Assembly: GCF_002854065.1 (NCBI RefSeq)
Contig: NZ_CP024147.1
Reading direction: 5' to 3' (one strand)
Length of the DNA stretch: 64,000 bases
DNA from: Escherichia coli
Lineage (GTDB): Bacteria > Pseudomonadota > Gammaproteobacteria > Enterobacterales > Enterobacteriaceae
Part shown: positions 1 to 64,000 of the stretch, in pieces
How the letters are laid out: each line of letters begins with the position of its first letter
Position numbering within the stretch: the stretch's first letter is position 1
Position numbers and translations under genes: made by a program
Notes under the pieces: generated by a model
Seen by the model: the letters and a program-made list of their open reading frames with translations, nothing else
Database searches by the model: none
What the model was told of the DNA's origin: nothing

Positions 1-1766
1 TGCAGAGAAAGATGCAGTTCTTCGGTCGCTTCACCAATCACCGCGTAGGGTGCGCGCTCACGCTTACACAGTTCGTCAAACAGCGGTAATTGATCGGCAG
101 CAACCGCCAGCACGTAGCGTTCCTGGGATTCGTTACACCAGATTTCCAGCGGGCTCATGCCCGGTTCGTCGCTTAGAATATCGCGCAGTTCAAATTTACC
201 GCCGCGCCCGCCGTCGCTCACCAGTTCCGGCATCGCGTTAGAAAGACCGCCAGCGCCGACGTCGTGGATAAACAGGATTGGGTTGGCATCACCAAGCTGC
301 CAGCAACGGTCGATCACTTCCTGGCAGCGACGCTCCATCTCCGGGTTGTCGCGCTGTACGGAAGCAAAGTCGAGGTCGGCATCAGACTGACCTGACGCCA
401 TGGAAGACGCCGCTCCGCCACCAAGACCGATGTTCATTGCCGGGCCGCCGAGAACGACCAGTTTCGCACCGACGTTGATCTCGCCTTTTTGTACGTGATC
501 GGCGCGAATGTTGCCGATCCCGCCCGCCAGCATGATCGGTTTGTGATAACCGCGCAGCTCTTCGCCGTTGTGACTGTTCACTTTTTCTTCATAAGTCCGG
601 AAGTAGCCATTCAGTGCCGGACGACCAAATTCGTTGTTAAACGCCGCGCCGCCCAGCGGGCCTTCGGTCATGATGTCCAGCGCGGTGACAATGCGCTCAG
701 GCTTACCGAAATCTTCTTCCCACGGCTGTTCGAAGCCAGGAATTCGCAGGTTGGAAACGGAGAAACCAACCAAACCCGCTTTCGGCTTCGCGCCGCGCCC
801 GGTGGCACCTTCATCGCGGATTTCACCGCCAGAACCGGTCGCCGCGCCCGGCCACGGAGAAATCGCCGTCGGGTGGTTGTGAGTTTCGACTTTCATCAGA
901 ATATGCGCCGGTTCCTGATGGAAATCGTAGCGGCCCGTTTCGTGGTCAGCAAAGTAGCGGCCCACTTCAGAACCTTCCATTACGGCGGCGTTATCTTTAT
1001 AAGCAGAGAGAACGTGATCTGGCGTGGTTTCGAAAGTATTTTTGATCATCCTGAACAGCGATTTCGGCTGCTGTTCACCGTCGATAATCCAGTCGGCATT
1101 AAAAATTTTGTGGCGGCAGTGCTCAGAGTTCGCCTGAGCGAACATATACAGCTCGATGTCGTTCGGGTTACGACCAAGCTTTGTGAAAGCATCCTGCAGA
1201 TAGTCAATTTCATCTTCCGCCAGAGCCAGGCCAAGACGCAGGTTAGCGTCGATCAGCGCCTGACGGCCCTGCCCCAGCAAATCAACGCTGGTAACCGGAG
1301 TCGGTTGATGGTGGGCAAACAACTGCTCTGCATCATCTAAAGCAAAAAAGACCGTTTCCATCATGCGGTCGTGCAGTTCAGCGGTAACCTGCTGCCATTG
1401 TTCATTGGTCAGCGTACCGGCTTCTATATAGTAAGCAACGCCGCGCTCAAGGCGGTTTACCTGTTGTAGCCCGCAGTTATGGGCAATATCGGTCGCTTTC
1501 GAAGACCAGGGAGAGATGGTGCCAGGACGCGGGGTCACCAGCAGGAGTTTGCCTTGCGGGGCGTGGCTGGCGAGTGCCGGGCCATATTTCAGCAGGCGTT
1601 CAAGTTGTGCGTGCTCATCATCGTTTAACGGCGCATTGAGGTCAGCAAAATGGACATACTCGGCGTAAATATTGTGAACCGGGAGCCTGGCAGCCTGAAA
1701 ACGTGCCAGCAGTTTGTTGATTCGGAATGCCGACAGTGCAGGCGAACCACGCAGAATTTCCATCAT
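1..1766 (-). CDS. purL: Phosphoribosylformylglycinamidine synthase, N-terminal ~588 codons (partial; 3' end lies beyond window start)
   Basis: Minus-strand translation from the ATG at 1764-1766 reads [20 protein letters not shown]... and the window start reads ...[31 protein letters not shown], matching PurL as I recall it. Not in ORF track because it is truncated by the window edge. Confidence 0.93.
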
Positions 1767-2023
1767 AAGTCTCTCGTCTTCTAAGCTTTCGGTGTACCCA
1801 AGGGGGGGAAACGGGCGTCATTATAAAGAATCTGATGCGCTGACGAAACCGTTTGCGTGGAAATAAAATCACCATCGTGAATTAGCAACGCGTGCCGCCA
1901 ATGGCTGTAATAAGTTGCCATCTGGCGCAGGTTTACGCAAAATGCCGCTCATTTATGAGTAAACCTTTCACTATTATTACGTTTTTTCAAGCTGGGACGC
2001 GCACGACACAGAGAATTAACTAA

Positions 2024-4125
<2,102 letters not shown>

Positions 4126-4137
4126 CTATGCTTTACT

Positions 4138-4773
4138 CTATTCCAGTTGCTGGAGTTCACCGCGCGGGGTTACTCGCCAGCGATGCTGGCAAAAGTAAAG
4201 CAGCGGGTTGTCCTGATTACTGTCGCTATAGCCACTGTACAGCCGCAGCGGCGTGCCGATTTTGCGCTCCAGTTGCGCGACCTTTTCATGCCCGAGGCAA
4301 CGCATCGTCAATACCCAACCACCATAGCCACGCTGAATTTGGCTGGCGATAAGATTCACCCGCGGCAGCCAGGGTGTATCGAAATAGACCGCTTCAACCA
4401 GCGGCTGTGGAGAACCGGTAATCAACCAGATATCAGCATCGGAACTTAACAGGTAGGTGGTTAATCGCTCCTGAACCAGCGGAAAGGCGGTAACATTGTC
4501 ACGAAACCAGCGTACGAAATCGGCCTGCAACGCCTGTAAACGTGCTTCGCTGTGACCAAAGGTGCATCCCCACAGAAGCAGACTCATCGGCCAGCGTGCC
4601 GCACGACCTTTTATCAATAACGCAATGGCTATAATCGGCAACAACGGCAGGACAAGTAACGCATTCAGCGGTTGGCGACGCAGTAAATAGCGCAGAAAAC
4701 TGCCGAACATATCCTGCTGATGCAATGTTCCATCTAAGTCAAAAAACACCACACGACACTCGTGAGTTGCCAA
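4138..4773 (-). CDS. pgpC: Phosphatidylglycerophosphatase C (HAD-like)
   Basis: 211-aa ORF MATHECRVVFFDLDGTLHQQD... with HAD DxDGT motif and a hydrophobic segment. Confidence 0.9.
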   Translation of the reverse strand: MATHECRVVFFDLDGTLHQQDMFGSFLRYLLRRQPLNALLVLPLLPIIAIALLIKGRAARWPMSLLLWGCTFGHSEARLQALQADFVRWFRDNVTAFPLVQERLTTYLLSSDADIWLITGSPQPLVEAVYFDTPWLPRVNLIASQIQRGYGGWVLTMRCLGHEKVAQLERKIGTPLRLYSGYSDSNQDNPLLYFCQHRWRVTPRGELQQLE

Positions 4774-4981
4774 ACCATACTCCTCTGGACTGAAACATCC
4801 TGATTAATTTTCGCTACTACATAGCCTAACAGATAGATCATCACTTTTCCGGCAACAATCGACCGCATCATGGCTAACTGGAATTTTTAATTCATGGCAA
4901 TTAGCGGCAATGGAATATAAAATTCACTCGCGTGTGTCTCATATTGCCTGTTGTCGCCACTATTTCATCGCGAGGAAAGAT

Positions 4982-5830
4982 ATGAACGGCTTACTTCGTA
5001 TCCGTCAGCGTTACCAGGGGCTTGCCCAGAGTGATAAAAAACTGGCGGATTATCTGCTGCTACAACCTGATACGGCGCGCCATTTAAGCTCTCAGCAACT
5101 GGCCAACGAAGCCGGAGTCAGTCAGTCCAGCGTCGTGAAGTTCGCGCAAAAACTCGGCTATAAAGGTTTTCCGGCGCTTAAGTTGGCGTTGAGTGAAGCG
5201 CTGGCAAGCCAGCCGGAATCGCCCTCAGTGCCCATTCATAACCAAATCCGCGGTGATGATCCGTTACGGCTGGTCGGCGAAAAACTGATTAAAGAAAATA
5301 CTGCCGCTATGTACGCAACGCTAAACGTTAATAGTGAAGAGAAACTGCATGAATGCGTAACAATGTTGCGCTCTGCGCGGCGGATAATTCTGACCGGTAT
5401 TGGCGCTTCGGGTCTGGTGGCGCAAAACTTTGCCTGGAAGCTGATGAAGATTGGCTTCAATGCTGCCGCAGTGCGCGATATGCATGCGCTACTCGCTACC
5501 GTACAGGCGTCGTCCCCTGACGATCTGTTATTAGCCATTTCTTACACCGGTGTACGACGCGAGTTAAACCTGGCGGCAGATGAGATGCTGCGAGTGGGCG
5601 GAAAAGTGCTGGCGATTACCGGCTTTACTCCCAATGCCCTGCAACAGCGTGCTTCTCATTGCCTGTATACCATTGCCGAAGAACAAGCGACAAACAGTGC
5701 TTCAATCTCTGCTTGTCACGCGCAGGGAATGTTAACGGATTTGCTGTTCATTGCGCTGATTCAGCAGGATCTGGAACTGGCACCAGAACGTATTCGTCAT
5801 AGTGAAGCGCTGGTGAAAAAACTGGTCTGA
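4982..5830 (+). CDS. yfhH: RpiR-family transcriptional regulator (HTH + SIS domain)
   Basis: ORF 4910..5830 trimmed to internal ATG (MNGLLRIRQRYQGLAQSDKKLADYLL...), 282 aa. HTH_6 N-terminus and SIS domain (ILTGIGASGLVAQ). Confidence 0.85.
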   Translation: MNGLLRIRQRYQGLAQSDKKLADYLLLQPDTARHLSSQQLANEAGVSQSSVVKFAQKLGYKGFPALKLALSEALASQPESPSVPIHNQIRGDDPLRLVGEKLIKENTAAMYATLNVNSEEKLHECVTMLRSARRIILTGIGASGLVAQNFAWKLMKIGFNAAAVRDMHALLATVQASSPDDLLLAISYTGVRRELNLAADEMLRVGGKVLAITGFTPNALQQRASHCLYTIAEEQATNSASISACHAQGMLTDLLFIALIQQDLELAPERIRHSEALVKKLV

Positions 5831-5849
5831 GTAAAGAATGCGCGTATAA

Positions 5850-6146
<297 letters not shown>

Positions 6147-6339
6147 TATTCTACTCTGGAAGTAGAGTATTAATTATTTTACTGGGAAGCCTTAACGCCA
6201 TTATATTTATTTAATTGATGACATTAGCATAATCATTCACTAAGTTAATTTATATAGTATCTGCCCAGACACTTATTTATAGTTATTAAAGGCGCGTCCG
6301 ATTGGTTCACCGGACGCACCTTAAGTACGTTTCCTTGTG

Positions 6340-6420
6340 TTATAAGAACAGAAGGATCAGCTGTAAAACAGCAATGATGATTTTGATGACCCGTTTAATC
6401 AGGTATCGGCAATCAGTCAT
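6340..6420 (-). CDS. shoB: Type I toxin small membrane peptide ShoB (26 aa)
   Basis: Minus-strand translation from ATG at 6418-6420: MTDCRYLIKRVIKIIIAVLQLILLFL*. Not in ORF track (below 60 aa). Matches ShoB as I recall it. Confidence 0.75.
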   Translation of the reverse strand: MTDCRYLIKRVIKIIIAVLQLILLFL

Positions 6421-6744
6421 TCGTTTTTCCTTAAACAAGGAATGCAGCCGTTCAGATTAGCCCTTACATCTCCCCAAAACTGAACGTGCGAGTTATTGGA
6501 ATCGAGTGCTGCACTCCACACCAGAGCTTTGACGACACCACTCGTTTCAATGGGGGAATTCAGTGGCATGGTGTAAAGCACAGCAAAATTGCCAATAACG
6601 AAACCGATTTTAATGTACTTATCAAAAAGCGGTCACGTTAATCTTTTCATCAATGTCGATTTCTTCGTAAAGGCTCGCGTTTTTTATGTCAGAGATTGCA
6701 AGTTGCTTGTACAGGTCAACGAAATTGATCCATAATCATTTTCG

Positions 6745-6818
6745 TTGGAATCGTGTGCTGCACAAAATTAAAGTTAAAAAGTAAAACCCCCGTTCCTTAC
6801 CAGTTCGGGGGTTTTACT
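6745..6818 (+). ncRNA. ohsC: Candidate OhsC antisense sRNA (antitoxin of shoB); boundaries approximate
   Basis: Putative promoter (-35 TTGTAC 6707-6712, 18-nt spacer, -10 CATAAT 6731-6736), a 19-nt segment (6745-6763) that directly repeats 6496-6514 in the shoB 5' region with one mismatch, and a rho-independent terminator hairpin (AAAACCCCCG...CGGGGGTTTT, 6784-6815). Boundaries inferred, not measured. Confidence 0.45.
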
Positions 6819-6841
6819 TTATAAAGAGAACGGTATTATTT

Positions 6842-7222
6842 TTAACTTTCAATAATTACCGTGGCACAAGCATAGTGGCGCTCATCGGCAAGCGTTACAT
6901 GCATATTTATAACGCCGAGCTTTTCCGCCAGTTTTAATGCCTCACCCCATAGCCGTAGCCGTGGTTTGCCGAGCTCATCATTGAATACTTCAAACTGATT
7001 AAACGCCAGACCATTGCGGATCCCGGTGCCAAACGCTTTTGCCGCCGCTTCTTTCACAGCAAAACGCTTCGCCAGAAAACGCACCGGCTGGTGGTGCGTT
7101 TTCCAGATAGCCCATTCGTTATCGCTTAATACGCGGCGTGCCAGGCGATCACCGGATCGGGCGATCACCGCTTCTATGCGAGCGATCTCCACAATATCCG
7201 TGCCTAAACCTAATATTGCCAT
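6842..7222 (-). CDS. acpS: Holo-[acyl-carrier-protein] synthase
   Basis: 126-aa [35 protein letters not shown]...; 4'-phosphopantetheinyl transferase family. Confidence 0.95.
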
Positions 7223-7953
7223 TAGCCACGCGCTTCCAGCATCAGACGCTTCATTTCTGCCACCGCATCTTTCAGTCCGGTCATCACTGCACGACCAATA
7301 ATGGCATGACCGATATTCAGTTCATGCATCTCAGGGATGGCGGCAATGGCTTTCACGTTGTGATAGGTCAGACCGTGTCCGGCGTTAACTTTCAGACCGA
7401 GACTTGCGGCAAAGGTCGCGGCTTTGGCGATACGCGCCAGCTCTTGCGCCTGTTCGGCGTCAGTTTTGGCATCAGCATAGCAACCGGTGTGGATCTCGAT
7501 AAACGGTGCGCCAACCTCTGCCGCAGCTTTGATCTGCTCTTCATCGGCGTCGATAAACAGAGAAACCTGGATCCCGGCATCTGCCAGACGTTTGCAGGCA
7601 TCGCGCATTTTTTCACGCTGCCCTGCGACGTCCAGGCCGCCTTCGGTTGTTACTTCCTGACGCTTTTCCGGTACCAGGCAGCAAAAATGTGGCTTCGTCT
7701 CAACGGCGATCGCCAGCATCTCTTCGGTCACTGCCATCTCCAGATTCATGCGGGTATCCAGCGTCTGACGCAAGATGCGCACATCGCGGTCAGTAATGTG
7801 GCGGCGATCTTCACGTAAATGCACGGTAATGCCGTCTGCTCCCGCCTGCTCAGCAATAAACGCCGCCTGCACCGGATCCGGGTAAGCAGTACCGCGTGCG
7901 TTACGCAGCGTTGCAATATGGTCAATGTTGACGCCTAACAGTAATTCAGCCAT
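7222..7953 (-). CDS. pdxJ: Pyridoxine 5'-phosphate synthase
   Basis: ORF 7222..7968 trimmed to [21 protein letters not shown]..., 243 aa; 1-nt overlap with acpS start. Confidence 0.95.
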
Positions 7954-7964
7954 GACAATCCTCA

Positions 7965-8693
7965 TCATTCATAATATGTTTTCACCGTTCGCTTAGGCAT
8001 AAACTGCCGGAACAGTTCCCTGCTCTTTAATGGTTTACCGCCAAGATACGGCTTAAGCGCCATGCGGGTAAAGCGTTTCGCGGCGCGCAGTGTGTCTGCG
8101 TCAGGAAATTCCCGCGCGTTTAACGCTTTTAACTGCCTTCCGGTGAACGTTTTATTGTCGATAACGACGCTTGCGATAAACCCTTTTTCTTCGCGATAAC
8201 GATACGTCATGGTGTCATCTACCGGCTCGCCGCTACCCGCGCAATGGGTAAAATTGACGCCATAGCCCAGATGCCCGAGCAGTGCCAGTTCAAAGCGGCG
8301 CAGCGCGGGTTCTGGCGTACCAGTGGCACCTGCAAGAGACTGAATGCAGTGCAAGTAATCGAAAAAGAGTTCAGAGAAGCGCGTCTCGTATTCCAGTACG
8401 CGGGAGAGAAGTTCGTTGATGTACAGACCGCTGTAAAGCGTGATACCGCTTAATGGCAGCGCCAGCGAGACAGCTTCAGCACTGCGCAGCGTTTTGACTT
8501 CGCCACGCCCGCCGAAACGTAGCAAGAGAGGGGTGAAAGGCTGTAATGCACCTTTCAGGGTAGAGCGTTTAGAGCGTGCGCCTTTCGCAACCAGACGCAC
8601 GCGACCCGATTCCTCCGTGAAGACGTCCAGCATCAGGCTGGTTTCGCTCCACGGGCGACTATGCAGGACAAATGCGCGCTGCCAGCCTTCCAT
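7965..8693 (-). CDS. recO: DNA repair protein RecO
   Basis: 242-aa [37 protein letters not shown]... Confidence 0.95.
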
Positions 8694-8704
8694 CGGAGTT
8701 ACTC

Positions 8705-10317
<1,613 letters not shown>

Positions 10318-10559
10318 TCAGCACACGAAACAGACCTGATATACATGGCTCTGCTAACTGCTTCGCTGCAGTTTCAGTTTAGCGGTATATGGGGACCAAC
10401 GCTGTTTCGTGTGCCGTGGCAACCTGGAGGTGCCAACCTTAAACTTCGGGGGAATATTCTATACACAACGACGGGGGATGTCGTTAGCCACGGGAGATTT
10501 ATCTCATAAATAATTCACGTTGTCGCCATAACGGCGACAACGTGAACGAAGATGAGCTA

Positions 10560-11534
10560 TTAATGGATGCCGCCAATGCGACTTAAGCGCACACCAGTCG
10601 GCCATTCGCCTTCTTGCTTATCGAAGCTCATCCAGATAGCCTTTGCCCGACCGACCAGATTCGCTTCAGGCACAAAACCCCAGTAACGGCTGTCCGCGCT
10701 GTTGTCGCGGTTGTCGCCCATCATGAAGTATTGTCCCGGAGGAACAATCCAGGTTGCCAGTTGTTGCCCTGGCTGCTGGTAATACATCCCCACCTGATCC
10801 TGCGCAATCGGCACTGTCAGAATGCGGTGCGTCACATCACCCAGTGTCTCTTTACGCTCGGAAAGACGAATTCCATTTTCTTTGGTTTCGTTTTTCGGCA
10901 CTTCAAAGAATCCGCTGGTCGCTTCCCCACCATTACGGCGTGAGAAGGTCTGAACGAAATCGCTCGGTTCCACGTTTGAGTAGGTGACCGGCAGCGCGTT
11001 TTCACACGCCTGGCCGGAACTGCATCCCGGTTGAATCGTCAGCTCTTTTGAGACCGGATCGTAAGTGACTTTATCGCCCGGTAAACCCACCGCGCGCTTG
11101 ATGTAATCAAGCTTTGGATCTTCCGGATATTTAAAGACCACGATATCGCCGCGTTTCGGATGACCGGTTTCGATCAGCGTTTTCTGGTAGATAGGATCTT
11201 TAATGCCATAAGCAAACTTCTCTACCAGAATAAAATCACCGATTAACAGAGTCGGCATCATCGAACCTGACGGGATCTGGAACGGTTCATAAATAAACGA
11301 ACGCACAATCAATACGATAGCCAGTACCGGAAAAACAGAAGCACCGGTTTCCAGCCAGCCAGGCTTCGGCGCAACCTTTTTCAACGTTGCTTTATCCAGT
11401 GAGTCACCGGCAGCCGCCTGCGCCGCTGCCTGACGTTCCCGCCGTTTAGGTGCGAAAAAGAATTTATCCACGCACCATAAAATGCCCGTCACCAGTGTGG
11501 CAATCACCAGAATCAGGGCAAACATATTCGCCAT
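10560..11534 (-). CDS. lepB: Signal peptidase I
   Basis: 324-aa ORF MANMFALILVIATLVTGILW... with SGSMMPTL catalytic-serine box. A 12-bp perfect palindrome (CACGTTGTCGCC-ATAA-CGGCGACAACGTG, 10516-10543) lies just downstream. Confidence 0.97.
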   Translation of the reverse strand: MANMFALILVIATLVTGILWCVDKFFFAPKRRERQAAAQAAAGDSLDKATLKKVAPKPGWLETGASVFPVLAIVLIVRSFIYEPFQIPSGSMMPTLLIGDFILVEKFAYGIKDPIYQKTLIETGHPKRGDIVVFKYPEDPKLDYIKRAVGLPGDKVTYDPVSKELTIQPGCSSGQACENALPVTYSNVEPSDFVQTFSRRNGGEATSGFFEVPKNETKENGIRLSERKETLGDVTHRILTVPIAQDQVGMYYQQPGQQLATWIVPPGQYFMMGDNRDNSADSRYWGFVPEANLVGRAKAIWMSFDKQEGEWPTGVRLSRIGGIH

Positions 11535-11549
11535 GCCAACTCCTAAGGG

Positions 11550-13349
<1,800 letters not shown>

Positions 13350-13546
13350 AAAGTATGATTATTGTGCCTTAATGCCCGGTTAACCAGGCTTTTAGAAGTC
13401 GCTGTTCTGAGCTTAACGTCTGTATTAATAGAAACGCCGCATTCTACACTACAACATTGAGGCGAGGAAATGTTCATACCGTATGGATTGTGGTATCTGG
13501 AAACGTCCTCGCATTTGTTATGCAAAATGCAACAAAGCCAGTGAAA

Positions 13547-14026
13547 TCACTGGCTCGCGTCTTCCGAAGATGTTTCAAATCGCACAAGGCCAGGCGGCAA
13601 TGCCACGCTTAAGATGATCGGTTGCCATTCTGCCCGGGCAGCAAACTTACGCGAGTAGCCACGCGCAATCAGGAACCCGCCAATACCGCCGAGGACCGCA
13701 CCACATAATGCTGCGACGTCAGAAGCAAAGAGTAGCTGAAATAGCGAAGCGATGAGGAATAATCCCACCAGCGGCGACATATAAACCAGTAATGCGGAGC
13801 TAAGCAGGCTGCCTTCGGCGATCCCCAATTCCACTTTTTGCCCCGGCACTAACGGCTCATCACAGGGTACGACAATGGTATGCGTGGTTTGCGGGCCAAG
13901 TTTATTCAACACGCGGCTACCGCAACCGGCGCGTGAAGCGCAGCTGCTGCATGAGGCTTTAACATCACAACTGACCAGCGCCTGCCCGTTTTGCCAGGAG
14001 ACGACGGTAGCCCACTCTTTGATCAT
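13547..14026 (-). CDS. rseC: Sigma-E regulatory protein RseC
   Basis: 159-aa ORF MIKEWATVVSWQNGQALVSCDVKASCSSCASRAGCGSR... Confidence 0.93.
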   Translation of the reverse strand: MIKEWATVVSWQNGQALVSCDVKASCSSCASRAGCGSRVLNKLGPQTTHTIVVPCDEPLVPGQKVELGIAEGSLLSSALLVYMSPLVGLFLIASLFQLLFASDVAALCGAVLGGIGGFLIARGYSRKFAARAEWQPIILSVALPPGLVRFETSSEDASQ

Positions 14027-14979
14027 TGCGCTGCCCCGAACTTAATATTCTCGGCAATGCGTTTCGCCGTTTGCGGCGGCAGTTCACCGACAATGGTGAT
14101 TTCGGCGTTATCACGTACGCTTGTACTGACGGTTCTGCGTCCGGTGCGCAACATCTGATCGGTGCTCGATGGCGTAGCGCGGTTAACGTTTACCGAGAAG
14201 CTGAATAATCCGTCGGAATAGAGACGTGATTCGATAGGCATGTTGTCCATCGTCGGTAGCGGACGTCGACTACTGGAAACTTCGCTAAAACCCTGTGGCA
14301 ACCAGGTTGGCGTCCAGCTGAATTTAGCTTTTTCACCTACAGGAACAGAAAGCAACGGCGGCAAATTTGCCTTCGCCAGCGTCTGCATACTGCTGCTGAT
14401 ATCCTGATTGACGTTAAAAGCAATCACGCGAAATTGTTCCAGCGTTTCACCATCGCGATCAAGAAGATCAACCCGCATCGGTAATTTCGATTCGGTGTCC
14501 ATCCACACGATGTAGCTGTAGCGTGTACCATCTCGGGCAACCACGCGAATGACTTCGCAAAGACGATCAGCAATACGCGTGCGCCCGACGGAGATAAAGT
14601 CGTAGTAAGGAGAAAGGCGTTTGAAATCGGTATAGATGAGCGATGGCAGAGAATCAACAATGTAATCGCCATTAAGCGTGAACGGTTCAAGTCCCGGTTC
14701 AAAATAGCTGATTTCATTGCCGCGCTGTACCACTTCCCGGCGCGGGCCATCCATTTGCAACAATTGTGCAAGAGGACGGTTATCGAGGCGTGCATGTCGA
14801 TAACGCAGAGACTCAACACCCTGTTTATTGATGCTGATGAATGACAGCTCGTAATTCAGTGACTGACTGGCCAGGTTCATCTGCTGTAATAACGCCCCGG
14901 ACGCGGGAGTGGCCGAGGCGTTAGCAGAGAATAACAGGCTACCTGTCACTAATGACATGGCAAACCAAAGTTGCTTCAT
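14023..14979 (-). CDS. rseB: Sigma-E regulatory protein RseB (periplasmic)
   Basis: 318-aa ORF with signal peptide MKQLWFAMSLVTGSLLFSANASA; 4-nt overlap with rseC. Confidence 0.95.
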   Translation of the reverse strand: MKQLWFAMSLVTGSLLFSANASATPASGALLQQMNLASQSLNYELSFISINKQGVESLRYRHARLDNRPLAQLLQMDGPRREVVQRGNEISYFEPGLEPFTLNGDYIVDSLPSLIYTDFKRLSPYYDFISVGRTRIADRLCEVIRVVARDGTRYSYIVWMDTESKLPMRVDLLDRDGETLEQFRVIAFNVNQDISSSMQTLAKANLPPLLSVPVGEKAKFSWTPTWLPQGFSEVSSSRRPLPTMDNMPIESRLYSDGLFSFSVNVNRATPSSTDQMLRTGRRTVSTSVRDNAEITIVGELPPQTAKRIAENIKFGAAQ

Positions 14980-15629
14980 TACTGCGATTGCGTTCCTAAA
15001 GTTTGAATTCCTGGCACCTGTACAGCGGCTTGCTGGGTTTGCGCCTGCTCAAACTGAAGCTGTTCAGAGTGGAGTCGGCGTTGCAGTTCGTAATCCTGCA
15101 ACATTGCATTAATGCGACGACGCTGCTCCTGTACCTGCTGCTGTTGACCATTATTTGCGGTCGCTTCAGAAGGTACTCCCAGGCTAACCGGGCTGGCTTT
15201 ACCCATCATCGGCAGTGTATTAAATACCGGCGTTTCGGGCTGCTGGGACGTTTCAGATTGTCCATTATAGTGCTGGACGCCAACGATAACTGCAAGCGAT
15301 ACGCATGCGGCTACGCCCATTTGGGTAAGCTGTGCCGCCCACGGACGTACTTTCTGCCAGAATGGCATTTTCTGCCATTGATGCGGCGCAGGCTGGGCTT
15401 CCGGGATCAATGTCGCCGGTTGACGTACTGGCTCTTCTTCAATGGCGGCCATCACGCGTGAAGAGATATCGAAATGGAGCACCTCGGGAGTATCACCCCG
15501 CATTGAGTCACGGATTAAGTGATAGCTTTCCCAGGTTTTCTGCATTTCTGGGTTATGAGCCAGTTCGTTAAGCAGCTCACTATCCAGCGTTTCGCCATCC
15601 ATTAAAGCGGAAAGTTGTTCTTTCTGCAT
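14979..15629 (-). CDS. rseA: Anti-sigma-E factor RseA
   Basis: ORF 14979..15665 trimmed to MQKEQLSALMDGETLDSELL..., 216 aa; single TM segment. Confidence 0.93.
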   Translation of the reverse strand: MQKEQLSALMDGETLDSELLNELAHNPEMQKTWESYHLIRDSMRGDTPEVLHFDISSRVMAAIEEEPVRQPATLIPEAQPAPHQWQKMPFWQKVRPWAAQLTQMGVAACVSLAVIVGVQHYNGQSETSQQPETPVFNTLPMMGKASPVSLGVPSEATANNGQQQQVQEQRRRINAMLQDYELQRRLHSEQLQFEQAQTQQAAVQVPGIQTLGTQSQ

Positions 15630-15661
15630 GCCTAATACCCTTATCCAGTATCCCGCTATCG

Positions 15662-16237
15662 TCAACGCCTGATAAGCGGTTGAACTTTGTTATCAATAGC
15701 TTCCCTCGCTCGGAAGATACGTGAACGCACCGTACCTACCGGACAATCCATGATAGCGGCTATCTCTTCATAGCTCAGGCCATCCAGCTCCCGCAAGGTT
15801 ATTGCCATGCGTAAATCTTCCGGGAGGGACTCAATAGTTCGGAAAACTATCTGTCTCAGTTCTTCTGACAACATTAAGTTCTCAGGGTTCGAAATTTCTT
15901 TCAACGCGCCGCCACTTTCGAAGTTTTCAGCTTCAATGGCATCCACATCACTGGAAGGTGGACGACGCCCCTGAGCAACCAGGTAATTTTTCGCTGTATT
16001 TACAGCAATCCGATACAGCCATGTATAAAAAGCGCTATCTCCCCGGAACGAATCCAGCGCACGATAGGCTTTAATAAAAGCTTCTTGTACCACATCGGGA
16101 ACATCACCCGACGGCACATAGCGGGAAACCAGACTCGCCACTTTATGCTGATAGCGCACTACCAGTAAGTTAAAGGCTTTCTGATCTCCCTTCTGGACCC
16201 GTTCAACCAGGACCTGGTCCGTTAACTGCTCGCTCAT
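15662..16237 (-). CDS. rpoE: ECF RNA polymerase sigma factor sigma-E
   Basis: ORF 15662..16270 trimmed to MSEQLTDQVLVERVQKGDQKAFNLLV..., 191 aa. Confidence 0.95.
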   Translation of the reverse strand: MSEQLTDQVLVERVQKGDQKAFNLLVVRYQHKVASLVSRYVPSGDVPDVVQEAFIKAYRALDSFRGDSAFYTWLYRIAVNTAKNYLVAQGRRPPSSDVDAIEAENFESGGALKEISNPENLMLSEELRQIVFRTIESLPEDLRMAITLRELDGLSYEEIAAIMDCPVGTVRSRIFRAREAIDNKVQPLIRR

Positions 16238-16319
16238 CCGAGGTAAAGTCTCCCCAAACCAAATTTCCACGCGCTATCGAAACGCCACTCCATTAGCTGC
16301 AATTTGAGCAAGCAAAGGG

Positions 16320-16347
16320 TTAGAGTGTCTCGTTTTTGTAAAGTTCC
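16320..16347 (-). promoter_or_regulatory. Sigma-E-type promoter upstream of rpoE (GGAACTT-N16-TCTAA on minus strand)
   Basis: Minus-strand sequence GGAACTTtacaaaaacgagacacTCTAA matches the sigma-E consensus with 16-nt spacing. Confidence 0.5.
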
Positions 16348-16620
16348 GTAACGCATCTGTTTTTGTTTGTCATGCTGTAGACGGATCATTATCTATCATT
16401 ATAAGTCTACAGAATCTGAACATCGCATTATCTGTGTAGAAATGCCCATTTAACTGCCTGAAGAGTAACCCAACGGCCTTTTTATTTCACCACCTAATCC
16501 TCCACCAGCCAGTAACTTCTCTTTTTCTCGCCGCCCTGCGTCAGCGTGTTTAGCCACTGTAACAAATATTAAAATAGCAGGTGTTTATTCGCACAACATG
16601 ATGCTATGCTGACCAAACCG

Positions 16621-18989
<2,369 letters not shown>

Positions 18990-19120
18990 GAAAATAAAAC
19001 CTTGCAGGAAAAACGGCGATAGCACCGGGTGAGAACAATACCCGAGAAGCGATATCCATACAAACAGATGAAGATTGCAGCCGTAACGTCTATAATCAGC
19101 GCCCCACACAGAGGTAGAAC

Positions 19121-20455
19121 ATGACTGTAACGACTTTTTCCGAACTTGAACTCGACGAAAGCCTGCTGGAAGCCCTCCAGGATAAAGGTTTCACTCGCCC
19201 GACCGCCATTCAGGCTGCCGCCATTCCGCCTGCGCTCGATGGCCGTGATGTACTCGGTTCTGCGCCGACAGGCACCGGTAAAACGGCGGCGTATCTGCTG
19301 CCAGCGTTGCAGCACCTGCTCGATTTCCCGCGTAAGAAATCCGGTCCGCCGCGTATTTTGATCCTCACCCCAACTCGCGAGCTGGCGATGCAGGTGGCCG
19401 ATCATGCCCGCGAACTGGCGAAACATACGCATCTGGATATCGCCACCATCACCGGCGGCGTAGCCTATATGAACCACGCGGAAGTGTTCAGCGAAAATCA
19501 GGACATCGTGGTCGCCACGACCGGACGTCTGCTGCAATACATAAAAGAAGAGAACTTCGATTGCCGCGCGGTTGAAACGCTGATCCTCGACGAAGCAGAC
19601 CGTATGCTGGATATGGGCTTCGCTCAGGATATCGAACATATTGCTGGCGAAACGCGCTGGCGTAAACAGACCCTGCTCTTTTCGGCAACTCTGGAAGGCG
19701 ATGCGATTCAGGACTTTGCCGAGCGTCTGCTGGAAGATCCGGTGGAGGTTTCTGCCAATCCGTCCACCCGTGAGCGCAAAAAAATTCATCAGTGGTATTA
19801 CCGCGCCGATGACCTGGAACATAAAACCGCATTGCTGGTGCATCTGTTAAAACAGCCGGAAGCGACCCGCTCAATTGTGTTTGTGCGTAAGCGTGAGCGT
19901 GTGCATGAGCTGGCAAACTGGCTGCGCGAAGCGGGCATCAACAACTGCTATCTCGAAGGTGAGATGGTACAAGGCAAGCGTAACGAAGCGATCAAGCGTT
20001 TGACCGAAGGTCGCGTAAACGTACTGGTTGCAACCGATGTTGCCGCGCGCGGTATCGACATTCCTGACGTCAGCCACGTCTTTAACTTCGATATGCCGCG
20101 CAGTGGCGATACTTATTTGCACCGTATCGGACGTACCGCGCGCGCCGGTCGTAAAGGCACCGCAATTTCGCTGGTAGAAGCCCATGACCATCTGCTGCTG
20201 GGCAAAGTTGGTCGCTATATTGAAGAGCCAATTAAAGCTCGCGTGATTGATGAGTTACGCCCGAAAACGCGTGCGCCAAGCGAGAAGCAGACCGGCAAGC
20301 CATCGAAGAAAGTACTGGCAAAACGCGCCGAGAAGAAAAAAGCTAAAGAGAAAGAGAAGCCGCGGGTGAAAAAACGCCATCGCGATACCAAAAATATTGG
20401 TAAGCGCCGTAAACCGAGCGGAACGGGCGTGCCACCGCAAACGACAGAAGAGTAA
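19121..20455 (+). CDS. srmB: ATP-dependent RNA helicase SrmB (DEAD-box)
   Basis: 444-aa ORF with [15 protein letters not shown] and HRIGRTAR motifs; lysine-rich C-terminal tail. Confidence 0.96.
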
Positions 20456-20460
20456 TCTCA

Positions 20461-20490
20461 ATGCCGGGTTTAAGCCCGGCATTATTTTTA
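20461..20490 (+). terminator. Rho-independent terminator after srmB
   Basis: Hairpin ATGCCGGG-TTTAAG-CCCGGCAT followed by a T-rich run; the yfiE stop codon lies in the T-run. Confidence 0.6.
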
Positions 20491-21369
20491 TCCCGGCAAA
20501 AAACAATCTTCAACACACTGAATAAAAGTGTGCATCGCCGGGCTAACTGCTTTTCCGGCATGGTGAGCGCACATTGCCGTAATGGTCTGCGAGTGTTCGC
20601 CAAAAGGCAATTCAATTAATTCTCCGCTCTCAAGCTCTTTTTCCACCGCAAAGCGGGGCAAGTAACTGACACCGATATTCGCCGCGACACAACGTTTGAT
20701 ACTTTCAATGCTTAACAGCTCAATGGTGTTTTCCACCGTGATCCGCCGCTGGCGCAGCGTGCTCTCAAATATCTGCCGGAATACACATTGCGGTTCGTTG
20801 ATAATAAAGCTACAGGCGTTATGTCTTCCCGGCTCAGTAAAATCGACATCTGCAATTTGCGGTGAAGCTACCAGCACCAGCGATTGCTCACCCAATTCTC
20901 GTCGGTTCAGGGCATCATCATTCCCTACGCGATAAAAAACCCCGACATCGGCCTCATCATTCAGTAGCGCATCACGGATCACGTAACAGTTCAGAGACTG
21001 CAACGATAAACGCACTTTTGGGGCGCGTTGCCGAAAACGCTGCAACACCTGCGGCATTCGGTAAGAGAGCAACGTTTCGCCCGAAACAACGCGTAGTTCC
21101 CCGTCCGGATCCGACTCCTTTTTGGCAGCCTCACGAAGGGTATCCATCACTCTGGTGAGTTCATAAATGTGCGGCAGCAGCTTTTTACCTTCGCGAGTGA
21201 GGCACATCCGTCGGCCAATTTTCTCAAATAACTGTACCGAGAACTCCTGCTCAAGCTGCTGAATATGAAAAGTCACCGTCGATTGTGTACAGCACAATTT
21301 TTGCGAAGCTCGCAAAAAGGAACCCTCTTCCACCACGGTTTTAAGCGTAATAAAACGGCGCAGATCCAT
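20488..21369 (-). CDS. yfiE: LysR-family transcriptional regulator
   Basis: ORF 20488..21414 trimmed to MDLRRFITLKTVVEEGSFLRASQKL..., 293 aa; LysR HTH and substrate-binding domain. Confidence 0.85.
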   Translation of the reverse strand: MDLRRFITLKTVVEEGSFLRASQKLCCTQSTVTFHIQQLEQEFSVQLFEKIGRRMCLTREGKKLLPHIYELTRVMDTLREAAKKESDPDGELRVVSGETLLSYRMPQVLQRFRQRAPKVRLSLQSLNCYVIRDALLNDEADVGVFYRVGNDDALNRRELGEQSLVLVASPQIADVDFTEPGRHNACSFIINEPQCVFRQIFESTLRQRRITVENTIELLSIESIKRCVAANIGVSYLPRFAVEKELESGELIELPFGEHSQTITAMCAHHAGKAVSPAMHTFIQCVEDCFLPG

Positions 21370-21471
21370 AACCCCAAACCTATCGAAAATATCGAATTTA
21401 GAATGTAAAAACATTCATTTTTTAAAATGTTCCGTGTCGGGTACTGTCTACCAAAACAGAGGAGATAACAA

Positions 21472-22059
21472 GTGACACCGACCCTTTTAAGTGCTTTTTG
21501 GACTTACACCCTGATTACCGCCATGACGCCAGGACCGAACAATATTCTCGCCCTTAGCTCAGCCACAACGCACGGATTTCGTCAGAGTACCCGCGTGCTG
21601 GCAGGGATGAGTCTGGGATTTTTAATCGTCATGTTGCTGTGTGCGGGCATTTCGTTTTCACTGACTGTTATCGACCCGGCAGCAGTGCATCTGTTGAGTT
21701 GGGCAGGAGCGGCATATATTGTCTGGCTGGCGTGGAAAATCGCTACCAGTCCAACAAAGGAAGACGGGCTTCAGACAAAACCAATCAGTTTTTGGGCCAG
21801 CTTTGCTTTGCAGTTTGTGAACGTCAAAATCATTTTGTACGGTGTTACGGCACTGTCGACATTTGTTCTGCCGCAAACACAGGCGTTAAGCTGGATAGTT
21901 GGCGTCAGCGTTTTGCTGGCAATGATTGGGACGTTTGGCAATGTGTGCTGGGCGCTGGCGGGGCATCTATTTCAGCGATTGTTTCGCCAGTATGGTCGCC
22001 AGTTAAATATCGTGCTGGCGCTGCTGCTGATCTATTGCGCGGTACGCATTTTCTATTAA
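21472..22059 (+). CDS. eamB: Cysteine/O-acetylserine efflux protein (LysE/RhtB family)
   Basis: 195-aa ORF, GTG start, multi-TM protein MTPTLLSAFWTYTLITAMTPGPNN... Confidence 0.9.
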   Translation: MTPTLLSAFWTYTLITAMTPGPNNILALSSATTHGFRQSTRVLAGMSLGFLIVMLLCAGISFSLTVIDPAAVHLLSWAGAAYIVWLAWKIATSPTKEDGLQTKPISFWASFALQFVNVKIILYGVTALSTFVLPQTQALSWIVGVSVLLAMIGTFGNVCWALAGHLFQRLFRQYGRQLNIVLALLLIYCAVRIFY

Positions 22060-22061
22060 TG

Positions 22062-22092
22062 AAAAAAAGCGGAAGAGGTCGCCCTCTTCCGC
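22062..22092 (-). terminator. Terminator hairpin between eamB and grcA (functional mainly for grcA)
   Basis: GCGGAAGAGG-TCGC-CCTCTTCCGC 10-bp stem; the A7 run on the plus strand gives a U-tract on the minus-strand transcript. Confidence 0.6.
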
Positions 22093-22114
22093 TTAGTAAC
22101 TTGCTACTTAAGCC

Positions 22115-22498
22115 TTACAGGCTTTCAGTAAAGGTACGAGCGATAACGTCGCGCTGCTGTTCCGGAGTCAGAGAGTTAAAGCGAACTGCATAACCGGATA
22201 CACGGATGGTCAGCTGCGGATATTTTTCCGGATGCTTAACTGCATCTTCCAGAGTTTCACGACGCAGAACGTTAACGTTCAGGTGCTGACCACCTTCAAC
22301 GCGAACTTCTGGTTTCACTTCTACTGGAACTTCACGGTACTCAATGTCACCCAGTTTGCTTACTGCAACCACTTCGTCTTCTGCAAAACCTGCTTTCGCA
22401 ACGATGCAACGTGCTTCGCCTTTTTCGCTGTCCAGCAGCCAGAAAGAGTTCAGCAGATCGTCGTTAGCGGCTTTAGTAATCTGGATACCTGTAATCAT
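22115..22498 (-). CDS. grcA: Autonomous glycyl radical cofactor (stress-induced PFL spare part)
   Basis: ORF 22115..22516 trimmed to [22 protein letters not shown]..., 127 aa; C-terminal glycyl-radical motif RVSGYAV. Confidence 0.93.
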
Positions 22499-22605
22499 GT
22501 GATGCCTCCCCGGCAAAATTATTTGATTTGTTCAGCCTGTCGCGGCCAATTGGTAAAACCATTGTTGCTTGAGTGTATATATACTCCTCAAACACCCTTG
22601 ATTCT

Positions 22606-22619
22606 TTGATTTAAATCAA
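22606..22619 (+). promoter_or_regulatory. FNR box (TTGAT-N4-ATCAA) in grcA promoter; second weaker site at 22659-22672
   Basis: Perfect consensus TTGATttaaATCAA; a second site TTGTTttacATCAA lies 53 bp further upstream, consistent with the tandem FNR-site architecture described for yfiD/grcA. Confidence 0.6.
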
Positions 22620-22802
22620 TAAAAACCACACATCAATTGTGGTCGCAAATGGATTTTATTGTTTTACATCAACTTATGCGGGTGTGAAATTTTACCAATT
22701 TACATTTTTTTGCACTCGTTTAAGTCTAAAAAATGAGCATGATTTTGTTCTGTAGAAAGAAGCAGTTAAGCTAGGCGGATTGAAGATTCGCAGGAGAGCG
22801 AG

Positions 22803-23492
22803 ATGGCTAACGAATTAACCTGGCATGACGTGCTGGCTGAAGAGAAGCAGCAACCCTATTTTCTTAATACCCTTCAGACCGTCGCCAGCGAGCGGCAGTC
22901 CGGCGTCACTATCTATCCACCACAAAAAGATGTCTTTAACGCGTTCCGCTTTACCGAGTTGGGTGACGTTAAAGTGGTGATTCTCGGCCAGGATCCTTAT
23001 CACGGACCGGGACAGGCGCATGGGCTGGCATTTTCCGTTCGCCCCGGAATCGCCACTCCTCCGTCACTGCTGAATATGTATAAAGAGCTGGAAAATACTA
23101 TTCCGGGCTTCACCCGCCCTAATCATGGTTATCTTGAAAGCTGGGCGCGTCAGGGCGTTCTGCTACTCAATACTGTGTTGACGGTACGCGCAGGTCAGGC
23201 GCATTCCCACGCCAGCCTCGGCTGGGAAACCTTCACCGATAAAGTGATCAGCCTGATTAACCAGCATCGCGAAGGCGTGGTGTTTTTGTTGTGGGGATCG
23301 CATGCGCAAAAGAAAGGGGCGATTATAGATAAGCAACGCCATCACGTACTGAAAGCACCGCATCCGTCACCGCTTTCTGCGCATCGTGGATTCTTTGGCT
23401 GTAACCATTTTGTGCTGGCAAATCAGTGGCTGGAACAACATGGCGAGACGCCGATTGACTGGATGCCAGTATTACCGGCAGAGAGTGAGTAA
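22803..23492 (+). CDS. ung: Uracil-DNA glycosylase
   Basis: 229-aa ORF with GQDPYH active-site motif. Confidence 0.97.
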
Positions 23493-23539
23493 ATTTGCGG
23501 GAAAATGCCGGATGGCAGAGTTGCCACCCGGCTGATTTA

Positions 23540-24577
23540 TCAGGCTTTATTCTGACGCCACCATTCACCAAGCAAAACGCCTGTTGCAACAGAGATATTC
23601 AGCCCGGCAACGTTGCCCGTACCGTCAATCTTCACGCGCAGATCGTTCGGATCGCGTGCGGCATCCGGTAACCCTTCATATTCCTGACCCAGCACCAGTA
23701 CCATTTTCGCTGGCAGGCTGGTTTTGAACAGCGGTTTCCCCTGCTCGCTGGAAGTTGTCACTACGGTGTAACCCGCCTGACGGAAATCATCCAGCACGTT
23801 AACAATGTTGTCGCCAGTAATCGGCTGAACGTGCTCTGCGCCGCCTTCTGCGGTACGGATAGCCGCACCCGACTCCAGCAGTGCCGCATCCTGCACCACA
23901 ACGCCTTTCACGCCGAAGTGCGCGCAGCTGCGCATCATGCCACCCAGGTTATGCGGGTTAGATTCGTTTTCCAGTGCCAGAACGCAATCCTGCGCACCTG
24001 CCTGGCTTACCCACTGCTGCACGGTTGTGCCATTACGCTTTTTGATCAGGAAGCAAACGCCGCCGTGATGTTCCGTGCCTGACGCTTTTGTCAATTCCGC
24101 TTCATCCACCACATGGTACGCTTTGCGGTTTGCCGCCATCCAGCGCAAGGCTTCTTTAAAACGTGGCGTTACGCTCTGGATAAACCAGGCGCGAACAATC
24201 GCTTCCGGACGGCTCTGGAACAGTGCCTGACATGCATTTTCGCCGTAGACGCGGGTTTCTTCCGCACGCTGACGACGCAAAACTTCTGGATCAATAAAAC
24301 TTTTACCACTGATGCCACCGTGATCGGCCTTTTCCGGCGTCTCATCACCCGGCGCGCGGGAAACCGTGCGCCACGGCGAATCTTCCCACTTGCGGTCACG
24401 GGGCTGACTCTGTTTGTCATCGCGGGCGGGGCGACGGCCACCGTCAGCACGAGATTTTCCTGGACGCCCGCCCCCTTTCCCGGTACGCGGGTTGTGGGTA
24501 CGTTTATCAGAATCATCATCACTGCGGACATACATCACTTTGACCTTGCCGCTTTTACCTTTCATTTCATCGTTCAT
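23540..24577 (-). CDS. yfiF: SpoU/TrmH-family RNA methyltransferase with Arg/Gly-rich N-terminal region
   Basis: ORF 23540..24652 trimmed to [24 protein letters not shown]..., 345 aa; C-terminal SPOUT domain. Confidence 0.85.
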
Positions 24578-24783
24578 GCTTTTCTCCACCAGCGCTGCGC
24601 GAAGCGCGCAGATTACCCGAAGTCCGCGCGGTTCGCCATGATTTCGTACCAAAGCCTGCGACTATCATACCTATTGAATAAAACAGATTGTTGTCTAGAA
24701 CAATGTCCCCGATAATATGTAACATATTAGAAACATACCGGCGTCGTTGCCGATAAGTCTCCTTACTCATCCCGAGGTTAGTT

Positions 24784-25203
24784 ATGAATACCGTTTGTAC
24801 CCATTGTCAGGCCATCAATCGCATTCCCGACGATCGGATCGAAGATGCGGCAAAATGCGGACGCTGCGGTCACGACTTGTTTGACGGAGAGGTGATTAAT
24901 GCGACCGGTGAAACGCTCGACAAATTGCTGAAAGATGATCTACCTGTGGTGATCGACTTCTGGGCACCGTGGTGCGGCCCCTGCCGTAATTTCGCACCAA
25001 TTTTTGAAGATGTCGCGCAAGAGCGTAGCGGTAAAGTGCGCTTTGTGAAAGTGAATACCGAAGCTGAACGTGAATTGAGCAGTCGCTTTGGAATTCGTAG
25101 TATACCGACGATCATGATTTTCAAAAACGGTCAGGTTGTCGACATGCTTAATGGCGCAGTACCGAAAGCGCCGTTCGATAGCTGGCTGAACGAATCTCTT
25201 TAA
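24784..25203 (+). CDS. trxC: Thioredoxin 2 (N-terminal zinc-finger, WCGPC active site)
   Basis: 139-aa ORF with CxxC...CxxC zinc finger followed by WAPWCGPC. Confidence 0.95.
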
Positions 25204-25271
25204 TCTTACCGGGGCGCATCTTGTGCCCCGTTTTCTCCTCTGCGACAATGGCGTTTTTTCGACGCTCTCTT

Positions 25272-25970
25272 ATGACCGAAAACGCTGTTCTCCAGTTACG
25301 CGCCGAGCGTATTGCGCGCGCAACACGTCCTTTTCTTGCCCGCGGTAATCGCGTTCGTCGCTGCCAGCGCTGTCTTTTGCCAGAGAAATTATGTCTCTGT
25401 TCGACAATTACCCCAGCACAAGCAAAAAGTCGCTTCTGTTTGCTGATGTTCGACACCGAGCCAATGAAGCCCAGTAATACCGGGCGTCTGATTGCTGATA
25501 TTTTGCCTGATACCGTTGCGTTTCAATGGTCGCGTACCGAACCCTCGCAGGATTTGCTGGATCTGGTACAAAACCCGGATTATCAGCCAATGGTGGTCTT
25601 TCCCGCCTCGTATGCTGATGAGCAACGGGAAGTGATCTTCACACCACCTGCCAGTAAGCCACCGCTGTTTATCATGCTCGATGGTACCTGGCCGGAAGCT
25701 CGCAAGATGTTTCGTAAAAGTCCGTATCTGGATAATCTTCCCGTCATTTCCGTCGATCTTTCCCGGCTTTCTGCCTATCGCCTGCGTGAAGCCCAGGCTG
25801 AAGGCCAATATTGTACTGCCGAGGTAGCCATCGCACTGTTAGATATGGCCGGCGATACCGGGGCGGCAGCAGGGTTAGGCGAGCATTTTACCCGCTTTAA
25901 AACACGCTATCTGGCAGGAAAAACGCAACATCTGGGTAGCATCACAGCAGAACAGTTAGAAAGCGTTTAA
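25272..25970 (+). CDS. yfiP: DTW-domain tRNA-uridine aminocarboxypropyltransferase
   Basis: ORF 25221..25970 trimmed to MTENAVLQLRAERIARATRPF..., 232 aa; DTW motif (LDGTWPEA). Confidence 0.85.
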   Translation: MTENAVLQLRAERIARATRPFLARGNRVRRCQRCLLPEKLCLCSTITPAQAKSRFCLLMFDTEPMKPSNTGRLIADILPDTVAFQWSRTEPSQDLLDLVQNPDYQPMVVFPASYADEQREVIFTPPASKPPLFIMLDGTWPEARKMFRKSPYLDNLPVISVDLSRLSAYRLREAQAEGQYCTAEVAIALLDMAGDTGAAAGLGEHFTRFKTRYLAGKTQHLGSITAEQLESV

Positions 25971-26001
25971 AATCATTCGGTCACTTCTGCGGGAGGCCGG
26001 T

Positions 26002-28662
26002 ATGAGTCAGCGAGGACTGGAAGCACTACTGCGACCAAAATCGATAGCGGTAATTGGCGCGTCGATGAAACCCAATCGCGCAGGTTACCTGATGATGCGT
26101 AACCTGCTGGCGGGAGGCTTTAACGGACCGGTACTCCCGGTGACGCCAGCCTGGAAAGCGGTGTTGGGTGTGTTGGCCTGGCCGGATATTGCCAGCTTGC
26201 CCTTTACACCCGACCTTGCGGTTTTATGTACCAATGCCAGCCGTAATCTTGCTCTTCTGGAAGAGCTCGGCGAGAAAGGCTGTAAAACCTGCATTATTCT
26301 TTCCGCCCCGGCATCGCAACACGAAGATCTCCGCGCCTGCGCCCTGCGCCATAACATGCGCCTGCTTGGACCAAACAGTCTGGGTTTACTGGCTCCCTGG
26401 CAAGGTCTGAATGCCAGCTTTTCGCCGGTACCTATTAAACGCGGCAAGCTGGCGTTTATTTCACAATCGGCTGCCGTCTCCAACACCATCCTCGACTGGG
26501 CGCAACAGCGTGAGATGGGCTTTTCCTACTTTATTGCGCTCGGCGACAGCCTGGATATCGACGTTGATGAATTGCTTGACTATCTGGCACGCGACAGTAA
26601 AACCAGCGCCATCCTGCTCTATCTCGAACAGTTAAGCGACGCGCGACGCTTTGTTTCGGCGGCCCGTAGTGCCTCGCGTAATAAACCGATTCTGGTGATT
26701 AAAAGCGGACGTAGCCCGGCGGCACAGCGACTGCTCAACACGACGGCAGGAATGGACCCGGCATGGGATGCGGCTATTCAGCGTGCCGGTTTGTTGCGGG
26801 TACAGGACACCCACGAACTGTTTTCGGCGGTAGAAACCCTTAGCCATATGCGCCCGCTGCGTGGCGACCGGTTGATGATTATCAGCAACGGTGCTGCGCC
26901 TGCCGCGCTGGCGCTGGATGCCTTATGGTCACGCAATGGCAAGCTGGCAACACTAAGCGAAGAAACCTGCCAGAAACTGCGCGATGCACTGCCAGGACAT
27001 GTGGCAATATCTAACCCGCTCGATCTGCGCGATGACGCCAGCAGCGAGCATTATGTCAAAACGCTGGACATTCTGCTCCACAGCCAGGATTTTGATGCGC
27101 TGATGGTTATTCATTCGCCCAGCGCCGCTGCTCCCGCAACAGAAAGTGCGCAAGCATTAATTGAAGCGGTAAAGCATCATCCCCGCAGCAAGTATGTTTC
27201 TCTGCTGACGAACTGGTGCGGCGAGCACTCCTCGCAAGAGGCACGACGTTTATTCAGCGAAGCCGGGCTGCCGACCTACCGTACCCCGGAAGGAACCATC
27301 ACTGCTTTTATGCATATGGTGGAGTACCGGCGTAATCAGAAGCAACTACGCGAAACGCCGGCGTTGCCCAGCAATCTGACTTCCAATACCGCAAAAGCGC
27401 ATCTTCTGTTGCAACAGGCGATTGCCGAAGGGGCTACGTCGCTCGATACCCATGAAGTTCAGCCCATCCTGCAAGCGTATGGCATGAACACGCTCCCTAC
27501 CTGGATTGCCAGTGATAGCACCGAAGCGGTGCATATTGCCGAACAGATTGGTTATCCGGTGGCGCTGAAATTGCGTTCGCCGGATATTCCACATAAATCG
27601 GAAGTTCAGGGCGTCATGCTGTACCTGCGTACAGCCAATGAAGTCCAGCAAGCGGCAAACGCTATTTTCGATCGCGTAAAAATGACCTGGCCGCAGGCGC
27701 GGGTCCACGGCCTGTTGGTGCAAAGTATGGCTAACCGTGCTGGCGCTCAGGAGTTGCGGGTTGTGGTTGAGCACGATCCGGTTTTTGGGCCGTTGATCAT
27801 GCTGGGTGAAGGCGGTGTGGAGTGGCGTCCTGAAGATCAAGCCGTCGTCGCACTGCCGCCGCTGAATATGAACCTGGCCCGCTATCTGGTTATTCAGGGG
27901 ATCAAAAGTAAAAAGATTCGTGCGCGCAGTGCGCTACGCCCATTGGATGTTGCAGGCTTGAGCCAGCTTCTGGTGCAGGTTTCCAACTTGATTGTCGATT
28001 GCCCGGAAATTCAGCGTCTGGATATTCATCCTTTGCTGGCTTCTGGCAGTGAATTTACCGCGCTGGATGTCACGCTGGATATCGCGCCGTTTGAAGGCGA
28101 TAACGAGAGTCGGCTGGCAGTGCGCCCTTATCCGCATCAGCTGGAAGAATGGGTAGAATTGAAAAACGGTGAACGCTGCTTGTTCCGCCCGATTTTGCCA
28201 GAAGATGAGCCACAACTTCAGCAATTCATTTCGCGAGTCACCAAAGAAGATCTTTATTACCGCTACTTTAGCGAGATCAACGAATTTACCCATGAAGATT
28301 TAGCCAACATGACGCAGATCGACTACGATCGGGAAATGGCGTTTGTAGCGGTACGACGTATTGATCAAACGGAAGAGATCCTCGGCGTCACGCGTGCGAT
28401 CTCCGACCCTGATAACATCGATGCCGAATTTGCCGTGCTGGTTCGCTCGGATCTCAAAGGGTTAGGCTTAGGTCGACGCTTAATGGAAAAGTTGATTACC
28501 TATACGCGAGATCACGGACTACAACGTCTGAATGGTATTACGATGCCAAATAATCGTGGCATGGTGGCGCTGGCCCGCAAGCTCGGGTTTAACGTTGATA
28601 TCCAGCTCGAAGAGGGGATCGTTGGGCTTACGCTAAATCTTGCCCAACGCGAGGAATCATGA
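26002..28662 (+). CDS. patZ: Protein lysine acetyltransferase (acyl-CoA synthetase-like + GNAT domain)
   Basis: 886-aa ORF; CoA-binding N-terminus and C-terminal GNAT domain. Confidence 0.93.
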   Translation: MSQRGLEALLRPKSIAVIGASMKPNRAGYLMMRNLLAGGFNGPVLPVTPAWKAVLGVLAWPDIASLPFTPDLAVLCTNASRNLALLEELGEKGCKTCIILSAPASQHEDLRACALRHNMRLLGPNSLGLLAPWQGLNASFSPVPIKRGKLAFISQSAAVSNTILDWAQQREMGFSYFIALGDSLDIDVDELLDYLARDSKTSAILLYLEQLSDARRFVSAARSASRNKPILVIKSGRSPAAQRLLNTTAGMDPAWDAAIQRAGLLRVQDTHELFSAVETLSHMRPLRGDRLMIISNGAAPAALALDALWSRNGKLATLSEETCQKLRDALPGHVAISNPLDLRDDASSEHYVKTLDILLHSQDFDALMVIHSPSAAAPATESAQALIEAVKHHPRSKYVSLLTNWCGEHSSQEARRLFSEAGLPTYRTPEGTITAFMHMVEYRRNQKQLRETPALPSNLTSNTAKAHLLLQQAIAEGATSLDTHEVQPILQAYGMNTLPTWIASDSTEAVHIAEQIGYPVALKLRSPDIPHKSEVQGVMLYLRTANEVQQAANAIFDRVKMTWPQARVHGLLVQSMANRAGAQELRVVVEHDPVFGPLIMLGEGGVEWRPEDQAVVALPPLNMNLARYLVIQGIKSKKIRARSALRPLDVAGLSQLLVQVSNLIVDCPEIQRLDIHPLLASGSEFTALDVTLDIAPFEGDNESRLAVRPYPHQLEEWVELKNGERCLFRPILPEDEPQLQQFISRVTKEDLYYRYFSEINEFTHEDLANMTQIDYDREMAFVAVRRIDQTEEILGVTRAISDPDNIDAEFAVLVRSDLKGLGLGRRLMEKLITYTRDHGLQRLNGITMPNNRGMVALARKLGFNVDIQLEEGIVGLTLNLAQREES

Positions 28663-28775
28663 GTAAGGTACTGGAAATGTTGACCACTTAATCGGGACTG
28701 GTGTTATTATTGCCCGCTTATGTCGTCTGCATTGCACAGAGGACCCTTCAATGAACAGAGAAGAAATGCACTGTG

Positions 28776-30131
28776 ATGTTGTCAAAATTTAAGCGTAATA
28801 AACATCAACAACACCTTGCCCAACTACCCAAGATTTCTCAATCAGTTGATGATGTCGATTTCTTTTACGCTCCCGCCGACTTCCGGGAGACGCTGCTGGA
28901 AAAAATAGCCAGCGCGAAGCAGCGCATTTGCATTGTCGCCCTGTATCTCGAACAGGATGACGGTGGCAAAGGCATTCTGAACGCGTTGTATGAAGCTAAA
29001 AGGCAGCGTCCGGAACTGGATGTGCGGGTGCTGGTCGACTGGCATCGTGCACAACGTGGACGCATTGGCGCTGCGGCATCTAACACTAACGCTGACTGGT
29101 ACTGCCGCATGGCGCAGGAAAATCCGGGCGTAGATGTTCCGGTTTATGGCGTTCCAATCAATACCCGTGAAGCCCTTGGTGTTCTGCACTTTAAAGGCTT
29201 TATCATCGACGATAGCGTACTTTATAGCGGTGCCAGCCTGAACGATGTTTACCTGCATCAGCACGATAAATATCGCTACGACCGTTATCATCTTATCCGT
29301 AACCGTAAGATGTCAGACATTATGTTTGAATGGGTTACACAGAATATTATGAATGGCCGCGGCGTTAATCGTCTGGATGATGTTAATCGGCCAAAAAGCC
29401 CGGAAATCAAGAATGATATTCGTCTGTTCCGCCAGGAGCTGCGTGATGCCGCTTATCATTTCCAGGGCGATGCCGACAACGATCAGCTTTCCGTAACGCC
29501 GCTAGTGGGGCTGGGGAAATCGAGTCTGTTGAACAAGACCATTTTCCATCTTATGCCTTGTGCCGAGCAGAAACTAACCATCTGTACGCCATACTTCAAC
29601 CTGCCAGCAATCCTTGTGCGCAATATTATCCAGTTGCTGCGCGAAGGGAAAAAGGTCGAAATTATTGTTGGTGATAAAACCGCGAACGACTTCTACATTC
29701 CGGAAGATGAACCTTTCAAGATAATTGGCGCATTGCCTTATCTCTATGAGATCAATCTGCGTCGTTTCCTGAGCCGTTTGCAGTATTACGTCAATACTGA
29801 CCAGCTAGTGGTTCGGTTATGGAAAGATGACGACAACACCTATCACCTAAAAGGGATGTGGGTTGATGATAAGTGGATGTTGATCACTGGTAATAACCTG
29901 AACCCGCGCGCCTGGCGTCTGGATCTGGAAAACGCCATTTTGATCCACGATCCACAACTGGAGCTTGCGCCGCAGCGAGAGAAAGAACTGGAGCTGATCC
30001 GCGAGCATACCACCATCGTTAAGCACTATCGCGATCTGCAAAGTATTGCCGATTATCCGGTGAAGGTTCGTAAACTCATCCGCCGTTTGCGCCGTATCCG
30101 CATCGACCGATTAATTAGCCGCATCCTGTAA
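28776..30131 (+). CDS. pssA: CDP-diacylglycerol--serine O-phosphatidyltransferase (PLD-type)
   Basis: ORF 28773..30131; started at the ATG at 28776 (MLSKFKRNKHQQHLAQLPK...), 451 aa; two HKD-like motifs. Confidence 0.93.
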   Translation: MLSKFKRNKHQQHLAQLPKISQSVDDVDFFYAPADFRETLLEKIASAKQRICIVALYLEQDDGGKGILNALYEAKRQRPELDVRVLVDWHRAQRGRIGAAASNTNADWYCRMAQENPGVDVPVYGVPINTREALGVLHFKGFIIDDSVLYSGASLNDVYLHQHDKYRYDRYHLIRNRKMSDIMFEWVTQNIMNGRGVNRLDDVNRPKSPEIKNDIRLFRQELRDAAYHFQGDADNDQLSVTPLVGLGKSSLLNKTIFHLMPCAEQKLTICTPYFNLPAILVRNIIQLLREGKKVEIIVGDKTANDFYIPEDEPFKIIGALPYLYEINLRRFLSRLQYYVNTDQLVVRLWKDDDNTYHLKGMWVDDKWMLITGNNLNPRAWRLDLENAILIHDPQLELAPQREKELELIREHTTIVKHYRDLQSIADYPVKVRKLIRRLRRIRIDRLISRIL

Positions 30132-30135
30132 TCAC

Positions 30136-30164
30136 AACCCCGTCCTGTACGGGGTTTGTTTTTT
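30136..30164 (+). terminator. Rho-independent terminator after pssA
   Basis: AACCCCGT-CCTGT-ACGGGGTT hairpin followed by TGTTTTTT. Confidence 0.7.
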
Positions 30165-30176
30165 GGAGGCCATGTT

Positions 30177-30500
30177 TTGCGTATTCTTTTTGTCTGTTCG
30201 CTATTGTTACTTTCTGGATGCAGCCATATGGCTAACGATAGCTGGAGCGGGCAGGATAAAGCTCAACACTTTATCGCCTCGGCGATGCTTTCCGCCGCCG
30301 GAAATGAATATTCACAGCATCAGGGGATGAGCCGGGATCGCAGTGCCATGTTTGGATTGATGTTCTCTGTCAGTTTGGGGGCGTCAAAAGAGCTTTGGGA
30401 TAGCCGCCCCGAAGGGAGCGGCTGGAGCTGGAAGGATTTGGCCTGGGATGTCGCCGGTGCAAGCACCGGCTATACCGTCTGGCAACTGACCCGTCACTAA
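30177..30500 (+). CDS. yfiM: Lipoprotein YfiM
   Basis: ORF 30156..30500 trimmed to the TTG at 30177 ([18 protein letters not shown]..., lipobox LLSGC), 107 aa; GGAGG 7 nt upstream. Confidence 0.8.
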
Positions 30501-31795
30501 AGACGCATCCCCTTCCCTTTGCGATGTAGCATCAAAGAAACCAGAAACGCCACCACGGCCATCAAGGTCACATACCAGAAGAAGGCTGTTTCCATTCCTA
30601 TTGATTTCAGCGACAACGCTACGTACTCCGCCGAACCACCAAATATAGCATTAGCGACCGCATATGACAGACCAACGCCTAATGCGCGAACCTGTGCCGG
30701 GAACATCTCAGCCTTCAGTATTCCACTGATTGATGTATAAAAACTCACTATCAGCAGGGCACACATCACCAGACCAAAAGCGGCATAAGGCGAGGAAACG
30801 TTTTGCAATGCTGAGAGAATAGGAACGGTAAAAATGGCTGCCAGCGAACCGAAACATAACATTGAGGTACGGCGACCAATCTTATCCGACAGCGCGCCAA
30901 TGAGTGGTTGAATAAGCATGAATACAAACAATGCGGCAGTCATAATGCCACTCGCCACGTTGGCATGCATTCCCGCAGTATTTACCAGATACTTCTGCAT
31001 ATAAGTGGTGAAGGTATAGAAACAAAGGGAGCCCGCAGCGGTAAAACCGAGAACCATGATGAATGCACGGCGATTGCGCCATAATCCTTTCAGAGATCCA
31101 GCTTCTTTTAAAGCGCGCGTTTCTTGTTGCGAAGTTTCATCTAACTGACGACGTAACCACAACGCCACAACAGCTAACACAGCTCCTAACGCGAAAGGAA
31201 TACGCCATCCCCACTCTCTGAGTGCAGCGTCTTCCATGGTGTGTTGTAAAACCACGACAACCAGTAGGGCTAGCAGTTGTCCGCCGATCAACGTCACATA
31301 CTGAAATGATGCGTAAAAACCTTTGCGCCCTTCAACGGCAACTTCACTCATATAGGTGGCGCTGGTGCCATATTCTCCGCCAACGGATAATCCCTGAAAT
31401 AAACGCGCGAGAAGCAATAATGCCGGAGCCCACGTACCGATTGTTTCATAACCAGGCAAACAGGCGATTACCAGTGAGCCGAAACACATCATACACACCG
31501 ATAGCAGCATCGATTTTTTGCGACCATGTTTATCGGCTATGCGGCCAAATAGCCAACCGCCTATTGGGCGCATCAGGAATCCCGCAGCAAAAACACCTGC
31601 TGTTTGTAGTAGTTGAGTCGTCGTGTTCCCGGAAGGGAAGAAGATGTGGGCAAAGTAGAGTGAACAGAACGAGTAGACATAGAAATCGAACCACTCGACC
31701 AGATTACCTGAAGAGGCCCCCACAATCGCCCAAATGCGGCGACGAGTATCACTACTTGTCAGTTTGCTGTCTGCCGTTACAGTACTTTCAGCCAT
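30497..31795 (-). CDS. kgtP: Alpha-ketoglutarate permease (MFS transporter)
   Basis: ORF 30497..31897 trimmed to [26 protein letters not shown]..., 432 aa; MFS signatures. Confidence 0.93.
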
Positions 31796-31983
31796 GCCAT
31801 TATGTCTCCTGCCGTAATCCGATGCTTTTGTCGGTCGCTTTTGTTTATTTTTTTTGGTAAAGGAAATGTTATACATTTGTTGCACATCATTATGCAACCT
31901 TAACCATGAATTTAGTTAGCAGGAAAATGGTTATTGAGAAGCTTAAGGATAAATTTCTGGTAAGGAGAACACGTATGGAAGTA

Positions 31984-32065
31984 GGCAAGTTGGGGAAACC
32001 GTATCCGTTGCTGAATCTGGCATATGTGGGAGTATAAGACGCGCAGCGTCGCATCAGGCATTTTT
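31984..32065 (-). repeat. REP/BIME-like repetitive extragenic palindromic sequence (degenerate)
   Basis: Minus strand reads GCCTGATGCGACGCTGCGCGTCTTATAC...CTTGCCTAC, resembling the REP consensus; sits between the rrn terminator region and kgtP. Confidence 0.35.
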
Positions 32066-32118
32066 TTCTGCGCCAACGCAAAAAGACCATCCGTCAGGAT
32101 GGCCTTTCGCTTTATTTG

Positions 32119-32238
32119 ATGCCTGGCAGTTCCCTACTCTCGCATGGGGAGACCCCACACTACCATCGGCGCTACGGCGTTTCACTTCTGAGTTCGGCAT
32201 GGGGTCAGGTGGGACCACCGCGCTACGGCCGCCAGGCA
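32119..32238 (-). rRNA. rrfG: 5S ribosomal RNA
   Basis: 120-nt reverse-complement match to E. coli 5S rRNA (TGCCTGGCGGC...GGAACTGCCAGGCAT). Confidence 0.95.
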
Positions 32239-32330
32239 AATTCTGTTTTATCAGACCGCTTCTGCGTTCTGATTTAATCTGTATCAGGCTGAAAATCTTC
32301 TCTCATCCGCCAAAACAGCTTCGGCGTTGT

Positions 32331-35233
<2,903 letters not shown>

Positions 35234-35426
35234 TCACAACCCGAAGATGTTTCTTGCGACTCATCATCGTGTTGCGAAAATTTGAGAGACTCACGAACAA
35301 CTTTCGTTGTTCAGTGTTTCAATTTTCAGCTTGATCCAGATTTTTAAAGAGCAAATATCTCAAACATCACCCGAAGATGAGTTTTGAGATATTAAGGTCG
35401 GCGACTTTCACTCACAAACCAGCAAG

Positions 35427-35502
35427 TGGCGTCCCCTAGGGGATTCGAACCCCTGTTACCGCCGTGAAAGGGCGGTGTCCTGGGCCTCTAGACGAAGGGG
35501 AC
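35427..35502 (-). tRNA. gltW: tRNA-Glu (spacer tRNA of the rrn operon)
   Basis: 76-nt reverse-complement match to GTCCCCTTCGTCTAGAGGCCCAGGACACCGCCCTTTCACGGCGGTAACAGGGGTTCGAATCCCCTAGGGGACGCCA. Confidence 0.95.
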
Positions 35503-35587
35503 GTATCAGTCTGCTTCGCAAGACGCCTTGCTTTTCACTTTCTATCAGACAATCTGTGTGAGCACTGCAAAGAACGCTTCTTTAAGG

Positions 35588-37129
<1,542 letters not shown>

Positions 37130-37310
37130 AAAAGTTTGATGCTCAAAGAATTAAACTTCGTAATGAATTACGTGTTCACTCTTGAGACTTGGTATTCATT
37201 TTTCGTCTTGCGACGTTAAGAATCCGTATCTTCGAGTGCCCACACAGATTGTCTGATAAATTGTTAAAGAGCAGTGCCGCTTCGCTTTTTCTCAGCGGCG
37301 CGGGGTATGC

Positions 37311-37338
37311 ATAATACGCTTTCCCGCCACAGAGTCAA
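37311..37338 (-). promoter_or_regulatory. rrn P2 promoter (-35 TTGACT, 16-nt spacer, -10 TATTAT)
   Basis: Minus-strand GCTTGACTctgtggcgggaaagcgTATTATgcatacccc with GC-rich discriminator. Confidence 0.55.
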
Positions 37339-37429
37339 GCATTTATTTTTGCTTTCTCTACCGGAATTCTCAGGAGAACCCCGCTGACCCGGCGGCGTGT
37401 TTGCCGTTGTTCCGTGTCAGTGGTGGCGC

Positions 37430-37457
37430 ATTATAGGGAGTTATTCCGGCCTGACAA
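37430..37457 (-). promoter_or_regulatory. rrn P1 promoter (-35 TTGTCA, 16-nt spacer, -10 TATAAT, GCGCCACC discriminator) with AT-rich UP/Fis region upstream
   Basis: Minus-strand CTTGTCAGGCCGGAATAACTCCCTATAATGCGCCACCACTGA is the classic rrn P1 core; AT-rich tract 37460-37540 upstream. Confidence 0.65.
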
Positions 37458-37544
37458 GCGAAAAATATAAAAACTTTATCGTTCGCTCACTTTTCAGGCA
37501 AAACATCTTAAATATAGTCTTTTCCGTCTAACTTATAGACAAAA

Positions 37545-37570
37545 ACGAGCCCCGAAGGGCTCGTTTTATC
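37545..37570 (-). terminator. Rho-independent terminator of clpB
   Basis: GAGCCC-TTCG-GGGCTC hairpin followed by TTTTTGTC on the minus strand. Confidence 0.7.
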
Positions 37571-37572
37571 AT

Positions 37573-40146
37573 TTACTGGACGGCGACAATCCGGTCTTCA
37601 TTAACTTCCAGGCGAATCACTTTACCCGGAACCAATTCACCAGACAGTATTTGCTGTGCCAACGGGTTTTCGATCTGCTGCTGGATAGCACGTTTCAAAG
37701 GACGTGCACCATAGACTGGATCGTAACCGTTCTCGCTCAGCAGTTTCAGCGCCTCGTCAGAAATGTGGATTTCATAACCACGTTCTTCCAGACGTTTGTA
37801 CAGACGTTTCAACTGAATCTGCGCAATCGAGGCAATGTGCTGTTCGCCCAGCGGATGGAAGACCACCACTTCATCGATACGGTTAATGAACTCCGGACGG
37901 AAGTTATGGCTTACCACACCGAGCACCAGTTCTTTCATATGCGCATAATCCAGTTCACCGAAGCGTTCCTGAATCAAATCGGAACCGAGGTTAGAGGTCA
38001 TAATGACAACCGTATTACGGAAGTCGACCGTTCTCCCCTGCCCGTCAGTCAGACGCCCATCATCCAGTACCTGCAACAGAATGTTGAAGACATCCGGATG
38101 CGCTTTTTCCACTTCATCCAGCAGGATAACGGAATACGGACGACGACGCACAGCTTCGGTCAGGTAGCCACCTTCTTCATAACCAACATATCCCGGAGGC
38201 GCACCAACCAGACGAGACACCGAGTGTTTCTCCATAAACTCGGACATATCGATACGGACCATCGCCTCGTCGCTATCAAACATAAAGTTCGCCAGCGCCT
38301 TACAAAGCTCAGTTTTCCCCACACCAGTTGGGCCGAGGAACAGGAATGAACCAATCGGGCGATTTGGATCCGCCAGCCCCGCACGGCTACGACGAATAGC
38401 GTTAGATACCGCATCAACCGCTTCGTTCTGACCAATAACGCGATGGTGCAGTTCTTGCTCCATACGCAGCAGTTTTTCGCGCTCGCTTTCCATCATGCGA
38501 GAAACCGGAATCCCCGTCCAACGCGCCAGCACTTCAGCAATTTCGGCGTCGGTCACTTTATTACGCAACAGACGCATAGTTTTGCCTTCGAGCTGCGTTG
38601 CGGCTTCCAGTTGCTTTTCCAGCTCCGGGATTTTGCCGTATTGCAGTTCAGACATCCGCGCCAGGTCACCCACACGGCGAGCCTGTTCAATAGCGATTTT
38701 CGCCTGTTCCAGTTCCGCTTTAATGGTCTGCGTACCAGAAAGCGATGCTTTCTCTGCTTTCCACTCTTCTTCTAACTCGGAGTACTGACGTTCTTTGTCG
38801 CTCAGTTCTTCGTTGAGCATATCCAGACGTTTTTTACTGGCTTCATCAGACTCTTTCATTAACGCCTGTTGTTCCAGTTTGAGCTGGATGATACGGCGAT
38901 CGAGTCGGTCGAGTTCTTCTGGTTTTGAGTCAATCTGCATACGAATGCTGGATGCTGCTTCATCGATCAGGTCGATGGCTTTATCCGGCAGCTGACGGTC
39001 AGCAATGTAGCGATGAGACAACGTCGCCGCTGCAACAATTGCCGGGTCAGTAATTTGCACATGGTGGTGCAATTCGTAACGTTCTTTCAGGCCACGTAGA
39101 ATCGCAATGGTATCTTCAACAGAAGGCTCGGCAACAAACACTTTCTGGAAACGACGTTCCAGCGCAGCATCTTTTTCGATGTACTGGCGATATTCGTCAA
39201 GCGTCGTGGCACCTACGCAGTGCAATTCACCACGCGCCAGCGCCGGTTTCAGCATGTTTCCGGCGTCCATTGCGCCATCGGCTTTACCCGCGCCGACCAT
39301 GGTATGTAATTCGTCGATAAACAGGATGACGTTGCCTTCCTGTTTGGCAAGATCGTTAAGCACGCCTTTTAAACGTTCTTCAAACTCACCGCGATATTTC
39401 GCCCCAGCCACCAGCGCGCCCATATCCAGCGCCAGTACGCGGCGGCCTTTCAACCCTTCCGGCACTTCGCCGTTGATAATACGCTGCGCCAGACCTTCAA
39501 CGATGGCAGTTTTACCGACGCCGGGTTCACCAATCAGTACCGGATTATTTTTAGTACGACGTTGCAGCACCTGAATGGTACGGCGAATTTCTTCATCACG
39601 ACCAATCACCGGATCGAGTTTGCCCTGTTCGGCTCGTTCGGTAAGGTCGATGGTATATTTTTTCAAAGCCTGACGTTGGTCTTCAGCACCTTGATCGTTC
39701 ACGCTTTCACCTCCACGCATTTGTTCAATCGCTTGAGTAATGTTGGCGGTGGTCGCCCCTGCTGCTTTCAGGATGTCGGCCAGCGTGCCGCGAGACTCAA
39801 GTGCCGCCAGAACGAACAGTTCTGACGAGATAAAGTTATCACCACGTTTTTGCGCCAGCTTGTCGCAAAGATTAAGAACGCGCACCAGATCCTGTGATGG
39901 CTGGACATCACCACCAGTACCTTCAACCTGCGGTAAACGATTTAATGCCTGATTGATATCTGTGCGCAACTGGCCAGCATTTATGCCAGCTGATGTTAAC
40001 AAAGGACTAACCGAACCCCCTTCCTGATTCAGCAGGGCGCTCATTAAATGAAGTGGTTCGATGAATTGGTTGTCGTGCCCGAGTGCAAGTGATTGGGCAT
40101 CGGCAAGAGCAAGCTGGAATTTATTAGTAAGACGATCCAGACGCAT
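37573..40146 (-). CDS. clpB: Chaperone ClpB (AAA+ disaggregase)
   Basis: ORF 37573..40158 trimmed to [27 protein letters not shown]..., 857 aa; two Walker A sites ([16 protein letters not shown]). In-frame GTG at 39700-39702 (Val149) corresponds to the known internal start for the short ClpB isoform. Confidence 0.96.
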
Positions 40147-40182
40147 AACTCCTCCCATAACGGATCAAAGTTGCTACTGGAG

Positions 40183-40214
40183 ATTAAATGAGGTCATCCC
40201 TCAATTATTCAAGG
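40183..40214 (-). promoter_or_regulatory. Sigma-32 heat-shock promoter of clpB (CTTGAA ... CCTCATTTA)
   Basis: Minus-strand CCTTGAATaattgagggatgaCCTCATTTA approximates the sigma-32 consensus (CTTGAAA / CCCCATnT). Confidence 0.5.
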
Positions 40215-40275
40215 TTATTGACCAGATTAATGTGAAAAGAAAATCACACGTACCGGATCGTCTTGATTCTTTAGG

Positions 40276-41007
40276 TTATATCAGCCAAATGAAACTTGCC
40301 ATACGCCCGGTGGTCTTGTCGCGACGATAAGAGAAGAAAGTCTCATTTTCCGTATATGTACAACGGTCGCCGCCGAAAATTTGTTCAACACCAACGCTCC
40401 CCAGACGCTGCCGGGCAAGCAGATAAATATCCGCCAGATACTTATCACCATGCTGAATGAAAGCTGTACTCGCTTTGGCGTCTGCTGCCATAAACGCCTC
40501 GCGAACCTCCGCCCCCACTTCGAACGCGCGTGGACCAATTGCCGGCCCTAACCAGGCGAGAATATTTTCCGGATTATCAGCAAAACAGGAAACTGTCTCT
40601 TCCAGCACGCCTGCGCGCAGTCCACGCCAGCCAGCATGAGCGGCGGCGACTTCCGTTCCCGCTCGATTGCAAAACAGCACAGGGAGGCAGTCGGCAGTCA
40701 TCACTGCGCAAACCGTGCCAGGCGTATTGCTATAAGAGGCATCTGCTCGTTTTGAGGCATAAGGTTCGCCAGTAAGCTTAAGCACATCTTTGCCGTGTAC
40801 CTGCTCAAGCCAGACCGGTTTAGAAGGCAAATTGCCCGCAGCAAAAAGTCGCTTGCGATTCTCCTCAACGTGATCCGGGTTATCGCCACAATGGGCACCG
40901 AGGTTGAGCGAGTCATACGGGGGCAAGCTCACGCCGCCGATACGAGTAGAGCTACAAGCCGCAACACCTTTTGGCAGCGGCCACTGCGGGACAATCAGCT
41001 TACTCAT
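40276..41007 (-). CDS. pgeF: Purine nucleoside phosphorylase / peptidoglycan editing factor (DUF152, laccase-like)
   Basis: 243-aa ORF MSKLIVPQWPLPKGVAACSSTRIGGVS... (YfiH family). Confidence 0.93.
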   Translation of the reverse strand: MSKLIVPQWPLPKGVAACSSTRIGGVSLPPYDSLNLGAHCGDNPDHVEENRKRLFAAGNLPSKPVWLEQVHGKDVLKLTGEPYASKRADASYSNTPGTVCAVMTADCLPVLFCNRAGTEVAAAHAGWRGLRAGVLEETVSCFADNPENILAWLGPAIGPRAFEVGAEVREAFMAADAKASTAFIQHGDKYLADIYLLARQRLGSVGVEQIFGGDRCTYTENETFFSYRRDKTTGRMASFIWLI

Positions 41008-41984
41008 AACCAGTCCACTTCATCCTTATGTTCTTCGAAATCGGCACGCATCGCCTCAATCAGCTCCACCATATCTTGTGGAATAGGCGCATGCCATTCC
41101 ATTTCGATGCCGGAGATCGGGTGATAAAGACGCAGCATGGTTGCATGAAGCGCCTGGCGGTCAAACTTACGCAGCGTGGAGATAAACGCTTCCGAAGCAC
41201 CTTTTGGCGGACGCGGACGGCCACCATAAACCGGATCGCCCACCAGCGGATGAGTGATATGGGCCATATGCACGCGGATCTGGTGCGTACGTCCAGTTTC
41301 CAGACGCAACCGCAGACGCGTGTGCACACGGAAGTGTTCCATGATGCGATAGTGAGTCACCGCTGGTTTGCCCATCGGATGCACCGCCATGTGAGTACGT
41401 TTGGTCGGGTGGCGACTGATTGGCTCATCCACCGTACCGCCAGCGGTCATATGACCAATCGCCACCGCTTCGTACTCACGAGTAATTTCACGCCTTTGCA
41501 AAGATTCGACTAAACGCGTCTGAGCCGGAACGGTTTTTGCCACAACCATCAGGCCAGTGGTGTCTTTATCCAGACGATGGACGATGCCCGCACGCGGTAC
41601 ATCGGCAATAGGCGGATAATAATGAAGCAACGCATTCAGTACCGTGCCATCCGGGTTACCCGCGCCAGGATGAACCACCAGGTCGCGCGGTTTATTAATG
41701 ACGATGATGTCTTCATCTTCATAGACGATATCCAGCGGGATATCCTGCGGTTCAAAACGCGCTTCTTCTTCAATCTCTGCGTTGATGGCAACCTGCTCGC
41801 CACCCAATACTTTTTCTTTCGGCTTATCACAAAGTTTGCCGTTAACCAGCACGCGCTGGTCGAGGATCCATTCTTTTATTCGCGAACGTGAATAATCCGG
41901 GAACATTTCGGCCAAAGCCTGATCTAAGCGTTGACCGAGTTGGTTTTCGGACACCGTTGCAGTGAGCTGTACTCGTTGTGCCAT
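41004..41984 (-). CDS. rluD: 23S rRNA pseudouridine(1911/1915/1917) synthase
   Basis: 326-aa ORF with S4 domain and RluA-family catalytic motif (HRLDKDTTGLMVVAK). Confidence 0.95.
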   Translation of the reverse strand: MAQRVQLTATVSENQLGQRLDQALAEMFPDYSRSRIKEWILDQRVLVNGKLCDKPKEKVLGGEQVAINAEIEEEARFEPQDIPLDIVYEDEDIIVINKPRDLVVHPGAGNPDGTVLNALLHYYPPIADVPRAGIVHRLDKDTTGLMVVAKTVPAQTRLVESLQRREITREYEAVAIGHMTAGGTVDEPISRHPTKRTHMAVHPMGKPAVTHYRIMEHFRVHTRLRLRLETGRTHQIRVHMAHITHPLVGDPVYGGRPRPPKGASEAFISTLRKFDRQALHATMLRLYHPISGIEMEWHAPIPQDMVELIEAMRADFEEHKDEVDWL

Positions 41985-42118
41985 ATATACTGCTTCTTCG
42001 TTTATCGTTGGGGTTTTACGGCTTTGCCGTTTAATATAGTGTGCTATTGTAGCTGGTCTTAACCGGGAGCAGGAACAGAGAATCTCCCGTATTACATTTT
42101 GAGGAAAGTCAAAACGTC

Positions 42119-42856
42119 ATGACGCGCATGAAATATCTGGTGGCAGCCGCCACACTAAGCCTGTTTTTGGCGGGTTGCTCGGGGTCAAAGGAAGAAGTAC
42201 CTGATAATCCGCCAAATGAAATTTACGCGACTGCACAACAAAAGCTGCAGGACGGTAACTGGAGACAGGCAATAACGCAACTGGAAGCGTTAGATAATCG
42301 CTATCCGTTTGGTCCGTATTCGCAGCAGGTGCAGCTGGATCTCATCTATGCCTACTATAAAAACGCCGATTTGCCGTTAGCGCAGGCTGCCATCGATCGT
42401 TTTATTCGCCTTAACCCGACCCATCCGAATATCGATTATGTCATGTACATGCGTGGCCTGACCAATATGGCGCTGGATGACAGTGCGCTGCAAGGGTTCT
42501 TTGGCGTTGACCGTAGCGATCGCGATCCTCAACATGCACGAGCTGCGTTTAGTGACTTTTCCAAACTGGTGCGCGGCTATCCAAACAGTCAGTACACCAC
42601 CGATGCCACCAAACGTCTGGTATTCCTGAAAGATCGTCTGGCGAAATATGAATACTCCGTGGCCGAGTACTATACAGAACGTGGCGCATGGGTTGCCGTC
42701 GTTAACCGCGTAGAAGGCATGTTGCGCGACTACCCGGATACCCAGGCTACGCGTGATGCGCTGCCGCTGATGGAAAATGCATACCGTCAGATGCAGATGA
42801 ATGCGCAAGCTGAAAAAGTAGCGAAAATCATCGCCGCAAACAGCAGCAATACATAA
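42119..42856 (+). CDS. bamD: Outer membrane protein assembly factor BamD (TPR lipoprotein)
   Basis: 245-aa ORF with lipoprotein signal [22 protein letters not shown]. Confidence 0.95.
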
Positions 42857-42872
42857 CAGAAACCTGAAACAC

Positions 42873-42905
42873 AAAACGGCAGCCCTTGAGCTGCCGTTTT
42901 TTTAT
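42873..42905 (+). terminator. Rho-independent terminator after bamD
   Basis: CGGCAGC-CCTTGA-GCTGCCG hairpin followed by T8. Confidence 0.7.
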
Positions 42906-43072
42906 TCTGTTAGTTGTGAAACTGAAGCGATTTAGTCACTATCGATCTCATCAAATATGGCTCGCTTTGAGATATTCCTCAAGTAAAAAAACACCTCTTC
43001 CTGCGATTTCTCACAAAAAAGATTCGTTGACAAAAAGTGACAAAATTATGAGATTTCCATCACACATTTTGA

Positions 43073-43468
<396 letters not shown>

Positions 43469-43488
43469 TCCTTTATATTGAGTGTATC

Positions 43489-43516
43489 GCCAACGCGCCT
43501 TCGGGCGCGTTTTTTG
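43489..43516 (+). terminator. Rho-independent terminator of raiA (abuts pheA promoter -35 TTGACA at 43517-43522)
   Basis: AACGCGCC-TTCG-GGCGCGTT hairpin followed by TTTTGTT. Confidence 0.7.
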
Positions 43517-43571
43517 TTGACAGCGTGAAAACAGTACGGGTACTGTACTAAAGTCACTTAAGGAAACAAAC

Positions 43572-43619
43572 ATGAAACACACACCGTTTTTCTTCGCATT
43601 CTTTTTTACCTTCCCCTGA
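43572..43619 (+). CDS. pheL: pheA leader peptide (Phe-rich attenuation peptide)
   Basis: ATG AAA CAC ACA CCG TTT TTC TTC GCA TTC TTT TTT ACC TTC CCC TGA = MKHTPFFFAFFFTFP*, 7 Phe in 15 codons. Confidence 0.85.
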   Translation: MKHTPFFFAFFFTFP

Positions 43620-43665
43620 ATGGGAGGCGTTTCGTCGTGTGAAACAGAATGCGAAGACGAACAAT

Positions 43666-43698
43666 AAGGCCTCCCAAATCGGGGGGCCTTTTTTATTG
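43666..43698 (+). terminator. pheA attenuator terminator
   Basis: AAGGCCTCCC-AAATC-GGGGGGCCTT hairpin followed by T-run, 20 nt upstream of the pheA start. Confidence 0.8.
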
Positions 43699-43717
43699 AT
43701 AACAAAAAGGCAACACT

Positions 43718-44878
43718 ATGACATCGGAAAACCCGTTACTGGCGCTGCGAGAGAAAATCAGCGCGCTGGATGAAAAATTATTAGCATTACTCGCAGAGCG
43801 GCGCGAACTGGCCGTCGAGGTGGGAAAAGCCAAACTGCTCTCGCATCGCCCGGTACGTGATATTGATCGTGAACGCGATTTACTGGAAAGATTAATTACG
43901 CTCGGTAAAGCGCACCATCTGGACGCCCATTACATTACTCGCCTGTTCCAGCTCATCATTGAAGATTCCGTATTAACTCAGCAGGCTTTGCTCCAGCAAC
44001 ATCTCAATAAAATTAATCCGCACTCAGCACGCATCGCTTTTCTCGGCCCCAAAGGTTCTTATTCCCATCTTGCGGCGCGCCAGTATGCTGCCCGTCACTT
44101 TGAGCAATTCATTGAAAGTGGCTGCGCCAAATTTGCCGATATTTTTAATCAGGTGGAAACCGGCCAGGCCGACTATGCCGTCGTACCGATTGAAAATACC
44201 AGCTCCGGTGCCATAAACGACGTTTACGATCTGCTGCAACATACCAGCTTGTCGATTGTTGGCGAGATGACGTTAACTATCGACCATTGTTTGTTAGTCT
44301 CCGGCACGACTGATTTATCCACCATCAATACGGTCTACAGCCATCCGCAGCCATTCCAGCAATGCAGCAAATTCCTTAATCGTTATCCGCACTGGAAGAT
44401 TGAATATACCGAAAGTACGTCTGCGGCAATGGAAAAGGTTGCACAGGCAAAATCACCGCATGTTGCTGCGTTGGGAAGCGAAGCTGGCGGCACTTTGTAC
44501 GGTTTGCAGGTACTGGAGCGGATTGAAGCGAATCAGCGACAAAACTTCACCCGATTTGTGGTGTTGGCGCGTAAAGCCATTAACGTGTCTGATCAGGTTC
44601 CGGCGAAAACGACGTTGTTAATGGCGACCGGGCAACAAGCCGGTGCGCTGGTTGAAGCGTTGCTGGTACTGCGCAACCACAATCTGATTATGACCCGTCT
44701 GGAATCACGCCCGATTCACGGTAATCCATGGGAAGAGATGTTTTATCTGGATATTCAGGCCAATCTTGAATCAGCGGAAATGCAAAAAGCATTGAAAGAG
44801 TTAGGGGAAATCACCCGTTCAATGAAGGTATTGGGCTGTTACCCAAGTGAGAACGTAGTGCCTGTTGATCCAACCTGA
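43718..44878 (+). CDS. pheA: Bifunctional chorismate mutase / prephenate dehydratase
   Basis: 386-aa [35 protein letters not shown]... Confidence 0.97.
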
Positions 44879-44885
44879 TGAAAAG

Positions 44886-44913
44886 GTGCCGGATGATGTG
44901 AATCATCCGGCAC
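44886..44913. terminator. Bidirectional terminator hairpin between convergent pheA and tyrA
   Basis: GTGCCGGATGA-TGTGAA-TCATCCGGCAC inverted repeat between the two stop codons. Confidence 0.6.
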
Positions 44914-44920
44914 TGGATTA

Positions 44921-46042
44921 TTACTGGCGATTGTCATTCGCCTGACGCAATAACACGCGGCTTTCACTCTGAAAACGCTGTGCGTAATCGCCGAACCAGT
45001 GCTCCACCTTGCGGAAACTGTCAATAAACGCCTGCTTATCGCCCTGCTCCAGCAACTCAATCGCCTCGCCGAAACGCTTATAGTAACGTTTGATTAACGC
45101 CAGATTACGCTCTGACGACATAATGATGTCGGCATAAAGCTGCGGATCCTGAGCAAACAGTCGCCCGACCATCGCCAGCTCAAGGCGGTAAATCGGCGAA
45201 GAGAGCGCCAGAAGTTGCTCAAGCTGAACATTTTCTTCTGCCAGGTGCAGCCCGTAAGCAAAAGTAGCAAAGTGGCGCAGAGCCTGAATAAACGCCATAT
45301 TCTGATCGTGCTCGACAGCGCTAATACGATGCAACCGAGCGCCCCAGACCTGAATTTGCTCCAGAAACCATTGGTATGCTTCCGGCTTACGTCCATCACA
45401 CCAGACCACAACTTGCTTTGCCAGGCTACCGCTGTCCGGGCCGAACATCGGGTGCAACCCCAGTACCGGGCCATCGTGCGCCGCCAGCATGGCCTGTAAC
45501 GGTCCATTTTTCACTGATGCCAGATCAACCAGAATACAATCTTTCGGTAAAGGCGGTAATTTGCCGATAACTTGCTCAGTAACGTGGATTGGCACACTAA
45601 CAATCACCATTCCGGCATCGGCAACAATATCAGCCGCTCGATCCCAGTCATGTTGCTCCAGAATCCGCACCTGATAACCCGAGAGTGTCAGCATCTTCTC
45701 GAACAGACGTCCCATCTGACCGCCGCCGCCAACGATAACTACCGGGCGTAACGCAGGACAAAGCGTTTTAAATCCTTTGTCGTTTTCACTGGAGTAAGAT
45801 TCACGCATCACCCGACGCAAAACATCCTCAATCAGATCTGGCGGTACACCCAGAGCTTCCGCCTCTGCACGACGCGAGGCCAACATAGATGCCTCTCGCT
45901 CCGGAACATAAATAGGCAGTCCAAAGCGGCTTTTCACCTCTCCCACTTCAGCAACCAGTTCCAGACGCTTCGCTAATAAATTCAGCAGCGCTTTATCGAC
46001 TTCATCAATTTGATCGCGTAATGCGGTCAATTCAGCAACCAT
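44921..46042 (-). CDS. tyrA: Bifunctional chorismate mutase / prephenate dehydrogenase
   Basis: 373-aa [37 protein letters not shown]... Confidence 0.97.
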
Positions 46043-46052
46043 AATAAACCTC

Positions 46053-47123
46053 TTAAGCCACGCGAGCCGTCAGCTGCCCGTTCAGATCCTGATGAATTTC
46101 ACGCAGCAAGGCATCGGTCATTTCCCAGCTAATGCAGGCATCGGTTACGGATACACCGTATTTCATTTCACTGCGCGGTTGCTCGGAAGACTGATTGCCC
46201 TCGTGGATATTACTTTCGATCATCAGACCAATAATTGAGCGATTGCCATCTTTGATTTGAGCAACCACGGATTCTGCCACCGCAGGCTGACGGCGATAAT
46301 CTTTATTGGAATTACCGTGGCTGCAATCTACCATCAGAGACGGGCGCAGTCCCGCCTGTTCCATCTCTTTTTCACATTGCGCAACATCCGCAGGGCTATA
46401 GTTCGGCGCTTTACCACCGCGCAGGATGACATGCCCGTCCGGATTCCCCTGAGTTTGTAGCAACGCAACCTGCCCTGCCTGGTTAATGCCAACAAAACGG
46501 TGCGGCTGGGCGGCGGCGCGCATAGCGTTAATTGCTGTTGCCAGACTGCCGTCGGTGCCGTTTTTAAAACCAACCGGCATGGAAAGCCCGGAGGCCATTT
46601 CACGGTGAGTTTGCGATTCCGTTGTACGAGCACCAATTGCTGACCAGCTAAACAGATCGCCCAGGTATTGCGGGCTATTCGGATCTAACGCTTCCGTCGC
46701 CAGTGGCAGTCCCATATTCACCAGCTCAAGCAGCAATTTACGCGCGATCTGCAGACCGGCTTCTACATCAAAAGAGCCATCCATATGGGGATCGTTAATT
46801 AACCCTTTCCAGCCGACAGTGGTACGGGGTTTTTCAAAATAGACGCGCATTACCAGATAGAGGCTATCGCTGACCTCTGCGGCAAGGGCTTTAAATCGAC
46901 GAGCATATTCCAGAGCAGTTTCCGGATCATGAATGGAACAAGGACCACATACTACCAGCAGACGAGGATCGCGCCCGGCGATAATATCTGAAATGGTTTT
47001 ACGCGAGTCAGCAATCTGGGCTTCTTGTTGCAGGCTTAATGGAAAAGCGGCCTTCAGTTGTGCCGGAGTCATTAAAACCTGTTCGTCGGTAATATGTACG
47101 TTATTCAGCGCGTCTTTTTGCAT
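46053..47123 (-). CDS. aroF: DAHP synthase, Tyr-sensitive
   Basis: ORF 46053..47192 trimmed to [28 protein letters not shown]..., 356 aa. Confidence 0.95.
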
Positions 47124-47217
47124 GATGGCGATCCTGTTTATGCTCGTTTGCGATAGTTGATCCTCAGTGAGGATGACGTAACGATAACACATAAAGTAAA
47201 GTTTTCAATCCATATTT

Positions 47218-47287
47218 CGTACATTTTTCTTTACATAATCAATTTATTCGCGCTTTCAACCCTTGATTCTGTATAGATAAATTTACA
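47218..47287 (-). promoter_or_regulatory. TyrR boxes in aroF promoter region
   Basis: Minus strand contains TGTAAAgaaaaaTGTACG (47218-47235) and TGTAAAtttatcTATACA (47270-47287), matching the TyrR box consensus TGTAAA-N6-TTTACA. Confidence 0.45.
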
Positions 47288-47332
47288 CCACCTTTGAAAA
47301 CAATCCGCTATGCTTTGAAAAAGGAGAAAGAA

Positions 47333-47698
47333 ATGATGAAAAAGTTTATCGCCCCCTTGTTGGCTTTACTGGTTAGCGGATGCCAGATTGATCCTTATAC
47401 TCACGCGCCAACCTTGACCAGCACCGACTGGTATGATGTTGGTATGGAAGATGCGATATCGGGCAGCGCCATAAAAGATGACGATGCATTTAGCGATTCA
47501 CAGGCGGATCGCGGTCTATACCTTAAAGGATATGCCGAAGGACAAAAGAAAACTTGCCAGACCGATTTTACTTATGCCCGAGGACTTTCCGGTAAAAGCT
47601 TTCCTGCCAGCTGCAACAATGTTGAAAATGCCAGCCAACTGCATGAAGTATGGCAAAAAGGGGCTGATGAAAATGCCAGCACAATACGATTAAATTAA
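47333..47698 (+). CDS. yfiL: Lipoprotein YfiL
   Basis: ORF 47294..47698 trimmed to MMKKFIAPLLALLVSGCQ... (lipobox), 121 aa. Confidence 0.8.
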   Translation: MMKKFIAPLLALLVSGCQIDPYTHAPTLTSTDWYDVGMEDAISGSAIKDDDAFSDSQADRGLYLKGYAEGQKKTCQTDFTYARGLSGKSFPASCNNVENASQLHEVWQKGADENASTIRLN

Positions 47699-47847
47699 TT
47701 AAAATCCCACAAATAAATTAAACATAAGATTTTACTCATTATGTTTTATTTCTCACAATGATGACGACCGCATGAAATAATGATATTTTAATGAGCATTC
47801 TGAAAAAATATCGATGCATTTCGAGCGAAGATGGTGGGGATCCCTGA

Positions 47848-48366
47848 ATGCGTTTTTCTCACCGACTGTTCTTACTTCTGATTCTCCTGCTGACGGGAGC
47901 ACCAATACTCGCTCAGGAGCCTTCTGACGTTGCGAAAAACGTGCGTATGATGGTTTCCGGTATTGTCAGTTACACCCGCTGGCCTGCGCTATCAGGGCCA
48001 CCAAAGTTATGTATCTTTTCATCTTCACGTTTTAGTACCGCCCTACAAGAGAATGCCGCGACATCTTTGCCTTATCTGCCTGTCATCATTCACACTCAAC
48101 AAGAGGCGATGATTTCAGGCTGCAATGGTTTTTATTTTGGCAACGAGTCACCGACATTCCAGATGGAATTAACCGAACAATATCCGTCAAAGGCGTTATT
48201 ATTAATTGCCGAACAAAATACCGAGTGCATTATTGGTAGCGCCTTTTGTCTGATCATCCACAATAATGACGTCAGATTTGCCGTAAACCTGGATGCCTTA
48301 TCGCGTAGCGGTGTAAAGGTCAACCCGGATGTCTTGATGCTCGCACGGAAGAAAAATGATGGATAA
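47848..48366 (+). CDS. yfiR: Periplasmic repressor of DgcN (YfiR)
   Basis: 172-aa ORF with signal peptide [25 protein letters not shown]. Confidence 0.9.
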
Positions 48367-49582
48367 CGATAATTCTCTTAATAAGCGCCCCACGTTTAAA
48401 AGAGCATTACGCAACATCAGTATGACCAGCATATTTATCACTATGATGCTGATCTGGTTGCTGCTTTCCGTGACCTCGGTGCTGACCCTGAAACAGTACG
48501 CGCAAAAAAACCTGGCACTGACAGCAGCAACAATGACTTACAGTCTGGAAGCAGCTGTCGTTTTTGCCGATGGCCCTGCAGCAACTGAAACACTGGCAGC
48601 GCTGGGCCAGCAAGGGCAATTTTCAACTGCAGAAGTACGTGATAAGCAGCAAAATATTCTGGCATCCTGGCATTACACCCGTAAGGATCCAGGCGATACT
48701 TTCAGCAATTTCATAAGCCACTGGCTCTTCCCTGCCCCCATCATTCAGCCGATTCGTCACAATGGCGAAACCATTGGCGAAGTACGCTTAACCGCTCGCG
48801 ACAGTTCAATCAGCCATTTTATCTGGTTTTCGCTCGCCGTACTGACCGGTTGTATTCTGCTGGCATCAGGAATCGCAATTACCCTCACCCGCCATTTGCA
48901 CAATGGCCTGGTGGAAGCACTGAAAAATATCACCGATGTCGTACATGATGTGCGTTCCAACCGCAATTTTTCCCGACGAGTTTCGGAAGAACGTATCGCT
49001 GAGTTTCACCGCTTCGCTCTCGACTTCAACAGTCTGCTGGATGAAATGGAAGAGTGGCAGCTTCGTTTACAGGCCAAAAATGCGCAGCTTCTGCGTACCG
49101 CGCTACATGACCCATTAACCGGGCTGGCTAACCGCGCAGCGTTTCGTAGCGGCATCAATACGTTGATGAACAATTCCGATGCCCGAAAAACGTCGGCGTT
49201 ACTATTTCTTGATGGCGATAATTTCAAATATATCAATGATACCTGGGGTCATGCGACGGGCGATAGAGTCTTGATTGAAATCGCAAAACGGTTAGCTGAA
49301 TTTGGCGGGCTGCGACATAAAGCATACCGCCTGGGCGGCGATGAATTCGCTATGGTGCTCTATGATGTACAGTCGGAATCTGAAGTGCAGCAGATATGCT
49401 CAGCACTGACACAAATCTTTAATCTCCCGTTTGATCTTCATAATGGCCATCAGACCACCATGACATTAAGCATTGGTTACGCGATGACCATTGAGCACGC
49501 CTCTGCGGAAAAATTACAAGAGCTTGCCGATCACAATATGTATCAGGCCAAACACCAGCGTGCCGAAAAGCTGGTGAGATAA
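48356..49582 (+). CDS. dgcN: Diguanylate cyclase (2 TM, HAMP, GGDEF)
   Basis: 408-aa ORF with RLGGDEF active-site motif; start overlaps yfiR 3' end by 11 nt. Confidence 0.93.
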
Positions 49583-49597
49583 CAAGGATATATCGAT

Positions 49598-50080
49598 ATG
49601 ATAAAGCACCTGGTAGCACCCCTGATTTTCACCTCACTAATACTGACTGGCTGCCAGTCCCCTCAGGGAAAGTTTACTCCTGAGCAAGTCGCCGCTATGC
49701 AATCTTATGGATTTACTGAATCCGCCGGCGACTGGTCGCTGGGCTTATCAGATGCCATTCTGTTCGCAAAAAATGACTACAAATTGCTCCCGGAAAGCCA
49801 GCAACAGATCCAAACCATGGCAGCCAAATTGGCCTCGACAGGGCTAACACATGCCCGTATGGATGGACACACCGATAACTATGGTGAAGACAGTTACAAC
49901 GAAGGCTTATCATTGAAACGGGCGAATGTCGTGGCCGATGCATGGGCTATGGGTGGACAAATTCCACGCGGCAATCTCACCACACAGGGTTTAGGAAAAA
50001 AATATCCCATAGCCAGTAACAAGACCGCCCAGGGCCGCGCCGAGAACCGCCGCGTCGCAGTGGTGATTACTACCCCTTAA
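49598..50080 (+). CDS. yfiB: OmpA-family outer-membrane lipoprotein YfiB
   Basis: 160-aa ORF with lipobox LILTGCQ and OmpA-like C-terminal domain. Confidence 0.93.
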   Translation: MIKHLVAPLIFTSLILTGCQSPQGKFTPEQVAAMQSYGFTESAGDWSLGLSDAILFAKNDYKLLPESQQQIQTMAAKLASTGLTHARMDGHTDNYGEDSYNEGLSLKRANVVADAWAMGGQIPRGNLTTQGLGKKYPIASNKTAQGRAENRRVAVVITTP

Positions 50081-50156
50081 AACACGAGCAAACAGATAAA
50101 AAAAGGGCCAGCCAATTGGCCAGCCCTTCTTAACAGGATGTCGCTTAAGCGAAATC

Positions 50157-50507
<351 letters not shown>

Positions 50508-50545
50508 TTAATCTCTTATCCTGGGTAAACTGATATCTCGGGGGC

Positions 50546-51313
50546 TTACGCCATCCCATCATGTTTATGTTGCTGTTGTGCGTGTTCCGTTTTGAACTCC
50601 GCCAGCAACCTTGCTTGCTCTTCAGTCAGAGCCAGGTTTTCCAGAAGTTCAGGTCTTCTAAGCCAGGTACGGCCCAGCGACTGTTTCAAACGCCAGCGAC
50701 GTATCTCGGCATGGTTGCCCGACAGTAACACTGGCGGAACTTCCATCCCTTCTAACACCTCAGGCCGCGTATAGTGCGGGCAATCCAGCAATCCTTCAGC
50801 AAAGGAATCTTCCGTTGCCGAGGCTTCATGTCCCAGTACTCCCGGAATAAACCGGGAAACGGAGTCAATCAGCGTCATTGCTGGTAACTCACCACCACTG
50901 AGAACGTAATCGCCGATTGACCATTCTTCGTCAATTTCGGTTTGGATCACGCGCTCATCTATACCTTCGTAGCGACCGCACACCAGAATCAATTTTTGAT
51001 TCGTTGCCAGTTCGCTGACGCCCGCTTGATCAAGCTTGCGTCCCTGTGGTGACAGATAAATCACCTTTGCGCCTTCACCCGCCGCGGCTTTTGCTGCATG
51101 AATGGCGTCCCGTAAGGGTTGCACCATCATTAACATCCCCGGTCCGCCGCCGTAAGGACGATCGTCCACGGTACGGTGCCGGTCATGCGTGAAGTCGCGA
51201 GGACTCCAGCTCTGGATGCTCAGCAGGCCATTTTTAACTGCCCGGCCAGTTACCCCGTAATCGGTAATTGCGCGGAACATTTCAGGAAACAGGCTAATTA
51301 TGCCAATCCACAT
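50546..51313 (-). CDS. trmD: tRNA (guanine37-N1)-methyltransferase
   Basis: 255-aa [34 protein letters not shown]... Confidence 0.97.
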
Positions 51314-51343
51314 AGCGCCGTCTTTTACCGTTTATCCGGTGGT

Positions 51344-51892
51344 TTAAAAACCAGGATCCCAATCTACTTCGATTGAACGAGTAGTGAGATCGACTTTCTT
51401 GATAACCTGCCCATCGAGGAACGGTACGAGACGTTCCTTGATACCAAACGCATCTTTCAGGTTTGCCTTAATGACGAGAACGTCATTAGATCCGGTTTCC
51501 ATCATATCGACGACTTTACCGAGATCGTAGCCTTCAGTGGTTACTACCTGGCAGCCCATCAGGTCTTTCCAGTAGTAGTCACCCTCTTCAAGCTGAGGCA
51601 GCTGCGATGAATCCACGACAATTTCACAATTCGTCAGCAGGTTCGCCGCATCACGATCGTCAACGCCTTTCAGCTTGATGATCATGTCCTGATTGTGGTG
51701 CTTCCAGCTTTCCAGCTGGACTTGCTGCCACTGACCCGCCTTCTGGATAAACCAGGGCTGATAGTCAAAAATGCTTTCGGCGTCTTCGGTGGAAGAAAAC
51801 ACTCTGAGCCACCCACGAATACCGTAAGACGAACCCATTTTTCCCAAAACGATGGGATCAACAGGTGCTTGCGCGGTGAGTTGTTTGCTCAT
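51344..51892 (-). CDS. rimM: Ribosome maturation factor RimM
   Basis: ORF 51344..51901 trimmed to [28 protein letters not shown]..., 182 aa. Confidence 0.93.
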
Positions 51893-51910
51893 CATGACCA
51901 CCGTGACAGA

Positions 51911-52237
<327 letters not shown>

Positions 52238-52295
52238 TTACTGATTTCTGGAGAAAATGCAATCAGCAGTTAATAACTCTGTCGCATAAGGTCAT

Positions 52296-53657
52296 TTAGC
52301 GACCAGGAAATCCCGGCGGCATCATCCCCTTCATGCTTCTCATCATCTTCGCCATTCCGCCCTTCTTCATTTTCTTCATCATGCGCTGCATGTCGTCGAA
52401 CTGTTTCAGAAGACGGTTAACGTCCTGCACCTGCATACCGCAACCGGCAGCAATACGGCGTTTACGCGAACCTTTGATGATTTCTGGCTTAGCGCGCTCT
52501 TTCATCGTCATCGAGTTGATGATGGCTTCCATACGCACCAGCACTTTATCGTCCATCTGTGACTTGACGTTATCCGGGATCTGCCCCATGCCCGGCAGTT
52601 TGCCCATCAGGCTGGCCATGCCGCCCATATTTTTCATCTGGCGCAGTTGCTCAAGGAAGTCGTTGAGATCGAAGCCGTCACCTTTTTTCAGCTTGCTGGC
52701 TAATTTCTCTGCCTGCGCGCGGTCAACTTTGCTTTCGATATCTTCGATCAGCGACAGTACGTCGCCCATGCCGAGAATACGCGACGCGATGCGGTCCGGA
52801 TGGAACGGCTCCAGCGCCTCAGTTTTCTCGCCAACACCGAGGAACTTGATCGGTTTGCCAGTGATGTGACGAATAGAGAGCGCCGCACCGCCGCGGGCAT
52901 CGCCGTCCACTTTGGTCAACACTACGCCGGTAAGCGGTAACGCTTCATTGAATGCTTTTGCCGTATTGGCCGCATCCTGACCGGTCATGGCGTCAACCAC
53001 AAACAGGGTTTCAACCGGGTTAATCGACGCATGGACTTGTTTGATCTCGTCCATCATCGCTTCGTCAACGTGCAGACGACCAGCGGTATCCACCAGCAGC
53101 ACGTCGTAGAATTTCAGTTTGGCTTCTTTCAGCGCCGCGTTAACGATATCTACCGGCTTCTGACCAACATCAGAAGGGAAGAAATCAACGCCCACCTGCT
53201 CAGCCAGCGTCTCAAGCTGTTTGATTGCCGCCGGGCGATAGACGTCGGCAGAAACCACCAGCACTTTCTTCTTGTGCTTCTCGCGCAGGAACTTACCGAG
53301 TTTACCAACGCTGGTTGTTTTACCGGCACCTTGCAGGCCCGCCATCAGTACGACCGCAGGCGGTTGCGCAGCCAGGTTCAGGGTCTGGTTCTCTTCGCCC
53401 ATCGCCGCAACCAGTTCGTTACGGACGATTTTGACGAACTCCTGCCCCGGCGTCAGGCTCTTATTAACTTCATGACCAACCGCTTTCTCTTTTACGCGAT
53501 TGATAAACTCACGCACTACCGGCAGAGCGACGTCCGCCTCCAGCAGCGCCATGCGCACTTCGCGCAGCGTATCTTTTACGTTGTCTTCAGTGAGGCGTCC
53601 ACGGCCACTGATATTGCGCAGCGTGCGCGACAAACGATCGGTTAAATTATCAAACAT
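52296..53657 (-). CDS. ffh: Signal recognition particle protein Ffh
   Basis: 453-aa ORF with NG domain GTPase motifs and Met-rich M domain. Confidence 0.97.
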   Translation of the reverse strand: MFDNLTDRLSRTLRNISGRGRLTEDNVKDTLREVRMALLEADVALPVVREFINRVKEKAVGHEVNKSLTPGQEFVKIVRNELVAAMGEENQTLNLAAQPPAVVLMAGLQGAGKTTSVGKLGKFLREKHKKKVLVVSADVYRPAAIKQLETLAEQVGVDFFPSDVGQKPVDIVNAALKEAKLKFYDVLLVDTAGRLHVDEAMMDEIKQVHASINPVETLFVVDAMTGQDAANTAKAFNEALPLTGVVLTKVDGDARGGAALSIRHITGKPIKFLGVGEKTEALEPFHPDRIASRILGMGDVLSLIEDIESKVDRAQAEKLASKLKKGDGFDLNDFLEQLRQMKNMGGMASLMGKLPGMGQIPDNVKSQMDDKVLVRMEAIINSMTMKERAKPEIIKGSRKRRIAAGCGMQVQDVNRLLKQFDDMQRMMKKMKKGGMAKMMRSMKGMMPPGFPGR

Positions 53658-53823
53658 TGTCTCTCGCCTGGGGTGGAAACGGTTGGCCGCAATCGCGACA
53701 CATCATCAGTATTTTGCCGCAGTATAACATGAAGGCGTCTTTGTTGTTATGCAACGGTTGGAGCAGCGTTCACCTGACGCTATACTGCTTCTCTTTCTTA
53801 TTGCTCAAACTGTCGACATTACT

Positions 53824-54615
53824 ATGCCCGTTTTTGCTCTGCTCGCGCTTGTCGCCTACTCCGTCAGTCTTGCGCTGATTGTTCCCGGTCTGCTGCAAAA
53901 AAACGGCGGCTGGCGGCGCATGGCTATTATTTCTGCGGTCATTGCGCTGGTCTGCCACGCAATCGCTCTGGAAGCCCGCATCCTGCCCGACGGTGATAGC
54001 GGACAAAACCTCAGCCTGCTGAACGTTGGTTCATTGGTCAGTTTGATGATCTGTACGGTAATGACCATTGTGGCTTCTCGCAATCGTGGCTGGTTGCTGC
54101 TACCCATTGTCTATGCCTTTGCGCTTATCAACCTGGCGCTGGCGACCTTCATGCCCAATGAATACATCACCCATCTGGAAGCTACGCCTGGGATGCTGGT
54201 GCACATTGGCTTATCGCTCTTTTCCTATGCCACGCTAATTATCGCCGCCCTGTACGCGCTGCAACTGGCGTGGATTGATTACCAACTGAAGAACAAGAAG
54301 CTGGCGTTTAACCAGGAAATGCCGCCATTGATGAGTATCGAGCGTAAAATGTTCCACATCACGCAGATTGGCGTGGTGCTGCTAACGCTCACGCTTTGCA
54401 CTGGCCTGTTCTACATGCACAACTTATTTAGCATGGAAAATATCGACAAGGCTGTGCTCTCTATCGTGGCGTGGTTTGTCTATATTGTGCTGCTGTGGGG
54501 ACATTATCATGAAGGATGGCGTGGACGCCGCGTCGTCTGGTTTAACGTTGCGGGTGCAGTCATTCTGACACTGGCCTACTTCGGCAGCCGAATTGTCCAG
54601 CAGTTAATCAGCTAA
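53824..54615 (+). CDS. ypjD: Inner-membrane protein, cytochrome c assembly (CcsA/ResC-like) family
   Basis: ORF 53749..54615 trimmed to MPVFALLALVAYSVSLALIVPGLLQK..., 263 aa; multi-TM. Confidence 0.85.
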   Translation: MPVFALLALVAYSVSLALIVPGLLQKNGGWRRMAIISAVIALVCHAIALEARILPDGDSGQNLSLLNVGSLVSLMICTVMTIVASRNRGWLLLPIVYAFALINLALATFMPNEYITHLEATPGMLVHIGLSLFSYATLIIAALYALQLAWIDYQLKNKKLAFNQEMPPLMSIERKMFHITQIGVVLLTLTLCTGLFYMHNLFSMENIDKAVLSIVAWFVYIVLLWGHYHEGWRGRRVVWFNVAGAVILTLAYFGSRIVQQLIS

Positions 54616-54635
54616 ACCCAGAAAAGGAGTTTCCC

Positions 54636-55922
54636 CTGGAACACATTTCTACTACTACGTTGATCATTATTCTGATCATCATGGTGGTCATTTCAGCCTA
54701 TTTTTCCGGGTCCGAAACCGGAATGATGACCCTGAACCGCTATCGTCTGCGACATATGGCGAAACAGGGTAATCGCTCGGCCAAACGCGTCGAAAAATTG
54801 CTGCGTAAGCCAGACCGCCTGATAAGCCTGGTGTTAATCGGCAATAACCTGGTCAATATTCTTGCCTCCGCGCTCGGCACTATTGTTGGGATGCGTTTGT
54901 ACGGCGATGCGGGCGTGGCAATTGCGACTGGTGTGCTGACCTTTGTGGTGCTGGTTTTTGCCGAGGTGTTGCCGAAAACTATCGCTGCGCTATACCCGGA
55001 AAAAGTCGCTTATCCGAGTAGTATTCTGTTAGCACCGCTGCAAATTTTGATGATGCCGCTGGTCTGGTTGCTGAACGCTATCACCCGCATGTTAATGCGC
55101 ATGATGGGCATCAAAACCGATATCGTGGTCAGCGGCTCTTTGAGCAAAGAAGAGTTGCGCACTATCGTGCATGAATCGCGCTCACAAATTTCCCGTCGCA
55201 ATCAGGATATGCTGCTGTCGGTGCTCGATCTGGAAAAAATGACCGTTGATGACATCATGGTGCCGCGCAGTGAAATTATCGGTATTGATATCAACGATGA
55301 CTGGAAATCGATTCTGCGCCAACTCTCCCACTCACCTCACGGGCGCATCGTGCTCTACCGTGATTCGCTGGACGACGCCATCAGTATGCTGCGAGTACGT
55401 GAAGCCTGGCGGTTGATGTCGGAGAAAAAAGAGTTCACCAAAGAAACCATGCTGCGCGCCGCGGACGAGATCTATTTTGTGCCGGAAGGTACGCCGCTCA
55501 GCACGCAGTTGGTAAAGTTTCAGCGCAACAAAAAGAAAGTCGGCCTGGTCGTCAACGAGTATGGAGACATTCAGGGGCTGGTGACGGTTGAAGATATTCT
55601 GGAAGAGATTGTCGGCGATTTCACTACATCGATGTCGCCAACACTTGCCGAAGAGGTCACGCCGCAAAACGACGGTTCGGTGATTATCGATGGCACCGCC
55701 AACGTGCGGGAAATCAACAAAGCCTTTAACTGGCATCTACCGGAAGATGATGCCCGCACGGTTAATGGCGTCATTCTTGAGGCACTGGAAGAGATCCCTG
55801 TCGCAGGCACCCGCGTGCGTATTGGCGAGTACGATATAGATATTCTCGACGTACAGGACAATATGATTAAGCAGGTAAAAGTTTTTCCTGTGAAACCGCT
55901 GCGCGAGAGTGTGGCGGAGTAA
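54636..55922 (+). CDS. yfjD: CNNM/CorB-family membrane protein (DUF21 + CBS pair + CorC_HlyC)
   Basis: ORF track gives 54660..55922 (TTG start). I extend 8 codons to 54636 (MEHISTTTLIIILII...) because AAGGAG at 54624-54629 is optimally spaced for that position and it gives the 428-aa product I recall; the codon there is CTG, so the start is uncertain. Confidence 0.8.
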   Translation: MEHISTTTLIIILIIMVVISAYFSGSETGMMTLNRYRLRHMAKQGNRSAKRVEKLLRKPDRLISLVLIGNNLVNILASALGTIVGMRLYGDAGVAIATGVLTFVVLVFAEVLPKTIAALYPEKVAYPSSILLAPLQILMMPLVWLLNAITRMLMRMMGIKTDIVVSGSLSKEELRTIVHESRSQISRRNQDMLLSVLDLEKMTVDDIMVPRSEIIGIDINDDWKSILRQLSHSPHGRIVLYRDSLDDAISMLRVREAWRLMSEKKEFTKETMLRAADEIYFVPEGTPLSTQLVKFQRNKKKVGLVVNEYGDIQGLVTVEDILEEIVGDFTTSMSPTLAEEVTPQNDGSVIIDGTANVREINKAFNWHLPEDDARTVNGVILEALEEIPVAGTRVRIGEYDIDILDVQDNMIKQVKVFPVKPLRESVAE

Positions 55923-55976
55923 CGAAAACGGCCCTGCATTCGCATGCAGGGCCGTGAATTATTACGAAAACAGAAA

Positions 55977-56603
<627 letters not shown>

Positions 56604-56615
56604 CTAACTTCGCTT

Positions 56616-56646
56616 ATTATGGGGATCAGTTTCAGGGTTTCAAGGG
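56616..56646 (-). promoter_or_regulatory. Sigma-32 heat-shock promoter of grpE
   Basis: Minus-strand CCCTTGAAAccctgaaactgatCCCCATAAT, near-consensus sigma-32 -35/-10. Confidence 0.6.
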
Positions 56647-56692
56647 AAGCACTCACATTGTCATCAATCTTCGCAACAAGGACCTCGGAAAA

Positions 56693-57571
56693 ATGAATAA
56701 TCATTTCAAGTGTATTGGCATTGTGGGACACCCACGGCACCCTACTGCACTGACAACACATGAAATGCTCTACCGCTGGCTGTGCACAAAAGGTTACGAG
56801 GTCATCGTTGAGCAACAAATCGCTCACGAACTGCAACTGAAGAATGTGAAAACTGGCACGCTCGCGGAGATTGGGCAACTGGCTGATCTCGCGGTAGTCG
56901 TTGGTGGCGACGGTAATATGCTGGGCGCGGCGCGCACGCTCGCCCGTTACGATATTAAAGTTATTGGAATCAACCGTGGCAACCTGGGTTTCCTGACTGA
57001 CCTTGACCCCGATAACGCCCAGCAACAATTAGCCGATGTGCTGGAAGGTCACTACATCAGCGAGAAACGTTTTTTGCTGGAAGCGCAAGTCTGTCAGCAA
57101 GATTGCCAAAAGCGCATCAGCACCGCGATAAATGAAGTGGTACTTCATCCAGGCAAAGTGGCGCATATGATAGAGTTCGAAGTGTATATCGACGAGATCT
57201 TTGCGTTTTCTCAGCGATCTGATGGGCTAATTATTTCGACGCCAACAGGCTCCACCGCCTATTCCCTCTCTGCGGGCGGTCCTATTCTGACCCCCTCTCT
57301 GGATGCGATTACCCTGGTGCCCATGTTCCCGCATACGTTGTCAGCACGACCACTGGTCATAAACAACAGCAGCACGATCCGTCTGCGTTTTTCGCATCGC
57401 CGTAACGACCTGGAAATCAGTTGCGACAGCCAGATAGCACTGCCGATTCAGGAAGGTGAAGATGTCCTGATTCGTCGCTGTGATTACCATCTGAATCTGA
57501 TTCATCCGAAAGATTACAGTTATTTCAATACATTAAGCACCAAGCTCGGCTGGTCAAAAAAATTATTCTAA
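56693..57571 (+). CDS. nadK: NAD kinase
   Basis: 292-aa ORF with GGDGN motif ([14 protein letters not shown]). Confidence 0.95.
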
Positions 57572-57578
57572 TTTTACG

Positions 57579-57630
57579 CCAGCCTCTTTACTGTATATAA
57601 AACCAGTTTATACTGTACACAATAACAGTA
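57579..57630 (+). promoter_or_regulatory. Tandem LexA (SOS) boxes in recN promoter
   Basis: TACTGTATATAAAACCAGTT (57579-57598) and TACTGTACACAATAACAGTA (57611-57630), both CTGT-N8-ACAG; a weaker third half-site follows (...CATACAG at 57641-57647). Confidence 0.7.
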
Positions 57631-57656
57631 ATGGTTTTTCATACAGGAAAACGACT

Positions 57657-59318
57657 ATGTTGGCACAACTGACCATCAGCAACTTTGCTATCGTTCGTGA
57701 GCTTGAGATTGATTTTCATAGCGGCATGACCGTAATAACTGGCGAAACCGGTGCGGGTAAATCTATTGCAATAGATGCCCTCGGTCTTTGTCTCGGTGGT
57801 CGCGCTGAAGCCGACATGGTGCGTACCGGCGCTGCTCGCGCTGACCTGTGCGCCCGTTTTTCTCTGAAAGATACGCCAGCGGCCCTGCGCTGGCTGGAAG
57901 AAAACCAGCTTGAAGACGGGCATGAATGTTTGCTTCGTCGCGTAATCAGCAGCGATGGTCGCTCTCGTGGTTTCATCAACGGTACAGCTGTTCCTCTGTC
58001 ACAACTGCGCGAACTGGGTCAGTTGCTCATTCAGATCCATGGTCAGCACGCTCATCAGTTACTCACCAAACCCGAGCACCAAAAATTCCTGCTTGATGGC
58101 TACGCTAATGAAACCTCTCTGCTCCAGGAAATGACCGCACGTTATCAGTTGTGGCACCAAAGCTGCCGTGACCTCGCGCATCATCAACAGTTAAGTCAGG
58201 AACGCGCTGCCCGTGCGGAACTGCTGCAATACCAATTAAAAGAACTTAACGAATTTAATCCGCAGCCCGGAGAGTTTGAGCAAATCGACGAAGAGTACAA
58301 ACGTCTGGCGAACAGCGGTCAATTGCTGACCACCAGCCAGAATGCATTGGCATTAATGGCCGACGGTGAAGACGCAAACCTGCAAAGTCAGCTTTACACG
58401 GCTAAACAACTGGTGAGCGAATTGATTGGCATGGACAGCAAACTGTCCGGCGTACTTGATATGCTGGAAGAAGCTACCATCCAGATTGTTGAAGCCAGCG
58501 ACGAACTGCGCCACTACTGCGATCGTCTGGATCTCGATCCCAACCGACTGTTTGAACTTGAACAGCGCATCTCAAAACAGATTTCGCTGGCACGTAAACA
58601 TCACGTCAGCCCTGAGACATTGCCACAGTATTACCAGTCGCTACTGGAAGAACAGCAGCAACTGGACGATCAGGCCGACTCACAAGAAACGCTCGCGCTG
58701 GCGGTAACGAAACATCATCAGCAGGCACTGGAAACGGCGCGCGCATTACACCAGCAACGCCAGCATTATGCAGAAGAACTTGAACAGCTGATCACCGACA
58801 GCATGCATGCGCTCTCAATGCCGCATGGGCAGTTTACGATTGATGTCAAATTTGACGAGCATCACCTGGGCGCTGACGGCGCCGATCGTATTGAGTTTCG
58901 GGTAACCACCAACCCAGGTCAGCCAATGCAGCCTATTGCCAAAGTCGCATCCGGTGGTGAATTGTCCCGCATCGCATTGGCAATTCAGGTCATCACGGCG
59001 CGTAAAATGGAAACCCCGGCACTGATTTTTGATGAAGTGGATGTAGGGATTAGCGGTCCAACAGCGGCAGTTGTCGGCAAACTGCTGCGTCAACTCGGCG
59101 AATCAACTCAGGTGATGTGTGTTACCCACCTGCCACAAGTCGCGGGATGTGGTCATCAACACTATTTTGTCAGCAAAGAAACCGATGGTGCGATGACAGA
59201 AACGCATATGCAATCTCTGGATAAAAAAGCGCGGTTACAAGAGCTGGCGCGCCTGCTTGGTGGCAGTGAAGTCACACGTAACACACTGGCGAATGCGAAA
59301 GAACTGCTTGCGGCGTAA
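57657..59318 (+). CDS. recN: DNA repair protein RecN (SMC-like ATPase)
   Basis: 553-aa ORF with Walker A GETGAGKS and long coiled-coil region. Confidence 0.97.
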
Positions 59319-59466
59319 ACTTTTTTCCTGCTTCACGGTCAGAGTAAACAGCAAAACGCCGTAAGACCGGAAAGCAAAAGGTTTTAAAGTGATGAAAGGT
59401 CTATTATCATCGGCATATTACAGATGAGCCACGTACTGCTCGGGCCCGAAAAGGAATCAAATCACT

Positions 59467-59808
59467 ATGCGCTGTAAAACGCTGACTGCTGCAGCAGCAG
59501 TACTATTGATGTTGACCGCAGGCTGTTCCACTCTGGAGCGAGTGGTTTACCGTCCTGACATCAACCAGGGGAACTATCTGACCGCTAACGACGTATCCAA
59601 AATACGTGTTGGCATGACGCAACAACAAGTTGCGTACGCATTGGGTACACCGCTGATGTCCGATCCATTTGGTACGAATACCTGGTTCTATGTCTTCCGC
59701 CAGCAACCAGGTCATGAAGGTGTAACGCAGCAAACGCTGACGCTAACCTTTAACAGTAGCGGTGTGTTGACCAATATTGATAACAAACCTGCGCTGAGTG
59801 GTAACTAA
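59467..59808 (+). CDS. bamE: Outer membrane protein assembly factor BamE (lipoprotein)
   Basis: 113-aa ORF with lipobox LTAGCS. Confidence 0.95.
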
Positions 59809-59869
59809 TAATAAAGTTGCTCTCAAAGACGTTAAAAAAGGTGCTCAATGAGCACCTTTTTTCTGTCCG

Positions 59870-60160
59870 TTATTTATTCGCTGATTTTTCTGCTCGTTGC
59901 CTGCGAAGCTCTTTCGGATCGGCAATGAGAGGGCGATAAATCTCCACCCGATCACCATCATGCACACTATCGCTTAGTTTTGCCGGACGGCTGTAAATGC
60001 CGACTTTGTTTTTAGTTAAATCGATATCGGTCCGCAATTCCAGCAAGCCACTGGCGCGAATAGCTTCTTCAACCGTCGCGCCCTCCTGCAGCGTCACGCG
60101 CTGCAGGTACTGCTTCTCAGGTAGCGCATAAGCCACCTCAACGGCAATTTTACCTGGCAC
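59870..60160 (-). CDS. ratB: UPF0125 small protein RatB (YfjF)
   Basis: ORF 59870..60244 trimmed to in-frame GTG at 60158-60160 ([20 protein letters not shown]...), 96 aa; overlaps ratA 3' end by 11 nt. Start uncertain. Confidence 0.75.
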
Positions 60161-60626
60161 TGTAAACCTCTTTCGCACGAACCGTAAAAGCCTGGACCAT
60201 ATTAGACGCCAGCTCTTTAAACACGCGACCAAAGGCGAGCTCAATCAACTTATTGGTAAACTCAAAGTCGAGATGAAACTCGATACGACACGCCTCCTGG
60301 CTCAGCGGCGTAAACTTCCATCCACCAATCAATTTCTTGAACGGCCCATCCACCAGATTCATAAGAATACTTTGGTTACTGGTCAACTGGTTGCGGGTAG
60401 TAAACGTTTTGCTGATCCCAGCCTTAGAGACATCTACCGCCGCAGTCATCTGCCCAGGAGTGGACTCCAGAATCCGACTTCCGGTACAACCCGGCAAAAA
60501 CTGAGGATAAGACTGAACGTCATTCACTAACTGATACATTTGCTCCGCGCTGTAGGGTACCAGTGCGGTCCGGCTAATCTGAGGCATAACAATTTCCATC
60601 AACAAAAATCCAACAAATAATATCAT
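60150..60626 (-). CDS. ratA: Ribosome association toxin RatA (SRPBCC/polyketide cyclase-like fold)
   Basis: 158-aa [40 protein letters not shown]... Confidence 0.88.
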
Positions 60627-60757
60627 TTATCCTGCTGTAAAAAAAACGCTATCCCGGCGCTGGGTAACATCGGGTTCATGCTAAGATAGAGCCTTGTCCC
60701 CCGCAGGATTGATATGGGGTGTTTTCGATTTCAGATTACCGATGATTCACGACGCTT

Positions 60758-61240
60758 ATGACGAAGAAAAAAGCACATAAACCTGGTTCAGCGACCATCG
60801 CGCTTAACAAGCGCGCCCGTCACGAATACTTTATCGAAGAAGAGTTCGAAGCGGGACTTGCCCTGCAAGGCTGGGAAGTTAAATCCCTGCGCGCAGGAAA
60901 AGCCAATATCAGCGACAGCTACGTCCTTCTGCGTGACGGAGAGGCATTTCTGTTTGGCGCTAACATCACGCCAATGGCCGTGGCCTCCACGCATGTGGTG
61001 TGCGATCCTACCCGTACCCGCAAGTTACTTCTCAACCAGCGCGAACTGGACTCATTGTACGGTCGCGTCAATCGAGAAGGCTATACCGTAGTGGCGCTCT
61101 CCCTGTACTGGAAAAATGCCTGGTGCAAAGTGAAAATCGGCGTCGCCAAAGGTAAGAAACAGCACGATAAACGTTCAGATATCAAAGAGCGCGAATGGCA
61201 GGTGGATAAAGCGCGTATCATGAAAAATGCCCACCGTTAA
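60758..61240 (+). CDS. smpB: SsrA-binding protein SmpB
   Basis: 160-aa [48 protein letters not shown]... Confidence 0.97.
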
Positions 61241-61454
61241 ACCTGCACTCCAATTATTGACCAGTTCCTCACCGCGCCTCCCTCTCCGGCGGCGCGAATG
61301 AACATCTTATTGGTTATCACATCCGACACAAATGTTGCCATTCCATTGCTTAATCGAATAAAAATCAGGCTACATGGGTGCTAAATCTTTAACGATAACG
61401 CCATTGAGGCTGGTCATGGCGCTCATAAATCTGGTATACTTACCTTTACACATT

Positions 61455-61817
61455 GGGGCTGATTCTGGATTCGACGGGATTTGCGAAACCCAAGGTGCAT
61501 GCCGAGGGGCGGTTGGCCTCGTAAAAAGCCGCAAAAAATAGTCGCAAACGACGAAAACTACGCTTTAGCAGCTTAATAACCTGCTTAGAGCCCTCTCTCC
61601 CTAGCCTCCGCTCTTAGGACGGGGATCAAGAGAGGTCAAACCCAAAAGAGATCGCGTGGAAGCCCTGCCTGGGGTTGAAGCGTTAAAACTTAATCAGGCT
61701 AGTTTGTTAGTGGCGTGTCCGTCCGCAGCTGGCAAGCGAATGTAAAGACTGACTAAGCATGTAGTACCGAGGATGTAGGAATTTCGGACGCGGGTTCAAC
61801 TCCCGCCAGCTCCACCA
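61455..61817 (+). ncRNA. ssrA: tmRNA (SsrA), 363 nt
   Basis: Starts GGGGCTGATTCTGGATTCGACGGG, contains tag reading frame GCAAACGACGAAAACTACGCTTTAGCAGCTTAA (ANDENYALAA*), ends with tRNA-like ...GGTTCAACTCCCGCCAGCTCCACCA. Confidence 0.97.
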
Positions 61818-61862
61818 AAATTCTCCATCGGTGATTACCAGAGTCATCCGATGAAGTCCTAA

Positions 61863-61897
61863 GAGCCCGCACGGCGCAAGCCCTGCGGGCTTTTTTG
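61863..61897 (+). terminator. Rho-independent terminator after ssrA
   Basis: GC-rich hairpin (GCCCGCACGGCGCAAGCCCTGCGGGC) followed by TTTTTTGTG. Confidence 0.65.
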
Positions 61898-62020
61898 TGC
61901 CCTGAATTTGTCCCGCGAAGTCCGAAGAGAACTAATTAAATCCGAACCTTTTAGGCCCATTGATAGGCCCAACGAAAAGCTCTATTGTTTTCGTTGGGCC
62001 TAAACGCATGGAGACTCCCC

Positions 62021-63262
62021 ATGGCAAGAAAAACCAAGCCGTTAACCGATACGGAAATCAAAGCCGCCAAACCTAAAGATGCCGATTACCAGCTGTATGA
62101 TGGTGACGGGCTTACTCTGCTAATCAAGTCCAGCGGTAGTAAGCTCTGGCAGTTCCGTTACTATCGACCTCTGACCAAGCAGCGAACCAAGCAGAGCTTC
62201 GGAGCCTATCCAGCCGTCTCCCTTTCTGATGCGCGTAAACTCAGAGCTGAATCTCGAGCTTTGTTGGCGAAAGACATTGATCCTCAGGAACATCAGAAAG
62301 AACAGGTGAGAAATTCTCAAGAGGCCAAAACCAACACTTTCCGGTTAGTTGCCGAGCGTTGGTGGAATGTGAAGAAAGCCAGCGTAACAGAGGACTATGC
62401 CGACGATATCTGGCGCTCGCTTGAGAGGGATGTTCTCCCGGCAATCGGTGATATCAGTGTCACTGAGATTAAGGCTCATACTTTGGTTAAAGCAGTTCAT
62501 CCGGTTCAGGCCAGAGGTGCATTAGAGACAGTCCGCCGCCTTTGTCAGCGTATTAACGAAGTCATGATTTATGCGCAGAACACAGGCCTGATTGATGCGG
62601 TTCCCAGCGTAAACATCGGGAAAGCATTCGAGAAACCGCAAAAGAAAAACATGCCAAGCATCCACCCAGGTCAACTTCCACAGCTAATGCAGACTATGCG
62701 TACGGCAAGTATCAGCCTGTCCACACGATGCCTGTTCATGTGGCAGCTTCTCACCATCACCCGCCCTGCCGAAGCTGCTGAGGCTCGATGGGATGAGATC
62801 GATTTCGATGCTAGCGAATGGAAAATTCCAGCTGCTCGAATGAAGATGAATCGGGAGCATACGGTTCCATTATCTGATGGAGCTCTCGCTATTCTGGAAA
62901 TAATGAAGTCTCTCAGCGGTGGTCGAGAATTTATCTTTCCCAGTCGCATTAAGCCTACCCAGCCGATGAACAGCCAGACAGTAAATGCAGCCCTTAAGCG
63001 TGCTGGTTTAGGAGGCGTACTCGTTTCACACGGCTTACGTTCTATTGCCAGTACGGCACTCAATGAGGAAGGATTTCCGCCTGATGTTATTGAGGCTGCA
63101 CTTGCTCATGTAGATAAGAATGAGGTACGTCGCGCTTACAATCGAAGTGACTATCTTGAGCAACGACGACCGATGATGCAGTGGTGGGCTGATTTTGTTA
63201 AAGCAGCAGATAGCGGCAGTATCGTGAATAGTGGGGTTAGGGGAATACGTCTTGTAGGATGA
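62021..63262 (+). CDS. intA: P4-type tyrosine integrase (prophage integrase at ssrA)
   Basis: ORF 61985..63262 (TTG start) trimmed to the ATG at 62021 (MARKTKPLTDTEIKAAKPKDADYQLYDGDGLTLLIKSSGSKLWQFRYY...), 413 aa; C-terminal catalytic region with HGLRSIAST...LAH...Y. Position directly downstream of ssrA is typical of CP4-57-like islands. Confidence 0.9.
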   Translation: MARKTKPLTDTEIKAAKPKDADYQLYDGDGLTLLIKSSGSKLWQFRYYRPLTKQRTKQSFGAYPAVSLSDARKLRAESRALLAKDIDPQEHQKEQVRNSQEAKTNTFRLVAERWWNVKKASVTEDYADDIWRSLERDVLPAIGDISVTEIKAHTLVKAVHPVQARGALETVRRLCQRINEVMIYAQNTGLIDAVPSVNIGKAFEKPQKKNMPSIHPGQLPQLMQTMRTASISLSTRCLFMWQLLTITRPAEAAEARWDEIDFDASEWKIPAARMKMNREHTVPLSDGALAILEIMKSLSGGREFIFPSRIKPTQPMNSQTVNAALKRAGLGGVLVSHGLRSIASTALNEEGFPPDVIEAALAHVDKNEVRRAYNRSDYLEQRRPMMQWWADFVKAADSGSIVNSGVRGIRLVG

Positions 63263-63536
63263 ATCCTTTATCAGCACCCATTATGGGTGCTGATAACTCA
63301 CCTATAGGTAATACGGAATTTTACCCTTTGGTTTTCTTTTTTCTAGTAACCGTATTATCGAAAGCCAATTTGATACTCTCAATATTTCTTGACCAGTTTT
63401 TTATAATGGTATCTGCCAATGCATCAGGGCTCATTGTTGATATCCGATATTTTTTACTTTGATTATTAATTTCAAAATTTGGGTGATGCTGCCAACTTAC
63501 TGATTTAGTGTATGATGGTGTTTTTGAGGTGCTCCA

Positions 63537-63812
63537 GTGGCTTCTGTTTCTATCAGCTGTCCCTCCTGTTCAGCTACTGACGGGGTGGTGCGTAACGGCA
63601 AAAGCACTGCCGGACATCAGCGCTATCTCTGCTCTCACTGCCGTAAAACATGGCAACTGCAGTTCACTTACACCGCTTCTCAACCCGGTACGCACCAGAA
63701 AATCATTGATATGGCCATGAATGGCGTTGGATGCCGGGCAACCGCCCGCATTATGGGCGTTGGCCTCAACACGATTTTCCGCCATTTAAAAAACTCAGGC
63801 CGCAGTCGGTAA
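63537..63812 (+). CDS. insA: IS1 transposition regulator InsA
   Basis: 91-aa [46 protein letters not shown]... (zinc-finger + HTH); A6C slippery run TTAAAAAACTC near its 3' end. Confidence 0.93.
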
Positions 63813-64000
63813 CCTCGCGCATACAGCCGGGCAGTGACGTCATCGTCTGCGCGGAAATGGACGAACAGTGGGGATACGTCGGGGCTAAATCGCGCCAGCG
63901 CTGGCTGTTTTACGCGTATGACAGGCTCCGGAAGACGGTTGTTGCGCACGTATTCGGTGAACGCACTATGGCGACGCTGGGGCGTCTTATGAGCCTGCTG
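63731..64000 (+). CDS. insB: IS1 transposase InsB (partial, 5' part; -1 frame relative to insA)
   Basis: From ATG at 63731: [90 protein letters not shown]... open to window end. Confidence 0.8.

Follow-up and report, generated by a model that had tools for sequence, protein, structure and literature searches.

The shoB-ohsC locus of Escherichia coli K-12 MG1655 (b4687 / b4608) is a type I toxin-antitoxin system that was reportedly described by Kawano in 2005 and by Fozo in 2008. [quoted passage not shown] The mRNA has been published in forms of ~320 nt and ~280 nt, of which only the processed one is translated, and cleavage by RNase III within the region of the shoB/OhsC duplex has been reported in vivo in MG1655. 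A dinQ-like fold made of four elements was also proposed for shoB, in which "sequence 1" masks "sequence 2" (Kristiansen et al., 2016). The K-12 system, its pairing site, its processing and its sensitivity to RNase III have therefore already been published, the variable region is known as well, and the locus is an ordinary, textbook one.

The amount of pairing that is enough for repression is better described in the zor-orz systems of O157:H7. In the sister system zorO-OrzO, repression is obtained with 15 continuous base pairs (bp); if the pairing is discontinuous, with one nucleotide unpaired, 17 bp or more are enough, and a construct with a single central mismatch, designated 9(1)8, showed attenuated repression. 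The OhsC of strain EDL933 has been cloned only as a negative control in this context, and it did not repress zorO. According to a survey from 2024, the pairing that is sufficient at each shoB-ohsC locus "cannot yet be said", unlike that of zor-orz. The analysis described here answers this per-locus question computationally, and the answer is that the variation consists of a few co-varying haplotypes and not of erosion.

The window, a stretch of 64,000 nucleotides of E. coli DNA, contains the chromosomal shoB-ohsC type I toxin-antitoxin locus in the haplotype of O157:H7 and B2 strains, referred to here as type II. The two genes are divergent and lie between yfhL and acpS, and a comparison of the annotated neighbours gives the order yfhH-yfhL-shoB-ohsC-acpS-pdxJ in both the window and K-12. 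The original prediction, which had named the locus from the letters alone, was right about its identity: the ShoB peptide is identical to that of K-12, OhsC matches the Rfam family RF02495 with 101.3 bits, and the synteny is the same. A search of NCBIfam with the 26-aa peptide gave no matches, as there is no HMM for it in that collection, and the identity of ShoB rests on the direct comparison with K-12 and on the RefSeq name given to the same locus in O157:H7 (type I TA toxin ShoB, WP_000128776.1). In a scan with a peptide pattern, ShoB was found only in E. coli and in the representative of one other Escherichia species; three further matches (L019, from Methanobrevibacter, L042 and L058) were rejected as AT-rich false positives. 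A 561-nt interval spanning the locus is 100% identical to O157:H7 genomes and is present in 5,425 of the 5,426 complete E. coli genomes, and EDL933 carries type II. Taken as a whole, the interval is very likely a shoB-ohsC locus of the type II haplotype in which one block has been replaced in both partners, leaving an old and fixed U.U mismatch, and in which cognate specificity has been kept.

The coding sequence of shoB (26 aa and a stop codon) occupies 6340..6420 on the minus strand, where a toxin ORF of that length had been claimed; both its DNA and its peptide, MTDCRYLIKRVIKIIIAVLQLILLFL, are identical to K-12 b4687, and it is contained in a 32-aa ORF with a TTG start in the program-made list. 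A consensus scan places the promoter at 6607..6636 on the same strand, with a -35 box GTGACC (6636-6631), an 18-nt spacer and a -10 box TAAAAT (6612-6607), and these hexamers are those published for shoB in the 2024 survey. From the position of the -10 box, transcription would start near 6599; this start and the +41 processing site are carried over from the K-12 literature and the promoter position. The intrinsic terminator hairpin of shoB is seen in the folds at 6289..6322 (minus strand), which gives an mRNA of ~315 nt, in agreement with the published transcript of ~320 nt. A terminator scan of 6250-6860 detected none, though the terminators of both genes are evident in the folds. Just upstream of the toxin ORF, the Shine-Dalgarno (SD) sequence AAGGAA (6427-6432) and an anti-SD UUCCUU (6437-6442) form a 6-bp hairpin (6427..6442, minus strand) that appears in all predicted folds of the mRNA, whether in the +1 or the +42 form; all six of its pairs are invariant across 20 haplotypes, and AAGGAA is the published ribosome binding site of shoB, reported as 100% conserved (2024 survey).

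The antitoxin gene, the counterpart of K-12 ohsC (b4608), encodes an RNA of 77 nt at 6744..6820 on the plus strand, which matches the Rfam model ohsC_RNA (RF02495) over its full length (1-77; 101.3 bits against a gathering score of 50, E = 5e-17). Its promoter, at 6707..6736 on the plus strand, consists of a -35 box TTGTAC (6707-6712) and a -10 box CATAAT (6731-6736), according to the consensus scan, and the latter would put the +1 of OhsC at G6744, as in the K-12 annotation. The TTGTAC box was described in the 2024 survey as a minority variant with a share of 33.1%, which matches the frequency of type II found here. The pairing region is made of nt 1-20 (6744-6763) and includes the mismatch base T6754 (U11). 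Nucleotides 10-20 are predicted to fold into a small 5' hairpin, also contained in the Rfam model, and the terminator hairpin appears in the fold at 6778-6820. The spacer between the divergent promoters (6600..6743) is not transcribed and, compared with K-12, is a hot spot of haplotype divergence.

The feature that drew attention to the interval was a 19-nt direct repeat with one central difference, claimed to be the signature of an antisense pair. Its coordinates and sequences are exactly as claimed: TTGGAATCGAGTGCTGCAC at 6496-6514 and TTGGAATCGTGTGCTGCAC at 6745-6763, both read on the plus strand, differ only at repeat position 10 (A6505 / T6754). No third copy with up to three mismatches exists within the 64 kb, and none of 100 dinucleotide-preserving shuffles gave two matches. 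The first copy lies in the shoB 5' UTR, 76-94 nt upstream of the AUG, and the second corresponds to nt 2-20 of OhsC. [quoted passage not shown] The target site identified by the repeat and by duplex prediction occupies 6495..6514 on the minus strand (mRNA nt ~86-105), with a variable block at 6499-6506 and the mismatch base A6505, which is U95 in the RNA. In other words, U11 of OhsC faces a U at nt ~95 of the shoB mRNA, and, as the base at 6495 can form an additional G.U pair with G1 of OhsC, the complementarity amounts to 18/19 Watson-Crick pairs plus a G.U at OhsC +1 and one central U.U. In a duplex search with full-length OhsC against the shoB mRNA, this site gives the best intermolecular duplex.

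In K-12 MG1655 the repeat is perfect (19/19), as the original prediction had supposed it might be, and thus the mismatch is not shared with the reference. The K-12 sequence itself is different, however, since both copies there read TTGAGGGTGCATGCTGCAC and those of the window read TTGGAATCG(A/T)GTGCTGCAC. At each copy, seven of the 19 positions differ from K-12 (positions 4-8, 10 and 11), and six of these changes are the same substitution in both copies; the exception is position 10, where the C of K-12 is replaced by A in the shoB copy and by T in the ohsC copy. Another way of describing the change is to consider the pairing block, which is GAGGGTGCA in K-12 and GGAATCG(A/T)G in the window. 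All seven differences between the two OhsC RNAs fall inside an 8-nt block, the remainder being identical, while the ~315-nt shoB mRNA has 14 differences, seven of them in the pairing block and three at nt 8-10. With seven differences per copy, six of them mirrored, the window carries a co-varied allele and not the K-12 sequence with a point lesion, so that of the idea of a reference sequence weakened by one mismatch, the perfect reference stands and the single lesion does not. Compared with K-12, the locus is alike in its genes, its neighbours, the ShoB peptide, OhsC outside the block, the -10 boxes and the position and length of the complementarity; it is unlike K-12 in its pairing (18/19 with a central U.U versus 19/19), in nt 8-10 of the mRNA 5' arm (GCA versus AAG) and in the ohsC -35 box (TTGTAC versus TTGTAA).

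Three linked haplotypes are present in E. coli: the K-12 type, whose pairing is perfect; a type similar to that of the outgroups, with one G.U pair; and type II. The type III ohsC, TTGAGGGTGCGTGCTGCAC, gives the G.U pair with the type I target. The divergence of type II is concentrated at the locus, as 54 of the 71 differences between the window and K-12 in 2 kb fall within 6423-6922, with 19 in 6623-6722 and 14 in 6723-6822, compared with 0-3 per 100 nt in the flanking genes. Over 480 bp the haplotype is ~10% diverged, with ~1% in the flanks and about 20% in the spacer, and the transcribed regions outside the pairing block are nearly invariant. In the 482-nt locus, type II differs at 46-55 positions from every other haplotype, including those of two other Escherichia species representatives, which themselves differ from K-12 at only 14-21. 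Since a type I target, a type III OhsC and the GGCGA arm of the mRNA are also found in the outgroups, this combination is probably the ancestral one, as judged from sequence comparison, and type II is probably an old or an imported haplotype. A simple one-step origin of its block by a quasipalindrome or template switch from the mRNA 5' arm is not supported, because GAUUCC, the sequence of the block, complements that of the arm (GG-C-AAUU) only imperfectly. The co-variation rests on three haplotypes and on few independent evolutionary events, and the evidence that it gives is accordingly modest.

The distribution of these alleles was followed in the 5,426 complete E. coli genomes by means of short diagnostic megablast queries, in which the conserved flanks are below the 28-nt seed length. 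The type I target of K-12 is found in 3,722 genomes (68.6%) and the type II target of the window in about 1,694 (31.2%), the query for the latter having given 1,697 matches, three of which are an A4G variant of type I. As for OhsC, type I is carried by 3,087 genomes (56.9%), type II by 1,693 (31.2%) and type III by 506 (9.3%); in ~129 genomes with a type I target, OhsC lies outside the reach of the seed-limited queries, L095 being one such variant. In loci sampled from each identity band (L002-L017), the type II target occurs only together with the type II OhsC and the A/T difference is always there. The mismatch is present in every type II locus examined (~1,694 of the 5,426 genomes), including EDL933, ST131 and APEC. 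Queries for a "repaired" type II repeat, in which either the shoB copy was changed to T or the ohsC copy to A, had no exact match in the 5,426 genomes, and other single-nucleotide polymorphisms (SNPs) do occur in the same short windows among type II genomes. The sole candidate for a repair, CUWW06, keeps the T and has an additional A-to-G change that gives a G.U pair. An independent sample of 78 metagenome contigs is distributed in a comparable manner, with 32 of the K-12 type, 34 of type II (34/34 with the mismatch) and about 11 similar to type III, and in none of the 78 does a type II element occur together with one of type I or III.

Recombination between the alleles has nevertheless left one trace, since a natural hybrid, Z1323CEC0015, has a type I target, a type II OhsC and an intact shoB, and it is the only such genome detected among the 5,426. 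Its crossover lies within the conserved segment AGATTGCAAGTTGCTTGTA at the ohsC -35 box. The existence of a hybrid strain with an intact toxin gene indicates that cognate pairing is not strictly essential for viability. The reverse hybrid (type II target, type I OhsC) was absent from the top rows of the composite query; in these hybrid searches only the top rows are usable, because the join in the query created an accidental 28-nt seed. Rarer variants with additional mismatches also exist (the L015 type, in up to about 105 genomes, L016 and L103), and every common haplotype retains at least 18/19 pairs. In the type II allele the mismatch is long-standing and fixed, and it is probably tolerated.

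The duplex has a predicted energy of -41.4 kcal/mol in the K-12 cognate pair and of -41.0 in the pair of type III OhsC with the type I target, and both have a net energy of -28.3 with the +42 form of the mRNA, where the net energy also takes account of what it costs to open OhsC nt 1-20 and, in the +42 mRNA, the target. For the cognate pair of the window the values are -34.2 (duplex) and -23.8 (net), and either repair would bring them to -38.4 to -38.6 and -29 to -30, respectively. The U.U thus has a predicted cost of about 4-6 kcal/mol, roughly 15-20%, of which the duplex alone accounts for ~4.4. Pairs formed across alleles reach only -19.2 to -21.5 (duplex) and -5.7 to -11.6 (net), so that the window cognate pair is predicted to be more than 12 kcal/mol better, and cross-haplotype pairs are predicted to fail. 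In these models the mismatch most likely lowers the stability of the duplex only moderately and specificity over the other allele would be kept. The proposal that the mismatch weakens pairing is consequently sound as regards a modest predicted cost of ~4.4 kcal/mol in the duplex, but it does not describe a recent lesion, given that the mismatch is constant in type II loci.

The shoB mRNA appears to regulate access to this site by itself. Its 5' arm (nt 1-31; 6569..6599, minus strand) has nt 77-108 (6492-6523) as its predicted partner, and in the predicted fold of the full-length mRNA deduced here the helix 1-31:77-108 buries the OhsC site at nt 86-105. The helix belongs to both the minimum free energy (MFE) structure and the centroid, it is also found in the RNAalifold consensus of 20 distinct haplotypes, and the shoB 5' UTR folds better than its shuffles (z = -3.8). 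The arm is haplotype-specific at nt 8-10 (6590-6592): nt 7-11 read GAAGA in the K-12 type (nt 8-10 AAG), GGCGA in type III and in both outgroup species representatives (GCG), and GGCAA in type II (GCA). Across the three haplotypes, the pair 8:101 is A-U, G.U or G-C and the pair 10:100 is G-C or A-U, and in type II the pairs 11:99, 12:98 and 13:97 become possible as well. The compensatory changes at 8:101 and 10:100 stem from few events and give modest evidence for the 5' helix. Opening the target is predicted to cost 17-20 kcal/mol as long as the first 41 nt are present (+1 form), and about 7 once they have been removed. The modelled helix fits the proposal of Kristiansen et al., in which one element of the mRNA masks another. 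The dinQ-like switch that would follow, where the anti-SD is captured by the freed target and the SD opens, was not reproduced by MFE modelling: no opening of the SD is predicted, as with both alleles its probability of being unpaired is 0.08-0.23, whether the mRNA is in the +1 or the +42 form and whether or not it is blocked by OhsC.

A mechanism can be proposed on these grounds. The first 20 nt of OhsC would pair with nt ~86-105 of the shoB 5' UTR, and the SD, enclosed in its hairpin, lies about 75 nt further downstream. In the primary transcript of ~315 nt, the mRNA's own 5' arm would bury the OhsC site, which may become available in the 5'-processed (+41/+42), translatable form. Binding of OhsC would then block translation by a standby-type or a structural-switch route and would expose the OhsC-shoB duplex to RNase III. 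In type II, an 8-nt block would have been replaced in both partners, with the same new base in both at six of seven positions and with an mRNA 5' arm altered accordingly, and the one position that was not mirrored would have left the central U.U. Since the SD is paired in all predicted states, the exact mechanism of repression can only be inferred; a permanently closed SD hairpin in the models is compatible with a standby-type mechanism and does not discriminate between models. The identity of the locus, its alleles with their frequencies and linkage, the co-variation and the predicted energies are results of this analysis; the start and processing positions, the mode of repression and the tolerance of the mismatch are deduced here or come from the literature.

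The significance of the mismatch itself can be interpreted in several ways. An error of sequencing or assembly, or a mutation private to one strain, is practically out of the question, as about 1,690 independent complete genomes and 34 metagenome contigs have exactly this pair of 19-mers. It could also be thought that the type II pair is decaying or uncoupled, OhsC no longer controlling shoB and silencing being left to the structure of the mRNA alone. Such a state would agree with an SD that is predicted to be sequestered regardless of OhsC and with the viability of a natural strain whose OhsC is non-cognate, but it is very improbable: the six mirrored substitutions out of seven and the co-varying 5' arm argue for continued selection on pairing, the ShoB ORF, the ribosome binding site and both promoters are intact and conserved in about 1,700 genomes, and the transcribed regions outside the block have hardly changed next to a spacer that is ~20% diverged. 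A less drastic proposal is that the mismatch meaningfully weakens repression, so that the type II lineages (O157:H7, B2 and others) would have a ShoB that is leakier or easier to trigger than that of the K-12 type. The duplex is indeed 4.4 kcal/mol below a perfect one and 7 below that of K-12 (net, 4.5-6 weaker), the central mismatch of the 9(1)8 construct of zorO-OrzO attenuated the rescue, and an interrupted duplex of 9+9 bp may conceivably be a poorer substrate for RNase III. This proposal nonetheless seems unlikely, because the pair of the window, with 18 bp and one G.U, is above the threshold of 17 bp that holds for discontinuous pairing of OrzO, a net energy of about -24 kcal/mol is still very favourable, and 9% of genomes have the G.U variant and rarer ones have extra mismatches, a natural variation which indicates that the system tolerates imperfection. 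A functional effect of the mismatch is plausible but probably small.

The opposite notion, that the U.U is kept by selection because each U closes a local stem-loop in its own RNA and a repair would destabilise a structure on which the stability of the sRNA or the geometry of recognition depends, is a tentative one, and we regard it with some doubt. In the predictions, U11-A19 closes a 4-bp 5' hairpin in OhsC (nt 1-30 at -2.4 kcal/mol with U11 and -0.4 with A11) and U95-A85 closes a 5-bp target hairpin in the processed shoB mRNA (-11.2 with U95 and -6.9 with A95). All three natural OhsC alleles keep a 5' hairpin of 4-5 bp, which the Rfam model has too, and there are no repaired alleles in about 1,694 type II genomes despite the SNPs nearby. 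On the other hand, the absence of one given point mutation among close relatives is expected under neutrality and is weak evidence, both hairpins are short and contribute little energy, net binding is predicted to improve in the repaired variants (-29 to -30 vs -23.8), and the literature search yielded no experimental data on what the OhsC 5' hairpin does. The same reserve applies to the more general picture of two orthogonal specificity alleles, in which the OhsC seed, the target block and the 5' arm have co-evolved, hybrids are almost absent and the U.U has been selected; as a whole it is a possibility that falls well short of being probable. It would be in keeping with a type II haplotype whose divergence (about 10%) exceeds, in the sequences compared, the one that separates the locus of E. 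coli from that of other Escherichia species. If it were true, the locus would offer a natural test bed for the evolution of seed pairing without intermediates in which the toxin is unrepressed, as well as for the maintenance of haplotypes driven by epistasis at the scale of 250 bp.

Leaving this picture aside and returning to a replaced block with a tolerated mismatch, what is new is the haplotype structure with its strict linkage, the mirroring of substitutions in the two partners, the co-variation of the 5' arm, a U.U that does not vary and the one natural hybrid; no earlier description of these points was found in the literature searched, which covers the key shoB papers only in part. They lend evolutionary support, comparable in style to evidence obtained in vivo, to the proposed OhsC site and to the predicted self-masking 5' helix of the shoB mRNA, and they make the type II locus a neat natural case of two co-evolving RNAs. 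Types I, II and III, L039, L015, L016, L103 and the recombinant Z1323CEC0015 constitute sets of natural mutants on which the pairing rules could be tested directly. A practical consequence is that results obtained with K-12 shoB/ohsC constructs should be carried over to O157:H7 or B2 strains only if both partners are exchanged.

[quoted passage not shown] The OhsC site, ~75 nt upstream of the AUG and accompanied by an SD hairpin in all folds, is a feature that the locus of the window shares with this upstream-targeted class, to which zorO also belongs. The toxins and RNAs of those systems are not homologous to shoB/OhsC, however, and the mechanism of shoB has been proposed by analogy with them; of the dinQ-like behaviour, the folds obtained here support the helix between elements 1 and 2, without the opening of the SD. 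The Sib/Ibs systems (Han et al., 2010) are alike in that short variable regions, in antisense pairs that otherwise resemble each other, produce cognate-only repression, and unlike in that the Sib RNAs are cis-encoded and fully overlapping paralogues and not trans-encoded alleles. A further parallel is given by zorO-orzO and zorP-orzP of O157:H7 (Wen, Won and Fozo, 2014), where toxin and sRNA genes are also divergent and the toxin mRNA has a long 5' UTR, with which the 5' end of the sRNA pairs over 18-19 nt. In that case the specificity between sRNA and toxin is determined by a short variable block, V1, which is formally the same role that the block variation has in shoB/ohsC. Tolerance of mismatches in zor/orz depends on continuity, and in the notation used for OrzO the pair of the window would be 10(1)9 counting the terminal G.U (18 pairs and one G.U). 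A difference is that the zor/orz specificities belong to paralogues within one genome, whereas those of shoB-ohsC are alleles of a single locus distributed across strains.

The type II haplotype of shoB-ohsC that the window carries departs sharply from K-12 over a short interval. Within 2 kb the two differ at 71 positions, and 54 of these are concentrated at 6423-6922, with a peak at 6623-6822. In the non-transcribed spacer the divergence from K-12 reaches up to 19%, while in the flanking genes yfhL, acpS and pdxJ it is approximately 1%. The comparison can be extended to all other E. coli haplotypes, from which type II is separated by 46-55 differences in 482 nt; these same haplotypes show fewer differences (14-21) from the representatives of two other Escherichia species than from type II. 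These comparisons suggest that the island is either a balanced polymorphism of great age or a segment acquired by import.

Among the 5,426 complete genomes, a single natural recombinant of the locus was found, strain Z1323CEC0015 (L102, NZ_CP148423.1, locus 1359-1890). In this strain shoB, the target of OhsC in its 5' UTR and the 5' arm of the mRNA are all of the K-12 type, and the ohsC promoter and seed are type II. The type II patch spans approximately 100 bp, with its crossover in the stretch of conserved sequence where the ohsC -35 box is found. The OhsC-shoB duplex of this strain is predicted to reach only about -21 kcal/mol, and shoB is intact despite this weak predicted pairing.

The pairing alleles are not exhausted by types I, II and III. 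Approximately 129 genomes combine a type I shoB target with an ohsC that matches none of the seed-limited queries for the three types, and the OhsC of one locus (L095), with G at position 11 and CACTAAATT downstream, constitutes at least one further variant. On a metagenome contig (L039, OLIF01000052.1), a variant shoB target, TTGAGGATGCGTGCTGCAC, is partnered with a type III OhsC, which changes the pair at position 11 from G.U to G-C and makes the one at position 7 a G.U; judged from its sequence, this target is a further small compensatory step inside the ancestral-type haplotype. One change within the 62-nt target window is present in 105 genomes. The rarer alleles include target C19A (L015), which gives a terminal C.U, target A4G (L016, 3 genomes), which gives A.C, and OhsC A6G (L103), which gives G.U; each adds an imperfection, and the system tolerates single imperfections of several kinds.

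Disruption of the locus is seen occasionally: in strain 1613 an IS1 is inserted between its two halves, in strain EC96 all of the interval is missing except its final ~85 nt, and on one metagenome contig (L073) the shoB 5' UTR runs off into unrelated sequence.

With regard to the terminators, that of shoB has two differences from K-12 (window 6293 and 6302), one converting a G.U to an A-U in the stem and the other located in the loop, and the hairpin is kept. A second Rfam ohsC match, on the minus strand at 6778-6863, is sub-threshold (34.9 bits). The terminator hairpin of OhsC (6778-6820) is nearly palindromic and lies just past the stop (6842) of acpS, which is convergent with ohsC, two features by which it probably serves both ohsC and acpS as a bidirectional terminator; its palindromy was already remarked on in a 2024 survey.

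What the first reader, a model, noticed from the sequence alone, without database searches (positions are those of the whole stretch)
22560..22680. Tandem FNR sites in the grcA (yfiD) promoter, one a perfect consensus
TTGATttaaATCAA (22606-22619) is a perfect FNR/CRP-class palindrome; a second site TTGTTttacATCAA (22659-22672) lies exactly 53 bp further upstream. This matches the described activating (-40.5) and modulating (-93.5) FNR-site architecture of this anaerobic/acid-stress gene. It is a known feature, reported because it is directly readable from the sequence.
Basis: partly seen in the sequence, partly recalled or inferred. Interest (0 to 1): 0.15.

Follow-up and report, generated by a model that had tools for sequence, protein, structure and literature searches.

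The report
Known tandem FNR sites, grcA promoter
These are the two well-studied binding sites for the oxygen sensor FNR in front of the E. coli grcA (yfiD) gene: a perfect one that switches the gene on and a weaker one 53 bp upstream that damps it.

Summary
The observation and the interpretation are both confirmed. TTGATTTAAATCAA (22606-22619) and TTGTTTTACATCAA (22659-22672) lie 53 bp apart in the 304-bp gap between grcA (minus strand, 22115-22498) and ung (plus strand, from 22803). The window is E. coli.

- **Chance:** with an FNR weight matrix built from 61 published ChIP-positive sites (these two excluded), they are the two best 14-mers in the 64 kb. No shuffle of 200 matched the better site or produced such a pair.
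- **Published data:** Myers et al. [quoted passage not shown]
- **Transcription start:** coordinates in Park et al. 2013 place it at window 22572, so the site centres fall at -40.5 and -93.5. A sigma-70 ChIP-seq peak maps 1 bp away.

Beyond the finding, 61 of 65 Enterobacterales species keep two sites 52-53 bp apart, all but one with the weaker site upstream. The upstream site is never a perfect consensus, the -10 block sits exactly 22 bp after the proximal site, and a PdhR-type box at +17 is widely conserved. Novelty: already known. Interest: low.

The parts
22606..22619 (-). FNR I: perfect consensus TTGATTTAAATCAA, centred at -40.5; the activating (class II) site
   Evidence: rank 1 in window, 21.0 bits. 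Myers Table S6 gives PatSer 17.25, the highest of the 187 sites listed, ChIP-seq positive. TTGA/TCAA invariant in 25 species.
22659..22672 (-). FNR II: TTGATGTAAAACAA on the gene strand, centred at -93.5; weaker site that lowers expression when occupied
   Evidence: rank 2, 15.8 bits. Myers Table S6 gives PatSer 13.87. Repressing role. Found 52-53 bp upstream of the stronger site in 60 of 65 Enterobacterales, with A rather than T at position 11 in 88%.
22578..22583 (-). -10 element TATATA (-11 to -6 with the published TSS); no -35 match, as expected for a class II activator-dependent promoter
   Evidence: TATA invariant in 25 species and always 22 bp after FNR I. The consensus scanner finds no complete sigma-70 promoter.
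22572..22572 (-). grcA transcription start (from published coordinates); 74-nt 5' UTR
   Evidence: Derived from Park 2013 (site 2714524-2714555 = -10/+22) and sequence matching to the window. Sigma-70 ChIP-seq peak at 2714546 = window 22573.
22549..22563 (.). PdhR-type operator ATTGGTAAAACCATT, centred at +17; probable roadblock for the pyruvate-responsive repressor PdhR
   Evidence: The only match with 1 mismatch or fewer in the window (expected 0.13). It resembles the pdhR operator AATTGGTCTTACCAATT. A box at +17/+18 occurs in 49 of 64 Enterobacterales promoters. PdhR repression of yfiD is stated. The assignment of this exact box is my inference.
22551..22582 (+). Predicted ArcA direct-repeat site (-10 to +22), low-scoring repeats
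   Evidence: Park et al. 2013 supplementary tables; ArcA ChIP peaks at 2714537 and 2714570 = window 22564 and 22597.
22505..22509 (-). Shine-Dalgarno GGAGG, 6 nt before the ATG
   Evidence: GGAG invariant in 25 species.
22115..22498 (-). grcA (yfiD) coding sequence, 127 aa plus stop
22067..22094 (-). Terminator-like hairpin followed by a T run, immediately downstream of the grcA stop codon
   Evidence: 12-pair stem, 7 G-C pairs, then TTTTT.

Best explanation
This is the E. coli grcA (yfiD) promoter with its two FNR operators.

When oxygen falls, FNR acquires its iron-sulfur cluster, dimerises and binds the perfect site centred at -40.5. That site overlaps the -35 position, so FNR recruits RNA polymerase directly (class II activation) to a promoter that has a TATATA -10 but no usable -35. 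As active FNR rises further, a second dimer fills the weaker site at -93.5. This site lies five helical turns upstream on the same face of the DNA, and its occupation lowers transcription.

The outcome is highest expression at low but non-zero oxygen. That suits GrcA's role as a spare glycyl-radical domain that repairs oxygen-damaged pyruvate formate-lyase. A PdhR-type operator at +17 adds repression that pyruvate relieves, and ArcA also binds the region.

Shown here: the sites, their spacing, their statistical standing, and their conservation. Taken from the literature: binding in vivo, the TSS, activation by one site and damping by the other. Inferred: that the conserved imperfection of the upstream site is what sets the oxygen threshold, and that the +17 box is the PdhR operator.
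For: - **Sequence and position:**
- **Statistics:**
- **Identity of locus:**
- **In vivo binding and PWM:** Myers 2013 Table 1 and Tables S5/S6 show an FNR ChIP-seq peak at 2714605-7 (window about 22632-22634, between the two sites). Both 14-mers are listed, with -40.5, and yfiD is FNR-activated in their expression data.
- **TSS:**; sigma-70 peak 1 bp from it.
- **Upstream site represses:**. An upstream FNR site represses strongly only between -85 and -95. Wild-type promoter is more active microaerobically than anaerobically.
- **Phylogenetic footprint:** 60 of 65 Enterobacterales have the weaker site 53 bp (54 species) or 52 bp (6 species) upstream of the stronger one, and one more (Mixta) has the same 53-bp pair with the stronger site upstream. 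The spacer between the sites is only 57% conserved in sequence while both sites are 93% conserved. The upstream site is never perfect in both halves. FNR I to TATA is 22 bp in 25 of 25 species.
- **Within E. coli:** even a 94%-identical allele keeps both sites, the -10 and the +17 box unchanged.
- **PdhR/ArcA:**
Against: - The primary experimental papers could not be read, so the mechanism rests on secondary statements. [quoted passage not shown]
- The TSS coordinate in Park 2013 and the -40.5 in Myers 2013 probably both descend from the same primer-extension experiment, so they are not independent of each other. Only the sigma-70 ChIP peak is independent, and its resolution is tens of bp.
- The base at 22572 on the transcribed strand is T, an uncommon start, and it puts the TATATA at -11 to -6. 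The true start could be 1-2 bp further downstream.
- Park 2013 scored ArcA's effect on yfiD as negative where earlier work reported positive, so the ArcA part is unsettled.
Confidence: 0.95

Rival explanations
1. The upstream site is a second activating site, so the two dimers cooperate to raise transcription, as tandem CRP sites do at some promoters.
For: Both sites lie on the same helical face (53 bp is about 5 turns). The pair is conserved, which shows function but not its sign. An added upstream FNR site still permits induction at many positions in a model promoter.
Against: Published statements say occupation of -93.5 lowers yfiD expression. The repressive window -85 to -95 includes -93.5. 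Destroying or deleting FNR II gave stronger anaerobic output than wild type.
Confidence: 0.03
2. One or both sites serve the divergent ung gene, or are CRP rather than FNR targets.
For: The sites lie in a shared divergent intergenic region, and Myers lists the peak as 'yfiD/ung'. FNR and CRP recognise related palindromes.
Against: Both sites have TTGA...TCAA with FNR spacing rather than the TGTGA-N6-TCACA of CRP (from established knowledge). The fixed 22-bp distance from FNR I to the grcA -10 in 25 of 25 species ties the sites to grcA. FNR II is 137 bp from the ung start codon, and ung was not flagged as FNR-regulated in the passages retrieved from Myers' tables (I searched for yfiD, not for ung).
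Confidence: 0.02

Closest known systems
E. coli K-12 yfiD (grcA) promoter with FNR sites at -40.5 and -93.5 (Green et al. 1998; Marshall et al. 2001)
   Same: Both 14-mers, their 53-bp spacing, the -10, the TSS region and the +17 box are base-for-base identical to K-12 MG1655.
   Different: Three substitutions outside the sites: two in the spacer between the sites (CACAATTG versus K-12 CATACTTG) and one just downstream of FNR I (AGAATC versus AGATTC). Only 33 of 5425 E. coli genomes are at least 99% identical to this allele over 161 bp. No functional consequence is shown.
Standard class II FNR promoters (for example narG, nirB, dmsA, with the site at -41.5)
   Same: One FNR dimer overlaps the -35 position, with a recognisable -10 and no -35 hexamer.
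   Different: The site is at -40.5 rather than -41.5, and there is a second, upstream, damping FNR site. One secondary source describes two such sites as otherwise seen only in FNR-repressed promoters.
Synthetic tandem-FNR promoters (Barnard, Green & Busby 2003, as summarised in PMC11264516)
   Same: An upstream FNR site between -85 and -95 represses a downstream class II FNR promoter. The natural site at -93.5 falls in that window.
   Different: Those are engineered melR-derived promoters. The grcA promoter is the natural case and carries additional PdhR and ArcA inputs.

Membership tests
FNR binding site | Match to TTGAT-N4-ATCAA or to the FNR weight matrix, above chance | tested here: met
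   Perfect match and a 1-mismatch match. Ranks 1 and 2 in 64 kb, with no shuffle equalling FNR I. Both pass the published genome-wide threshold.
FNR binding site | FNR occupancy in vivo or in vitro | not testable with these tools
   Taken from the literature: ChIP-seq peak between the two sites in K-12, whose sequence is identical at the sites. ChIP cannot resolve the two sites. The footprints cited to Green 1998 were not readable here.
Class II FNR-activated promoter | Site centred near -41.5 relative to a mapped TSS, with a -10 element about 22 bp downstream of the site | tested here: met
   Centre at -40.5 from TSS 22572 using published coordinates. TATATA lies 22 bp after the site in 25 of 25 species. 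The TSS itself is from the literature, not measured here.
yfiD-type tandem FNR architecture (activating plus damping site) | Second FNR site about 53 bp upstream (-93.5), on the same helical face and within the -85 to -95 repressive window | tested here: met
   53 bp spacing. 52-53 bp spacing in 61 of 65 Enterobacterales. Repressive window.
yfiD-type tandem FNR architecture (activating plus damping site) | Upstream site lowers expression when occupied | not testable with these tools
   Literature only. The conserved imperfection of the site is consistent with this but does not prove the sign of the effect.
PdhR operator | Match to the ATTGGT-N3-ACCAAT palindrome in a position able to block transcription | tested here: met
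   1 mismatch, unique in the window, expected 0.13. Centred at +17 and conserved in 49 of 64 species. The consensus is recalled from memory and checked only against the pdhR operator probe. Binding was not tested.

The most novel reading that the evidence does not exclude
The whole control module is an order-wide, length-constrained unit across Enterobacterales. It consists of a strong FNR site, a deliberately imperfect FNR site 52-53 bp upstream, a -10 exactly 22 bp downstream, and a PdhR box at +17. In this reading selection maintains the defect in the upstream site (A instead of T at position 11 in 88% of species, never a perfect site) to set the oxygen level at which expression turns down. 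Pasteurellaceae would then use a re-spaced version (42-44 bp between sites) with a different element, a TTGA-N5-TCAA palindrome, next to the -10. I did not find this conservation pattern described in the papers I could read, but I cannot exclude that it is in the unread primary papers or in regulon databases.
Probability: 0.5. Interest if true: 0.2.

Novelty: already known. Interest (0 to 1): 0.08.

Why it matters
It matters little as a discovery, because this is a textbook example of a promoter tuned to low oxygen by two copies of one regulator's site. It is useful as a positive control: the first-stage reader read a real, experimentally characterised regulatory architecture correctly from raw sequence, with exact coordinates. 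The cross-species comparison adds modest value. It shows that spacing and the weakness of the upstream site are conserved while the intervening sequence is free to change, which supports the affinity-threshold model and gives natural variants for promoter engineering.

Tried and rejected
- **Hairpin between the sites.** The scanner flagged a terminator-like hairpin plus T run on the grcA strand at 22624-22644. Folding gives -9.7 kcal/mol, z = -1.74, with 12 of 200 shuffles as good. The stem is lost in E. albertii. I rejected it as a structured element. The T run looks like an AT-rich flank of FNR I.
- **Primary papers.** Green 1998, Wyborn 2002, Ogasawara 2007 and Barnard 2003 are not held.
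- **Independent genome-wide TSS.** The Kim 2012 supplement was cut before this locus, and text searches under 'grcA' gave nothing useful.
- **Wasted search.** A search on '93.5'/'40.5' returned mostly unrelated papers.
- **Upstream PdhR-like arm.** The arm of the 11-bp inverted repeat at -118 to -128 is restricted to Escherichia (3 loci). It is not part of the conserved module.
- **Rfam.** No RNA family matches in the intergenic region.

Full report
**What is in the sequence.** The window around 22000-23400 carries grcA on the minus strand and ung on the plus strand.
- grcA: CDS 22115-22498, 127 aa, with the sequence of E. coli GrcA/YfiD.
- ung: from 22803.
- The intergenic gap is 304 bp.

On the grcA strand the second reads TTGATGTAAAACAA, so its promoter-proximal half is the imperfect one.

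**Is it more than chance?**
- The perfect consensus occurs once in the window (expected 0.14; 11 of 100 shuffles have at least one).
- Sites with up to one mismatch occur seven times against 2.9 expected. Consensus matching alone is therefore weak evidence.
- I built a symmetrised weight matrix from the 61 ChIP-seq-positive predicted FNR sites in Myers et al. 2013 Table S6, leaving out the two yfiD entries.
- With this matrix the two sites are the best and second-best 14-mers of the whole 64 kb, at 21.0 and 15.8 bits (maximum possible 21.7).
- None of 200 dinucleotide-preserving shuffles had a site as good as the first. The expected number as good as the second was 0.195. None had two such sites within 100 bp.

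**Identity of the locus.** An 801-bp stretch matches 5425 of 5426 complete E. coli genomes, annotated eamB, grcA and ung. Against K-12 MG1655 the 341-bp promoter region differs at three bases, none inside an FNR site, the -10, or the 5' UTR.

**Published evidence for the K-12 sequence.**
- Myers et al. 2013 (PMC3688515) list yfiD among operons directly activated by FNR, with a site at -40.5.
- Their Table S6 lists TTGATTTAAATCAA (PatSer 17.25, the highest of all 187 sites listed) and TTGTTTTACATCAA (13.87), 53 bp apart. [quoted passage not shown]
- The sequence of an ArcA site in Park et al. 2013 (PMC3798270) fixes the offset between their coordinates and the window at 2691973.
- With that offset the FNR peak summit (2714605-2714607) falls at window 22632-22634, between the two sites.
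- A sigma-70 ChIP-seq peak (2714546) falls at 22573.

Park et al. give their ArcA site as 2714524-2714555 and as -10/+22 relative to the start. This puts +1 at 2714545, window 22572.
- The site centres at 22612.5 and 22665.5 are then -40.5 and -93.5, the positions in the title of Green et al. 1998 and in Myers' table.
- The test does not refute.
- Two cautions apply. These published numbers probably share one experimental origin. The base at 22572 is T and puts the conserved TATATA at -11 to -6, so the true start may be a base or two further downstream.

**How it works, from the literature I could read.**
- The upstream site downregulates even when the activating site is occupied.
- In a model promoter an upstream FNR site represses strongly only between -85 and -95, and the mechanism is said to be unknown.
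- Destroying or deleting FNR II gives a stronger anaerobic promoter, and the wild type is more active microaerobically than anaerobically (Metab Eng 2023).
- PdhR represses and ArcA modulates the promoter.
- Park et al. score ArcA's effect as negative where earlier work reported positive.

**New here: a phylogenetic footprint.** A scan of one genome per species returned 80 grcA loci, 65 Enterobacterales and 15 Pasteurellaceae. The same matrix gave these results.
- 60 of 65 Enterobacterales have a second site 53 bp (54 species) or 52 bp (6 species) upstream of the best site. One more (Mixta) has the pair with the stronger site upstream. The four without a partner are three Pantoea and a Plesiomonas.
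- In a 25-genus alignment both FNR sites are 93% conserved per column and the -10 is 95% conserved. The 38-39 bp spacer between the sites is only 57% conserved.
- Spacing is therefore constrained while the intervening sequence is not.
- The distance from FNR I to TATA is 22 bp in 25 of 25 species.
- The upstream site is imperfect in every one of the 60 species where it is the weaker partner. Position 11 is A in 88% of species, against T in 100% of proximal sites. This fits selection for lower affinity.
- Within E. coli, an allele only 94% identical still keeps both sites, the -10 and the 5' UTR box unchanged, and its substitutions fall in the spacers.

**Other parts of the module.**
- ATTGGTAAAACCATT at 22549-22563, centred at +17, is the only match with up to one mismatch to the PdhR-type palindrome in the window (expected 0.13).
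- It resembles the pdhR operator probe AATTGGTCTTACCAATT.
- A box with up to two mismatches at +17/+18 is present in 49 of 64 Enterobacterales promoters.
- I infer that this is the PdhR operator, acting as a roadblock just downstream of the start. The consensus is from memory and binding was not tested.

**Rejected.** The terminator-like hairpin between the sites is not significant. No Rfam family matches in the gap.

**Verdict.** The feature is already known, so interest is low. The conservation analysis is a small addition.

Noticed in passing
window 22549-22563: PdhR-type palindrome ATTGGTAAAACCATT centred at +17 of the grcA transcript. It is unique in the window and conserved at +17/+18 in 49 of 64 Enterobacterales grcA promoters.
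   Followed up: partly
window 22548-22558 and 22690-22700: A perfect 11-bp inverted repeat AATTGGTAAAA / TTTTACCAATT brackets the whole promoter (about +15..+25 and -118..-128). Each arm carries a PdhR-type half-site. The upstream arm is found only in Escherichia loci. It could be a second, lineage-specific PdhR contact or part of the ung promoter.
   Followed up: partly
window 22606-22628 and 22650-22672: Each FNR site plus its inner AT-rich flank forms a 23-nt, 87% complementary inverted repeat, so the 67-bp region is one large imperfect palindrome. Myers Table S6 reports IHF enrichment here. Significance unknown.
   Followed up: no
window 22540-22700: The promoter allele in this window is uncommon. 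Only 33 of 5425 E. coli genomes are at least 99% identical over 161 bp, and most carry the K-12-like version with 3 differences, all outside the functional blocks.
   Followed up: partly
window about 20460-22700: Compared with K-12, the window lacks about 176 bp in the srmB-yfiE intergenic region. Identity to K-12 drops from 98.6% (14625-20484) to 95.5% (20460-22700, covering yfiE-eamB-grcA), which suggests a different allele block here.
   Followed up: partly
loci L043-L073 (Pasteurellaceae), about 90-140 bp upstream of grcA: 8 of 15 Pasteurellaceae have two FNR-like sites 42-44 bp apart instead of 53. Most also have a conserved TTGA-N5-TCAA palindrome abutting an extended -10 (TGATAAAAT). 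If TAAAAT is the -10, the FNR sites sit near -48.5 and -92.5, a different layout from E. coli.
   Followed up: partly
window 42099-42112, 14828-14841, 90-103: Other FNR-like 14-mers: TTGAGGAAAGTCAA at 14.2 bits between rluD and bamD, and sites inside rseB and purL. All three appear in Myers Table S6 as ChIP-negative 'silent' sites.
   Followed up: yes
window 6744-6820, 10233-10447, 13231-14062, 32121-37129, 40127-40265, 43571-43696, 61455-61817: Rfam and ARAGORN hits elsewhere in the window: ohsC sRNA, rncO, AsrC antisense RNA, an rRNA operon with tRNA-Glu and StyR-44, RyfD, the Phe leader, and tmRNA. All are expected for this E. coli region.
   Followed up: no

What the first reader, a model, noticed from the sequence alone, without database searches (positions are those of the whole stretch)
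31975..32065. 20-codon ORF with a strong SD embedded in a REP/BIME-like repeat between kgtP and the rrn terminator
TAAGGAG is followed after 7 nt by ATG GAA GTA GGC AAG TTG GGG AAA CCG TAT CCG TTG CTG AAT CTG GCA TAT GTG GGA GTA TAA (MEVGKLGKPYPLLNLAYVGV*, 31975-32037). The region overlaps a degenerate REP-like palindrome, and REP elements commonly create spurious ORFs, so I rate this low. The SD quality and spacing are nevertheless unusually good for a chance ORF, and the location upstream of kgtP could in principle make it a leader peptide.
Basis: seen in the sequence. Interest (0 to 1): 0.25.

Follow-up and report, generated by a model that had tools for sequence, protein, structure and literature searches.

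The report
Known small gene yfiS, yjaB-derived
The 20-codon reading frame is the already annotated and experimentally detected E. coli small-protein gene yfiS, and its sequence turns out to be a leftover copy of the tail end of the acetyltransferase gene yjaB that lies beside another ribosomal RNA operon.

Summary
TAAGGAG (31961-31967), a 7-nt spacer, and ATG..TAA (31975-32037, + strand) encode MEVGKLGKPYPLLNLAYVGV.

This ORF is already known. It is yfiS (b4783, UniProt YFIS_ECOLI), annotated at the same place in K-12 MG1655 with an identical peptide. RiboReport lists it among the small ORFs that Weaver et al. 2019 found by initiation-site ribosome profiling and confirmed by western blot.

The leader-peptide idea fails because kgtP is on the opposite strand. 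yfiS diverges from kgtP and converges on rrnG. The REP overlap is real but small: a single truncated REP (32034-32060) supplies only the stop codon, and it is not a BIME.

I found no mention of the following in the searchable literature:
- yfiS codons 6-19 are 40/42 nt identical to the 3' end of yjaB, a GNAT lysine acetyltransferase next to rrnE.
- The whole block (yjaB tail, spacer, REP, rrn terminator, 5S) is collinear between the rrnE and rrnG distal flanks.
- The SD and ATG lie in the decayed part of the copy.

The ORF is intact in 14 of 14 sampled E. coli alleles. It is broken or extended in two sister Escherichia lineages.

Function is unknown. It is most likely a translated gene remnant.

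The parts
31961..31967 (+). Shine-Dalgarno TAAGGAG, 7 nt before the ATG
   Evidence: The core AGGAG is kept in 14/14 E. coli alleles and in the cryptic-clade Escherichia. It is degenerate in E. albertii (GTGAGATGA). It aligns to yjaB codons GTT ACG GGA in the decayed part of the copy.
31975..32037 (+). yfiS ORF, 20 codons plus TAA (MEVGKLGKPYPLLNLAYVGV)
   Evidence: The peptide is identical to K-12 b4783 / YP_010051193.1 at NC_000913.3 2725925-2725987. UniProt YFIS_ECOLI. Listed among the western-blot-validated sORFs found by TIS profiling.
31990..32031 (+). Core copied from the 3' end of yjaB (codons 6-19 of yfiS correspond to YjaB 132-145, LGKPYPLLNLAYVG)
   Evidence: 40/42 nt identical to yjaB. 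47/53 nt by pairwise blastn, E=1e-13. A second genomic match sits inside yjaB in E. coli genomes. tblastn of YjaB gives 17/21 aa.
32034..32060 (-). Single truncated REP (the CAGGCCTAC arm is missing); it provides the TAA stop of the K-12-type allele
   Evidence: Comparison with REPs of the malE-malF and other K-12 intergenic regions. It is the only REP core in the 64-kb window. Phylogroup-D-like, E. albertii and cryptic-clade alleles carry the full REP plus 31-43 nt more. IS1397 is inserted in the REP and an IS110-family element at the end of the ORF in some strains.
32080..32112 (.). rrnG distal terminator hairpin (CCATCCGTCAGGATGG), T-rich on both sides, so it probably also ends the yfiS transcript
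   Evidence: Terminator scan hit on the + strand at 32087-32102. Hairpin appears in the MFE fold. The same hairpin variants occur at rrnE and rrnG in different strains.
32121..32236 (-). 5S rRNA rrfG (end of the rrnG operon, convergent with yfiS)
   Evidence: Rfam RF00001, 92.8 bits. K-12 annotation.
30497..31795 (-). kgtP (alpha-ketoglutarate:H+ symporter), divergent from yfiS
   Evidence: ORF list. K-12 and RefSeq annotations.
31864..31925 (.). kgtP-upstream block conserved across Enterobacteriaceae genera, probably the kgtP promoter/operator. It is not part of the yjaB-derived segment.
   Evidence: Upstream regions compared across Citrobacter, Enterobacter, Kluyvera, Kosakonia, Pseudocitrobacter and Klebsiella loci.

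Best explanation
The ORF is yfiS, a real, translated 20-residue small-protein gene of E. coli. It is not a leader peptide and not a pure REP artefact.

Origin (largely shown here):
- The DNA between kgtP and rrnG is a paralogous copy of the distal flank of another rRNA operon, rrnE.
- That flank consists of the last 20-26 codons of the GNAT acetyltransferase gene yjaB, a short spacer, a REP, the rrn terminator and the 5S gene.
- The part of the copy nearest the rRNA operon has been kept, or re-made, almost identical to yjaB. I infer this happened by gene conversion spreading out of the rrn operons.
- The far end of the copy has decayed. In that decayed part, mutations produced a strong Shine-Dalgarno sequence and an ATG in the yjaB reading frame.
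- In K-12-type strains a 43-nt deletion fused the frame to a truncated REP, whose TAAG supplies the stop codon.

Expression (inferred): a transcript leaving the kgtP-divergent region on the + strand is translated from 31975 and ends at the bidirectional rrnG terminator.

Function (inferred, least certain): the peptide is the final strand region of a GNAT fold without the rest of the enzyme. It is confined to E. coli in this form. Most likely it is a translated gene remnant, a young proto-gene with little or no function of its own.
For: Identity:
- K-12 annotates yfiS at the syntenic site with the same peptide.
- The exact peptide is named Protein YfiS / YFIS_ECOLI in public databases.

Translation:
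- RiboReport Table 6 lists yfiS (smORFer TIS reads 33, DeepRibo rank 61) among 31 sORFs validated by epitope tagging and western blot by Weaver et al. 2019.
- The method is described.

Origin:
- A second match to the ORF lies inside yjaB in nearly every E. coli genome (median 2 places per genome).
- YjaB ends ...EVDDLGKPYPLLNLAYVGA*.
- Identity to the yjaB/rrnE flank by segment: 40/42 nt in the ORF core, 23/26 in the REP, 14/16 in the spacer, 17/18 in the start of the 5S. It is only 12/27 across the SD region and 7/15 in codons 1-5.
- In strains without yjaA, yjaB lies 115-128 nt from rrfE, the same architecture as yfiS-rrfG.
- One yfiS allele (WCHEC000837) shares even the spacer ...GGAATAAGCTGCCCCCTATCGTGCCTGCGTAAGCT... 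with the rrnE flank of another strain.
- Citrobacter amalonaticus has an older remnant, LRVTGRAEVDDPGRPYPLLHLRYQGA, at the same site with no ATG or SD.

Restriction:
- The ORF is 17-20 codons in 14/14 E. coli alleles.
- It is 12 codons in a cryptic-clade Escherichia (kgtP 91% identical in nt) and at least 56 codons with a weak SD in E. albertii.
Against: - I could not read the primary table or blot for yfiS. The mBio paper is not held, and the preprint text uses ORF numbers. The translation evidence is therefore second-hand.
- No promoter for the + strand was identified. The scan gives only a 9/12 site inside kgtP at 31756-31783.
- pN/pS among twelve 20-codon alleles is 0.25. Codons 12-18 carry four synonymous and no non-synonymous variants. 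That could mean purifying selection on the peptide, which would contradict a functionless remnant. Conversion from yjaB, which is itself under selection, would give the same pattern.
- Gene conversion is inferred from mosaic alleles. It was not tested with a formal method, and only one same-genome pair of loci was compared.
Confidence: 0.8

Rival explanations
1. YfiS is a functional micro-protein maintained by selection in E. coli. Because it reproduces the C-terminal strand region of YjaB, it could act by mimicry, binding YjaB or a YjaB partner or substrate and modulating lysine acetylation.
For: - The ORF, AGGAG and ATG are intact in 14/14 sampled alleles despite three different 3'-end structures and an in-frame 9-nt deletion.
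- pN/pS is 0.25.
- The protein is reported as detectable by western blot.
- There is precedent for small proteins derived from C-terminal domains that inhibit their full-length parent (Rpn_S; abstract of PMC10327210 seen).
Against: - The low pN/pS is expected without selection if the segment is repeatedly overwritten from yjaB.
- Non-synonymous variants are common (G4S, K5N, P9T, Y10H, P11S, G19R, V20A/G).
- The ORF is not conserved in sister Escherichia lineages.
- With 8 invariant SD/ATG bases and 14% segregating sites nearby, conservation is not significant (my estimate).
- No interaction or phenotype data exist.
Confidence: 0.13
2. Translation of the ORF matters in cis rather than through the peptide. 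Ribosomes on a + strand transcript could influence the divergent kgtP promoter region, or collide with or shield read-through from the convergent rrnG operon at the shared terminator.
For: - The ORF lies 180 nt from the kgtP start codon on the opposite strand and about 50 nt from a hairpin that looks bidirectional.
- The neighbouring small ORF pssL, from the same study, does affect its downstream gene.
Against: - There is no downstream gene on the + strand.
- The ORF does not overlap the conserved kgtP-upstream block.
- No structure stands out: the fold z-score is -0.88.
- Nothing here tests it.
Confidence: 0.04
3. The ORF is a chance ORF created by repeat and remnant DNA and is not really translated. 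The published signal would then be an artefact, for example antibiotic-induced initiation or mis-targeting of the tag to the near-identical yjaB tail.
For: - The SD+ATG motif frequency is at chance level in the window.
- Weaver et al. themselves warn that the inhibitors can enhance initiation at sites not normally used.
- The last 42 nt of yfiS are 95% identical to yjaB, so one recombineering arm is ambiguous.
Against: - The candidates also had to show elongating-ribosome density in untreated cells, and tagged strains were verified by sequencing.
- The start region itself is unique (7/15 and 12/27 identity to yjaB), so initiation reads map unambiguously.
- The downstream arm differs from the K-12 yjaB flank.
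- A YjaB fusion would be about 16 kDa larger.
Confidence: 0.03

Closest known systems
yfiS (b4783, YP_010051193.1, UniProt YFIS_ECOLI), E. coli K-12 small protein from Weaver, Mohammad, Buskirk & Storz 2019
   Same: Same locus between kgtP and rrfG, same strand, same length and an identical peptide. The DNA is 98% identical across the intergenic region.
   Different: Nothing of substance. The window strain differs from K-12 at two synonymous sites in the ORF and one base in the SD (GGAGA versus GGAGG).
yjaB (b4012), peptidyl-lysine N-acetyltransferase of the GNAT family, NMR structure 2KCW
   Same: YfiS residues 6-19 match YjaB residues 132-145 (LGKPYPLLNLAYVG). The match is 40/42 nt, and the downstream context is the same (REP, rrn terminator, 5S).
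   Different: YfiS has none of the GNAT domain: there is no Pfam hit for the 20- or 43-residue translations. It starts at a new ATG that aligns to the YjaB Ser128 codon. It is a fragment, not an enzyme.
REP / BIME elements of E. coli
   Same: About 27 nt downstream of the ORF match the REP consensus seen in malE-malF and other K-12 intergenic regions. IS1397, a REP-targeting element, has inserted in it in some strains, and an IS110-family element lies at the end of the ORF in others (the target preference is from my own knowledge).
   Different: There is one copy only, one arm is deleted, and it has no partner REP. It is therefore not a BIME, and it contributes only the stop codon to the ORF.
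Leader peptides and upstream ORFs such as pssL, in the same window
   Same: It is a short ORF with a good SD in an intergenic region next to a transporter gene.
   Different: It is on the opposite strand to kgtP and has no gene downstream on its own strand.

Membership tests
yfiS / YfiS small protein of E. coli | Located between kgtP and rrfG, on the strand opposite to both | tested here: met
   K-12 annotation has yfiS at 2725925-2725987 (+) between kgtP (-) and rrfG (-). The window ORF is in the same position.
yfiS / YfiS small protein of E. coli | Peptide MEVGKLGKPYPLLNLAYVGV | tested here: met
   The two translations are identical. An exact-sequence look-up returns 'Protein YfiS'.
yfiS / YfiS small protein of E. 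coli | Translated in vivo (initiation-site peak, tagged protein on western blot) | not testable with these tools
   Taken from the literature: RiboReport Table 6 and its text, citing Weaver et al. 2019. The primary table and blot could not be read.
REP element | Match to the approximately 35-nt REP consensus | tested here: met
   TGCCTGATGCGACGCT-GCGCGTCTTAT matches TGCCTGATGCGACGCTGACGCGTCTTATCAGGCCTAC over 27 nt with one 1-nt gap.
REP element | Complete imperfect palindrome with both arms | tested here: not met
   The CAGGCCTAC arm is replaced by ACTCCCAC in the window and in K-12. The full form is present in 118UI, E. albertii and the cryptic-clade locus.
BIME | Two or more REPs in alternating orientation | tested here: not met
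   There is only one REP core in the whole 64-kb window.
Leader peptide or attenuator of kgtP | Encoded on the same strand as, and upstream within the transcript of, the regulated gene | tested here: not met
   kgtP is on the minus strand and the ORF on the plus strand.
GNAT acetyltransferase (YjaB family) | GNAT domain (Pfam Acetyltransf_1/7/10) | tested here: not met
   YjaB hits PF13673, PF13508 and PF00583 over residues 34-130. The 20- and 43-residue translations from the window hit nothing at E<=1.
GNAT acetyltransferase (YjaB family) | Sequence homology to YjaB | tested here: met
   Homology covers the last approximately 20 residues only: 17/21 aa by tblastn and 47/53 nt by blastn. It is a gene fragment, not a family member.

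The most novel reading that the evidence does not exclude
YfiS is a small protein born from a gene fragment and kept in E. coli. The tail of the acetyltransferase YjaB was copied to a second rRNA-operon flank. It is kept YjaB-like by rrn-driven gene conversion, and a new SD and ATG made it expressible. The free C-terminal strand peptide would then bind YjaB, or whatever the YjaB tail contacts, and tune lysine acetylation.
Probability: 0.07. Interest if true: 0.6.

Novelty: already known. Interest (0 to 1): 0.25.

Why it matters
The ORF itself adds nothing new. It is already an annotated gene, and a published study reports it as validated by western blot.

The origin is the useful part. A small protein listed as validated but of unknown function is a re-expressed fragment of a neighbouring-type enzyme gene, carried on a duplicated rRNA-operon flank. 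This has three consequences:
- It gives a concrete example of gene birth from a fragment rather than from non-coding DNA.
- It warns that conservation and dN/dS statistics for such ORFs can be inflated by conversion from a selected paralogue.
- It suggests one specific, testable partner, YjaB, for a protein that currently has no lead.

Tried and rejected
1. A 13/13-nt match of window 31923-31935 (GAAAATGGTTATT) to the start of yjaB suggested an internally deleted full-length copy. I rejected this: 17 of 300 shuffles score as well. The segment also belongs to a kgtP-upstream block conserved in genera that lack the remnant.

2. Extending the yjaB homology 90 nt upstream of the ATG gives only weak support (13-82 of 1000 shuffles reach the score), and it runs into the same conserved block. 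I therefore claim only 20-26 codons.

3. A BLAST search of a 61-nt segment carrying the full REP against all E. coli genomes, meant to count REP copies, found only the 194 genomes with that allele. Short repeats fall below the E-value limit in 28 Gb. I verified the REP against the malE-malF and other K-12 REPs instead.

4. The K-12 feature table as returned lists no REP features anywhere, so their absence at this locus is uninformative.

5. The primary paper (mBio 2019), the EcoSal small-proteome review and supplementary tables were not available. The preprint text does not name yfiS.

6. The promoter scan found no convincing + strand promoter upstream of the ORF. A literature search for TSS data did not reach a usable table.

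7. Rfam shows nothing but rRNA, tRNA and StyR-44 in 30000-38000. The RNA fold of 31940-32125 is unremarkable, z = -0.88.

8. Searches for papers linking yfiS or kgtP with yjaB found none.

Full report
**What is there**

The window is E. coli DNA. On the + strand, TAAGGAG (31961-31967) is followed after 7 nt by ATG (31975). Twenty codons then end in TAA (32035-32037), giving MEVGKLGKPYPLLNLAYVGV.

The ORF lies in the 325-nt gap between kgtP (30497-31795, minus strand) and the 5S rRNA gene of an rRNA operon (32121-32236, minus strand; 23S and 16S follow). This is the K-12 rrnG arrangement. The ORF therefore runs away from kgtP and towards the end of rrnG. The frame is open upstream to an ATG at 31906, giving 43 codons.

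The SD+ATG motif is not statistically unusual by itself. AAGGAG-N5-9-ATG occurs twice in the window against 2.24 expected.

**It is a known gene**

The K-12 MG1655 RefSeq record annotates yfiS (b4783, YP_010051193.1) at 2725925-2725987, between kgtP and rrfG on the + strand. Its translation is identical to the window ORF, and the whole intergenic region is 98% identical. The exact peptide is in public protein collections as 'Protein YfiS', UniRef YFIS_ECOLI.

RiboReport (PMC8921622) lists yfiS among 31 small ORFs discovered by initiation-site ribosome profiling and validated by epitope tagging and western blot. It gives smORFer TIS reads of 33 and a DeepRibo rank of 61. Its reference 20 is Weaver, Mohammad, Buskirk & Storz, mBio 2019.

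The preprint of that study describes the criteria:
- a start-codon peak above 5 rpm with retapamulin or Onc112;
- elongating-ribosome density in untreated cells;
- correct peak spacing;
- chromosomal SPA tagging verified by sequencing.

I could not read the table or blot that shows yfiS itself. The translation evidence is therefore second-hand.

**The REP**

Immediately after the ORF, the reverse complement of 32034-32060 reads TGCCTGATGCGACGCT-GCGCGTCTTAT. This matches the REP in the malE-malF intergenic region and several others in K-12 (TGCCTGATGCGACGCTGACGCGTCTTATCAGGCCTAC). At that point the yfiS copy is cut off and continues ACTCCCAC.

It is the only REP core in the 64-kb window. It is a single truncated REP and not a BIME. 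It contributes only the TAA stop and one base of the last sense codon.

Some E. coli strains (for example 118UI), E. albertii and a cryptic-clade Escherichia carry the complete REP plus 31-43 additional bases between ORF and REP. The K-12-type arrangement is therefore a deletion that fused the frame to the REP.

In other strains IS1397 sits inside the REP and an IS110-family element lies at the end of the ORF. That these elements prefer REP targets is from my own knowledge.

**Where the coding sequence comes from**

A sensitive search with 96 nt around the ORF found two places in a typical E. coli genome. The second place is inside yjaB, a GNAT lysine acetyltransferase gene next to the rrnE operon. 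YjaB ends ...GRSEVDDLGKPYPLLNLAYVGA*.

Pairwise, 47 of 53 nt are identical (E = 1e-13), and tblastn gives 17/21 residues.

The key observation came from strains in which yjaA is absent. There yjaB lies 115-128 nt from the 5S gene of rrnE, which is exactly the yfiS-rrfG architecture. About half of E. coli genomes lose similarity to K-12 five bases before the yjaB stop, and all three that I examined are of this type.

Aligning the two kinds of locus shows one collinear block: yjaB tail, short spacer, REP, rrn terminator hairpin, 5S. Identity of the window to the yjaB/rrnE flank, by segment:

| Segment | Identical nt |
|---|---|
| ORF codons 6-19 | 40/42 |
| REP | 23/26 |
| Spacer | 14/16 |
| Start of 5S | 17/18 |
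| ORF codons 1-5 | 7/15 |
| SD region | 12/27 |

One yfiS allele (WCHEC000837 and ST2747, 17 codons) shares even the spacer sequence with the rrnE flank of another strain. The four terminator-hairpin variants seen at rrnG in different strains also occur at rrnE.

Citrobacter amalonaticus carries an older-looking remnant at the same site, LRVTGRAEVDDPGRPYPLLHLRYQGA. It matches YjaB 122-147 at 18/26 residues and has no ATG or SD. Other genera in the kgtP-anchored sample show no remnant.

My reading is as follows:
- The rrnG distal flank is an old copy of the rrnE distal flank that included the last roughly 26 codons of yjaB.
- Exchange between the rRNA operons has repeatedly re-copied the part nearest the operon.
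- The far end drifted, and an SD and an ATG arose in it, in frame with the yjaB tail.

The collinear homology is shown. Gene conversion as the homogenising process is inferred from the identity step at 31990 and from the mosaic alleles.

**Conservation**

I sampled alleles at even steps down the identity ranking of 5,426 complete genomes and fetched twelve of them. With the window and K-12 this makes 14 E. coli alleles. All have AGGAG, the ATG and an open frame of 17-20 codons. Variation includes:
- G4S, K5N, P9T, Y10H, P11S, G19R and V20A/G;
- an in-frame 9-nt deletion;
- three different 3' ends.

A 2-nt indel between the SD and the ATG in B2-type strains breaks the 43-codon extension, so only the 20-codon frame is common to all.

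Outside E. coli proper the ORF is not kept. A genome labelled E. coli but with kgtP only 91% identical in nt (as distant as E. albertii) has a 1-nt deletion giving 12 codons. E. albertii has lost the stop (at least 56 codons) and most of the SD.

Among the twelve 20-codon alleles pN/pS is 0.25, and pS is a very high 0.23. The ORF has 16 segregating sites in 60 nt, against 22 in 161 nt of upstream intergenic DNA.

Taken at face value that suggests purifying selection. However, an ORF that is repeatedly overwritten from a selected paralogue would show the same excess of synonymous differences. I therefore treat it as inconclusive.

**How it most likely works**

- Shown: the ORF, its SD, the truncated REP, the terminator hairpin, and the homology to yjaB and the rrnE flank.
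- From the literature: it is translated.
- Inferred: a + strand transcript from the kgtP-divergent region ends at the rrnG terminator hairpin, which is T-rich on both sides. No convincing + strand promoter was found; there is only a 9/12 match inside kgtP.

The peptide corresponds to the end of the GNAT fold. By general GNAT topology this is the last strand or strands, and YjaB has an NMR structure, 2KCW. The peptide contains no GNAT domain.

I think the most likely state is a translated gene remnant with little or no function of its own (about 0.6 within the overall picture). A functional micro-protein, possibly acting on YjaB by mimicry, is the main alternative. A cis effect on kgtP or rrnG, or no real translation, are minor ones.

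**Comparison with the known, and novelty**

As an object the finding is already known: it is yfiS. It is not a kgtP leader peptide because it is on the wrong strand. It is not a BIME. It is not a GNAT family member because it is only a fragment.

I found no paper that mentions the yjaB origin or the paralogy of the two rrn flanks. That part appears to be new, within the limits of the searchable library.

**Verdict**

The feature is already known. Interest is low to moderate, raised slightly by the origin story and by the caution it implies for conservation-based calls on small ORFs.

Noticed in passing
window 28751-28792 (+): pssL (b4782, MNREEMHCDVVKI) is present and identical to K-12. It overlaps the start of pssA. 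It is another small ORF from the same 2019 study, reported there to affect pssA-lacZ expression.
   Followed up: partly
L096 8234-9123 (K-12 rrnE flank); L098, L099, L101: yjaA is present in some E. coli and absent in others. About 2,830 of 5,423 genomes diverge from K-12 five bases before the yjaB stop. Three of three examined have the 5S gene 115-128 nt after yjaB. The YjaB C-terminus differs accordingly (YVGA, YVGV, YVGE).
   Followed up: partly
L087 and L088 from about 555; L086 and L095 from about 591 (downstream of yfiS): IS1397 is inserted in the REP that follows yfiS in some E. coli strains, and a frameshifted IS110-family element lies at the end of the ORF in others. In the IS110-bearing strains the ORF ends YVGA*, like yjaB.
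   Followed up: no
window about 31864-31925: A block upstream of kgtP is conserved across many Enterobacteriaceae genera: AAATGTTATAYAWTTGTTAT, a GTGA..TCAC inverted repeat, and TTTTAATTAGCAGG. It looks like the kgtP promoter plus an operator. I could not name a regulator.
   Followed up: no
window 32080-32112 and the equivalent positions in L084-L101: The rrn distal terminator hairpin occurs in at least four stem/loop variants among strains. The same variants appear at both rrnG and rrnE, consistent with exchange between rRNA operons.
   Followed up: partly
L003 (NZ_JAATUR010000003.1): A genome labelled Escherichia coli strain SCPM-O-B-8794 has kgtP only 91% identical in nt to the window, about as distant as E. 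albertii. It is probably a cryptic Escherichia clade rather than E. coli proper.
   Followed up: partly
window 31890-32090 (-) and 31912-32076 (-): Two antisense ORFs of 66 and 54 codons overlap yfiS on the minus strand. I did not look for evidence of expression, and they are probably chance ORFs.
   Followed up: no

Follow-up and report, generated by a model that had tools for sequence, protein, structure and literature searches.

The analyzed stretch of DNA, 64,000 nt in length and hereafter called the window, belonged to Escherichia coli according to genome comparison: the 3 kb around the site under study were 100% identical to strain 100416, and the same 3 kb had at least 95% identity in nearly all of the 5425 matching complete E. 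coli genomes. The gene order in the annotation of strain 100416 was rluD, yfiH, clpB, and then a ribosomal RNA operon. The start of clpB was placed at ATG 40146..40144 in the RefSeq annotations of both this identical strain and K-12, while a mechanical listing of open reading frames gave a minus-strand frame from 40158 to 37573, four codons longer than the RefSeq gene. The upstream ATG (40156-40158, minus strand; MGGVM...) was considered as the start of clpB and rejected: it has no Shine–Dalgarno (SD) sequence of its own and precedes the primary SD UUAUGGGAGGAGUUAUG, with which it overlaps by one base, and RefSeq starts the gene at 40146. The extra codons, encoding MGGV, are an artefact of that listing.

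The NCBIfam equivalog model for ClpB (NF008118) matched the encoded protein end to end (residues 1–857) with 1926.7 bits at a cut-off of 1417, and model TIGR03346 gave 1470.9 bits (cut-off 1232.1); the models for ClpV, ClpA, ClpK, and ClpG all scored under their own cut-offs on this protein. Pfam domains were found in the order Clp_N (two stretches), AAA (203–336), AAA_lid_9 (342–442), AAA_2 (596–760), and ClpB_D2-small (766–845), and solved structures of E. coli ClpB gave full-length matches. By both the equivalog score and the domain order, the protein is assigned to ClpB, the Hsp100 class-1 AAA+ disaggregase.

Several other features were recorded in the window (Table 1). A complete rRNA operon containing 16S, tRNA, 23S, and 5S genes was located directly 3′ of clpB; its spacer carried a StyR-44 match, the tRNA was annotated as Glu in the identical strain, and the 16S gene at this place in K-12 is rrsG. 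Two strong sigma-70-like promoters (11/12 and 10/12 matches) lay between clpB and the 16S gene, at the position expected for rrn P1 and P2. An Rfam match to the Ysr155/RyfD sRNA extended from the yfiH–clpB intergenic region through the sigma-32-like promoter and the 5′ UTR into clpB, of which it covered the first 20 nt; in K-12, ryfD is annotated at the equivalent position, overlapping the clpB start. The exact sigma-32 consensus TTGAAA-N13-CCCCAT was found once in the 64,000 nt, with 0.03 matches expected by chance, about 50 nt 5′ of the ATG of an ORF which, from the start of its translation, we take to encode GrpE; this element is probably the grpE heat-shock promoter. The remaining Rfam matches above the gathering score (ohsC, rncO, AsrC, Phe leader, and tmRNA) are ordinary for this region of E. 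coli.

Table 1. Coordinates of features at the clpB locus and elsewhere in the window
Feature	Coordinates	Strand	Details
clpB, full-length CDS	37573..40146	-	ClpB95, 857 aa, 95.6 kDa; stop codon counted in
ClpB80, nested in-frame CDS	37573..39702	-	709 aa, 79.9 kDa (Val149 read as initiator Met), 2130 nt
Sigma-32-type promoter-like element	40185..40213	-	CTTGAAT, 13-nt spacer, CCTCATTTA; read by eye
Primary SD GGGAGGAG	40149..40156	-	5′ of the annotated ATG; 16S duplex −10.2 kcal/mol
In-frame ATG, Met143	39718..39720	-	Rejected rival start, six codons 5′ of GTG149
Internal SD GGAGGTGA	39707..39714	-	From codons Gly145 (GGA), Gly146 (GGT), and Glu147 (GA-)
Internal start codon GTG (codon 149)	39700..39702	-	Direct reading; relatives; Salmonella mutagenesis (PMC11005335)
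Ysr155/RyfD sRNA match	40127-40265	-	Rfam, 123.4 bits, gathering score 42
rRNA operon	32121-37129 and 37311-37457	-	16S, tRNA, 23S, 5S
Exact sigma-32 consensus	56619-56643	-	Probable grpE heat-shock promoter
ohsC antitoxin RNA	6744-6820	+	Rfam match above gathering score
rncO leader	10233-10447	-	Rfam match above gathering score
AsrC (antisense of rseC)	13231-14062	+	Rfam match above gathering score
Phe leader	43571-43696	+	Rfam match above gathering score
tmRNA	61455-61817	+	Rfam match above gathering score

The internal GTG codon and its Shine–Dalgarno sequence

Since clpB is annotated as starting at ATG 40146 in the identical strain and in K-12, the in-frame GTG at 39700-39702 is codon 149 of the gene. 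An earlier note on this DNA had described it as such, and direct reading showed that its coordinates, frame, codon number, and peptide context had been given correctly: the minus strand reads ATG CGT GGA GGT GAA AGC GTG AAC GAT CAA, encoding M143 R G G E S V149 N D Q. The SD-like element that the note had suggested looking for 5′ of the GTG was present and very strong. The spacing to the GTG is 4 nt from the end of the element and 7 nt from the end of its GGAGG core, and GGAGG occurs only once in the 2574 nt of clpB, all frames counted, namely inside this element. The predicted duplex with the 3′ end of 16S rRNA (−13.6 kcal/mol) was the strongest among the 56 in-frame ATG, GTG, and TTG codons of the gene, and stronger than the −10.2 kcal/mol at the annotated start. 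Gly145, with which the element begins, is encoded by GGA, the rarest glycine codon in clpB (3/63). A lone GTG is unremarkable because 21 of the 56 valine codons in clpB are GTG and the gene contains 56 in-frame codons of start type; the GTG by itself is thus not beyond chance, whereas its combination with the SD is.

The K-12 MG1655 RefSeq annotation holds two clpB CDS features, the full-length one and ‘ClpB80’ (YP_010051194.1, 2731600-2733729). The latter starts at nt 445 of the gene, at a GTG corresponding to GTG 39702..39700 of the window, and its extent equals that of the nested frame found here (2130 nt). The ClpB protein is identical to that of K-12 and the genes are of equal length; the 30 nucleotide differences between them are all synonymous, the nearest to the site being at nt 156 and nt 603, and the 51 nt around GTG149 are the same in both. 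The K-12 clpB, producing ClpB95 and ClpB80, is therefore the same gene with the same protein and nested CDS extent, with no difference at the site itself. The earlier statement that the site is retained in this strain holds, as the protein is identical to K-12 and no nucleotide difference occurs within 157 nt.

For the dual starts of K-12 clpB, PMC11268196 and 10.1101/520783 cite Squires 1991 and Park 1993, and clpB is listed as one of three E. coli genes with a long-known internal start in bioRxiv 10.1101/520783, citing Park et al. 1993. In both K and B strains of E. coli, including BL21, Ribo-RET revealed a specific initiation peak at the internal start of clpB (10.1101/520783). Endogenous tagging in Salmonella gave two ClpB bands, and the mutation GTG445->CTT (Val149) led to the loss of the short form (ClpB-S), with the long form alone remaining (PMC11005335). 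A secondary SD and hetero-oligomers of ClpB95 and ClpB80 have also been reported (PMC11268196, PMC6941012). Initiation at GTG149 and the existence of two ClpB proteins have been demonstrated by others in E. coli and Salmonella, and GTG149 is the well-known second start giving the shorter ClpB80, already annotated in the reference genome. The identification of the GTG with the described internal initiation site was thereby confirmed: the K-12 ClpB80 CDS starts at the same codon, and the Ribo-RET and Salmonella mutagenesis data agree with it.

The short isoform might instead start at the ATG of Met143, leaving GTG149 as a mere valine codon. GTG is inferior to ATG as a start codon, the Met143 product (715 aa, 80.5 kDa) could not be told from ClpB80 on a gel, and the Ribo-RET signal of Salmonella was assigned to Met143 by an automatic caller (PMC11005335). 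However, nothing SD-like was found 5′ of this ATG (−1.4 kcal/mol vs −13.6 kcal/mol for GTG149), the GGAGG lying downstream of it, and Met143 is replaced by Leu in Edwardsiella and by Ile in Rodentibacter, with the GTG retained in both. Moreover, a Salmonella mutant in the Met143 ATG still has both isoforms, whereas the GTG445->CTT mutation alone removes the short one (PMC11005335). Met143 was rejected as the internal start on the absent SD and this mutagenesis, and the reading in which GTG149 is only a valine codon is left with next to no probability.

Conservation of the internal start

Within E. coli, the 81 nt centred on the site were identical in 5348 of the 5425 complete genomes, and a 35-nt core was matched exactly in 5399 of 5426. 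DNA of near relatives was reached via protein matches to ClpB residues 1–200, which were mostly truncated or frameshifted N-terminal fragments and included no named representative of Vibrio or Pseudomonas. The GTG at the internal site was preceded by GGAGGTGAAAGC in Salmonella, GGAGGGGAAAGC in Klebsiella and in a contig 86% identical, GGAGGAGATAAA in Edwardsiella, GGAGGAGACAGC in Plesiomonas, AGAGGTGGTGACAAA in a contig 82% identical, and GGAGGACAAAGC in Rodentibacter (Pasteurellaceae). A GGAGG-type SD and the GTG were thus kept across these seven despite synonymous and amino-acid changes nearby. The equivalent site of Shewanella reads GGCGGA...GTC, and a contig of Arenicellales has the GTG without an SD.

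Several assemblies in public databases, from Klebsiella, Edwardsiella, and a metagenome contig, carry clpB in two pieces, an N-terminal part of ~200–294 aa and a second ORF of 562–675 aa (locus L122, 601-2083; loci L124 and L125, genes 601-1236/1203 and 1148-1836/1803). The second gene call in L124 and L125 begins out of frame at approximately codon 183, so that these loci look like frameshifts or assembly errors and not like the use of an internal start. Some databases label such N-terminal ClpB fragments ‘type VI secretion system ATPase TssH, partial’.

A codon alignment was made of the first 176 codons of eight Enterobacterales/Pasteurellaceae sequences. Only three of its 84 conserved degenerate amino-acid columns used one codon throughout, and Val149 was the sole four-fold-degenerate column among them, with GTG in all eight sequences; the two other conserved valine columns used 3–4 codons each. 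Gly145 was GGA in seven of the eight sequences, and GGA was rare at the other glycine columns. A translation signal lying inside a coding region should be under selection at the nucleotide level. As GTG149 and GGA145 are held at the codon level while their synonymous neighbours vary, the alignment indicates such selection at the SD and the GTG in this Enterobacterales/Pasteurellaceae set.

For a broader comparison, a ClpB-motif pattern scan of a genome collection gave at least 120 loci from many phyla; the sample was limited to the initial 120 matches from a single scan, of which 116 were alignable at the codon-149 position. Among the matches listed, this position was occupied by valine in 81 of the 116 loci, by alanine in 29, and by another residue in six, the loci with alanine being mostly titled as alphaproteobacterial groups. 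The valine codons, again among the matches listed, were GTG (29), GTC (29), GTA (14), and GTT (9); the 29 GTG codons compare with 33.7 expected from valine codon usage in the same ORFs (z = −1.14). Some phyla, for example Bacteroidota, rely little on SD sequences. Scored against the E. coli anti-SD, the best SD of the gene stood at this position in one of the 30 listed loci with a start-type codon. Universal conservation of the internal start codon was therefore rejected for these 116 listed loci, in which GTG occurs at background frequency and an SD is seldom present. Because valine is common across phyla and GTG is not enriched over background codon usage, the comparison indicates that the valine itself is maintained by constraints at the protein level and that the internal start is lineage-restricted, not universal.

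A strong SD-like GGAGGGGAGAAG was seen before GTC, a non-start codon, at the codon-149 equivalent of one gammaproteobacterial MAG (L042), which suggests either that Gly-Gly codons can give rise to SD-like sequences where there is no start codon or that this locus has lost a start.

These data also bear on the possibility that the GTG and the GGAGG are by-products of an R-G-G-x-x-V protein motif, with proteolysis or an internal transcript as the source of any short ClpB. The RGG..V motif is indeed widespread, with valine found across the diverse ClpB loci listed, and across phyla GTG is no commoner at this position than elsewhere in the same genes. Against a coding by-product, the fixation of GTG (8/8) and of the rare GGA (7/8) in Enterobacterales/Pasteurellaceae goes beyond what the protein requires, and published mutagenesis and Ribo-RET show initiation at GTG149 (PMC11005335; 10.1101/520783). 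As for an internal transcript, a promoter scan, which covered the sigma-70 type, found no sigma-70-like site inside clpB on its own strand; the three sites detected all lay past the 3′ end of clpB, the two on the minus strand facing the rRNA operon. A shorter transcript from an internal promoter was rejected on this ground. We regard an origin of the short ClpB without initiation at GTG149 as extremely improbable.

The lineage restriction agrees with the ClpB of Anaplasma, which has no secondary SD and a single product (PMC11268196). ClpB without the N-domain has been reported in Mycobacterium tuberculosis (PMC6168691) and Leptospira (PMC6941012), with an internal start near the NTD–NBD1 linker. 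In Leptospira, an ATG start and possibly an internal transcript were reported, unlike the GTG of E. coli (PMC6941012), and nucleotide-level conservation of the start signals is not general among the 116 listed loci. Claims of conservation across species that derive from protein alignments (e.g., PMC6168691) fail at the codon level in this sample of listed matches, and a conserved valine alone gives no ground to assume a short ClpB in other bacteria. Our analysis thus adds codon-level support, drawn from sequence comparison, for a start held in Enterobacterales and one Pasteurellaceae species and not general to bacterial clpB.

Predicted mRNA folding at the internal site

The segment from the SD to the GTG was predicted to be mostly paired in its ±100-nt context: the mean unpaired probability was 0.165, within the lowest 2.4% of clpB positions, and it climbed to 0.27 at 50 °C. 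Taken at face value, this pairing would lower initiation at GTG149. According to PMC11005335, citing Chow and Baneyx 2005, the ratio of short to long ClpB shifts with heat and under SPI-2-inducing conditions. If mRNA structure at the internal site set this ratio, in agreement with those shifts, the SD..GUG segment could be a weak thermosensor or a site that opens only when ribosomes reach it from upstream.

Nevertheless, the folds were no more stable than those of shuffled sequences (z = −0.31 for 201 nt and −1.02 for 91 nt). The RNAalifold consensus of eight relatives reached only −3.29 kcal/mol; its covariation term was positive, convincing compensatory pairs were absent, and the upstream partner of the SD in E. 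coli, ‘ACCACCGCC’, varies freely among relatives. A conserved RNA element at the site was rejected on the z-scores, the negligible consensus fold, and the variable partner. Since the same three results weaken the idea that folding controls the isoform ratio, such control appears very unlikely from these predictions.

The two ClpB isoforms

The locus almost certainly has the canonical dual-start arrangement of clpB, with ClpB95 initiated at ATG 40146 and ClpB80 at GTG 39702. Comparison with the sigma-32 consensus suggests that one mRNA carrying both starts is probably driven from the CTTGAAT-N13-CCTCATTTA element upstream of the gene. On this single heat-shock mRNA, ribosomes could enter at either of two sites that share a reading frame. 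Those starting at ATG 40146 would produce the full-length protein (857 aa, 95.6 kDa), while others would load independently on the internal SD GGAGGUGA (39714..39707) and initiate at GUG 39702, yielding ClpB80 (709 aa, 79.9 kDa), which would begin in the linker past the N-terminal substrate-binding domain and retain both AAA+ modules and the middle domain.

The position of the start within the protein was judged from domain matches and solved structures. Pfam places the start of AAA_16 at residue 180 and that of AAA at 203, and structure constructs of E. coli ClpB start at residues 143 (4ciu), 150 (4hse), and 158 (1jbk); by these boundaries, codon 149 sits in the linker that joins the N-domain to NBD1. 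ClpB80 itself passes the ClpB equivalog cut-off, with profile positions 150–857 matched. As the Clp_N repeats precede the start and AAA_16 follows from residue 180, ClpB80 is predicted to be a complete ClpB minus its N-domain. The description of the product as an N-domain-less isoform was accordingly correct, since codon 149 follows the Clp_N repeats and precedes NBD1. The short ClpB is described as devoid of the substrate-binding N-domain, and mixed hexamers of ClpB95 and ClpB80 as better at disaggregation than either form alone, in PMC6941012 and PMC11268196, which cite Nagy et al. 2010 and Chow and Baneyx 2005.

Among known systems, the clpB of Salmonella Typhimurium (PMC11005335) is a close counterpart: the Salmonella contig has the same GGAGGTGAAAGC GTG, whose mutation abolishes the short form there, although it belongs to another genus and shows a few synonymous changes flanking the site (CAG, CGC, and GGG). 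The IF2 isoforms of infB and those of mrcB, listed together with clpB in 10.1101/520783, likewise involve one mRNA with an internal SD and an in-frame start giving an N-terminally shortened isoform; these proteins are unrelated to ClpB and have the mechanism alone in common with it.

In view of the sequence identity to K-12, the strain of the window would be expected to make both isoforms. The clpB gene encodes two proteins, and the nested ClpB80 CDS (37573..39702, minus strand) merits annotation in this genome, as in K-12.

What the first reader, a model, noticed from the sequence alone, without database searches (positions are those of the whole stretch)
43489..43698. Compact regulatory stack: raiA terminator abutting the pheA promoter, pheL leader peptide and attenuator
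Within 210 bp the sequence shows the raiA terminator hairpin, a TTGACA -35 immediately adjacent, the Phe-rich 15-codon leader (7 Phe codons) and the attenuator terminator hairpin 20 nt before pheA. It is a textbook attenuation unit, intact here.
Basis: partly seen in the sequence, partly recalled or inferred. Interest (0 to 1): 0.15.

Follow-up and report, generated by a model that had tools for sequence, protein, structure and literature searches.

The report
Textbook E. coli pheL-pheA attenuator, intact
This 210-bp stretch is the well-known control region of the E. coli phenylalanine gene pheA (upstream terminator, promoter, Phe-rich leader peptide and attenuator); it is intact and identical to that of many E. 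coli genomes, so it is ordinary.

Summary
- the raiA terminator hairpin (43492-43511, T-run to 43515);
- a perfect TTGACA -35 one base later (43517-43522);
- the 15-codon leader pheL (43572-43619, MKHTPFFFAFFFTFP, 7 Phe);
- the attenuator hairpin (43666-43690, U-run to 43695), 22 nt before the pheA ATG (43718).

Rfam Phe_leader matches end to end at 132 bits against a threshold of 55. The stretch is 100% identical to many E. coli genomes and is present in 5425 of 5426 complete ones. It differs from K-12 at one base, pheL codon 4 (Thr, the majority allele, versus Ile).

With a ribosome on codons 5-13, which covers six of the seven Phe codons, GGGAGGC (43622-43628) is free and pairs with the terminator's 5' arm. 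With no ribosome, or one on codons 1-4 or at Pro/stop, the long 1:2 hairpin and the terminator form instead.

In 78 enterobacterial species the 1:2 hairpin and terminator are supported by compensatory changes. The antiterminator core is invariant, which is consistent with the model but not independent evidence.

The element is already known and of low interest.

The parts
43127..43468 (+). raiA CDS (ribosome-associated inhibitor A), the upstream gene
   Evidence: ORF; Pfam Ribosomal_S30AE at 81.5 bits; annotated raiA in K-12 and other E. coli genomes
43354..43515 (+). RaiZ sRNA, a 3'-derived ProQ-dependent sRNA that covers the last third of raiA and its 3' UTR and terminator
   Evidence: K-12 annotation b4805 at 2737381-2737542 maps here with an offset of 41972 from locus L001. 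The window is identical to K-12 over this span. Biology is described in PMC5391140. No experiment was done on this strain.
43492..43515 (+). raiA/RaiZ intrinsic terminator: stem 43492-43499/43504-43511, UUCG loop, T-run 43510-43515
   Evidence: Terminator scan; -14.4 kcal/mol; about 69 of 78 species carry the same stem sequence
43517..43522 (+). pheL-pheA promoter -35 hexamer, TTGACA
   Evidence: Read directly. It is invariant in alignment A1, but exact TTGACA was used to anchor that alignment. Of the 79 loci with enough upstream sequence, 78 have TTGACA and L026 has TTTACA.
43541..43546 (+). Probable -10 hexamer TACTGT (18-nt spacer), with an inferred transcription start near 43552-43554
   Evidence: T43541, A43542 and T43546 are invariant across 78 species, giving the TAnnnT pattern. 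The scan did not detect it (3 of 6 match). The start site is inferred, not mapped here.
43560..43564 (+). Shine-Dalgarno sequence of pheL (AAGGA), 7 nt before the ATG
   Evidence: AGG is conserved in the alignment
43572..43619 (+). pheL leader peptide gene, MKHTPFFFAFFFTFP*. Phe codons are 6-8, 10-12 and 14 (43587-43613). It ends in the shift-prone UUC_CCC_UGA.
   Evidence: annotated pheL in identical genomes; the core FFFAFFFTFP is conserved in nearly all of 80 loci; PMC3082878
43586..43662 (+). 1:2 'protector/pause' hairpin, -32.7 kcal/mol. Its 5' strand is the Phe-codon run, and its apical part pairs CUUCCC (43610-43615) with GGGAGG (43622-43627).
   Evidence: Minimum-free-energy fold; Rfam consensus; RNAalifold; 98% of cells paired with 5 compensated pairs in the main helix; NusA-sensitive pause reported in PMC9291695
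43612..43686 (+). Antiterminator (2:3). Its core is GGGAGGC 43622-43628 paired with GCCUCCC 43669-43675, extended by UCCCCUGA 43612-43619 paired with UCGGGGGG 43679-43686. Energy is -36.8 kcal/mol.
   Evidence: Ribosome-masked folds. The core is invariant across 78 species and shows no covariation. It agrees with the description in PMC3082878.
43666..43695 (+). Attenuator (3:4) intrinsic terminator: stem 43666-43675/43681-43690 and U-run 43690-43695
   Evidence: Terminator scan, 10 pairs of which 7 are G-C; -19.0 kcal/mol; compensated pair 43668:43688 with G-C in 59, A-U in 13 and G-U in 4 species
43718..44878 (+). pheA CDS (chorismate mutase / prephenate dehydratase), the regulated gene. Its Shine-Dalgarno AAGG is at 43707-43710.
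   Evidence: ORF; Pfam CM_2 + PDT; annotation

Best explanation
This is the E. coli pheL-pheA transcription attenuator with its promoter, placed directly after the raiA/RaiZ terminator.

Proposed sequence of events:
1. RNA polymerase starts about 43553 from a promoter with a strong -35 and a weak -10.
2. It transcribes pheL and pauses after the long 1:2 hairpin forms.
3. A ribosome translating pheL then decides the outcome.

If charged tRNA-Phe is scarce, the ribosome stalls on the Phe codons (43587-43613). This melts the 5' strand of the 1:2 hairpin and frees GGGAGGC (43622-43628). That segment pairs with the terminator's 5' arm (43669-43675) as soon as the arm emerges, so the terminator cannot form and pheA is transcribed.

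If Phe is plentiful, the ribosome runs on to Pro15/UGA and covers GGGAGGC. If no ribosome loads, the 1:2 hairpin holds GGGAGGC instead. In both cases the 3:4 hairpin and U-run terminate transcription about 22 nt before pheA.

Shown here: the sequence elements, the family match, the identity to characterised E. coli DNA, the alternative folds and their dependence on ribosome position, and conservation and covariation of the 1:2 and 3:4 helices.

Taken from the literature or inferred: the start site, the pausing, and the in vivo response to Phe-tRNA.
For: - Rfam RF01859 Phe_leader scores 132.2 bits against a gathering score of 55, over model positions 1-125 of 125, E = 2.8e-25.
- The stretch is 100% identical to many E. 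coli genomes, where it is annotated 'Phe leader region | pheL | pheA | raiA', and is present in 5425 of 5426 complete genomes.
- It has one difference from K-12 within 43489-43698.
- The unconstrained fold gives the 1:2 hairpin plus terminator at -52.2 kcal/mol, z = -5.97.
- With the A-site on codons 5-13, region 3 pairs with 43622-43628 before region 4 exists. The best antiterminator-containing fold beats the best terminator-containing fold for codons 5-11 (for example -36.8 against -35.2 kcal/mol).
- With the A-site on codons 1-4 or 15-16, or with no ribosome, region 3 stays free. For codons 1-4 and with no ribosome the terminator wins by 6-15 kcal/mol; at codons 15-16 the antiterminator core is covered and cannot form.
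- Across 78 species the terminated conformation is 95% paired, 11 pairs carry changes on both sides, 0 of 500 shuffles reach the observed values, and slid controls pair at 44-59%.
- RNAalifold returns the same helices independently.
- The downstream protein has CM_2 + PDT domains.
- Literature on the same sequence covers the attenuation model, a 6-7-fold derepression in a tRNA-Phe (pheR) mutant, and a basal level set by release at UGA (PMC3082878). A NusA-enhanced pause at the hairpin is also reported (PMC9291695).
Against: - The consensus promoter scan found no sigma-70 site here. The -10 is assigned from conservation only, and the start site was not mapped.
- The antiterminator has no covariation support, because its core never varies.
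- For A-sites on codons 12-14 the equilibrium energies favour the terminator by about 3 kcal/mol. The argument there rests on order of synthesis.
- The ribosome footprint (A-site +12 nt) and equilibrium folding are simplifications.
- Published compensatory mutants of the pause hairpin gave no clear rescue (PMC9291695).
- No experiment exists on this exact strain.
Confidence: 0.97

Rival explanations
1. Control works mainly through a nascent-peptide arrest at the stop codon, as in TnaC. The conserved C-terminus ...FTFP followed by UGA would stall the ribosome, and the dwell time at the stop, rather than stalling at Phe codons, would set pheA expression.
For: UUC_CCC_UGA is nearly invariant across 80 loci. 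PMC3082878 reports that the penultimate Phe and terminal Pro hinder termination and that basal pheA expression depends on release efficiency. PMC5373646 reports unusually high ribosome density on the pheL UGAA stop in K-12.
Against: A ribosome at the stop covers GGGAGGC and favours termination, not read-through. The invariance is explained by these bases pairing in three structures: protector, antiterminator and terminator (PMC3082878 discussion). Several species replace the stop context (FPN-UAG, or read-through to UAA) yet keep the Phe run and the helices. A tRNA-Phe gene mutant derepresses 6-7-fold. At most this mechanism modulates the basal level.
Confidence: 0.05
2. The +1 frameshift at CCC_UGA is programmed. 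Shifted ribosomes would translate through the attenuator to 43773 and either antiterminate or make a functional extended peptide.
For: The shift-prone site is present (43611-43619), and the +1 frame is open to 43773, inside pheA. Frameshifting of 15% was measured in K-12 (PMC3082878), and extended products were seen in K-12 (PMC5373646).
Against: Mutants that raise frameshifting up to 14.5-fold did not change pheA-lacZ expression, and the +1 peptide is not conserved in length or sequence (PMC3082878). The extended products vanish with the non-K-12 RF2 variant.
Confidence: 0.02
3. The leader is regulated by a protein repressor or by direct ligand or tRNA binding (riboswitch or T-box type) rather than by a translating ribosome.
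For: Historically a repressor gene, pheR, was postulated. The leader is highly structured.
Against: pheR encodes tRNA-Phe, not a repressor (PMC3082878). No riboswitch or T-box family matches on either strand, even at E <= 1. A translatable Phe-rich ORF with a Shine-Dalgarno sequence is conserved in frame across 80 loci.
Confidence: 0.01

Closest known systems
E. coli K-12 pheL-pheA leader/attenuator (Rfam RF01859 Phe_leader; Zurawski et al. 1978, Keller & Calvo 1979, as cited in PMC9291695; Gurvich et al. 2011, PMC3082878)
   Same: It is the same locus. The DNA is identical across 43489-43698 except for one base. Gene order (raiA-pheL-pheA-tyrA-aroF), helices, stop context and distances are all the same.
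   Different: pheL codon 4 is ACA (Thr) instead of K-12's ATA (Ile). The Thr allele is the commoner one, in 3994 against 1398 of 5426 complete E. coli genomes. The base lies outside every helix.
Other ribosome-mediated amino-acid operon attenuators (trpL, hisL, leuL, thrL, ilvL)
   Same: All share the same logic: a short leader ORF rich in the cognate codon, a 1:2 pause hairpin, a 2:3 antiterminator and a 3:4 terminator.
   Different: The regulatory codons here are Phe (7 of 15). The 1:2 hairpin is unusually long and stable (-32.7 kcal/mol; called 'hyperstable' in PMC9291695). The antiterminator strand sits in the apical part of that hairpin, immediately after the stop codon.
RaiZ, the 3'-UTR-derived ProQ-dependent sRNA of Salmonella and E. 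coli (PMC5391140)
   Same: The 'raiA terminator' in the finding is the RaiZ terminator. The sequence is identical to the K-12 raiZ annotation.
   Different: It is not part of the attenuator. It is adjacent to the pheL promoter, and no functional link between the two is known.

Membership tests
Rfam RF01859 Phe_leader | Covariance-model score at or above the curated gathering score, over the full model length | tested here: met
   132.2 bits against 55; model positions 1-125 of 125; window 43571-43696, + strand
Ribosome-mediated transcription attenuator (trp/phe/his/leu/thr type) | A short translatable leader ORF with a Shine-Dalgarno sequence, enriched in codons for the end-product amino acid | tested here: met
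   AAGGA, then 7 nt, then ATG. There are 15 codons, 7 of them Phe. The ORF is conserved in frame in 80 loci.
Ribosome-mediated transcription attenuator (trp/phe/his/leu/thr type) | An intrinsic terminator between the leader ORF and the structural gene | tested here: met
   10-bp stem with 7 G-C pairs plus U6 at 43666-43695; -19.0 kcal/mol; one compensated pair across species
Ribosome-mediated transcription attenuator (trp/phe/his/leu/thr type) | An antiterminator pairing that excludes the terminator and is itself blocked by an upstream 1:2 hairpin | tested here: met
   43622-43628 pairs either with 43610-43615 (inside the 1:2 hairpin) or with 43669-43675 (the terminator's 5' arm). This is thermodynamic prediction only.
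Ribosome-mediated transcription attenuator (trp/phe/his/leu/thr type) | Control codons placed so that a stalled ribosome opens 1:2 but leaves 2 free, while a ribosome at the stop covers 2 | tested here: met
   With the A-site on codons 5-13, region 3 is captured by region 2. With the A-site on codons 15-16, region 2 is covered and the terminator forms. An A-site +12 nt footprint was assumed.
Ribosome-mediated transcription attenuator (trp/phe/his/leu/thr type) | Evolutionary support for the alternative helices | tested here: inconclusive
   The 1:2 and 3:4 helices are supported: 95% paired, 11 doubly changed pairs, 0 of 500 shuffles. The 2:3 core is invariant, so it shows conserved complementarity but no covariation.
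Ribosome-mediated transcription attenuator (trp/phe/his/leu/thr type) | The downstream gene makes the amino acid that the leader senses | tested here: met
   PheA has CM_2 (69.8 bits) and PDT (211.7 bits) domains
Ribosome-mediated transcription attenuator (trp/phe/his/leu/thr type) | Read-through rises when charged cognate tRNA is limiting | not testable with these tools
   Reported for the K-12 and Salmonella locus: 6-7-fold in a pheR (tRNA-Phe gene) mutant (PMC3082878). It was not measured for this DNA.
Sigma-70 promoter | -35 and -10 hexamers with a 16-18 nt spacer that match the consensus | tested here: inconclusive
   The -35 matches 6 of 6. The best -10, TACTGT, matches 3 of 6 with an 18-nt spacer and fails the scan. 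However, T, A and the final T are invariant in 78 species. The start site was not mapped here.
RaiZ sRNA (K-12 b4805) | Sequence identity with the annotated sRNA gene, including its terminator | tested here: met
   K-12 2737381-2737542 corresponds to window 43354-43515, with no differences. Rfam has no RaiZ model.

The most novel reading that the evidence does not exclude
The raiA/RaiZ terminator hairpin may be more than a neighbour of the pheL promoter. Its stem sequence is the same in about 69 of 78 species from Escherichia to Erwinia and Mixta, which is unusual for an intrinsic terminator. It always ends 1-2 bases before the -35, and its T-run fills the -37 to -42 region.

It could therefore act as an upstream promoter element or insulator for the weak-(-10) pheL promoter. 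It could also couple raiA/RaiZ termination to pheL initiation.

The alternative explanation is that the conservation reflects only RaiZ-ProQ binding, and that P2-family phages exploit it as an attachment site because it is conserved.
Probability: 0.12. Interest if true: 0.3.

Novelty: already known. Interest (0 to 1): 0.05.

Why it matters
It matters little beyond correct annotation. The locus has been one of the classic examples of transcription attenuation since 1978, and this copy is a common natural allele.

The check is useful in three ways:
- it supplies exact coordinates for each element;
- it records that the upstream terminator is shared with the sRNA RaiZ and is a prophage attachment site in other genomes.

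Tried and rejected
- **Promoter scan.** The consensus scan over 42800-44000 returned no sites. The promoter call therefore rests on the perfect -35 and on conservation of TAnnnT.
- **Sub-threshold Rfam hits in 42800-44000.** These were Arrc14, sraA, STnc130 (minus strand, on the raiA terminator), ctRNA_p42d, anti-hemB, BTnc231 and sX6. All scored far below their gathering scores, with E = 0.07-0.9, and mostly match generic terminator hairpins. They were rejected as chance.
- **Antisense ORFs.** The ORFs at 43046-43705 (219 aa) and 43075-43557 (160 aa) on the minus strand are mechanical ORFs opposite raiA and pheL. Nothing is annotated there in K-12, and they were not pursued.
- **Covariation test of the antiterminator.** It was uninformative because the core is invariant.
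- **Original papers.** Zurawski 1978 (PMC336095) and Keller & Calvo 1979 (PMC411828) are not held. They are cited only through reference lists.
- **Promoter and start-site literature.** A full-text search for the pheA promoter and start site gave nothing usable.
- **Prophage integrase.** A search of deposited phage genomes for the integrase found at this site gave only 64% identity, to Klebsiella P2-like phages, so the phage could not be named.

Full report
**What is there.**

The window around the finding reads bamD (42119-42856), raiA (43127-43468), a 250-bp intergenic region, then pheA (43718-44878). tyrA and aroF converge on the minus strand. Pfam confirms RaiA (Ribosomal_S30AE), PheA (CM_2 + PDT) and BamD (YfiO).

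The intergenic region contains, in order:
- an 8-bp G+C-rich hairpin with a UUCG loop and a T-run (43492-43515, -14.4 kcal/mol);
- TTGACA (43517-43522), one base later;
- TACTGT (43541-43546), after an 18-nt spacer;
- AAGGA (43560-43564);
- a 15-codon ORF, MKHTPFFFAFFFTFP, ending UUC CCC UGA (43572-43619);
- a hairpin AAGGCCUCCC/GGGGGGCCUU followed by U6 (43666-43695, -19.0 kcal/mol);
- the pheA Shine-Dalgarno sequence and ATG (43707-43710 and 43718).

The gap between the U-run and the pheA ATG is 22 nt.

**Identity.**

Rfam's Phe_leader model matches 43571-43696 from end to end at 132.2 bits, against a gathering score of 55 (E = 2.8e-25). It is the only family above threshold in this region on either strand.

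A 321-bp query across the finding is 100% identical to many complete E. coli genomes and is found in 5425 of 5426. There it is annotated raiA / Phe leader region / pheL / pheA.

Against K-12 MG1655 the interval 43489-43698 differs at one base, 43582 C versus T. This makes pheL codon 4 ACA (Thr) rather than ATA (Ile). Searches with 41-mers centred on that base found the Thr allele in 3994 genomes and the K-12 Ile allele in 1398. The window therefore carries the majority allele.

That codon is variable among enterobacteria (T, V, L, I, K and others) and lies 5' of all helices. 'Intact' is justified.

**The switch.**

Unconstrained, the leader folds into two structures (-52.2 kcal/mol, z = -5.97 against shuffles):
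- a long hairpin (43586-43662, -32.7 kcal/mol) whose 5' strand is the Phe-codon run and whose tip pairs CUUCCC (43610-43615) with GGGAGG (43622-43627);
- the terminator.

I then masked the RNA under a ribosome, from A-site -15 to +12 nt, at each codon and folded what remains.

| Ribosome A-site | What forms | Energies (kcal/mol) |
|---|---|---|
| Codons 5-13 (all Phe codons but the last) | GGGAGGC (43622-43628) pairs with GCCUCCC (43669-43675) as soon as that segment is made, before the terminator's 3' arm exists | Full antiterminator -36.8; beats the best terminator fold for codons 5-11 (e.g. -36.8 vs -35.2) |
| Codons 12-14 | Antiterminator can still form first, but equilibrium favours the terminator | Terminator favoured by about 3; the argument is kinetic |
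| Codons 1-4, or no ribosome | The 1:2 hairpin holds GGGAGGC, the terminator's 5' arm stays free and the terminator forms | Terminator wins by 6-15 |
| Codons 15-16 (Pro, stop) | The ribosome covers GGGAGGC, the 5' arm stays free and the terminator forms | Antiterminator core cannot form; best terminator fold -25.9 to -27.4 |

The computed pairings agree with the published description. In that description the C's of the terminal proline codon pair with downstream G's in both the pause and antitermination stems (PMC3082878).

**Comparative evidence.**

A scan of one genome per species with PheA returned 80 loci from Escherichia to Erwinia and Mixta, at 79-99% PheA identity. All carry a pheL-like ORF with the core FFFAFFFTFP or a close variant.

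In a MAFFT alignment of 78 distinct upstream regions, the terminated conformation behaves as follows:
- 95% of cells form standard pairs;
- 11 pairs carry changes on both sides;
- no shuffle out of 500 reaches the observed values;
- slid controls pair at only 44-59%.

The clearest compensation is in the terminator at 43668:43688, with G-C in 59 species, A-U in 13 and G-U in 4. RNAalifold, which does not start from the window sequence, returns the same 1:2 hairpin and terminator.

The antiterminator core is 100% complementary but never varies, so it gains no covariation support. That invariance is expected, because these bases must fit three alternative helices.

**Promoter.**

TTGACA directly follows the upstream T-run in 78 of the 79 loci with enough sequence. 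L026 has TTTACA. I used exact TTGACA to anchor the alignment, so its invariance there is partly by construction.

The -10 is weak, and the consensus scan did not report a promoter. However, T43541, A43542 and T43546 are invariant across species, which is the TAnnnT signature at an 18-nt spacing. A start near 43553 and a terminated leader of about 140 nt are inferences. I could not retrieve the original mapping papers.

**Mechanism and literature.**

The best explanation is classical ribosome-mediated attenuation. Published work on the same sequence reports:
- the 1:2 / 2:3 / 3:4 model;
- roughly 10% basal read-through, which depends on ribosome release at UGA;
- 6-7-fold derepression when one tRNA-Phe gene (pheR) is lost;
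- 15% +1 frameshifting at UUC_CCC_UGA in K-12, which does not affect pheA expression (PMC3082878);
- a 17-s transcriptional pause lengthened about 1.9-fold by NusA, although compensatory stem mutants were inconclusive (PMC9291695);
- heavy ribosome density on the pheL stop only with K-12's weak RF2 (PMC5373646).

The window retains the shift-prone site, and its +1 frame is open to 43773. On the published evidence this is incidental.

First, the 'raiA terminator' is also the terminator of RaiZ, a ProQ-dependent sRNA cut from the raiA 3' end. K-12 annotates it at positions equivalent to 43354-43515, and the window is identical there.

Second, this hairpin is an attachment site for P2-family prophages:
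- 155 E. coli genomes carry a second partial copy of the query.
- In the one I examined (NZ_CP028192.1), a 35.6-kb P2-like prophage lies between raiA and pheL.
- It is flanked by a duplicated core, CAACGC(G/A)CCTTCGGGCGCGTTTTTTGT, which ends at the first T of the -35.
- Both raiA and the pheL promoter therefore keep a hairpin.
- Citrobacter sp. R56 and Cedecea davisae have a related integrase (57-58% identity) at the same spot and no raiA within 2.5 kb.
- No deposited phage genome has a close relative of this integrase; the best match is 64%.

None of this is present in the window itself.

**Verdict.**

The element is already known, and interest is low.

The only mildly open point is why the upstream terminator's sequence, and not just its structure, is conserved so widely and always abuts the -35. 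RaiZ-ProQ binding is the likeliest reason. A contribution to pheL promoter function is not excluded, and I give it about 12%.

Noticed in passing
window 43354-43515: The raiA terminator named in the finding is also the 3' end of the ProQ-dependent sRNA RaiZ (K-12 b4805). The window is identical to K-12 over the whole sRNA. Rfam has no model for it.
   Followed up: partly
window 43490-43517; L083 (NZ_CP028192.1) 148-36236; L006 and L061 around 1198-2300: In other genomes the raiA/RaiZ terminator hairpin and T-run serve as the attachment site of P2-family prophages. A 35.6-kb prophage with a duplicated 27-bp core separates raiA from pheL in E. coli CFSAN018748. In total, 155 E. coli genomes show a second partial copy of the query. 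Related integrases (57-58% identity) sit at the same spot in a Citrobacter and a Cedecea genome. The best match to this integrase among deposited phage genomes is 64% identical.
   Followed up: partly
window 43581-43583: pheL codon 4 is polymorphic in E. coli. ACA (Thr, as here) occurs in 3994 complete genomes and ATA (Ile, a rare codon, as in K-12) in 1398 of 5426. The position lies outside all predicted helices and varies between species.
   Followed up: yes
window 43611-43620 and 43618-43773: pheL ends in the known +1 shift-prone UUC_CCC_UGA_A. The +1 frame stays open for 51 codons, to 43773 inside pheA. The literature treats this frameshifting as incidental and as largely an effect of K-12's weak RF2.
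   Followed up: partly
loci L014, L015, L081; L025, L028, L037; L021, L065, L072; L047, L055, L056; L036: Several natural leader variants occur in other genera:
- an extra Phe block, giving 9-10 Phe (L014, L015, L081);
- FFFARFF, with partly compensating changes in the opposite strand of the 1:2 hairpin (L025, L028, L037);
- loss of the UGA stop, so the leader ORF reads 8 more codons across GGGAGGC (Trabulsiella, Mangrovibacter; L021, L065, L072);
- FPN/FPS-UAG endings (Kosakonia; L047, L055, L056);
- an insertion of roughly 60-70 nt between the attenuator and pheA in Raoultella terrigena (L036).
   Followed up: no
window 43492-43522, and alignment A1 columns 8-58: The upstream terminator's stem sequence (ACGCGCC...GGCGCGT) is the same in about 69 of 78 species and always ends 1-2 bases before the -35. 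This level of sequence conservation is unusual for an intrinsic terminator. Only a few lineages differ: Pluralibacter and some Enterobacter, three Klebsiella/Cedecea-like genomes, Tenebrionibacter and one Erwinia.
   Followed up: partly
window 6744-6820, 10233-10447, 13231-14062, 32121-37129, 40127-40265, 61455-61817: The rest of the window is the standard E. coli neighbourhood. It holds ohsC RNA, the rncO leader, an AsrC-type antisense match over rseC, the rrnG operon (5S, 23S, tRNA-Glu, 16S, on the minus strand), RyfD and tmRNA (ssrA).
   Followed up: no

Follow-up and report, generated by a model that had tools for sequence, protein, structure and literature searches.

The window analyzed here, a 64,000-nt stretch of E. 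coli DNA taken as a whole, was identified as a chromosomal segment collinear with positions 2,693,778-2,757,363 of strain K-12 MG1655 (~98 to 98.7% identity). Within it, three genes lie co-linearly on the + strand in the order yfiR-yfiN-yfiB, with pheA, tyrA, aroF, and yfiL as upstream neighbors and rplS, trmD, rimM, and rpsP downstream, as in K-12. The genes, drawn from a six-frame ORF list, and the noncoding features around them are as follows.

47699-47847, + strand: yfiL-yfiR intergenic region, 149 nt, AT-rich
47752-47781, + strand: promoter-like match, CTCACA-18 nt-AATAAT, from a consensus scan only
47848-48366, + strand: yfiR, ORF of 172 aa
48356-48366, + strand: overlap of yfiR and dgcN, 11 nt, ATGATGGATAA, read from the sequence
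48356-49582, + strand: dgcN (yfiN), ORF of 408 aa
49598-50080, + strand: yfiB, ORF of 160 aa
50100-50131, between the convergent yfiB and rplS: GC-rich hairpin with a 14-bp stem, from a terminator scan

An earlier note on this DNA had proposed these ORF coordinates, gene identities, and gene order, of which the coordinates matched the ORF list exactly and the identities and order agreed with both Pfam and NCBIfam; the 11-nt overlap that it described was likewise read directly at 48356-48366. The dgcN start codon (ATG at 48356) sits within the last codons of yfiR, and the overlap is unchanged in K-12. Shine-Dalgarno-like purine runs were recognized by eye before each of the three starts: GGTGGGGA in the yfiL-yfiR intergenic region preceding the yfiR ATG, GGAAG just 5' of the dgcN start and within yfiR, and AAGGA before yfiB. 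Such an overlapping arrangement is typical of translational coupling, and repressor and cyclase are probably translated in a coupled manner. The spacer between dgcN and yfiB is 15 nt long and identical to that of K-12, and the terminator scan revealed no terminator-like site on the + strand within the operon. The shared strand, co-linearity, and gene order are those expected of a single predicted transcription unit. Downstream, the hairpin at 50100-50131 leads into a T-run when read on the - strand and was scored as an intrinsic terminator for rplS (-); its tail on the + strand is T-poor (TTCTTAAC), and the hairpin probably also ends the yfiRNB transcript. No structured RNA was found in or beside the operon when positions 41500-64000 were searched with Rfam at the gathering threshold. 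Across that same interval, the Phe leader and tmRNA were the only Rfam matches.

The product of the first gene matched both Pfam PF13689 (DUF4154/YfiR; 4.9e-31, 108.2 bits against a cut-off of 24.9) and the NCBIfam equivalog NF053586, "regulatory sequestration protein YfiR" (168 bits against a cut-off of 85), scores that bear out its earlier designation as the repressor gene of the module. It also matched the solved YfiR of P. aeruginosa at 1e-16 (phmmer). Inspection of 24 aa at the N terminus revealed a Sec-type signal peptide with the n/h/c layout, and cysteines 55, 92, 127, and 134 align with P. aeruginosa cysteines 71, 110, 145, and 152, the roles of which have been described (PMC4887326). 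All 172 residues are identical to those of K-12 YfiR (172/172 aa), the genes differing by one synonymous SNP. From this identity and the literature, we infer that YfiR is a periplasmic repressor of DgcN that would bind and repress the cyclase.

DgcN was likewise identical to its K-12 counterpart (408/408 aa; 10 synonymous SNPs). It matched the NCBIfam equivalog NF007423 (DgcN/YfiN) with 503.9 bits against a cut-off of 325 over residues 11-399 of 408, and its GGDEF domain matched the solved TpbB/YfiN GGDEF domain at 5.5e-29. Two Pfam domains were found, GGDEF (1.5e-43) and CHASE8 (1.3e-33); the latter, though strongly detected, had been left out of the domain description in the earlier note. 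The protein is laid out as follows.

Residues ~21-46: first transmembrane segment, TM1 (hydropathy)
Residues 45-146: periplasmic CHASE8 (PAS-like) domain (Pfam)
Residues ~151-178: second transmembrane segment, TM2 (hydropathy)
Between TM2 and the GGDEF domain: helical linker of ~70 aa, named HAMP in the literature
Residues 249-403: GGDEF domain (Pfam)
Residues 327-331: GGDEF motif, intact

By this architecture, DgcN is a predicted inner-membrane diguanylate cyclase. At the I-site position, five residues upstream of GGDEF, it carries GLRH (318-321), and no RxxD I-site was found anywhere in the 408 aa scanned. Both observations agree with the published account of E. coli YfiN as an enzyme that lacks both I-sites and has GLRH in place of RxxD (PMC10127611).

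The segment between TM2 and the GGDEF domain proved harder to classify. HAMP (PF00672) gave no Pfam match at E <= 10, whether the query was full-length DgcN or its linker alone (as two fragments), and a sequence search with the linker retrieved no HAMP-containing PDB chain, its matches being chance coiled-coil ones. Taken together, these searches returned nothing beyond chance matches to coiled coils or to Med29. The linker did show a weak local match to positions 172-238 of BaeS in NCBIfam (E 5.8e-4), which we take to be the TM2-HAMP region of that protein. Residues 17-232 as a whole strongly matched NF053592, "sensor histidine kinase, YfiR-like protein-associated" (8.2e-23), which shows TM-CHASE8-TM-linker to be a transmitter unit common to kinases. 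We record the linker as HAMP-like; its HAMP label is one given in the literature (PMC3375315, PMC10127611) and was not reproduced by sequence profiles. With HAMP undetected by the Pfam and PDB sequence searches, the route by which a signal would cross the membrane drew no support from the profile tests applied here. The earlier description of a "HAMP-GGDEF diguanylate cyclase" therefore stood for its GGDEF half, the motif being intact, but not for its HAMP half, which neither search reproduced.

YfiB matched Pfam OmpA (2.6e-17), NCBIfam NF053585 (229.9 bits against 128) and NF007424 (345.9 bits against 155), and the solved P. aeruginosa YfiB (1.5e-31). Lipoboxes follow the rule [LVI][ASTVI][GAS]C, and in YfiB inspection revealed L-T-G-C19, followed by Gln20 at position +2 and so without an inner-membrane retention signal. 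YfiB is, on these grounds, a predicted outer-membrane lipoprotein with an OmpA/Pal-like peptidoglycan-binding domain, and its earlier listing as an OmpA-like lipoprotein gene was upheld by the family matches and the lipobox alike. In P. aeruginosa, activating YfiB substitutions cluster at residues 35-55 (E. coli ~26-46), at Q39, L43, F48, and W55, and the peptidoglycan site comprises N67/N68, D102, G105, and R117 (PMC3375315, PMC4887326). The activation residues Q39, L43, F48, and W55 correspond to Q30, M34, F39, and W46 of the protein studied here, which match both K-12 and the consensus of the orthologues, and the peptidoglycan-site residues N68, D102, G105, and R117 correspond to N59, D93, G96, and R108. 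Both sets showed little or no variation across 113 aligned representatives of enterobacterial orthologue clusters, and no equivalent of the known activating changes (Q39, L43P, F48S, W55L) was found in YfiB. The residues mutated in Shigella YfiB, namely C19Q20, P22Q23, E29Q30, and S36 (PMC8948675), are unchanged as well.

Taken with the solved P. aeruginosa counterparts, these profile matches place the operon far beyond chance. The operon, already known, is that of K-12 b2603-b2605 and belongs to the YfiBNR family. Every YfiBNR family feature that could be tested was found, with the exception of HAMP detection by sequence profile. Frameshifts and stops were absent from the three genes, all of which equal their K-12 counterparts in length, in keeping with the earlier statement that no disruptive changes were visible. 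The 2,461-nt locus matched 5,425 of the 5,426 complete E. coli genomes searched, in every case at a chromosomal site, and is identical or nearly so to their loci annotated yfiR/dgcN/yfiB, with query coverage of at least 80% in 5,368 of the matching genomes; the match was 100% in two, those of strains 100416 and CUWW06. We are highly confident that what lies here is a wild-type, reference-like copy of the canonical YfiBNR operon of E. coli (yfiR-dgcN-yfiB), a well-known switch of three genes through which envelope stress controls c-di-GMP synthesis, and we predict it to be normally repressed and inducible.

The steps by which such an operon would act are established in P. aeruginosa or in E. 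coli K-12, and we infer them here from sequence identity. YfiR would be exported to the periplasm, fold with two disulfides, and bind the periplasmic CHASE8 (PAS-like) domain of DgcN, holding the cyclase off. Under reducing conditions or upon loss of DsbA, YfiR would misfold and DgcN would be released. Independently, YfiR could be sequestered at the outer membrane by YfiB, a protein anchored by its lipid and its Pal-like peptidoglycan-binding domain and able to extend its N-terminal segment. Derepressed DgcN would then convert GTP to c-di-GMP, with cellulose and biofilm formation raised and motility inhibited. Repression and release by YfiR, and the c-di-GMP output of DgcN, have been described previously (PMC3375315, PMC4887326, PMC4992967). 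Under envelope stress in E. coli, active DgcN moves to mid-cell and division is blocked via FtsZ/ZipA, a relocation for which YfiB is dispensable (PMC4992967); the weight of the YfiB branch is accordingly less certain in E. coli than in Pseudomonas. When the carbon source is gluconeogenic, the cyclase, having no I-sites, can drain the GTP pool and bring growth to a halt (PMC10127611).

The consensus scan returned 7 promoter-like sites against 5.6 +/- 2.6 in shuffled sequence, and none was assigned as a promoter. Relative to K-12, the yfiL-yfiR intergenic region carries 6 SNPs in 149 nt, one of which changes AAAAAT of K-12 to AATAAT in a -10-like hexamer and another of which, C>T at 47705, is private. 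The exact intergenic allele was found in just 2 genomes, strains 100416 and CUWW06, and with one mismatch in 374 further genomes, including O157:H7. Beyond the operon, the yfiB-rplS spacer differs from K-12 by one SNP and by one extra A in an A-run beside the terminator hairpin.

It is possible, though in our judgment less likely than not, that the operon is intact yet effectively silent under ordinary conditions and serves as a stress-triggered checkpoint on division and growth more than as a biofilm switch. Native DgcN expression in K-12 is very low (PMC4992967); DgcN-GFP made from the native promoter escaped detection there, its signal being too weak, and deletion of yfiR alone gave neither relocation of DgcN nor growth arrest (PMC4992967, PMC10127611). 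YfiR and DgcN of the window are protein-identical to those of that strain, and the candidate promoters match the consensus weakly and are no commoner than chance. Against these points, disruption of yfiR in E. coli raises cellulose and biofilm, as cited in PMC4992967, and expression need not equal that of K-12 given 6 upstream differences, one of them improving a -10-like hexamer. A silent operon of this kind would, moreover, differ from the canonical one in emphasis and not in identity.

Relative to K-12, the three genes carry 14 coding SNPs, 12 synonymous and 2 non-synonymous, a ratio that indicates ordinary purifying selection. Both non-synonymous changes fall in yfiB, the three SNPs of which are V10I, S125G, and one synonymous change (158/160 aa identical). 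The residue-level alignment with K-12 that the earlier note had proposed thus recovered identical YfiR and DgcN and a YfiB that differs at V10I and S125G only, and the search for known activating substitutions proposed alongside it revealed that neither change corresponds to one.

V10I lies in the h-region (hydrophobic core) of the lipoprotein signal peptide, and with the lipobox at C19, residue 10 would be removed from mature YfiB. I10 is also the commoner residue in E. coli, with 2,590 exact 61-mers against 1,336 for the V10 of K-12. S125G, encoded by GGC at 49970-49972, is by comparison rare: among 4,590 alignable complete genomes, the exact G125 61-mer was present in at least 5 and the K-12 61-mer in 3,106, the count of 5 being a lower bound since megablast with the 61-mer could not align 836 genomes. 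The carriers are the five best matches to the locus (strains 100416, CUWW06, A30, ET350, and 48), and their sources are human stool, wastewater, baboon, frog, and deer. We considered whether G125 might have been missed in divergent lineages; this was rejected, as codon 125 was AGC (Ser) in all five lineages sampled (96.5 to 99% identity), albeit a small sample.

Residue 125 pairs with A133 of P. aeruginosa YfiB in the HMMER alignment. The published YfiB-YfiR contacts (E45, G47, F48, E53, W55, F57, R96, E98, E157, I163, V165, and P166) and back-to-back dimer contacts (N68-R71, R116, and S120) of that protein are known (PMC4887326), and residue 133 is absent from these lists as well as from those of the activation cluster and the peptidoglycan site (PMC3375315, PMC4887326). 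V10I and S125G were each rejected as a known activating change, the former by its signal-peptide position and the latter because A133 is outside the published functional residues. Across the 113 orthologues, column 125 takes several residues (S 80, T 21, G 4, A 3, N 3), and four orthologue clusters, with Enterobacter cancerogenus and [Enterobacter] lignolyticus among them, naturally carry Gly there in the same PRGNLTT context. Most probably, S125G is neutral and simply marks a lineage.

An adaptive role for S125G would have it, alone or together with upstream SNPs such as the lineage-private one at 47705, shift the c-di-GMP set point in a small lineage, a shift that could proceed through the stability of YfiB, its peptidoglycan binding, or the ease of its activating conformational change. 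The rarity of G125, the Ser kept in the five divergent lineages, the confinement of both non-synonymous changes to yfiB while dgcN has 10 synonymous and none, and the repeated occurrence of adaptive mutations in the Yfi/Aws systems of Pseudomonas (PMC3375315) would all fit such a role, but we consider it very improbable: Ser to Gly is a conservative change at a site that tolerates S, T, G, A, and N and has Ala in P. aeruginosa, the position is outside the activation cluster (PMC3375315) and absent from the contact, peptidoglycan-site, and dimer lists, and the carriers come from unrelated hosts, which fits a marker by descent and not a niche-specific adaptation. With YfiR and DgcN equal to K-12, V10I common, and S125G likely neutral, a normally repressed and inducible system is what would be predicted for this strain.

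Among known systems, the closest is that of K-12 MG1655 itself, where yfiR (b2603), dgcN/yfiN (b2604), and yfiB (b2605) share with the window their chromosomal position, neighbors, gene lengths, overlap, and spacer, the differences being the 14 coding SNPs, the 6 upstream SNPs, and the SNP and extra A of the downstream hairpin region. The P. aeruginosa YfiBNR system (TpbB/PA1120), the mechanism of which has been worked out (PMC3375315, PMC4887326) and the solved structures of which include 4zhv, 4yn7, 4iob, and 7a7e, has the same three components, the same YfiB activation cluster and Pal-like site, the same four YfiR cysteines, and the same GGDEF active site. Its proteins are nonetheless only distantly similar (phmmer 1e-16 to 1e-31); in the alignment, the linker that follows the lipidated Cys has two residues fewer in E. 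coli YfiB, and E. coli DgcN has additional roles in cell division and GTP depletion (PMC4992967, PMC10127611). Strains 100416 and CUWW06 share the same YfiR, DgcN, and YfiB protein accessions, their YfiB allele being WP_032281455.1, and their flanking DNA is 99.97 to 99.98% identical over 10 to 28 kb. They differ from the window in their surroundings: in strain 100416, yfiL is split by IS1, whereas it is intact in the window, and in CUWW06 the distance between the yfi locus and the intA-IS1 junction exceeds that in the window by ~33 kb.

The earlier note had held that alleles identical to the reference would leave the locus of routine interest only. YfiR and DgcN are identical and YfiB, with its rare G125, is not, and by that measure the locus is still routine. 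Its significance is small: the operon belongs to the E. coli core, has been well studied, and is reference-like in this strain. Our analyses do add a caution, namely that Pfam fails to detect, in DgcN of E. coli, the HAMP domain routinely ascribed to it, and they provide an allele record for the strain, in which YfiR and DgcN equal K-12 and YfiB carries V10I and S125G. The residual novelty is confined to the rare G125 allele of YfiB, which marks a small lineage of E. coli comprising strains 100416, CUWW06, A30, ET350, and 48.

Upstream of yfiR in the window, three features stand out:

43571-43696, Phe leader (pheL attenuator; Rfam, 132 bits), upstream of pheA
47333-47698, yfiL, a lipoprotein gene (DUF2799), upstream of yfiR
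47752-47781, promoter-like site, upstream of yfiR

The Phe leader 5' of pheA is expected for this region. The yfiL gene of the window is intact, differing from its K-12 counterpart by two synonymous SNPs, whereas in strain 100416, the nearest relative, an IS1 insertion splits the gene (13857-14999 of L011, the stretch of that strain's DNA around yfiL). The window therefore derives from a close relative of strains 100416 and CUWW06, yet its source is identical with neither. Between yfiL and yfiR, the -10-like hexamer reads AATAAT in the window and in O157:H7 but AAAAAT in K-12, a change in a candidate yfiR promoter that could alter expression; promoter-like sites near yfiR were no more frequent than in shuffled sequence.

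Other differences from K-12 lie elsewhere in the window. Three short segments occur in K-12 only: one of about 150 bp between the srmB and yfiE genes (window site ~20460-20484), one of about 85 bp between gltW and rrsG (~35502-35523), and one of about 110 bp in the rpsP/ffh gap (~52281-52296). They may represent REP-type or spacer indels. Similarity to K-12 ends at position 63225. The features at this end of the window are:

61455-61817, tmRNA (ssrA)
61985-63262, CP4-57-type integrase ORF, 3' of ssrA
63481-64000, IS1, 100% identical to an IS1B copy of strain 100416

At least 80% of the junction past ssrA was present in only 38 of the 5,426 complete E. coli genomes compared; the island at ssrA is therefore not the same as K-12 CP4-57 and appears to have been truncated or remodelled by IS1.

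The DgcN linker, named HAMP in the literature, did not match the Pfam HAMP model. Residues 17-232 of DgcN (window 48404-49051), spanning TM-CHASE8-TM-linker, matched NCBIfam NF053592 (8.2e-23), titled “sensor histidine kinase, YfiR-like protein-associated.” The YfiR-controlled sensor module is thus common to cyclases and kinases.

What the first reader, a model, noticed from the sequence alone, without database searches (positions are those of the whole stretch)
54616..54690. yfjD has no canonical start codon at the position best served by its Shine-Dalgarno
A strong SD (AAGGAG, 54624-54629) is followed after 6 nt by CTG (54636), in frame with the CNNM-family ORF (MEHISTTTLIIILII...). The first canonical in-frame starts are TTG at 54660 (30 nt from the SD) and ATG at 54681 (no SD). 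Either translation initiates at a rare CTG codon, or this strain carries a start-codon substitution relative to a GTG/ATG ancestor, which would reduce expression of this putative Mg/Co efflux-type protein.
Basis: seen in the sequence. Interest (0 to 1): 0.25.

Follow-up and report, generated by a model that had tools for sequence, protein, structure and literature searches.

The report
Known CTG start codon of yfjD/corB
The E. coli membrane-transporter gene yfjD (corB family) really does begin at a rare CTG start codon behind a strong ribosome-binding site, but this is the normal, already annotated and experimentally reported state of the gene in essentially all E. coli, not a mutation of this strain.

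Summary
AAGGAG (54624-54629) lies 6 nt before CTG (54636), in frame with the CNNM/CorB-type ORF. The next in-frame canonical start codons are TTG 54660 (codon 9) and ATG 54681 (codon 16).

It is not strain-specific. RefSeq starts the yfjD CDS at this CTG in all seven E. coli records I opened, including a K-12 strain. At least 5,412 of 5,426 complete E. coli genomes carry the CTG, and none showed ATG, GTG or TTG in the same context.

Across 80 Enterobacteriaceae sequences the homologous codon is CTG (37), TTG (30) or GTG (13), never ATG. Its second and third bases are invariant, and three-base periodicity of variation begins at codon 2. Codon 9 is CTN in 71 of 80.

New here: CTG goes with a stronger Shine-Dalgarno. 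AAGGAG occurs in 32 of 37 CTG sequences and 0 of 43 TTG/GTG sequences. On a gene tree, 5 of 7 start-codon switches fall on the same branch as a Shine-Dalgarno switch, which suggests compensation.

Verdict: a real feature, already known, of low interest. The co-variation is a modest addition.

The parts
53824..54615 (+). ypjD (cytochrome c assembly family membrane protein), the upstream gene of the same transcription unit
   Evidence: The RefSeq CDS in the identical locus L001 maps to these coordinates. Pfam Cytochrom_C_asm matches at E=3.7e-48. The gene sits directly upstream of yfjD in all 79 species loci and in several orthologous loci at 43-50% identity.
54613..54615 (+). ypjD stop codon TAA, 20 nt before the yfjD start; no terminator in between
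   Evidence: The stop-to-start distance is 12-30 nt in 73 of 79 species.
54624..54629 (+). Shine-Dalgarno AAGGAG
   Evidence: The predicted duplex with the 16S 3' end is -8.2 kcal/mol. The AAGGA core is the only conserved upstream block across 80 sequences.
54630..54635 (+). 6-nt spacer TTTCCC, non-coding
   Evidence: An extra C in this spacer (7 nt in all) occurs in O55:H7 CB9615 and strain 106, and the CDS is still annotated from the CTG. That shows the frame is not constrained upstream of the CTG.
54636..54638 (+). CTG initiation codon of yfjD
   Evidence: It is the RefSeq CDS start. EcoGene 3.0 reports mutagenesis and fusions confirming it. The homologous codon is CTG 37, TTG 30, GTG 13 and ATG 0, with the TG invariant.
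54636..55922 (+). yfjD / corB-type CNNM-family transporter CDS, 428 aa plus stop
54660..54662 (+). TTG, codon 9: the formerly annotated start, in fact an internal Leu codon
   Evidence: It is CTN in 71 of 80 sequences. No Shine-Dalgarno lies upstream. EcoGene reports that mutating it had no effect on expression.
54681..54683 (+). ATG, codon 16: an internal Met inside transmembrane helix 1, used as the start by some automatic gene callers
   Evidence: No Shine-Dalgarno lies upstream. The CNNM profile begins at residue 11. Automatic calls beginning at M16 (411-413 aa) are seen. The 15 codons upstream are conserved as coding sequence.
55928..55955 (.). GC-rich hairpin between the convergent yfjD and grpE ends (terminator-like)
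   Evidence: This is a consensus scan only.

Best explanation
yfjD, the E. coli CorB/CNNM-family membrane transporter gene, starts translation at the near-cognate codon CUG at 54636. Initiator tRNA decodes it as fMet, giving MEHISTTTLIIILII... The 30S subunit is placed by the strong Shine-Dalgarno AAGGAG 6 nt upstream. Ribosomes finishing ypjD 20 nt upstream may add to this, because the two genes form one operon with no terminator between them. CUG is an intrinsically weak start codon and the start is never ATG in Enterobacteriaceae, so the gene appears tuned for a low, set initiation rate. Lineages with CTG carry a stronger Shine-Dalgarno (AAGGAG) than lineages with TTG or GTG (AAGGAA/C/T), which points to compensation that holds output roughly constant. 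Shown here: the position of the start, its fixation in E. coli, and the co-variation. Taken from the literature: experimental confirmation of the CTG. Inferred: low expression, compensation, and any contribution from coupling.
For: (1) RefSeq annotates the CDS from this CTG in all seven E. coli records opened, including K-12 DH1.
[quoted passage not shown] It calls yfjD the second E. coli K-12 CTG start after hda.
(3) A 44-nt probe whose every 28-nt seed word must include the C of CTG hits 5,412 of 5,426 complete E. coli genomes. The same probe with ATG, GTG or TTG finds nothing.
(4) In 80 Enterobacteriaceae sequences the codon is CTG 37, TTG 30, GTG 13 and ATG 0, with bases 2 and 3 invariant. 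Ordinary Leu codons 9 and 13 vary at the third position. Strict three-base periodicity begins at codon 2, and upstream only AAGGA is conserved.
(5) Indels just upstream are tolerated: an extra C in the spacer, and a 9-nt duplication at the ypjD stop.
(6) The CNNM domain starts at residue 11, and the archaeal CorB structure 7m1u has the same N-terminal overhang, with query residue 10 aligned to chain residue 11.
(7) The mean Shine-Dalgarno duplex energy is -8.07 kcal/mol for CTG, against -6.10 for GTG and -5.91 for TTG. AAGGAG occurs in 32 of 37 CTG sequences and 0 of 43 others. Fitch parsimony on a neighbour-joining tree gives 7 start-class changes and 7 Shine-Dalgarno-class changes, 5 on the same branch out of 158.
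(8) Reporter data put CUG at 1-2% of AUG, against 10-100% for GUG and UUG. A genome-wide study found weaker start codons tend to be compensated by stronger Shine-Dalgarno sequences (PMC5622118).
Against: The experimental confirmation is cited in EcoGene 3.0 only as unpublished results. I could not find ribosome-profiling or N-terminal proteomic data for this gene: it is absent from the TRAINSPOTTER supplements, and the Ribo-RET and Onc112 supplements are not held. The co-variation test is crude. It uses a single-gene neighbour-joining tree with midpoint root, a binary Shine-Dalgarno class, and a branch permutation that ignores branch lengths. Five CTG sequences (three Atlantibacter, ENT03, UBA3516) lack AAGGAG. 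Expression levels were not measured.
Confidence: 0.9

Rival explanations
1. Translation starts at the downstream TTG (54660, codon 9), the older K-12 annotation, and the CTG with the eight codons after it is 5'-UTR.
For: TTG is a canonical start codon and is the first one in frame. Older annotations used it: the MazF-regulon table's '17 nt' for yfjD fits only this TTG.
Against: No Shine-Dalgarno lies within range, because AAGGAG is 30 nt upstream. Codon 9 is CTN in 71 of 80 relatives. Codons 2-8 (EHISTTT) are conserved at the protein level with synonymous third-position variation. EcoGene reports that mutating this TTG had no effect.
Confidence: 0.03
2. Translation starts at ATG 54681 (codon 16), as some automatic gene callers predict, giving a 413-aa protein.
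For: It is the first in-frame ATG. Gene calls beginning at M16 exist in public collections, at 411-413 aa. M16 is invariant in the 80 sequences.
Against: No Shine-Dalgarno lies upstream. Starting here would delete the first five positions of the CNNM domain and about half of transmembrane helix 1. The 15 upstream codons evolve as coding sequence. M16 is not conserved in distant orthologs, which have L or C at the equivalent position.
Confidence: 0.02
3. The CTG is a recent start-codon mutation of this strain or lineage that cripples expression.
For: Relatives in other genera have GTG or TTG at the site.
Against: The CTG is fixed in E. coli: at least 5,412 of 5,426 genomes, with no variant found. 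It is shared with E. albertii, Salmonella, Citrobacter amalonaticus, Enterobacter, Kosakonia and Raoultella. The protein is highly conserved, so there is no sign of decay.
Confidence: 0.01
4. Same start site, different route: the CUG is used mainly by ribosomes that have just terminated at the ypjD stop 20 nt upstream (termination-reinitiation coupling). De novo 30S binding contributes little.
For: The ypjD stop lies 12-30 nt from the start in 73 of 79 species. The ypjD-yfjD pairing persists in orthologs at 43-50% identity. No terminator lies in between.
Against: Six species have 104-159 nt between the ypjD stop and the start, yet keep CTG with AAGGAG. The tight link between CTG and Shine-Dalgarno strength argues that the Shine-Dalgarno interaction matters. 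There is no direct test.
Confidence: 0.2

Closest known systems
E. coli K-12 yfjD (UniProt P37908; RefSeq WP_010723175.1), a CTG-initiated gene described in EcoGene 3.0
   Same: It is the same gene. The start region is identical, with no differences in 54580-54720 against K-12 DH1, and the CDS start is annotated at the same place. The CTG is reported as experimentally confirmed.
   Different: Only allelic differences elsewhere: K-12-type strains are about 97.7% identical over 54400-55000.
hda of E. coli K-12, the first chromosomal E. coli gene shown to start at CTG
   Same: It is a near-cognate CUG start on a chromosomal gene, cited together with yfjD in EcoGene 3.0.
   Different: It is an unrelated protein and locus. 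It is not in this window and was not examined here.
infC (IF3) AUU start codon with IF3-dependent autoregulation (from my own knowledge)
   Same: It is a non-canonical start codon that sets a low, controllable initiation rate.
   Different: For infC the regulatory logic is established. For yfjD there is no evidence of regulation through the start codon.
Salmonella CorB / archaeal CorB (PDB 7m1t, 7m1u) / CNNM Mg2+ transporter family
   Same: The domain architecture is the same: CNNM transmembrane domain, CBS pair and CorC_HlyC. The match to 7m1u has E=5.7e-44. S. enterica arizonae has the same CTG and AAGGAG.
   Different: The transport function of E. coli YfjD itself was not tested here.
Start-codon / Shine-Dalgarno compensation (Belinky, Rogozin and Koonin 2017, PMC5622118)
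   Same: Weaker start codons tend to be accompanied by stronger Shine-Dalgarno sequences. The same direction is seen at this single locus.
   Different: That abstract addresses switches among AUG, GUG and UUG genome-wide. Here the pattern involves CTG at one orthologous site across genera.

Membership tests
CNNM / CorB (HlyC/CorC family) transporters | N-terminal CNNM (DUF21) transmembrane domain | tested here: met
   PF01595 matches at E=1.3e-53, residues 11-184. The sequence aligns to the transmembrane domains of 7m1u and 7cff.
CNNM / CorB (HlyC/CorC family) transporters | Cytosolic CBS-pair domain | tested here: met
   PF00571 matches at 278-326. Residues 201-330 match the K. pneumoniae CBS-domain structure 3hf7 at E=2.1e-74.
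CNNM / CorB (HlyC/CorC family) transporters | C-terminal CorC_HlyC domain | tested here: met
   PF03471 matches at E=2.3e-19, residues 344-418.
CNNM / CorB (HlyC/CorC family) transporters | Mg2+/Co2+ transport activity | not testable with these tools
   Inferred by homology only.
Genuine near-cognate (CUG) bacterial start codons | No canonical in-frame start between the upstream stop and the conserved N-terminal coding sequence | tested here: met
   The in-frame stop is at 54543, and no ATG, GTG or TTG occurs before codon 9. Codons 2-8 are conserved as coding sequence.
Genuine near-cognate (CUG) bacterial start codons | Shine-Dalgarno at functional spacing | tested here: met
   AAGGAG lies 6 nt upstream, with a duplex energy of -8.2 kcal/mol.
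Genuine near-cognate (CUG) bacterial start codons | The homologous codon is a canonical start in relatives (NTG alternation with TG fixed) | tested here: met
   CTG 37, TTG 30 and GTG 13, with positions 2 and 3 invariant in 80 sequences.
Genuine near-cognate (CUG) bacterial start codons | Sequence upstream of the codon evolves as non-coding | tested here: met
   Entropy is high except at AAGGA. A 1-nt and a 9-nt indel occur within E. coli. The intergenic length varies from 12 to 159 nt.
Genuine near-cognate (CUG) bacterial start codons | Direct experimental proof of initiation (mutagenesis, toeprint, initiation profiling, N-terminal peptide) | not testable with these tools
   Mutagenesis and fusions are reported in EcoGene 3.0 as unpublished results. 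No profiling or N-terminomic record could be retrieved.

The most novel reading that the evidence does not exclude
The CUG start may be a regulatory device rather than just a weak start. Discrimination against near-cognate start codons by IF3 and the 30S subunit relaxes as free Mg2+ rises (general knowledge from in vitro translation). A CUG-initiated Mg2+-efflux-type CorB protein could therefore be made in proportion to cytosolic Mg2+, forming a direct translational feedback loop. The absence of ATG in 80 Enterobacteriaceae sequences, the non-ATG calls in 6 of 8 distant orthologs, and the co-tuning of the Shine-Dalgarno fit selection on initiation behaviour. They do not test this idea.
Probability: 0.05. 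Interest if true: 0.65.

Novelty: already known. Interest (0 to 1): 0.2.

Why it matters
There are three practical points. First, automatic gene callers that disallow CTG truncate this protein to M16, giving calls of 411-413 aa. The 50%-identity cluster representative is itself such a truncated call. Second, work based on the older TTG start misplaces features. The MazF 'cleavage 17 nt upstream of the start' for yfjD actually lies in codons 3-4 of the real ORF. Third, the locus gives a clean natural series of CTG, TTG and GTG at one orthologous site, with matching changes in Shine-Dalgarno strength. That series could be used to measure how start-codon and Shine-Dalgarno strength trade off. None of this changes current understanding of the gene.

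Tried and rejected
- **Local mRNA structure:** The fold of 54596-54675 is -12.2 kcal/mol, z = -0.64 against shuffles, so it is not distinctive.
- **Pattern statistics:** AAGGAG-N6-CTG is not significant by chance alone.
- **Ribosome-profiling and N-terminomic evidence:** The Ribo-RET preprint has no held supplements, the published versions are not held, and the TRAINSPOTTER supplements contain no yfjD or P37908.
- **ATT at codon 4 (54645) as an alternative near-cognate start:** Rejected. It is 15 nt from the Shine-Dalgarno, and its third base varies (C/T/A) like an ordinary Ile codon.
- **A ypjD-yfjD fusion by readthrough or frameshift:** Rejected. The genes are in different frames, the yfjD frame has an in-frame stop at 54543, and the intergenic lengths are not multiples of three.
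- **Intermediate outgroups (Yersinia, Serratia, Erwinia):** Could not be obtained. The single genome-contig scan kept only the best 80 loci, all Enterobacteriaceae, and the protein search lists only the top 120 hits. Eight metagenomic orthologs at 43-50% identity were used instead. Their start codons are gene-caller calls, not verified.

Full report
**1. Observation**

AAGGAG lies at 54624-54629, the spacer TTTCCC follows, and CTG is at 54636. The frame then reads GAA CAC ATT TCT ACT ACT ACG, then TTG (54660, codon 9), six further Ile/Leu codons (IIILII), then ATG (54681, codon 16).

The nearest upstream in-frame stop is TAA at 54543, and no canonical start lies between it and codon 9. The upstream gene ypjD ends with TAA at 54613-54615, 20 nt before the CTG.

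The ORF encodes a CNNM/CorB-type transporter. Pfam gives CNNM at residues 11-184, CBS at 278-326 and CorC_HlyC at 344-418. The closest solved full-length relative is archaeal CorB 7m1u (E=5.7e-44).

The motif AAGGAG-N6-CTG alone is not statistically remarkable. There is 1 match against 0.32 expected, and 29 of 100 shuffles had at least one.

**2. Identity and annotation**

The window is E. coli. The segment 54400-55000 matches 5,425 of 5,426 complete genomes. In the 100%-identical record the RefSeq CDS 'yfjD: HlyC/CorC family transporter' maps to 54636-55922, so it begins at the CTG.

The same CDS start is annotated in six further records:
- K-12 DH1
- Nissle
- O55:H7 CB9615
- a divergent primate isolate (ChlosBP-23-1)
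- a bloodstream isolate (GN02100)
- cattle strain 106

The start region is invariant among the six sequences aligned (the window, DH1, Nissle, ChlosBP, O55:H7 and GN02100), apart from changes upstream of the CTG. Those changes are an A/C polymorphism, a 9-nt duplication at the ypjD stop, and an extra C in the spacer. Indels that are not multiples of three immediately upstream show that the reading frame is unconstrained there.

**3. Population check in E. coli**

I used a 44-nt probe (54620-54663) in which the C of CTG is base 17. Every 28-nt megablast seed word must therefore contain that base.

- The probe hits 5,412 of 5,426 genomes. Of these, 5,076 are exact and 336 fall in the 95-99% band. 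The one record opened from that band carries the extra-C spacer variant.
- The same probe with ATG, GTG or TTG in place of CTG finds nothing.

The CTG is therefore fixed in the species. The reading that this strain carries a substitution is refuted.

**4. Published experiment**

EcoGene 3.0 (PMC3531124, section 'CTG start codon verification') makes three statements:
[quoted passage not shown] These results are credited to D. Dague and K.E. Rudd as unpublished.

I found no independent profiling or N-terminomic record. yfjD is absent from the TRAINSPOTTER supplements. That study's annotated-start set contained 50 GTG and 10 TTG but no CTG. The Ribo-RET and Onc112 supplements are not held.

**5. 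Comparative evidence**

One scan of species-representative genomes gave 80 loci, 79 of them usable, all Enterobacteriaceae at 86-99% protein identity.

| Feature, in 80 sequences including the window | Result |
|---|---|
| Codon homologous to the CTG | CTG 37, TTG 30, GTG 13, ATG 0 |
| Bases 2 and 3 of that codon | invariant |
| Third base of Leu codon 9 | G57 / C11 / A8 / T4 |
| Third base of Leu codon 13 | G64 / T13 / A3 |
| Pattern of variation from codon 2 onward | almost entirely at third positions; EHISTTT nearly invariant as protein |
| Conserved sequence upstream | only AAGGA, at -12 to -8 |
| First base of codon 9 | C in 71 of 80, so the E. coli TTG there is lineage-specific |

This is the signature of a start codon at 54636. 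It rules out codon 9 or codon 16 as the conserved start.

A start at M16 would also remove the first positions of the CNNM domain. The CTG start gives the same 10-residue N-terminal overhang as archaeal CorB.

**6. Mechanism**

In reporter measurements CUG initiates at about 1-2% of AUG, against 10-100% for GUG and UUG (preprint 10.1101/063800). The gene is therefore built for low initiation unless other elements compensate, and they appear to.

| Start codon | Mean predicted Shine-Dalgarno : anti-Shine-Dalgarno duplex (kcal/mol) | Sequences with AAGGAG (or AGGAGG) |
|---|---|---|
| CTG | -8.07 | 32 of 37 |
| GTG | -6.10 | 0 of 13 |
| TTG | -5.91 | 0 of 30 |

On a neighbour-joining tree of the CDS, Fitch parsimony gives 7 changes of start class (CTG versus TTG/GTG) and 7 changes of Shine-Dalgarno class. 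Five of these fall on the same branch out of 158. Examples are the Citrobacter freundii complex, K. pneumoniae, the K. oxytoca/Pseudocitrobacter group, and the Enterobacter-Kosakonia clade.

This agrees with the genome-wide tendency for weaker start codons to be compensated by stronger Shine-Dalgarno sequences (PMC5622118). The test is crude: it uses a gene tree with midpoint root and binary classes. Five CTG sequences lack AAGGAG. I treat compensation as likely but not proven.

**7. Operon context**

ypjD is always immediately upstream. The stop-to-start distance is 12-30 nt in 73 of 79 species, and no terminator-like site lies between the genes. Co-transcription is very likely, and termination-reinitiation may contribute.

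Six species have 104-159 nt between the genes and still keep CTG with AAGGAG. Tight coupling is therefore not required.

The local RNA fold around the start is not unusual (z = -0.64).

**8. Deeper history**

Basal Enterobacteriaceae branches on the tree (Shimwellia, Pluralibacter, Cedecea, Franconibacter) have TTG. Parsimony puts TTG/GTG with a weak Shine-Dalgarno at the root, so CTG looks derived, at least twice.

Eight metagenomic orthologs at 43-50% identity have called starts TTG x4, GTG x2 and ATG x2. Five of them are visibly still next to a Cytochrom_C_asm gene. These starts are gene-caller calls, not verified. A non-ATG start therefore seems an old habit of this gene pair.

**9. Verdict**

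It is the normal, annotated and reportedly verified state of yfjD in E. coli, so it counts as already known and of low interest. The only increment from this work is the locus-specific co-variation between start codon and Shine-Dalgarno strength, together with the fixation statistics.

The most novel reading not excluded is that CUG makes CorB synthesis responsive to Mg2+ or IF3-dependent initiation fidelity. This is pure speculation, and I give it about 5%.

Noticed in passing
window 54630-54635; L005 and L096: A sublineage that includes O55:H7 CB9615 and cattle strain 106 has one extra C in the SD-CTG spacer (TTTCCCC, 7 nt). 336 complete genomes fall in the 95-99% band of the 44-nt probe. 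Only one record from that band was opened, so the others are not confirmed to carry this variant.
   Followed up: partly
window 54641-54645 (ACACA in codons 2-4 of yfjD): The MazF-regulon paper (PMC5001579, Table 1) lists yfjD with a cleaved ACA 17 nt from the start. That distance fits only the old TTG start (54660 minus 17 is 54643). The reported '5'-UTR' cleavage site therefore lies inside the CTG-initiated ORF and would remove the Shine-Dalgarno and the true start.
   Followed up: partly
window 53749-53824 (ypjD 5' end): The longest ypjD ORF starts at ATG 53749 (288 aa). RefSeq starts ypjD at 53824 (263 aa, MPVFALLAL...). I did not evaluate which is correct.
   Followed up: no
whole window: AAGGAG is strongly under-represented, with 9 occurrences on both strands against 22.9 +/- 4.9 in dinucleotide-preserving shuffles. 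This is consistent with avoidance of Shine-Dalgarno-like hexamers inside genes.
   Followed up: no
window 55928-55955: A 12-bp GC-rich hairpin (ACGGCCCTGCAT...ATGCAGGGCCGT) lies between the convergent yfjD and grpE stops. It is probably a bidirectional terminator.
   Followed up: no
L004 (E. coli ChlosBP-23-1), aligned to window ~54613-54621: There is a 9-nt tandem duplication (TAACCCCAG twice) at the ypjD stop codon. It lengthens the ypjD-yfjD intergenic region to 29 nt without affecting the annotated CTG start.
   Followed up: partly
P0121 (protein from the 50%-identity representative library): The best-scoring hit in the 50%-identity representative library, apparently the representative of the E. 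coli YfjD cluster, is a 411-aa call. It starts at M16, and its C-terminal ~80 residues match the ORF antisense to grpE (window 56203-56424). This points to a deletion or chimeric assembly plus a truncated start call.
   Followed up: no
L012, L022, L027, L028, L031, L034 (upstream of the yfjD start): Six species (a Citrobacter amalonaticus, Raoultella spp., Enterobacter sp. 10-1, Intestinirhabdus) carry a 104-159 nt insertion between ypjD and yfjD. All six have CTG with AAGGAG. I did not examine what the inserted sequence is.
   Followed up: no
window 54400-55000: The window's allele of this locus is uncommon. Only 57 of 5,425 E. coli records are at least 99% identical over these 601 nt, and most are 95-99%. 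Identical copies occur in O169:H41 strains, bovine isolates and a strain labelled O157:H7 TR01.
   Followed up: no
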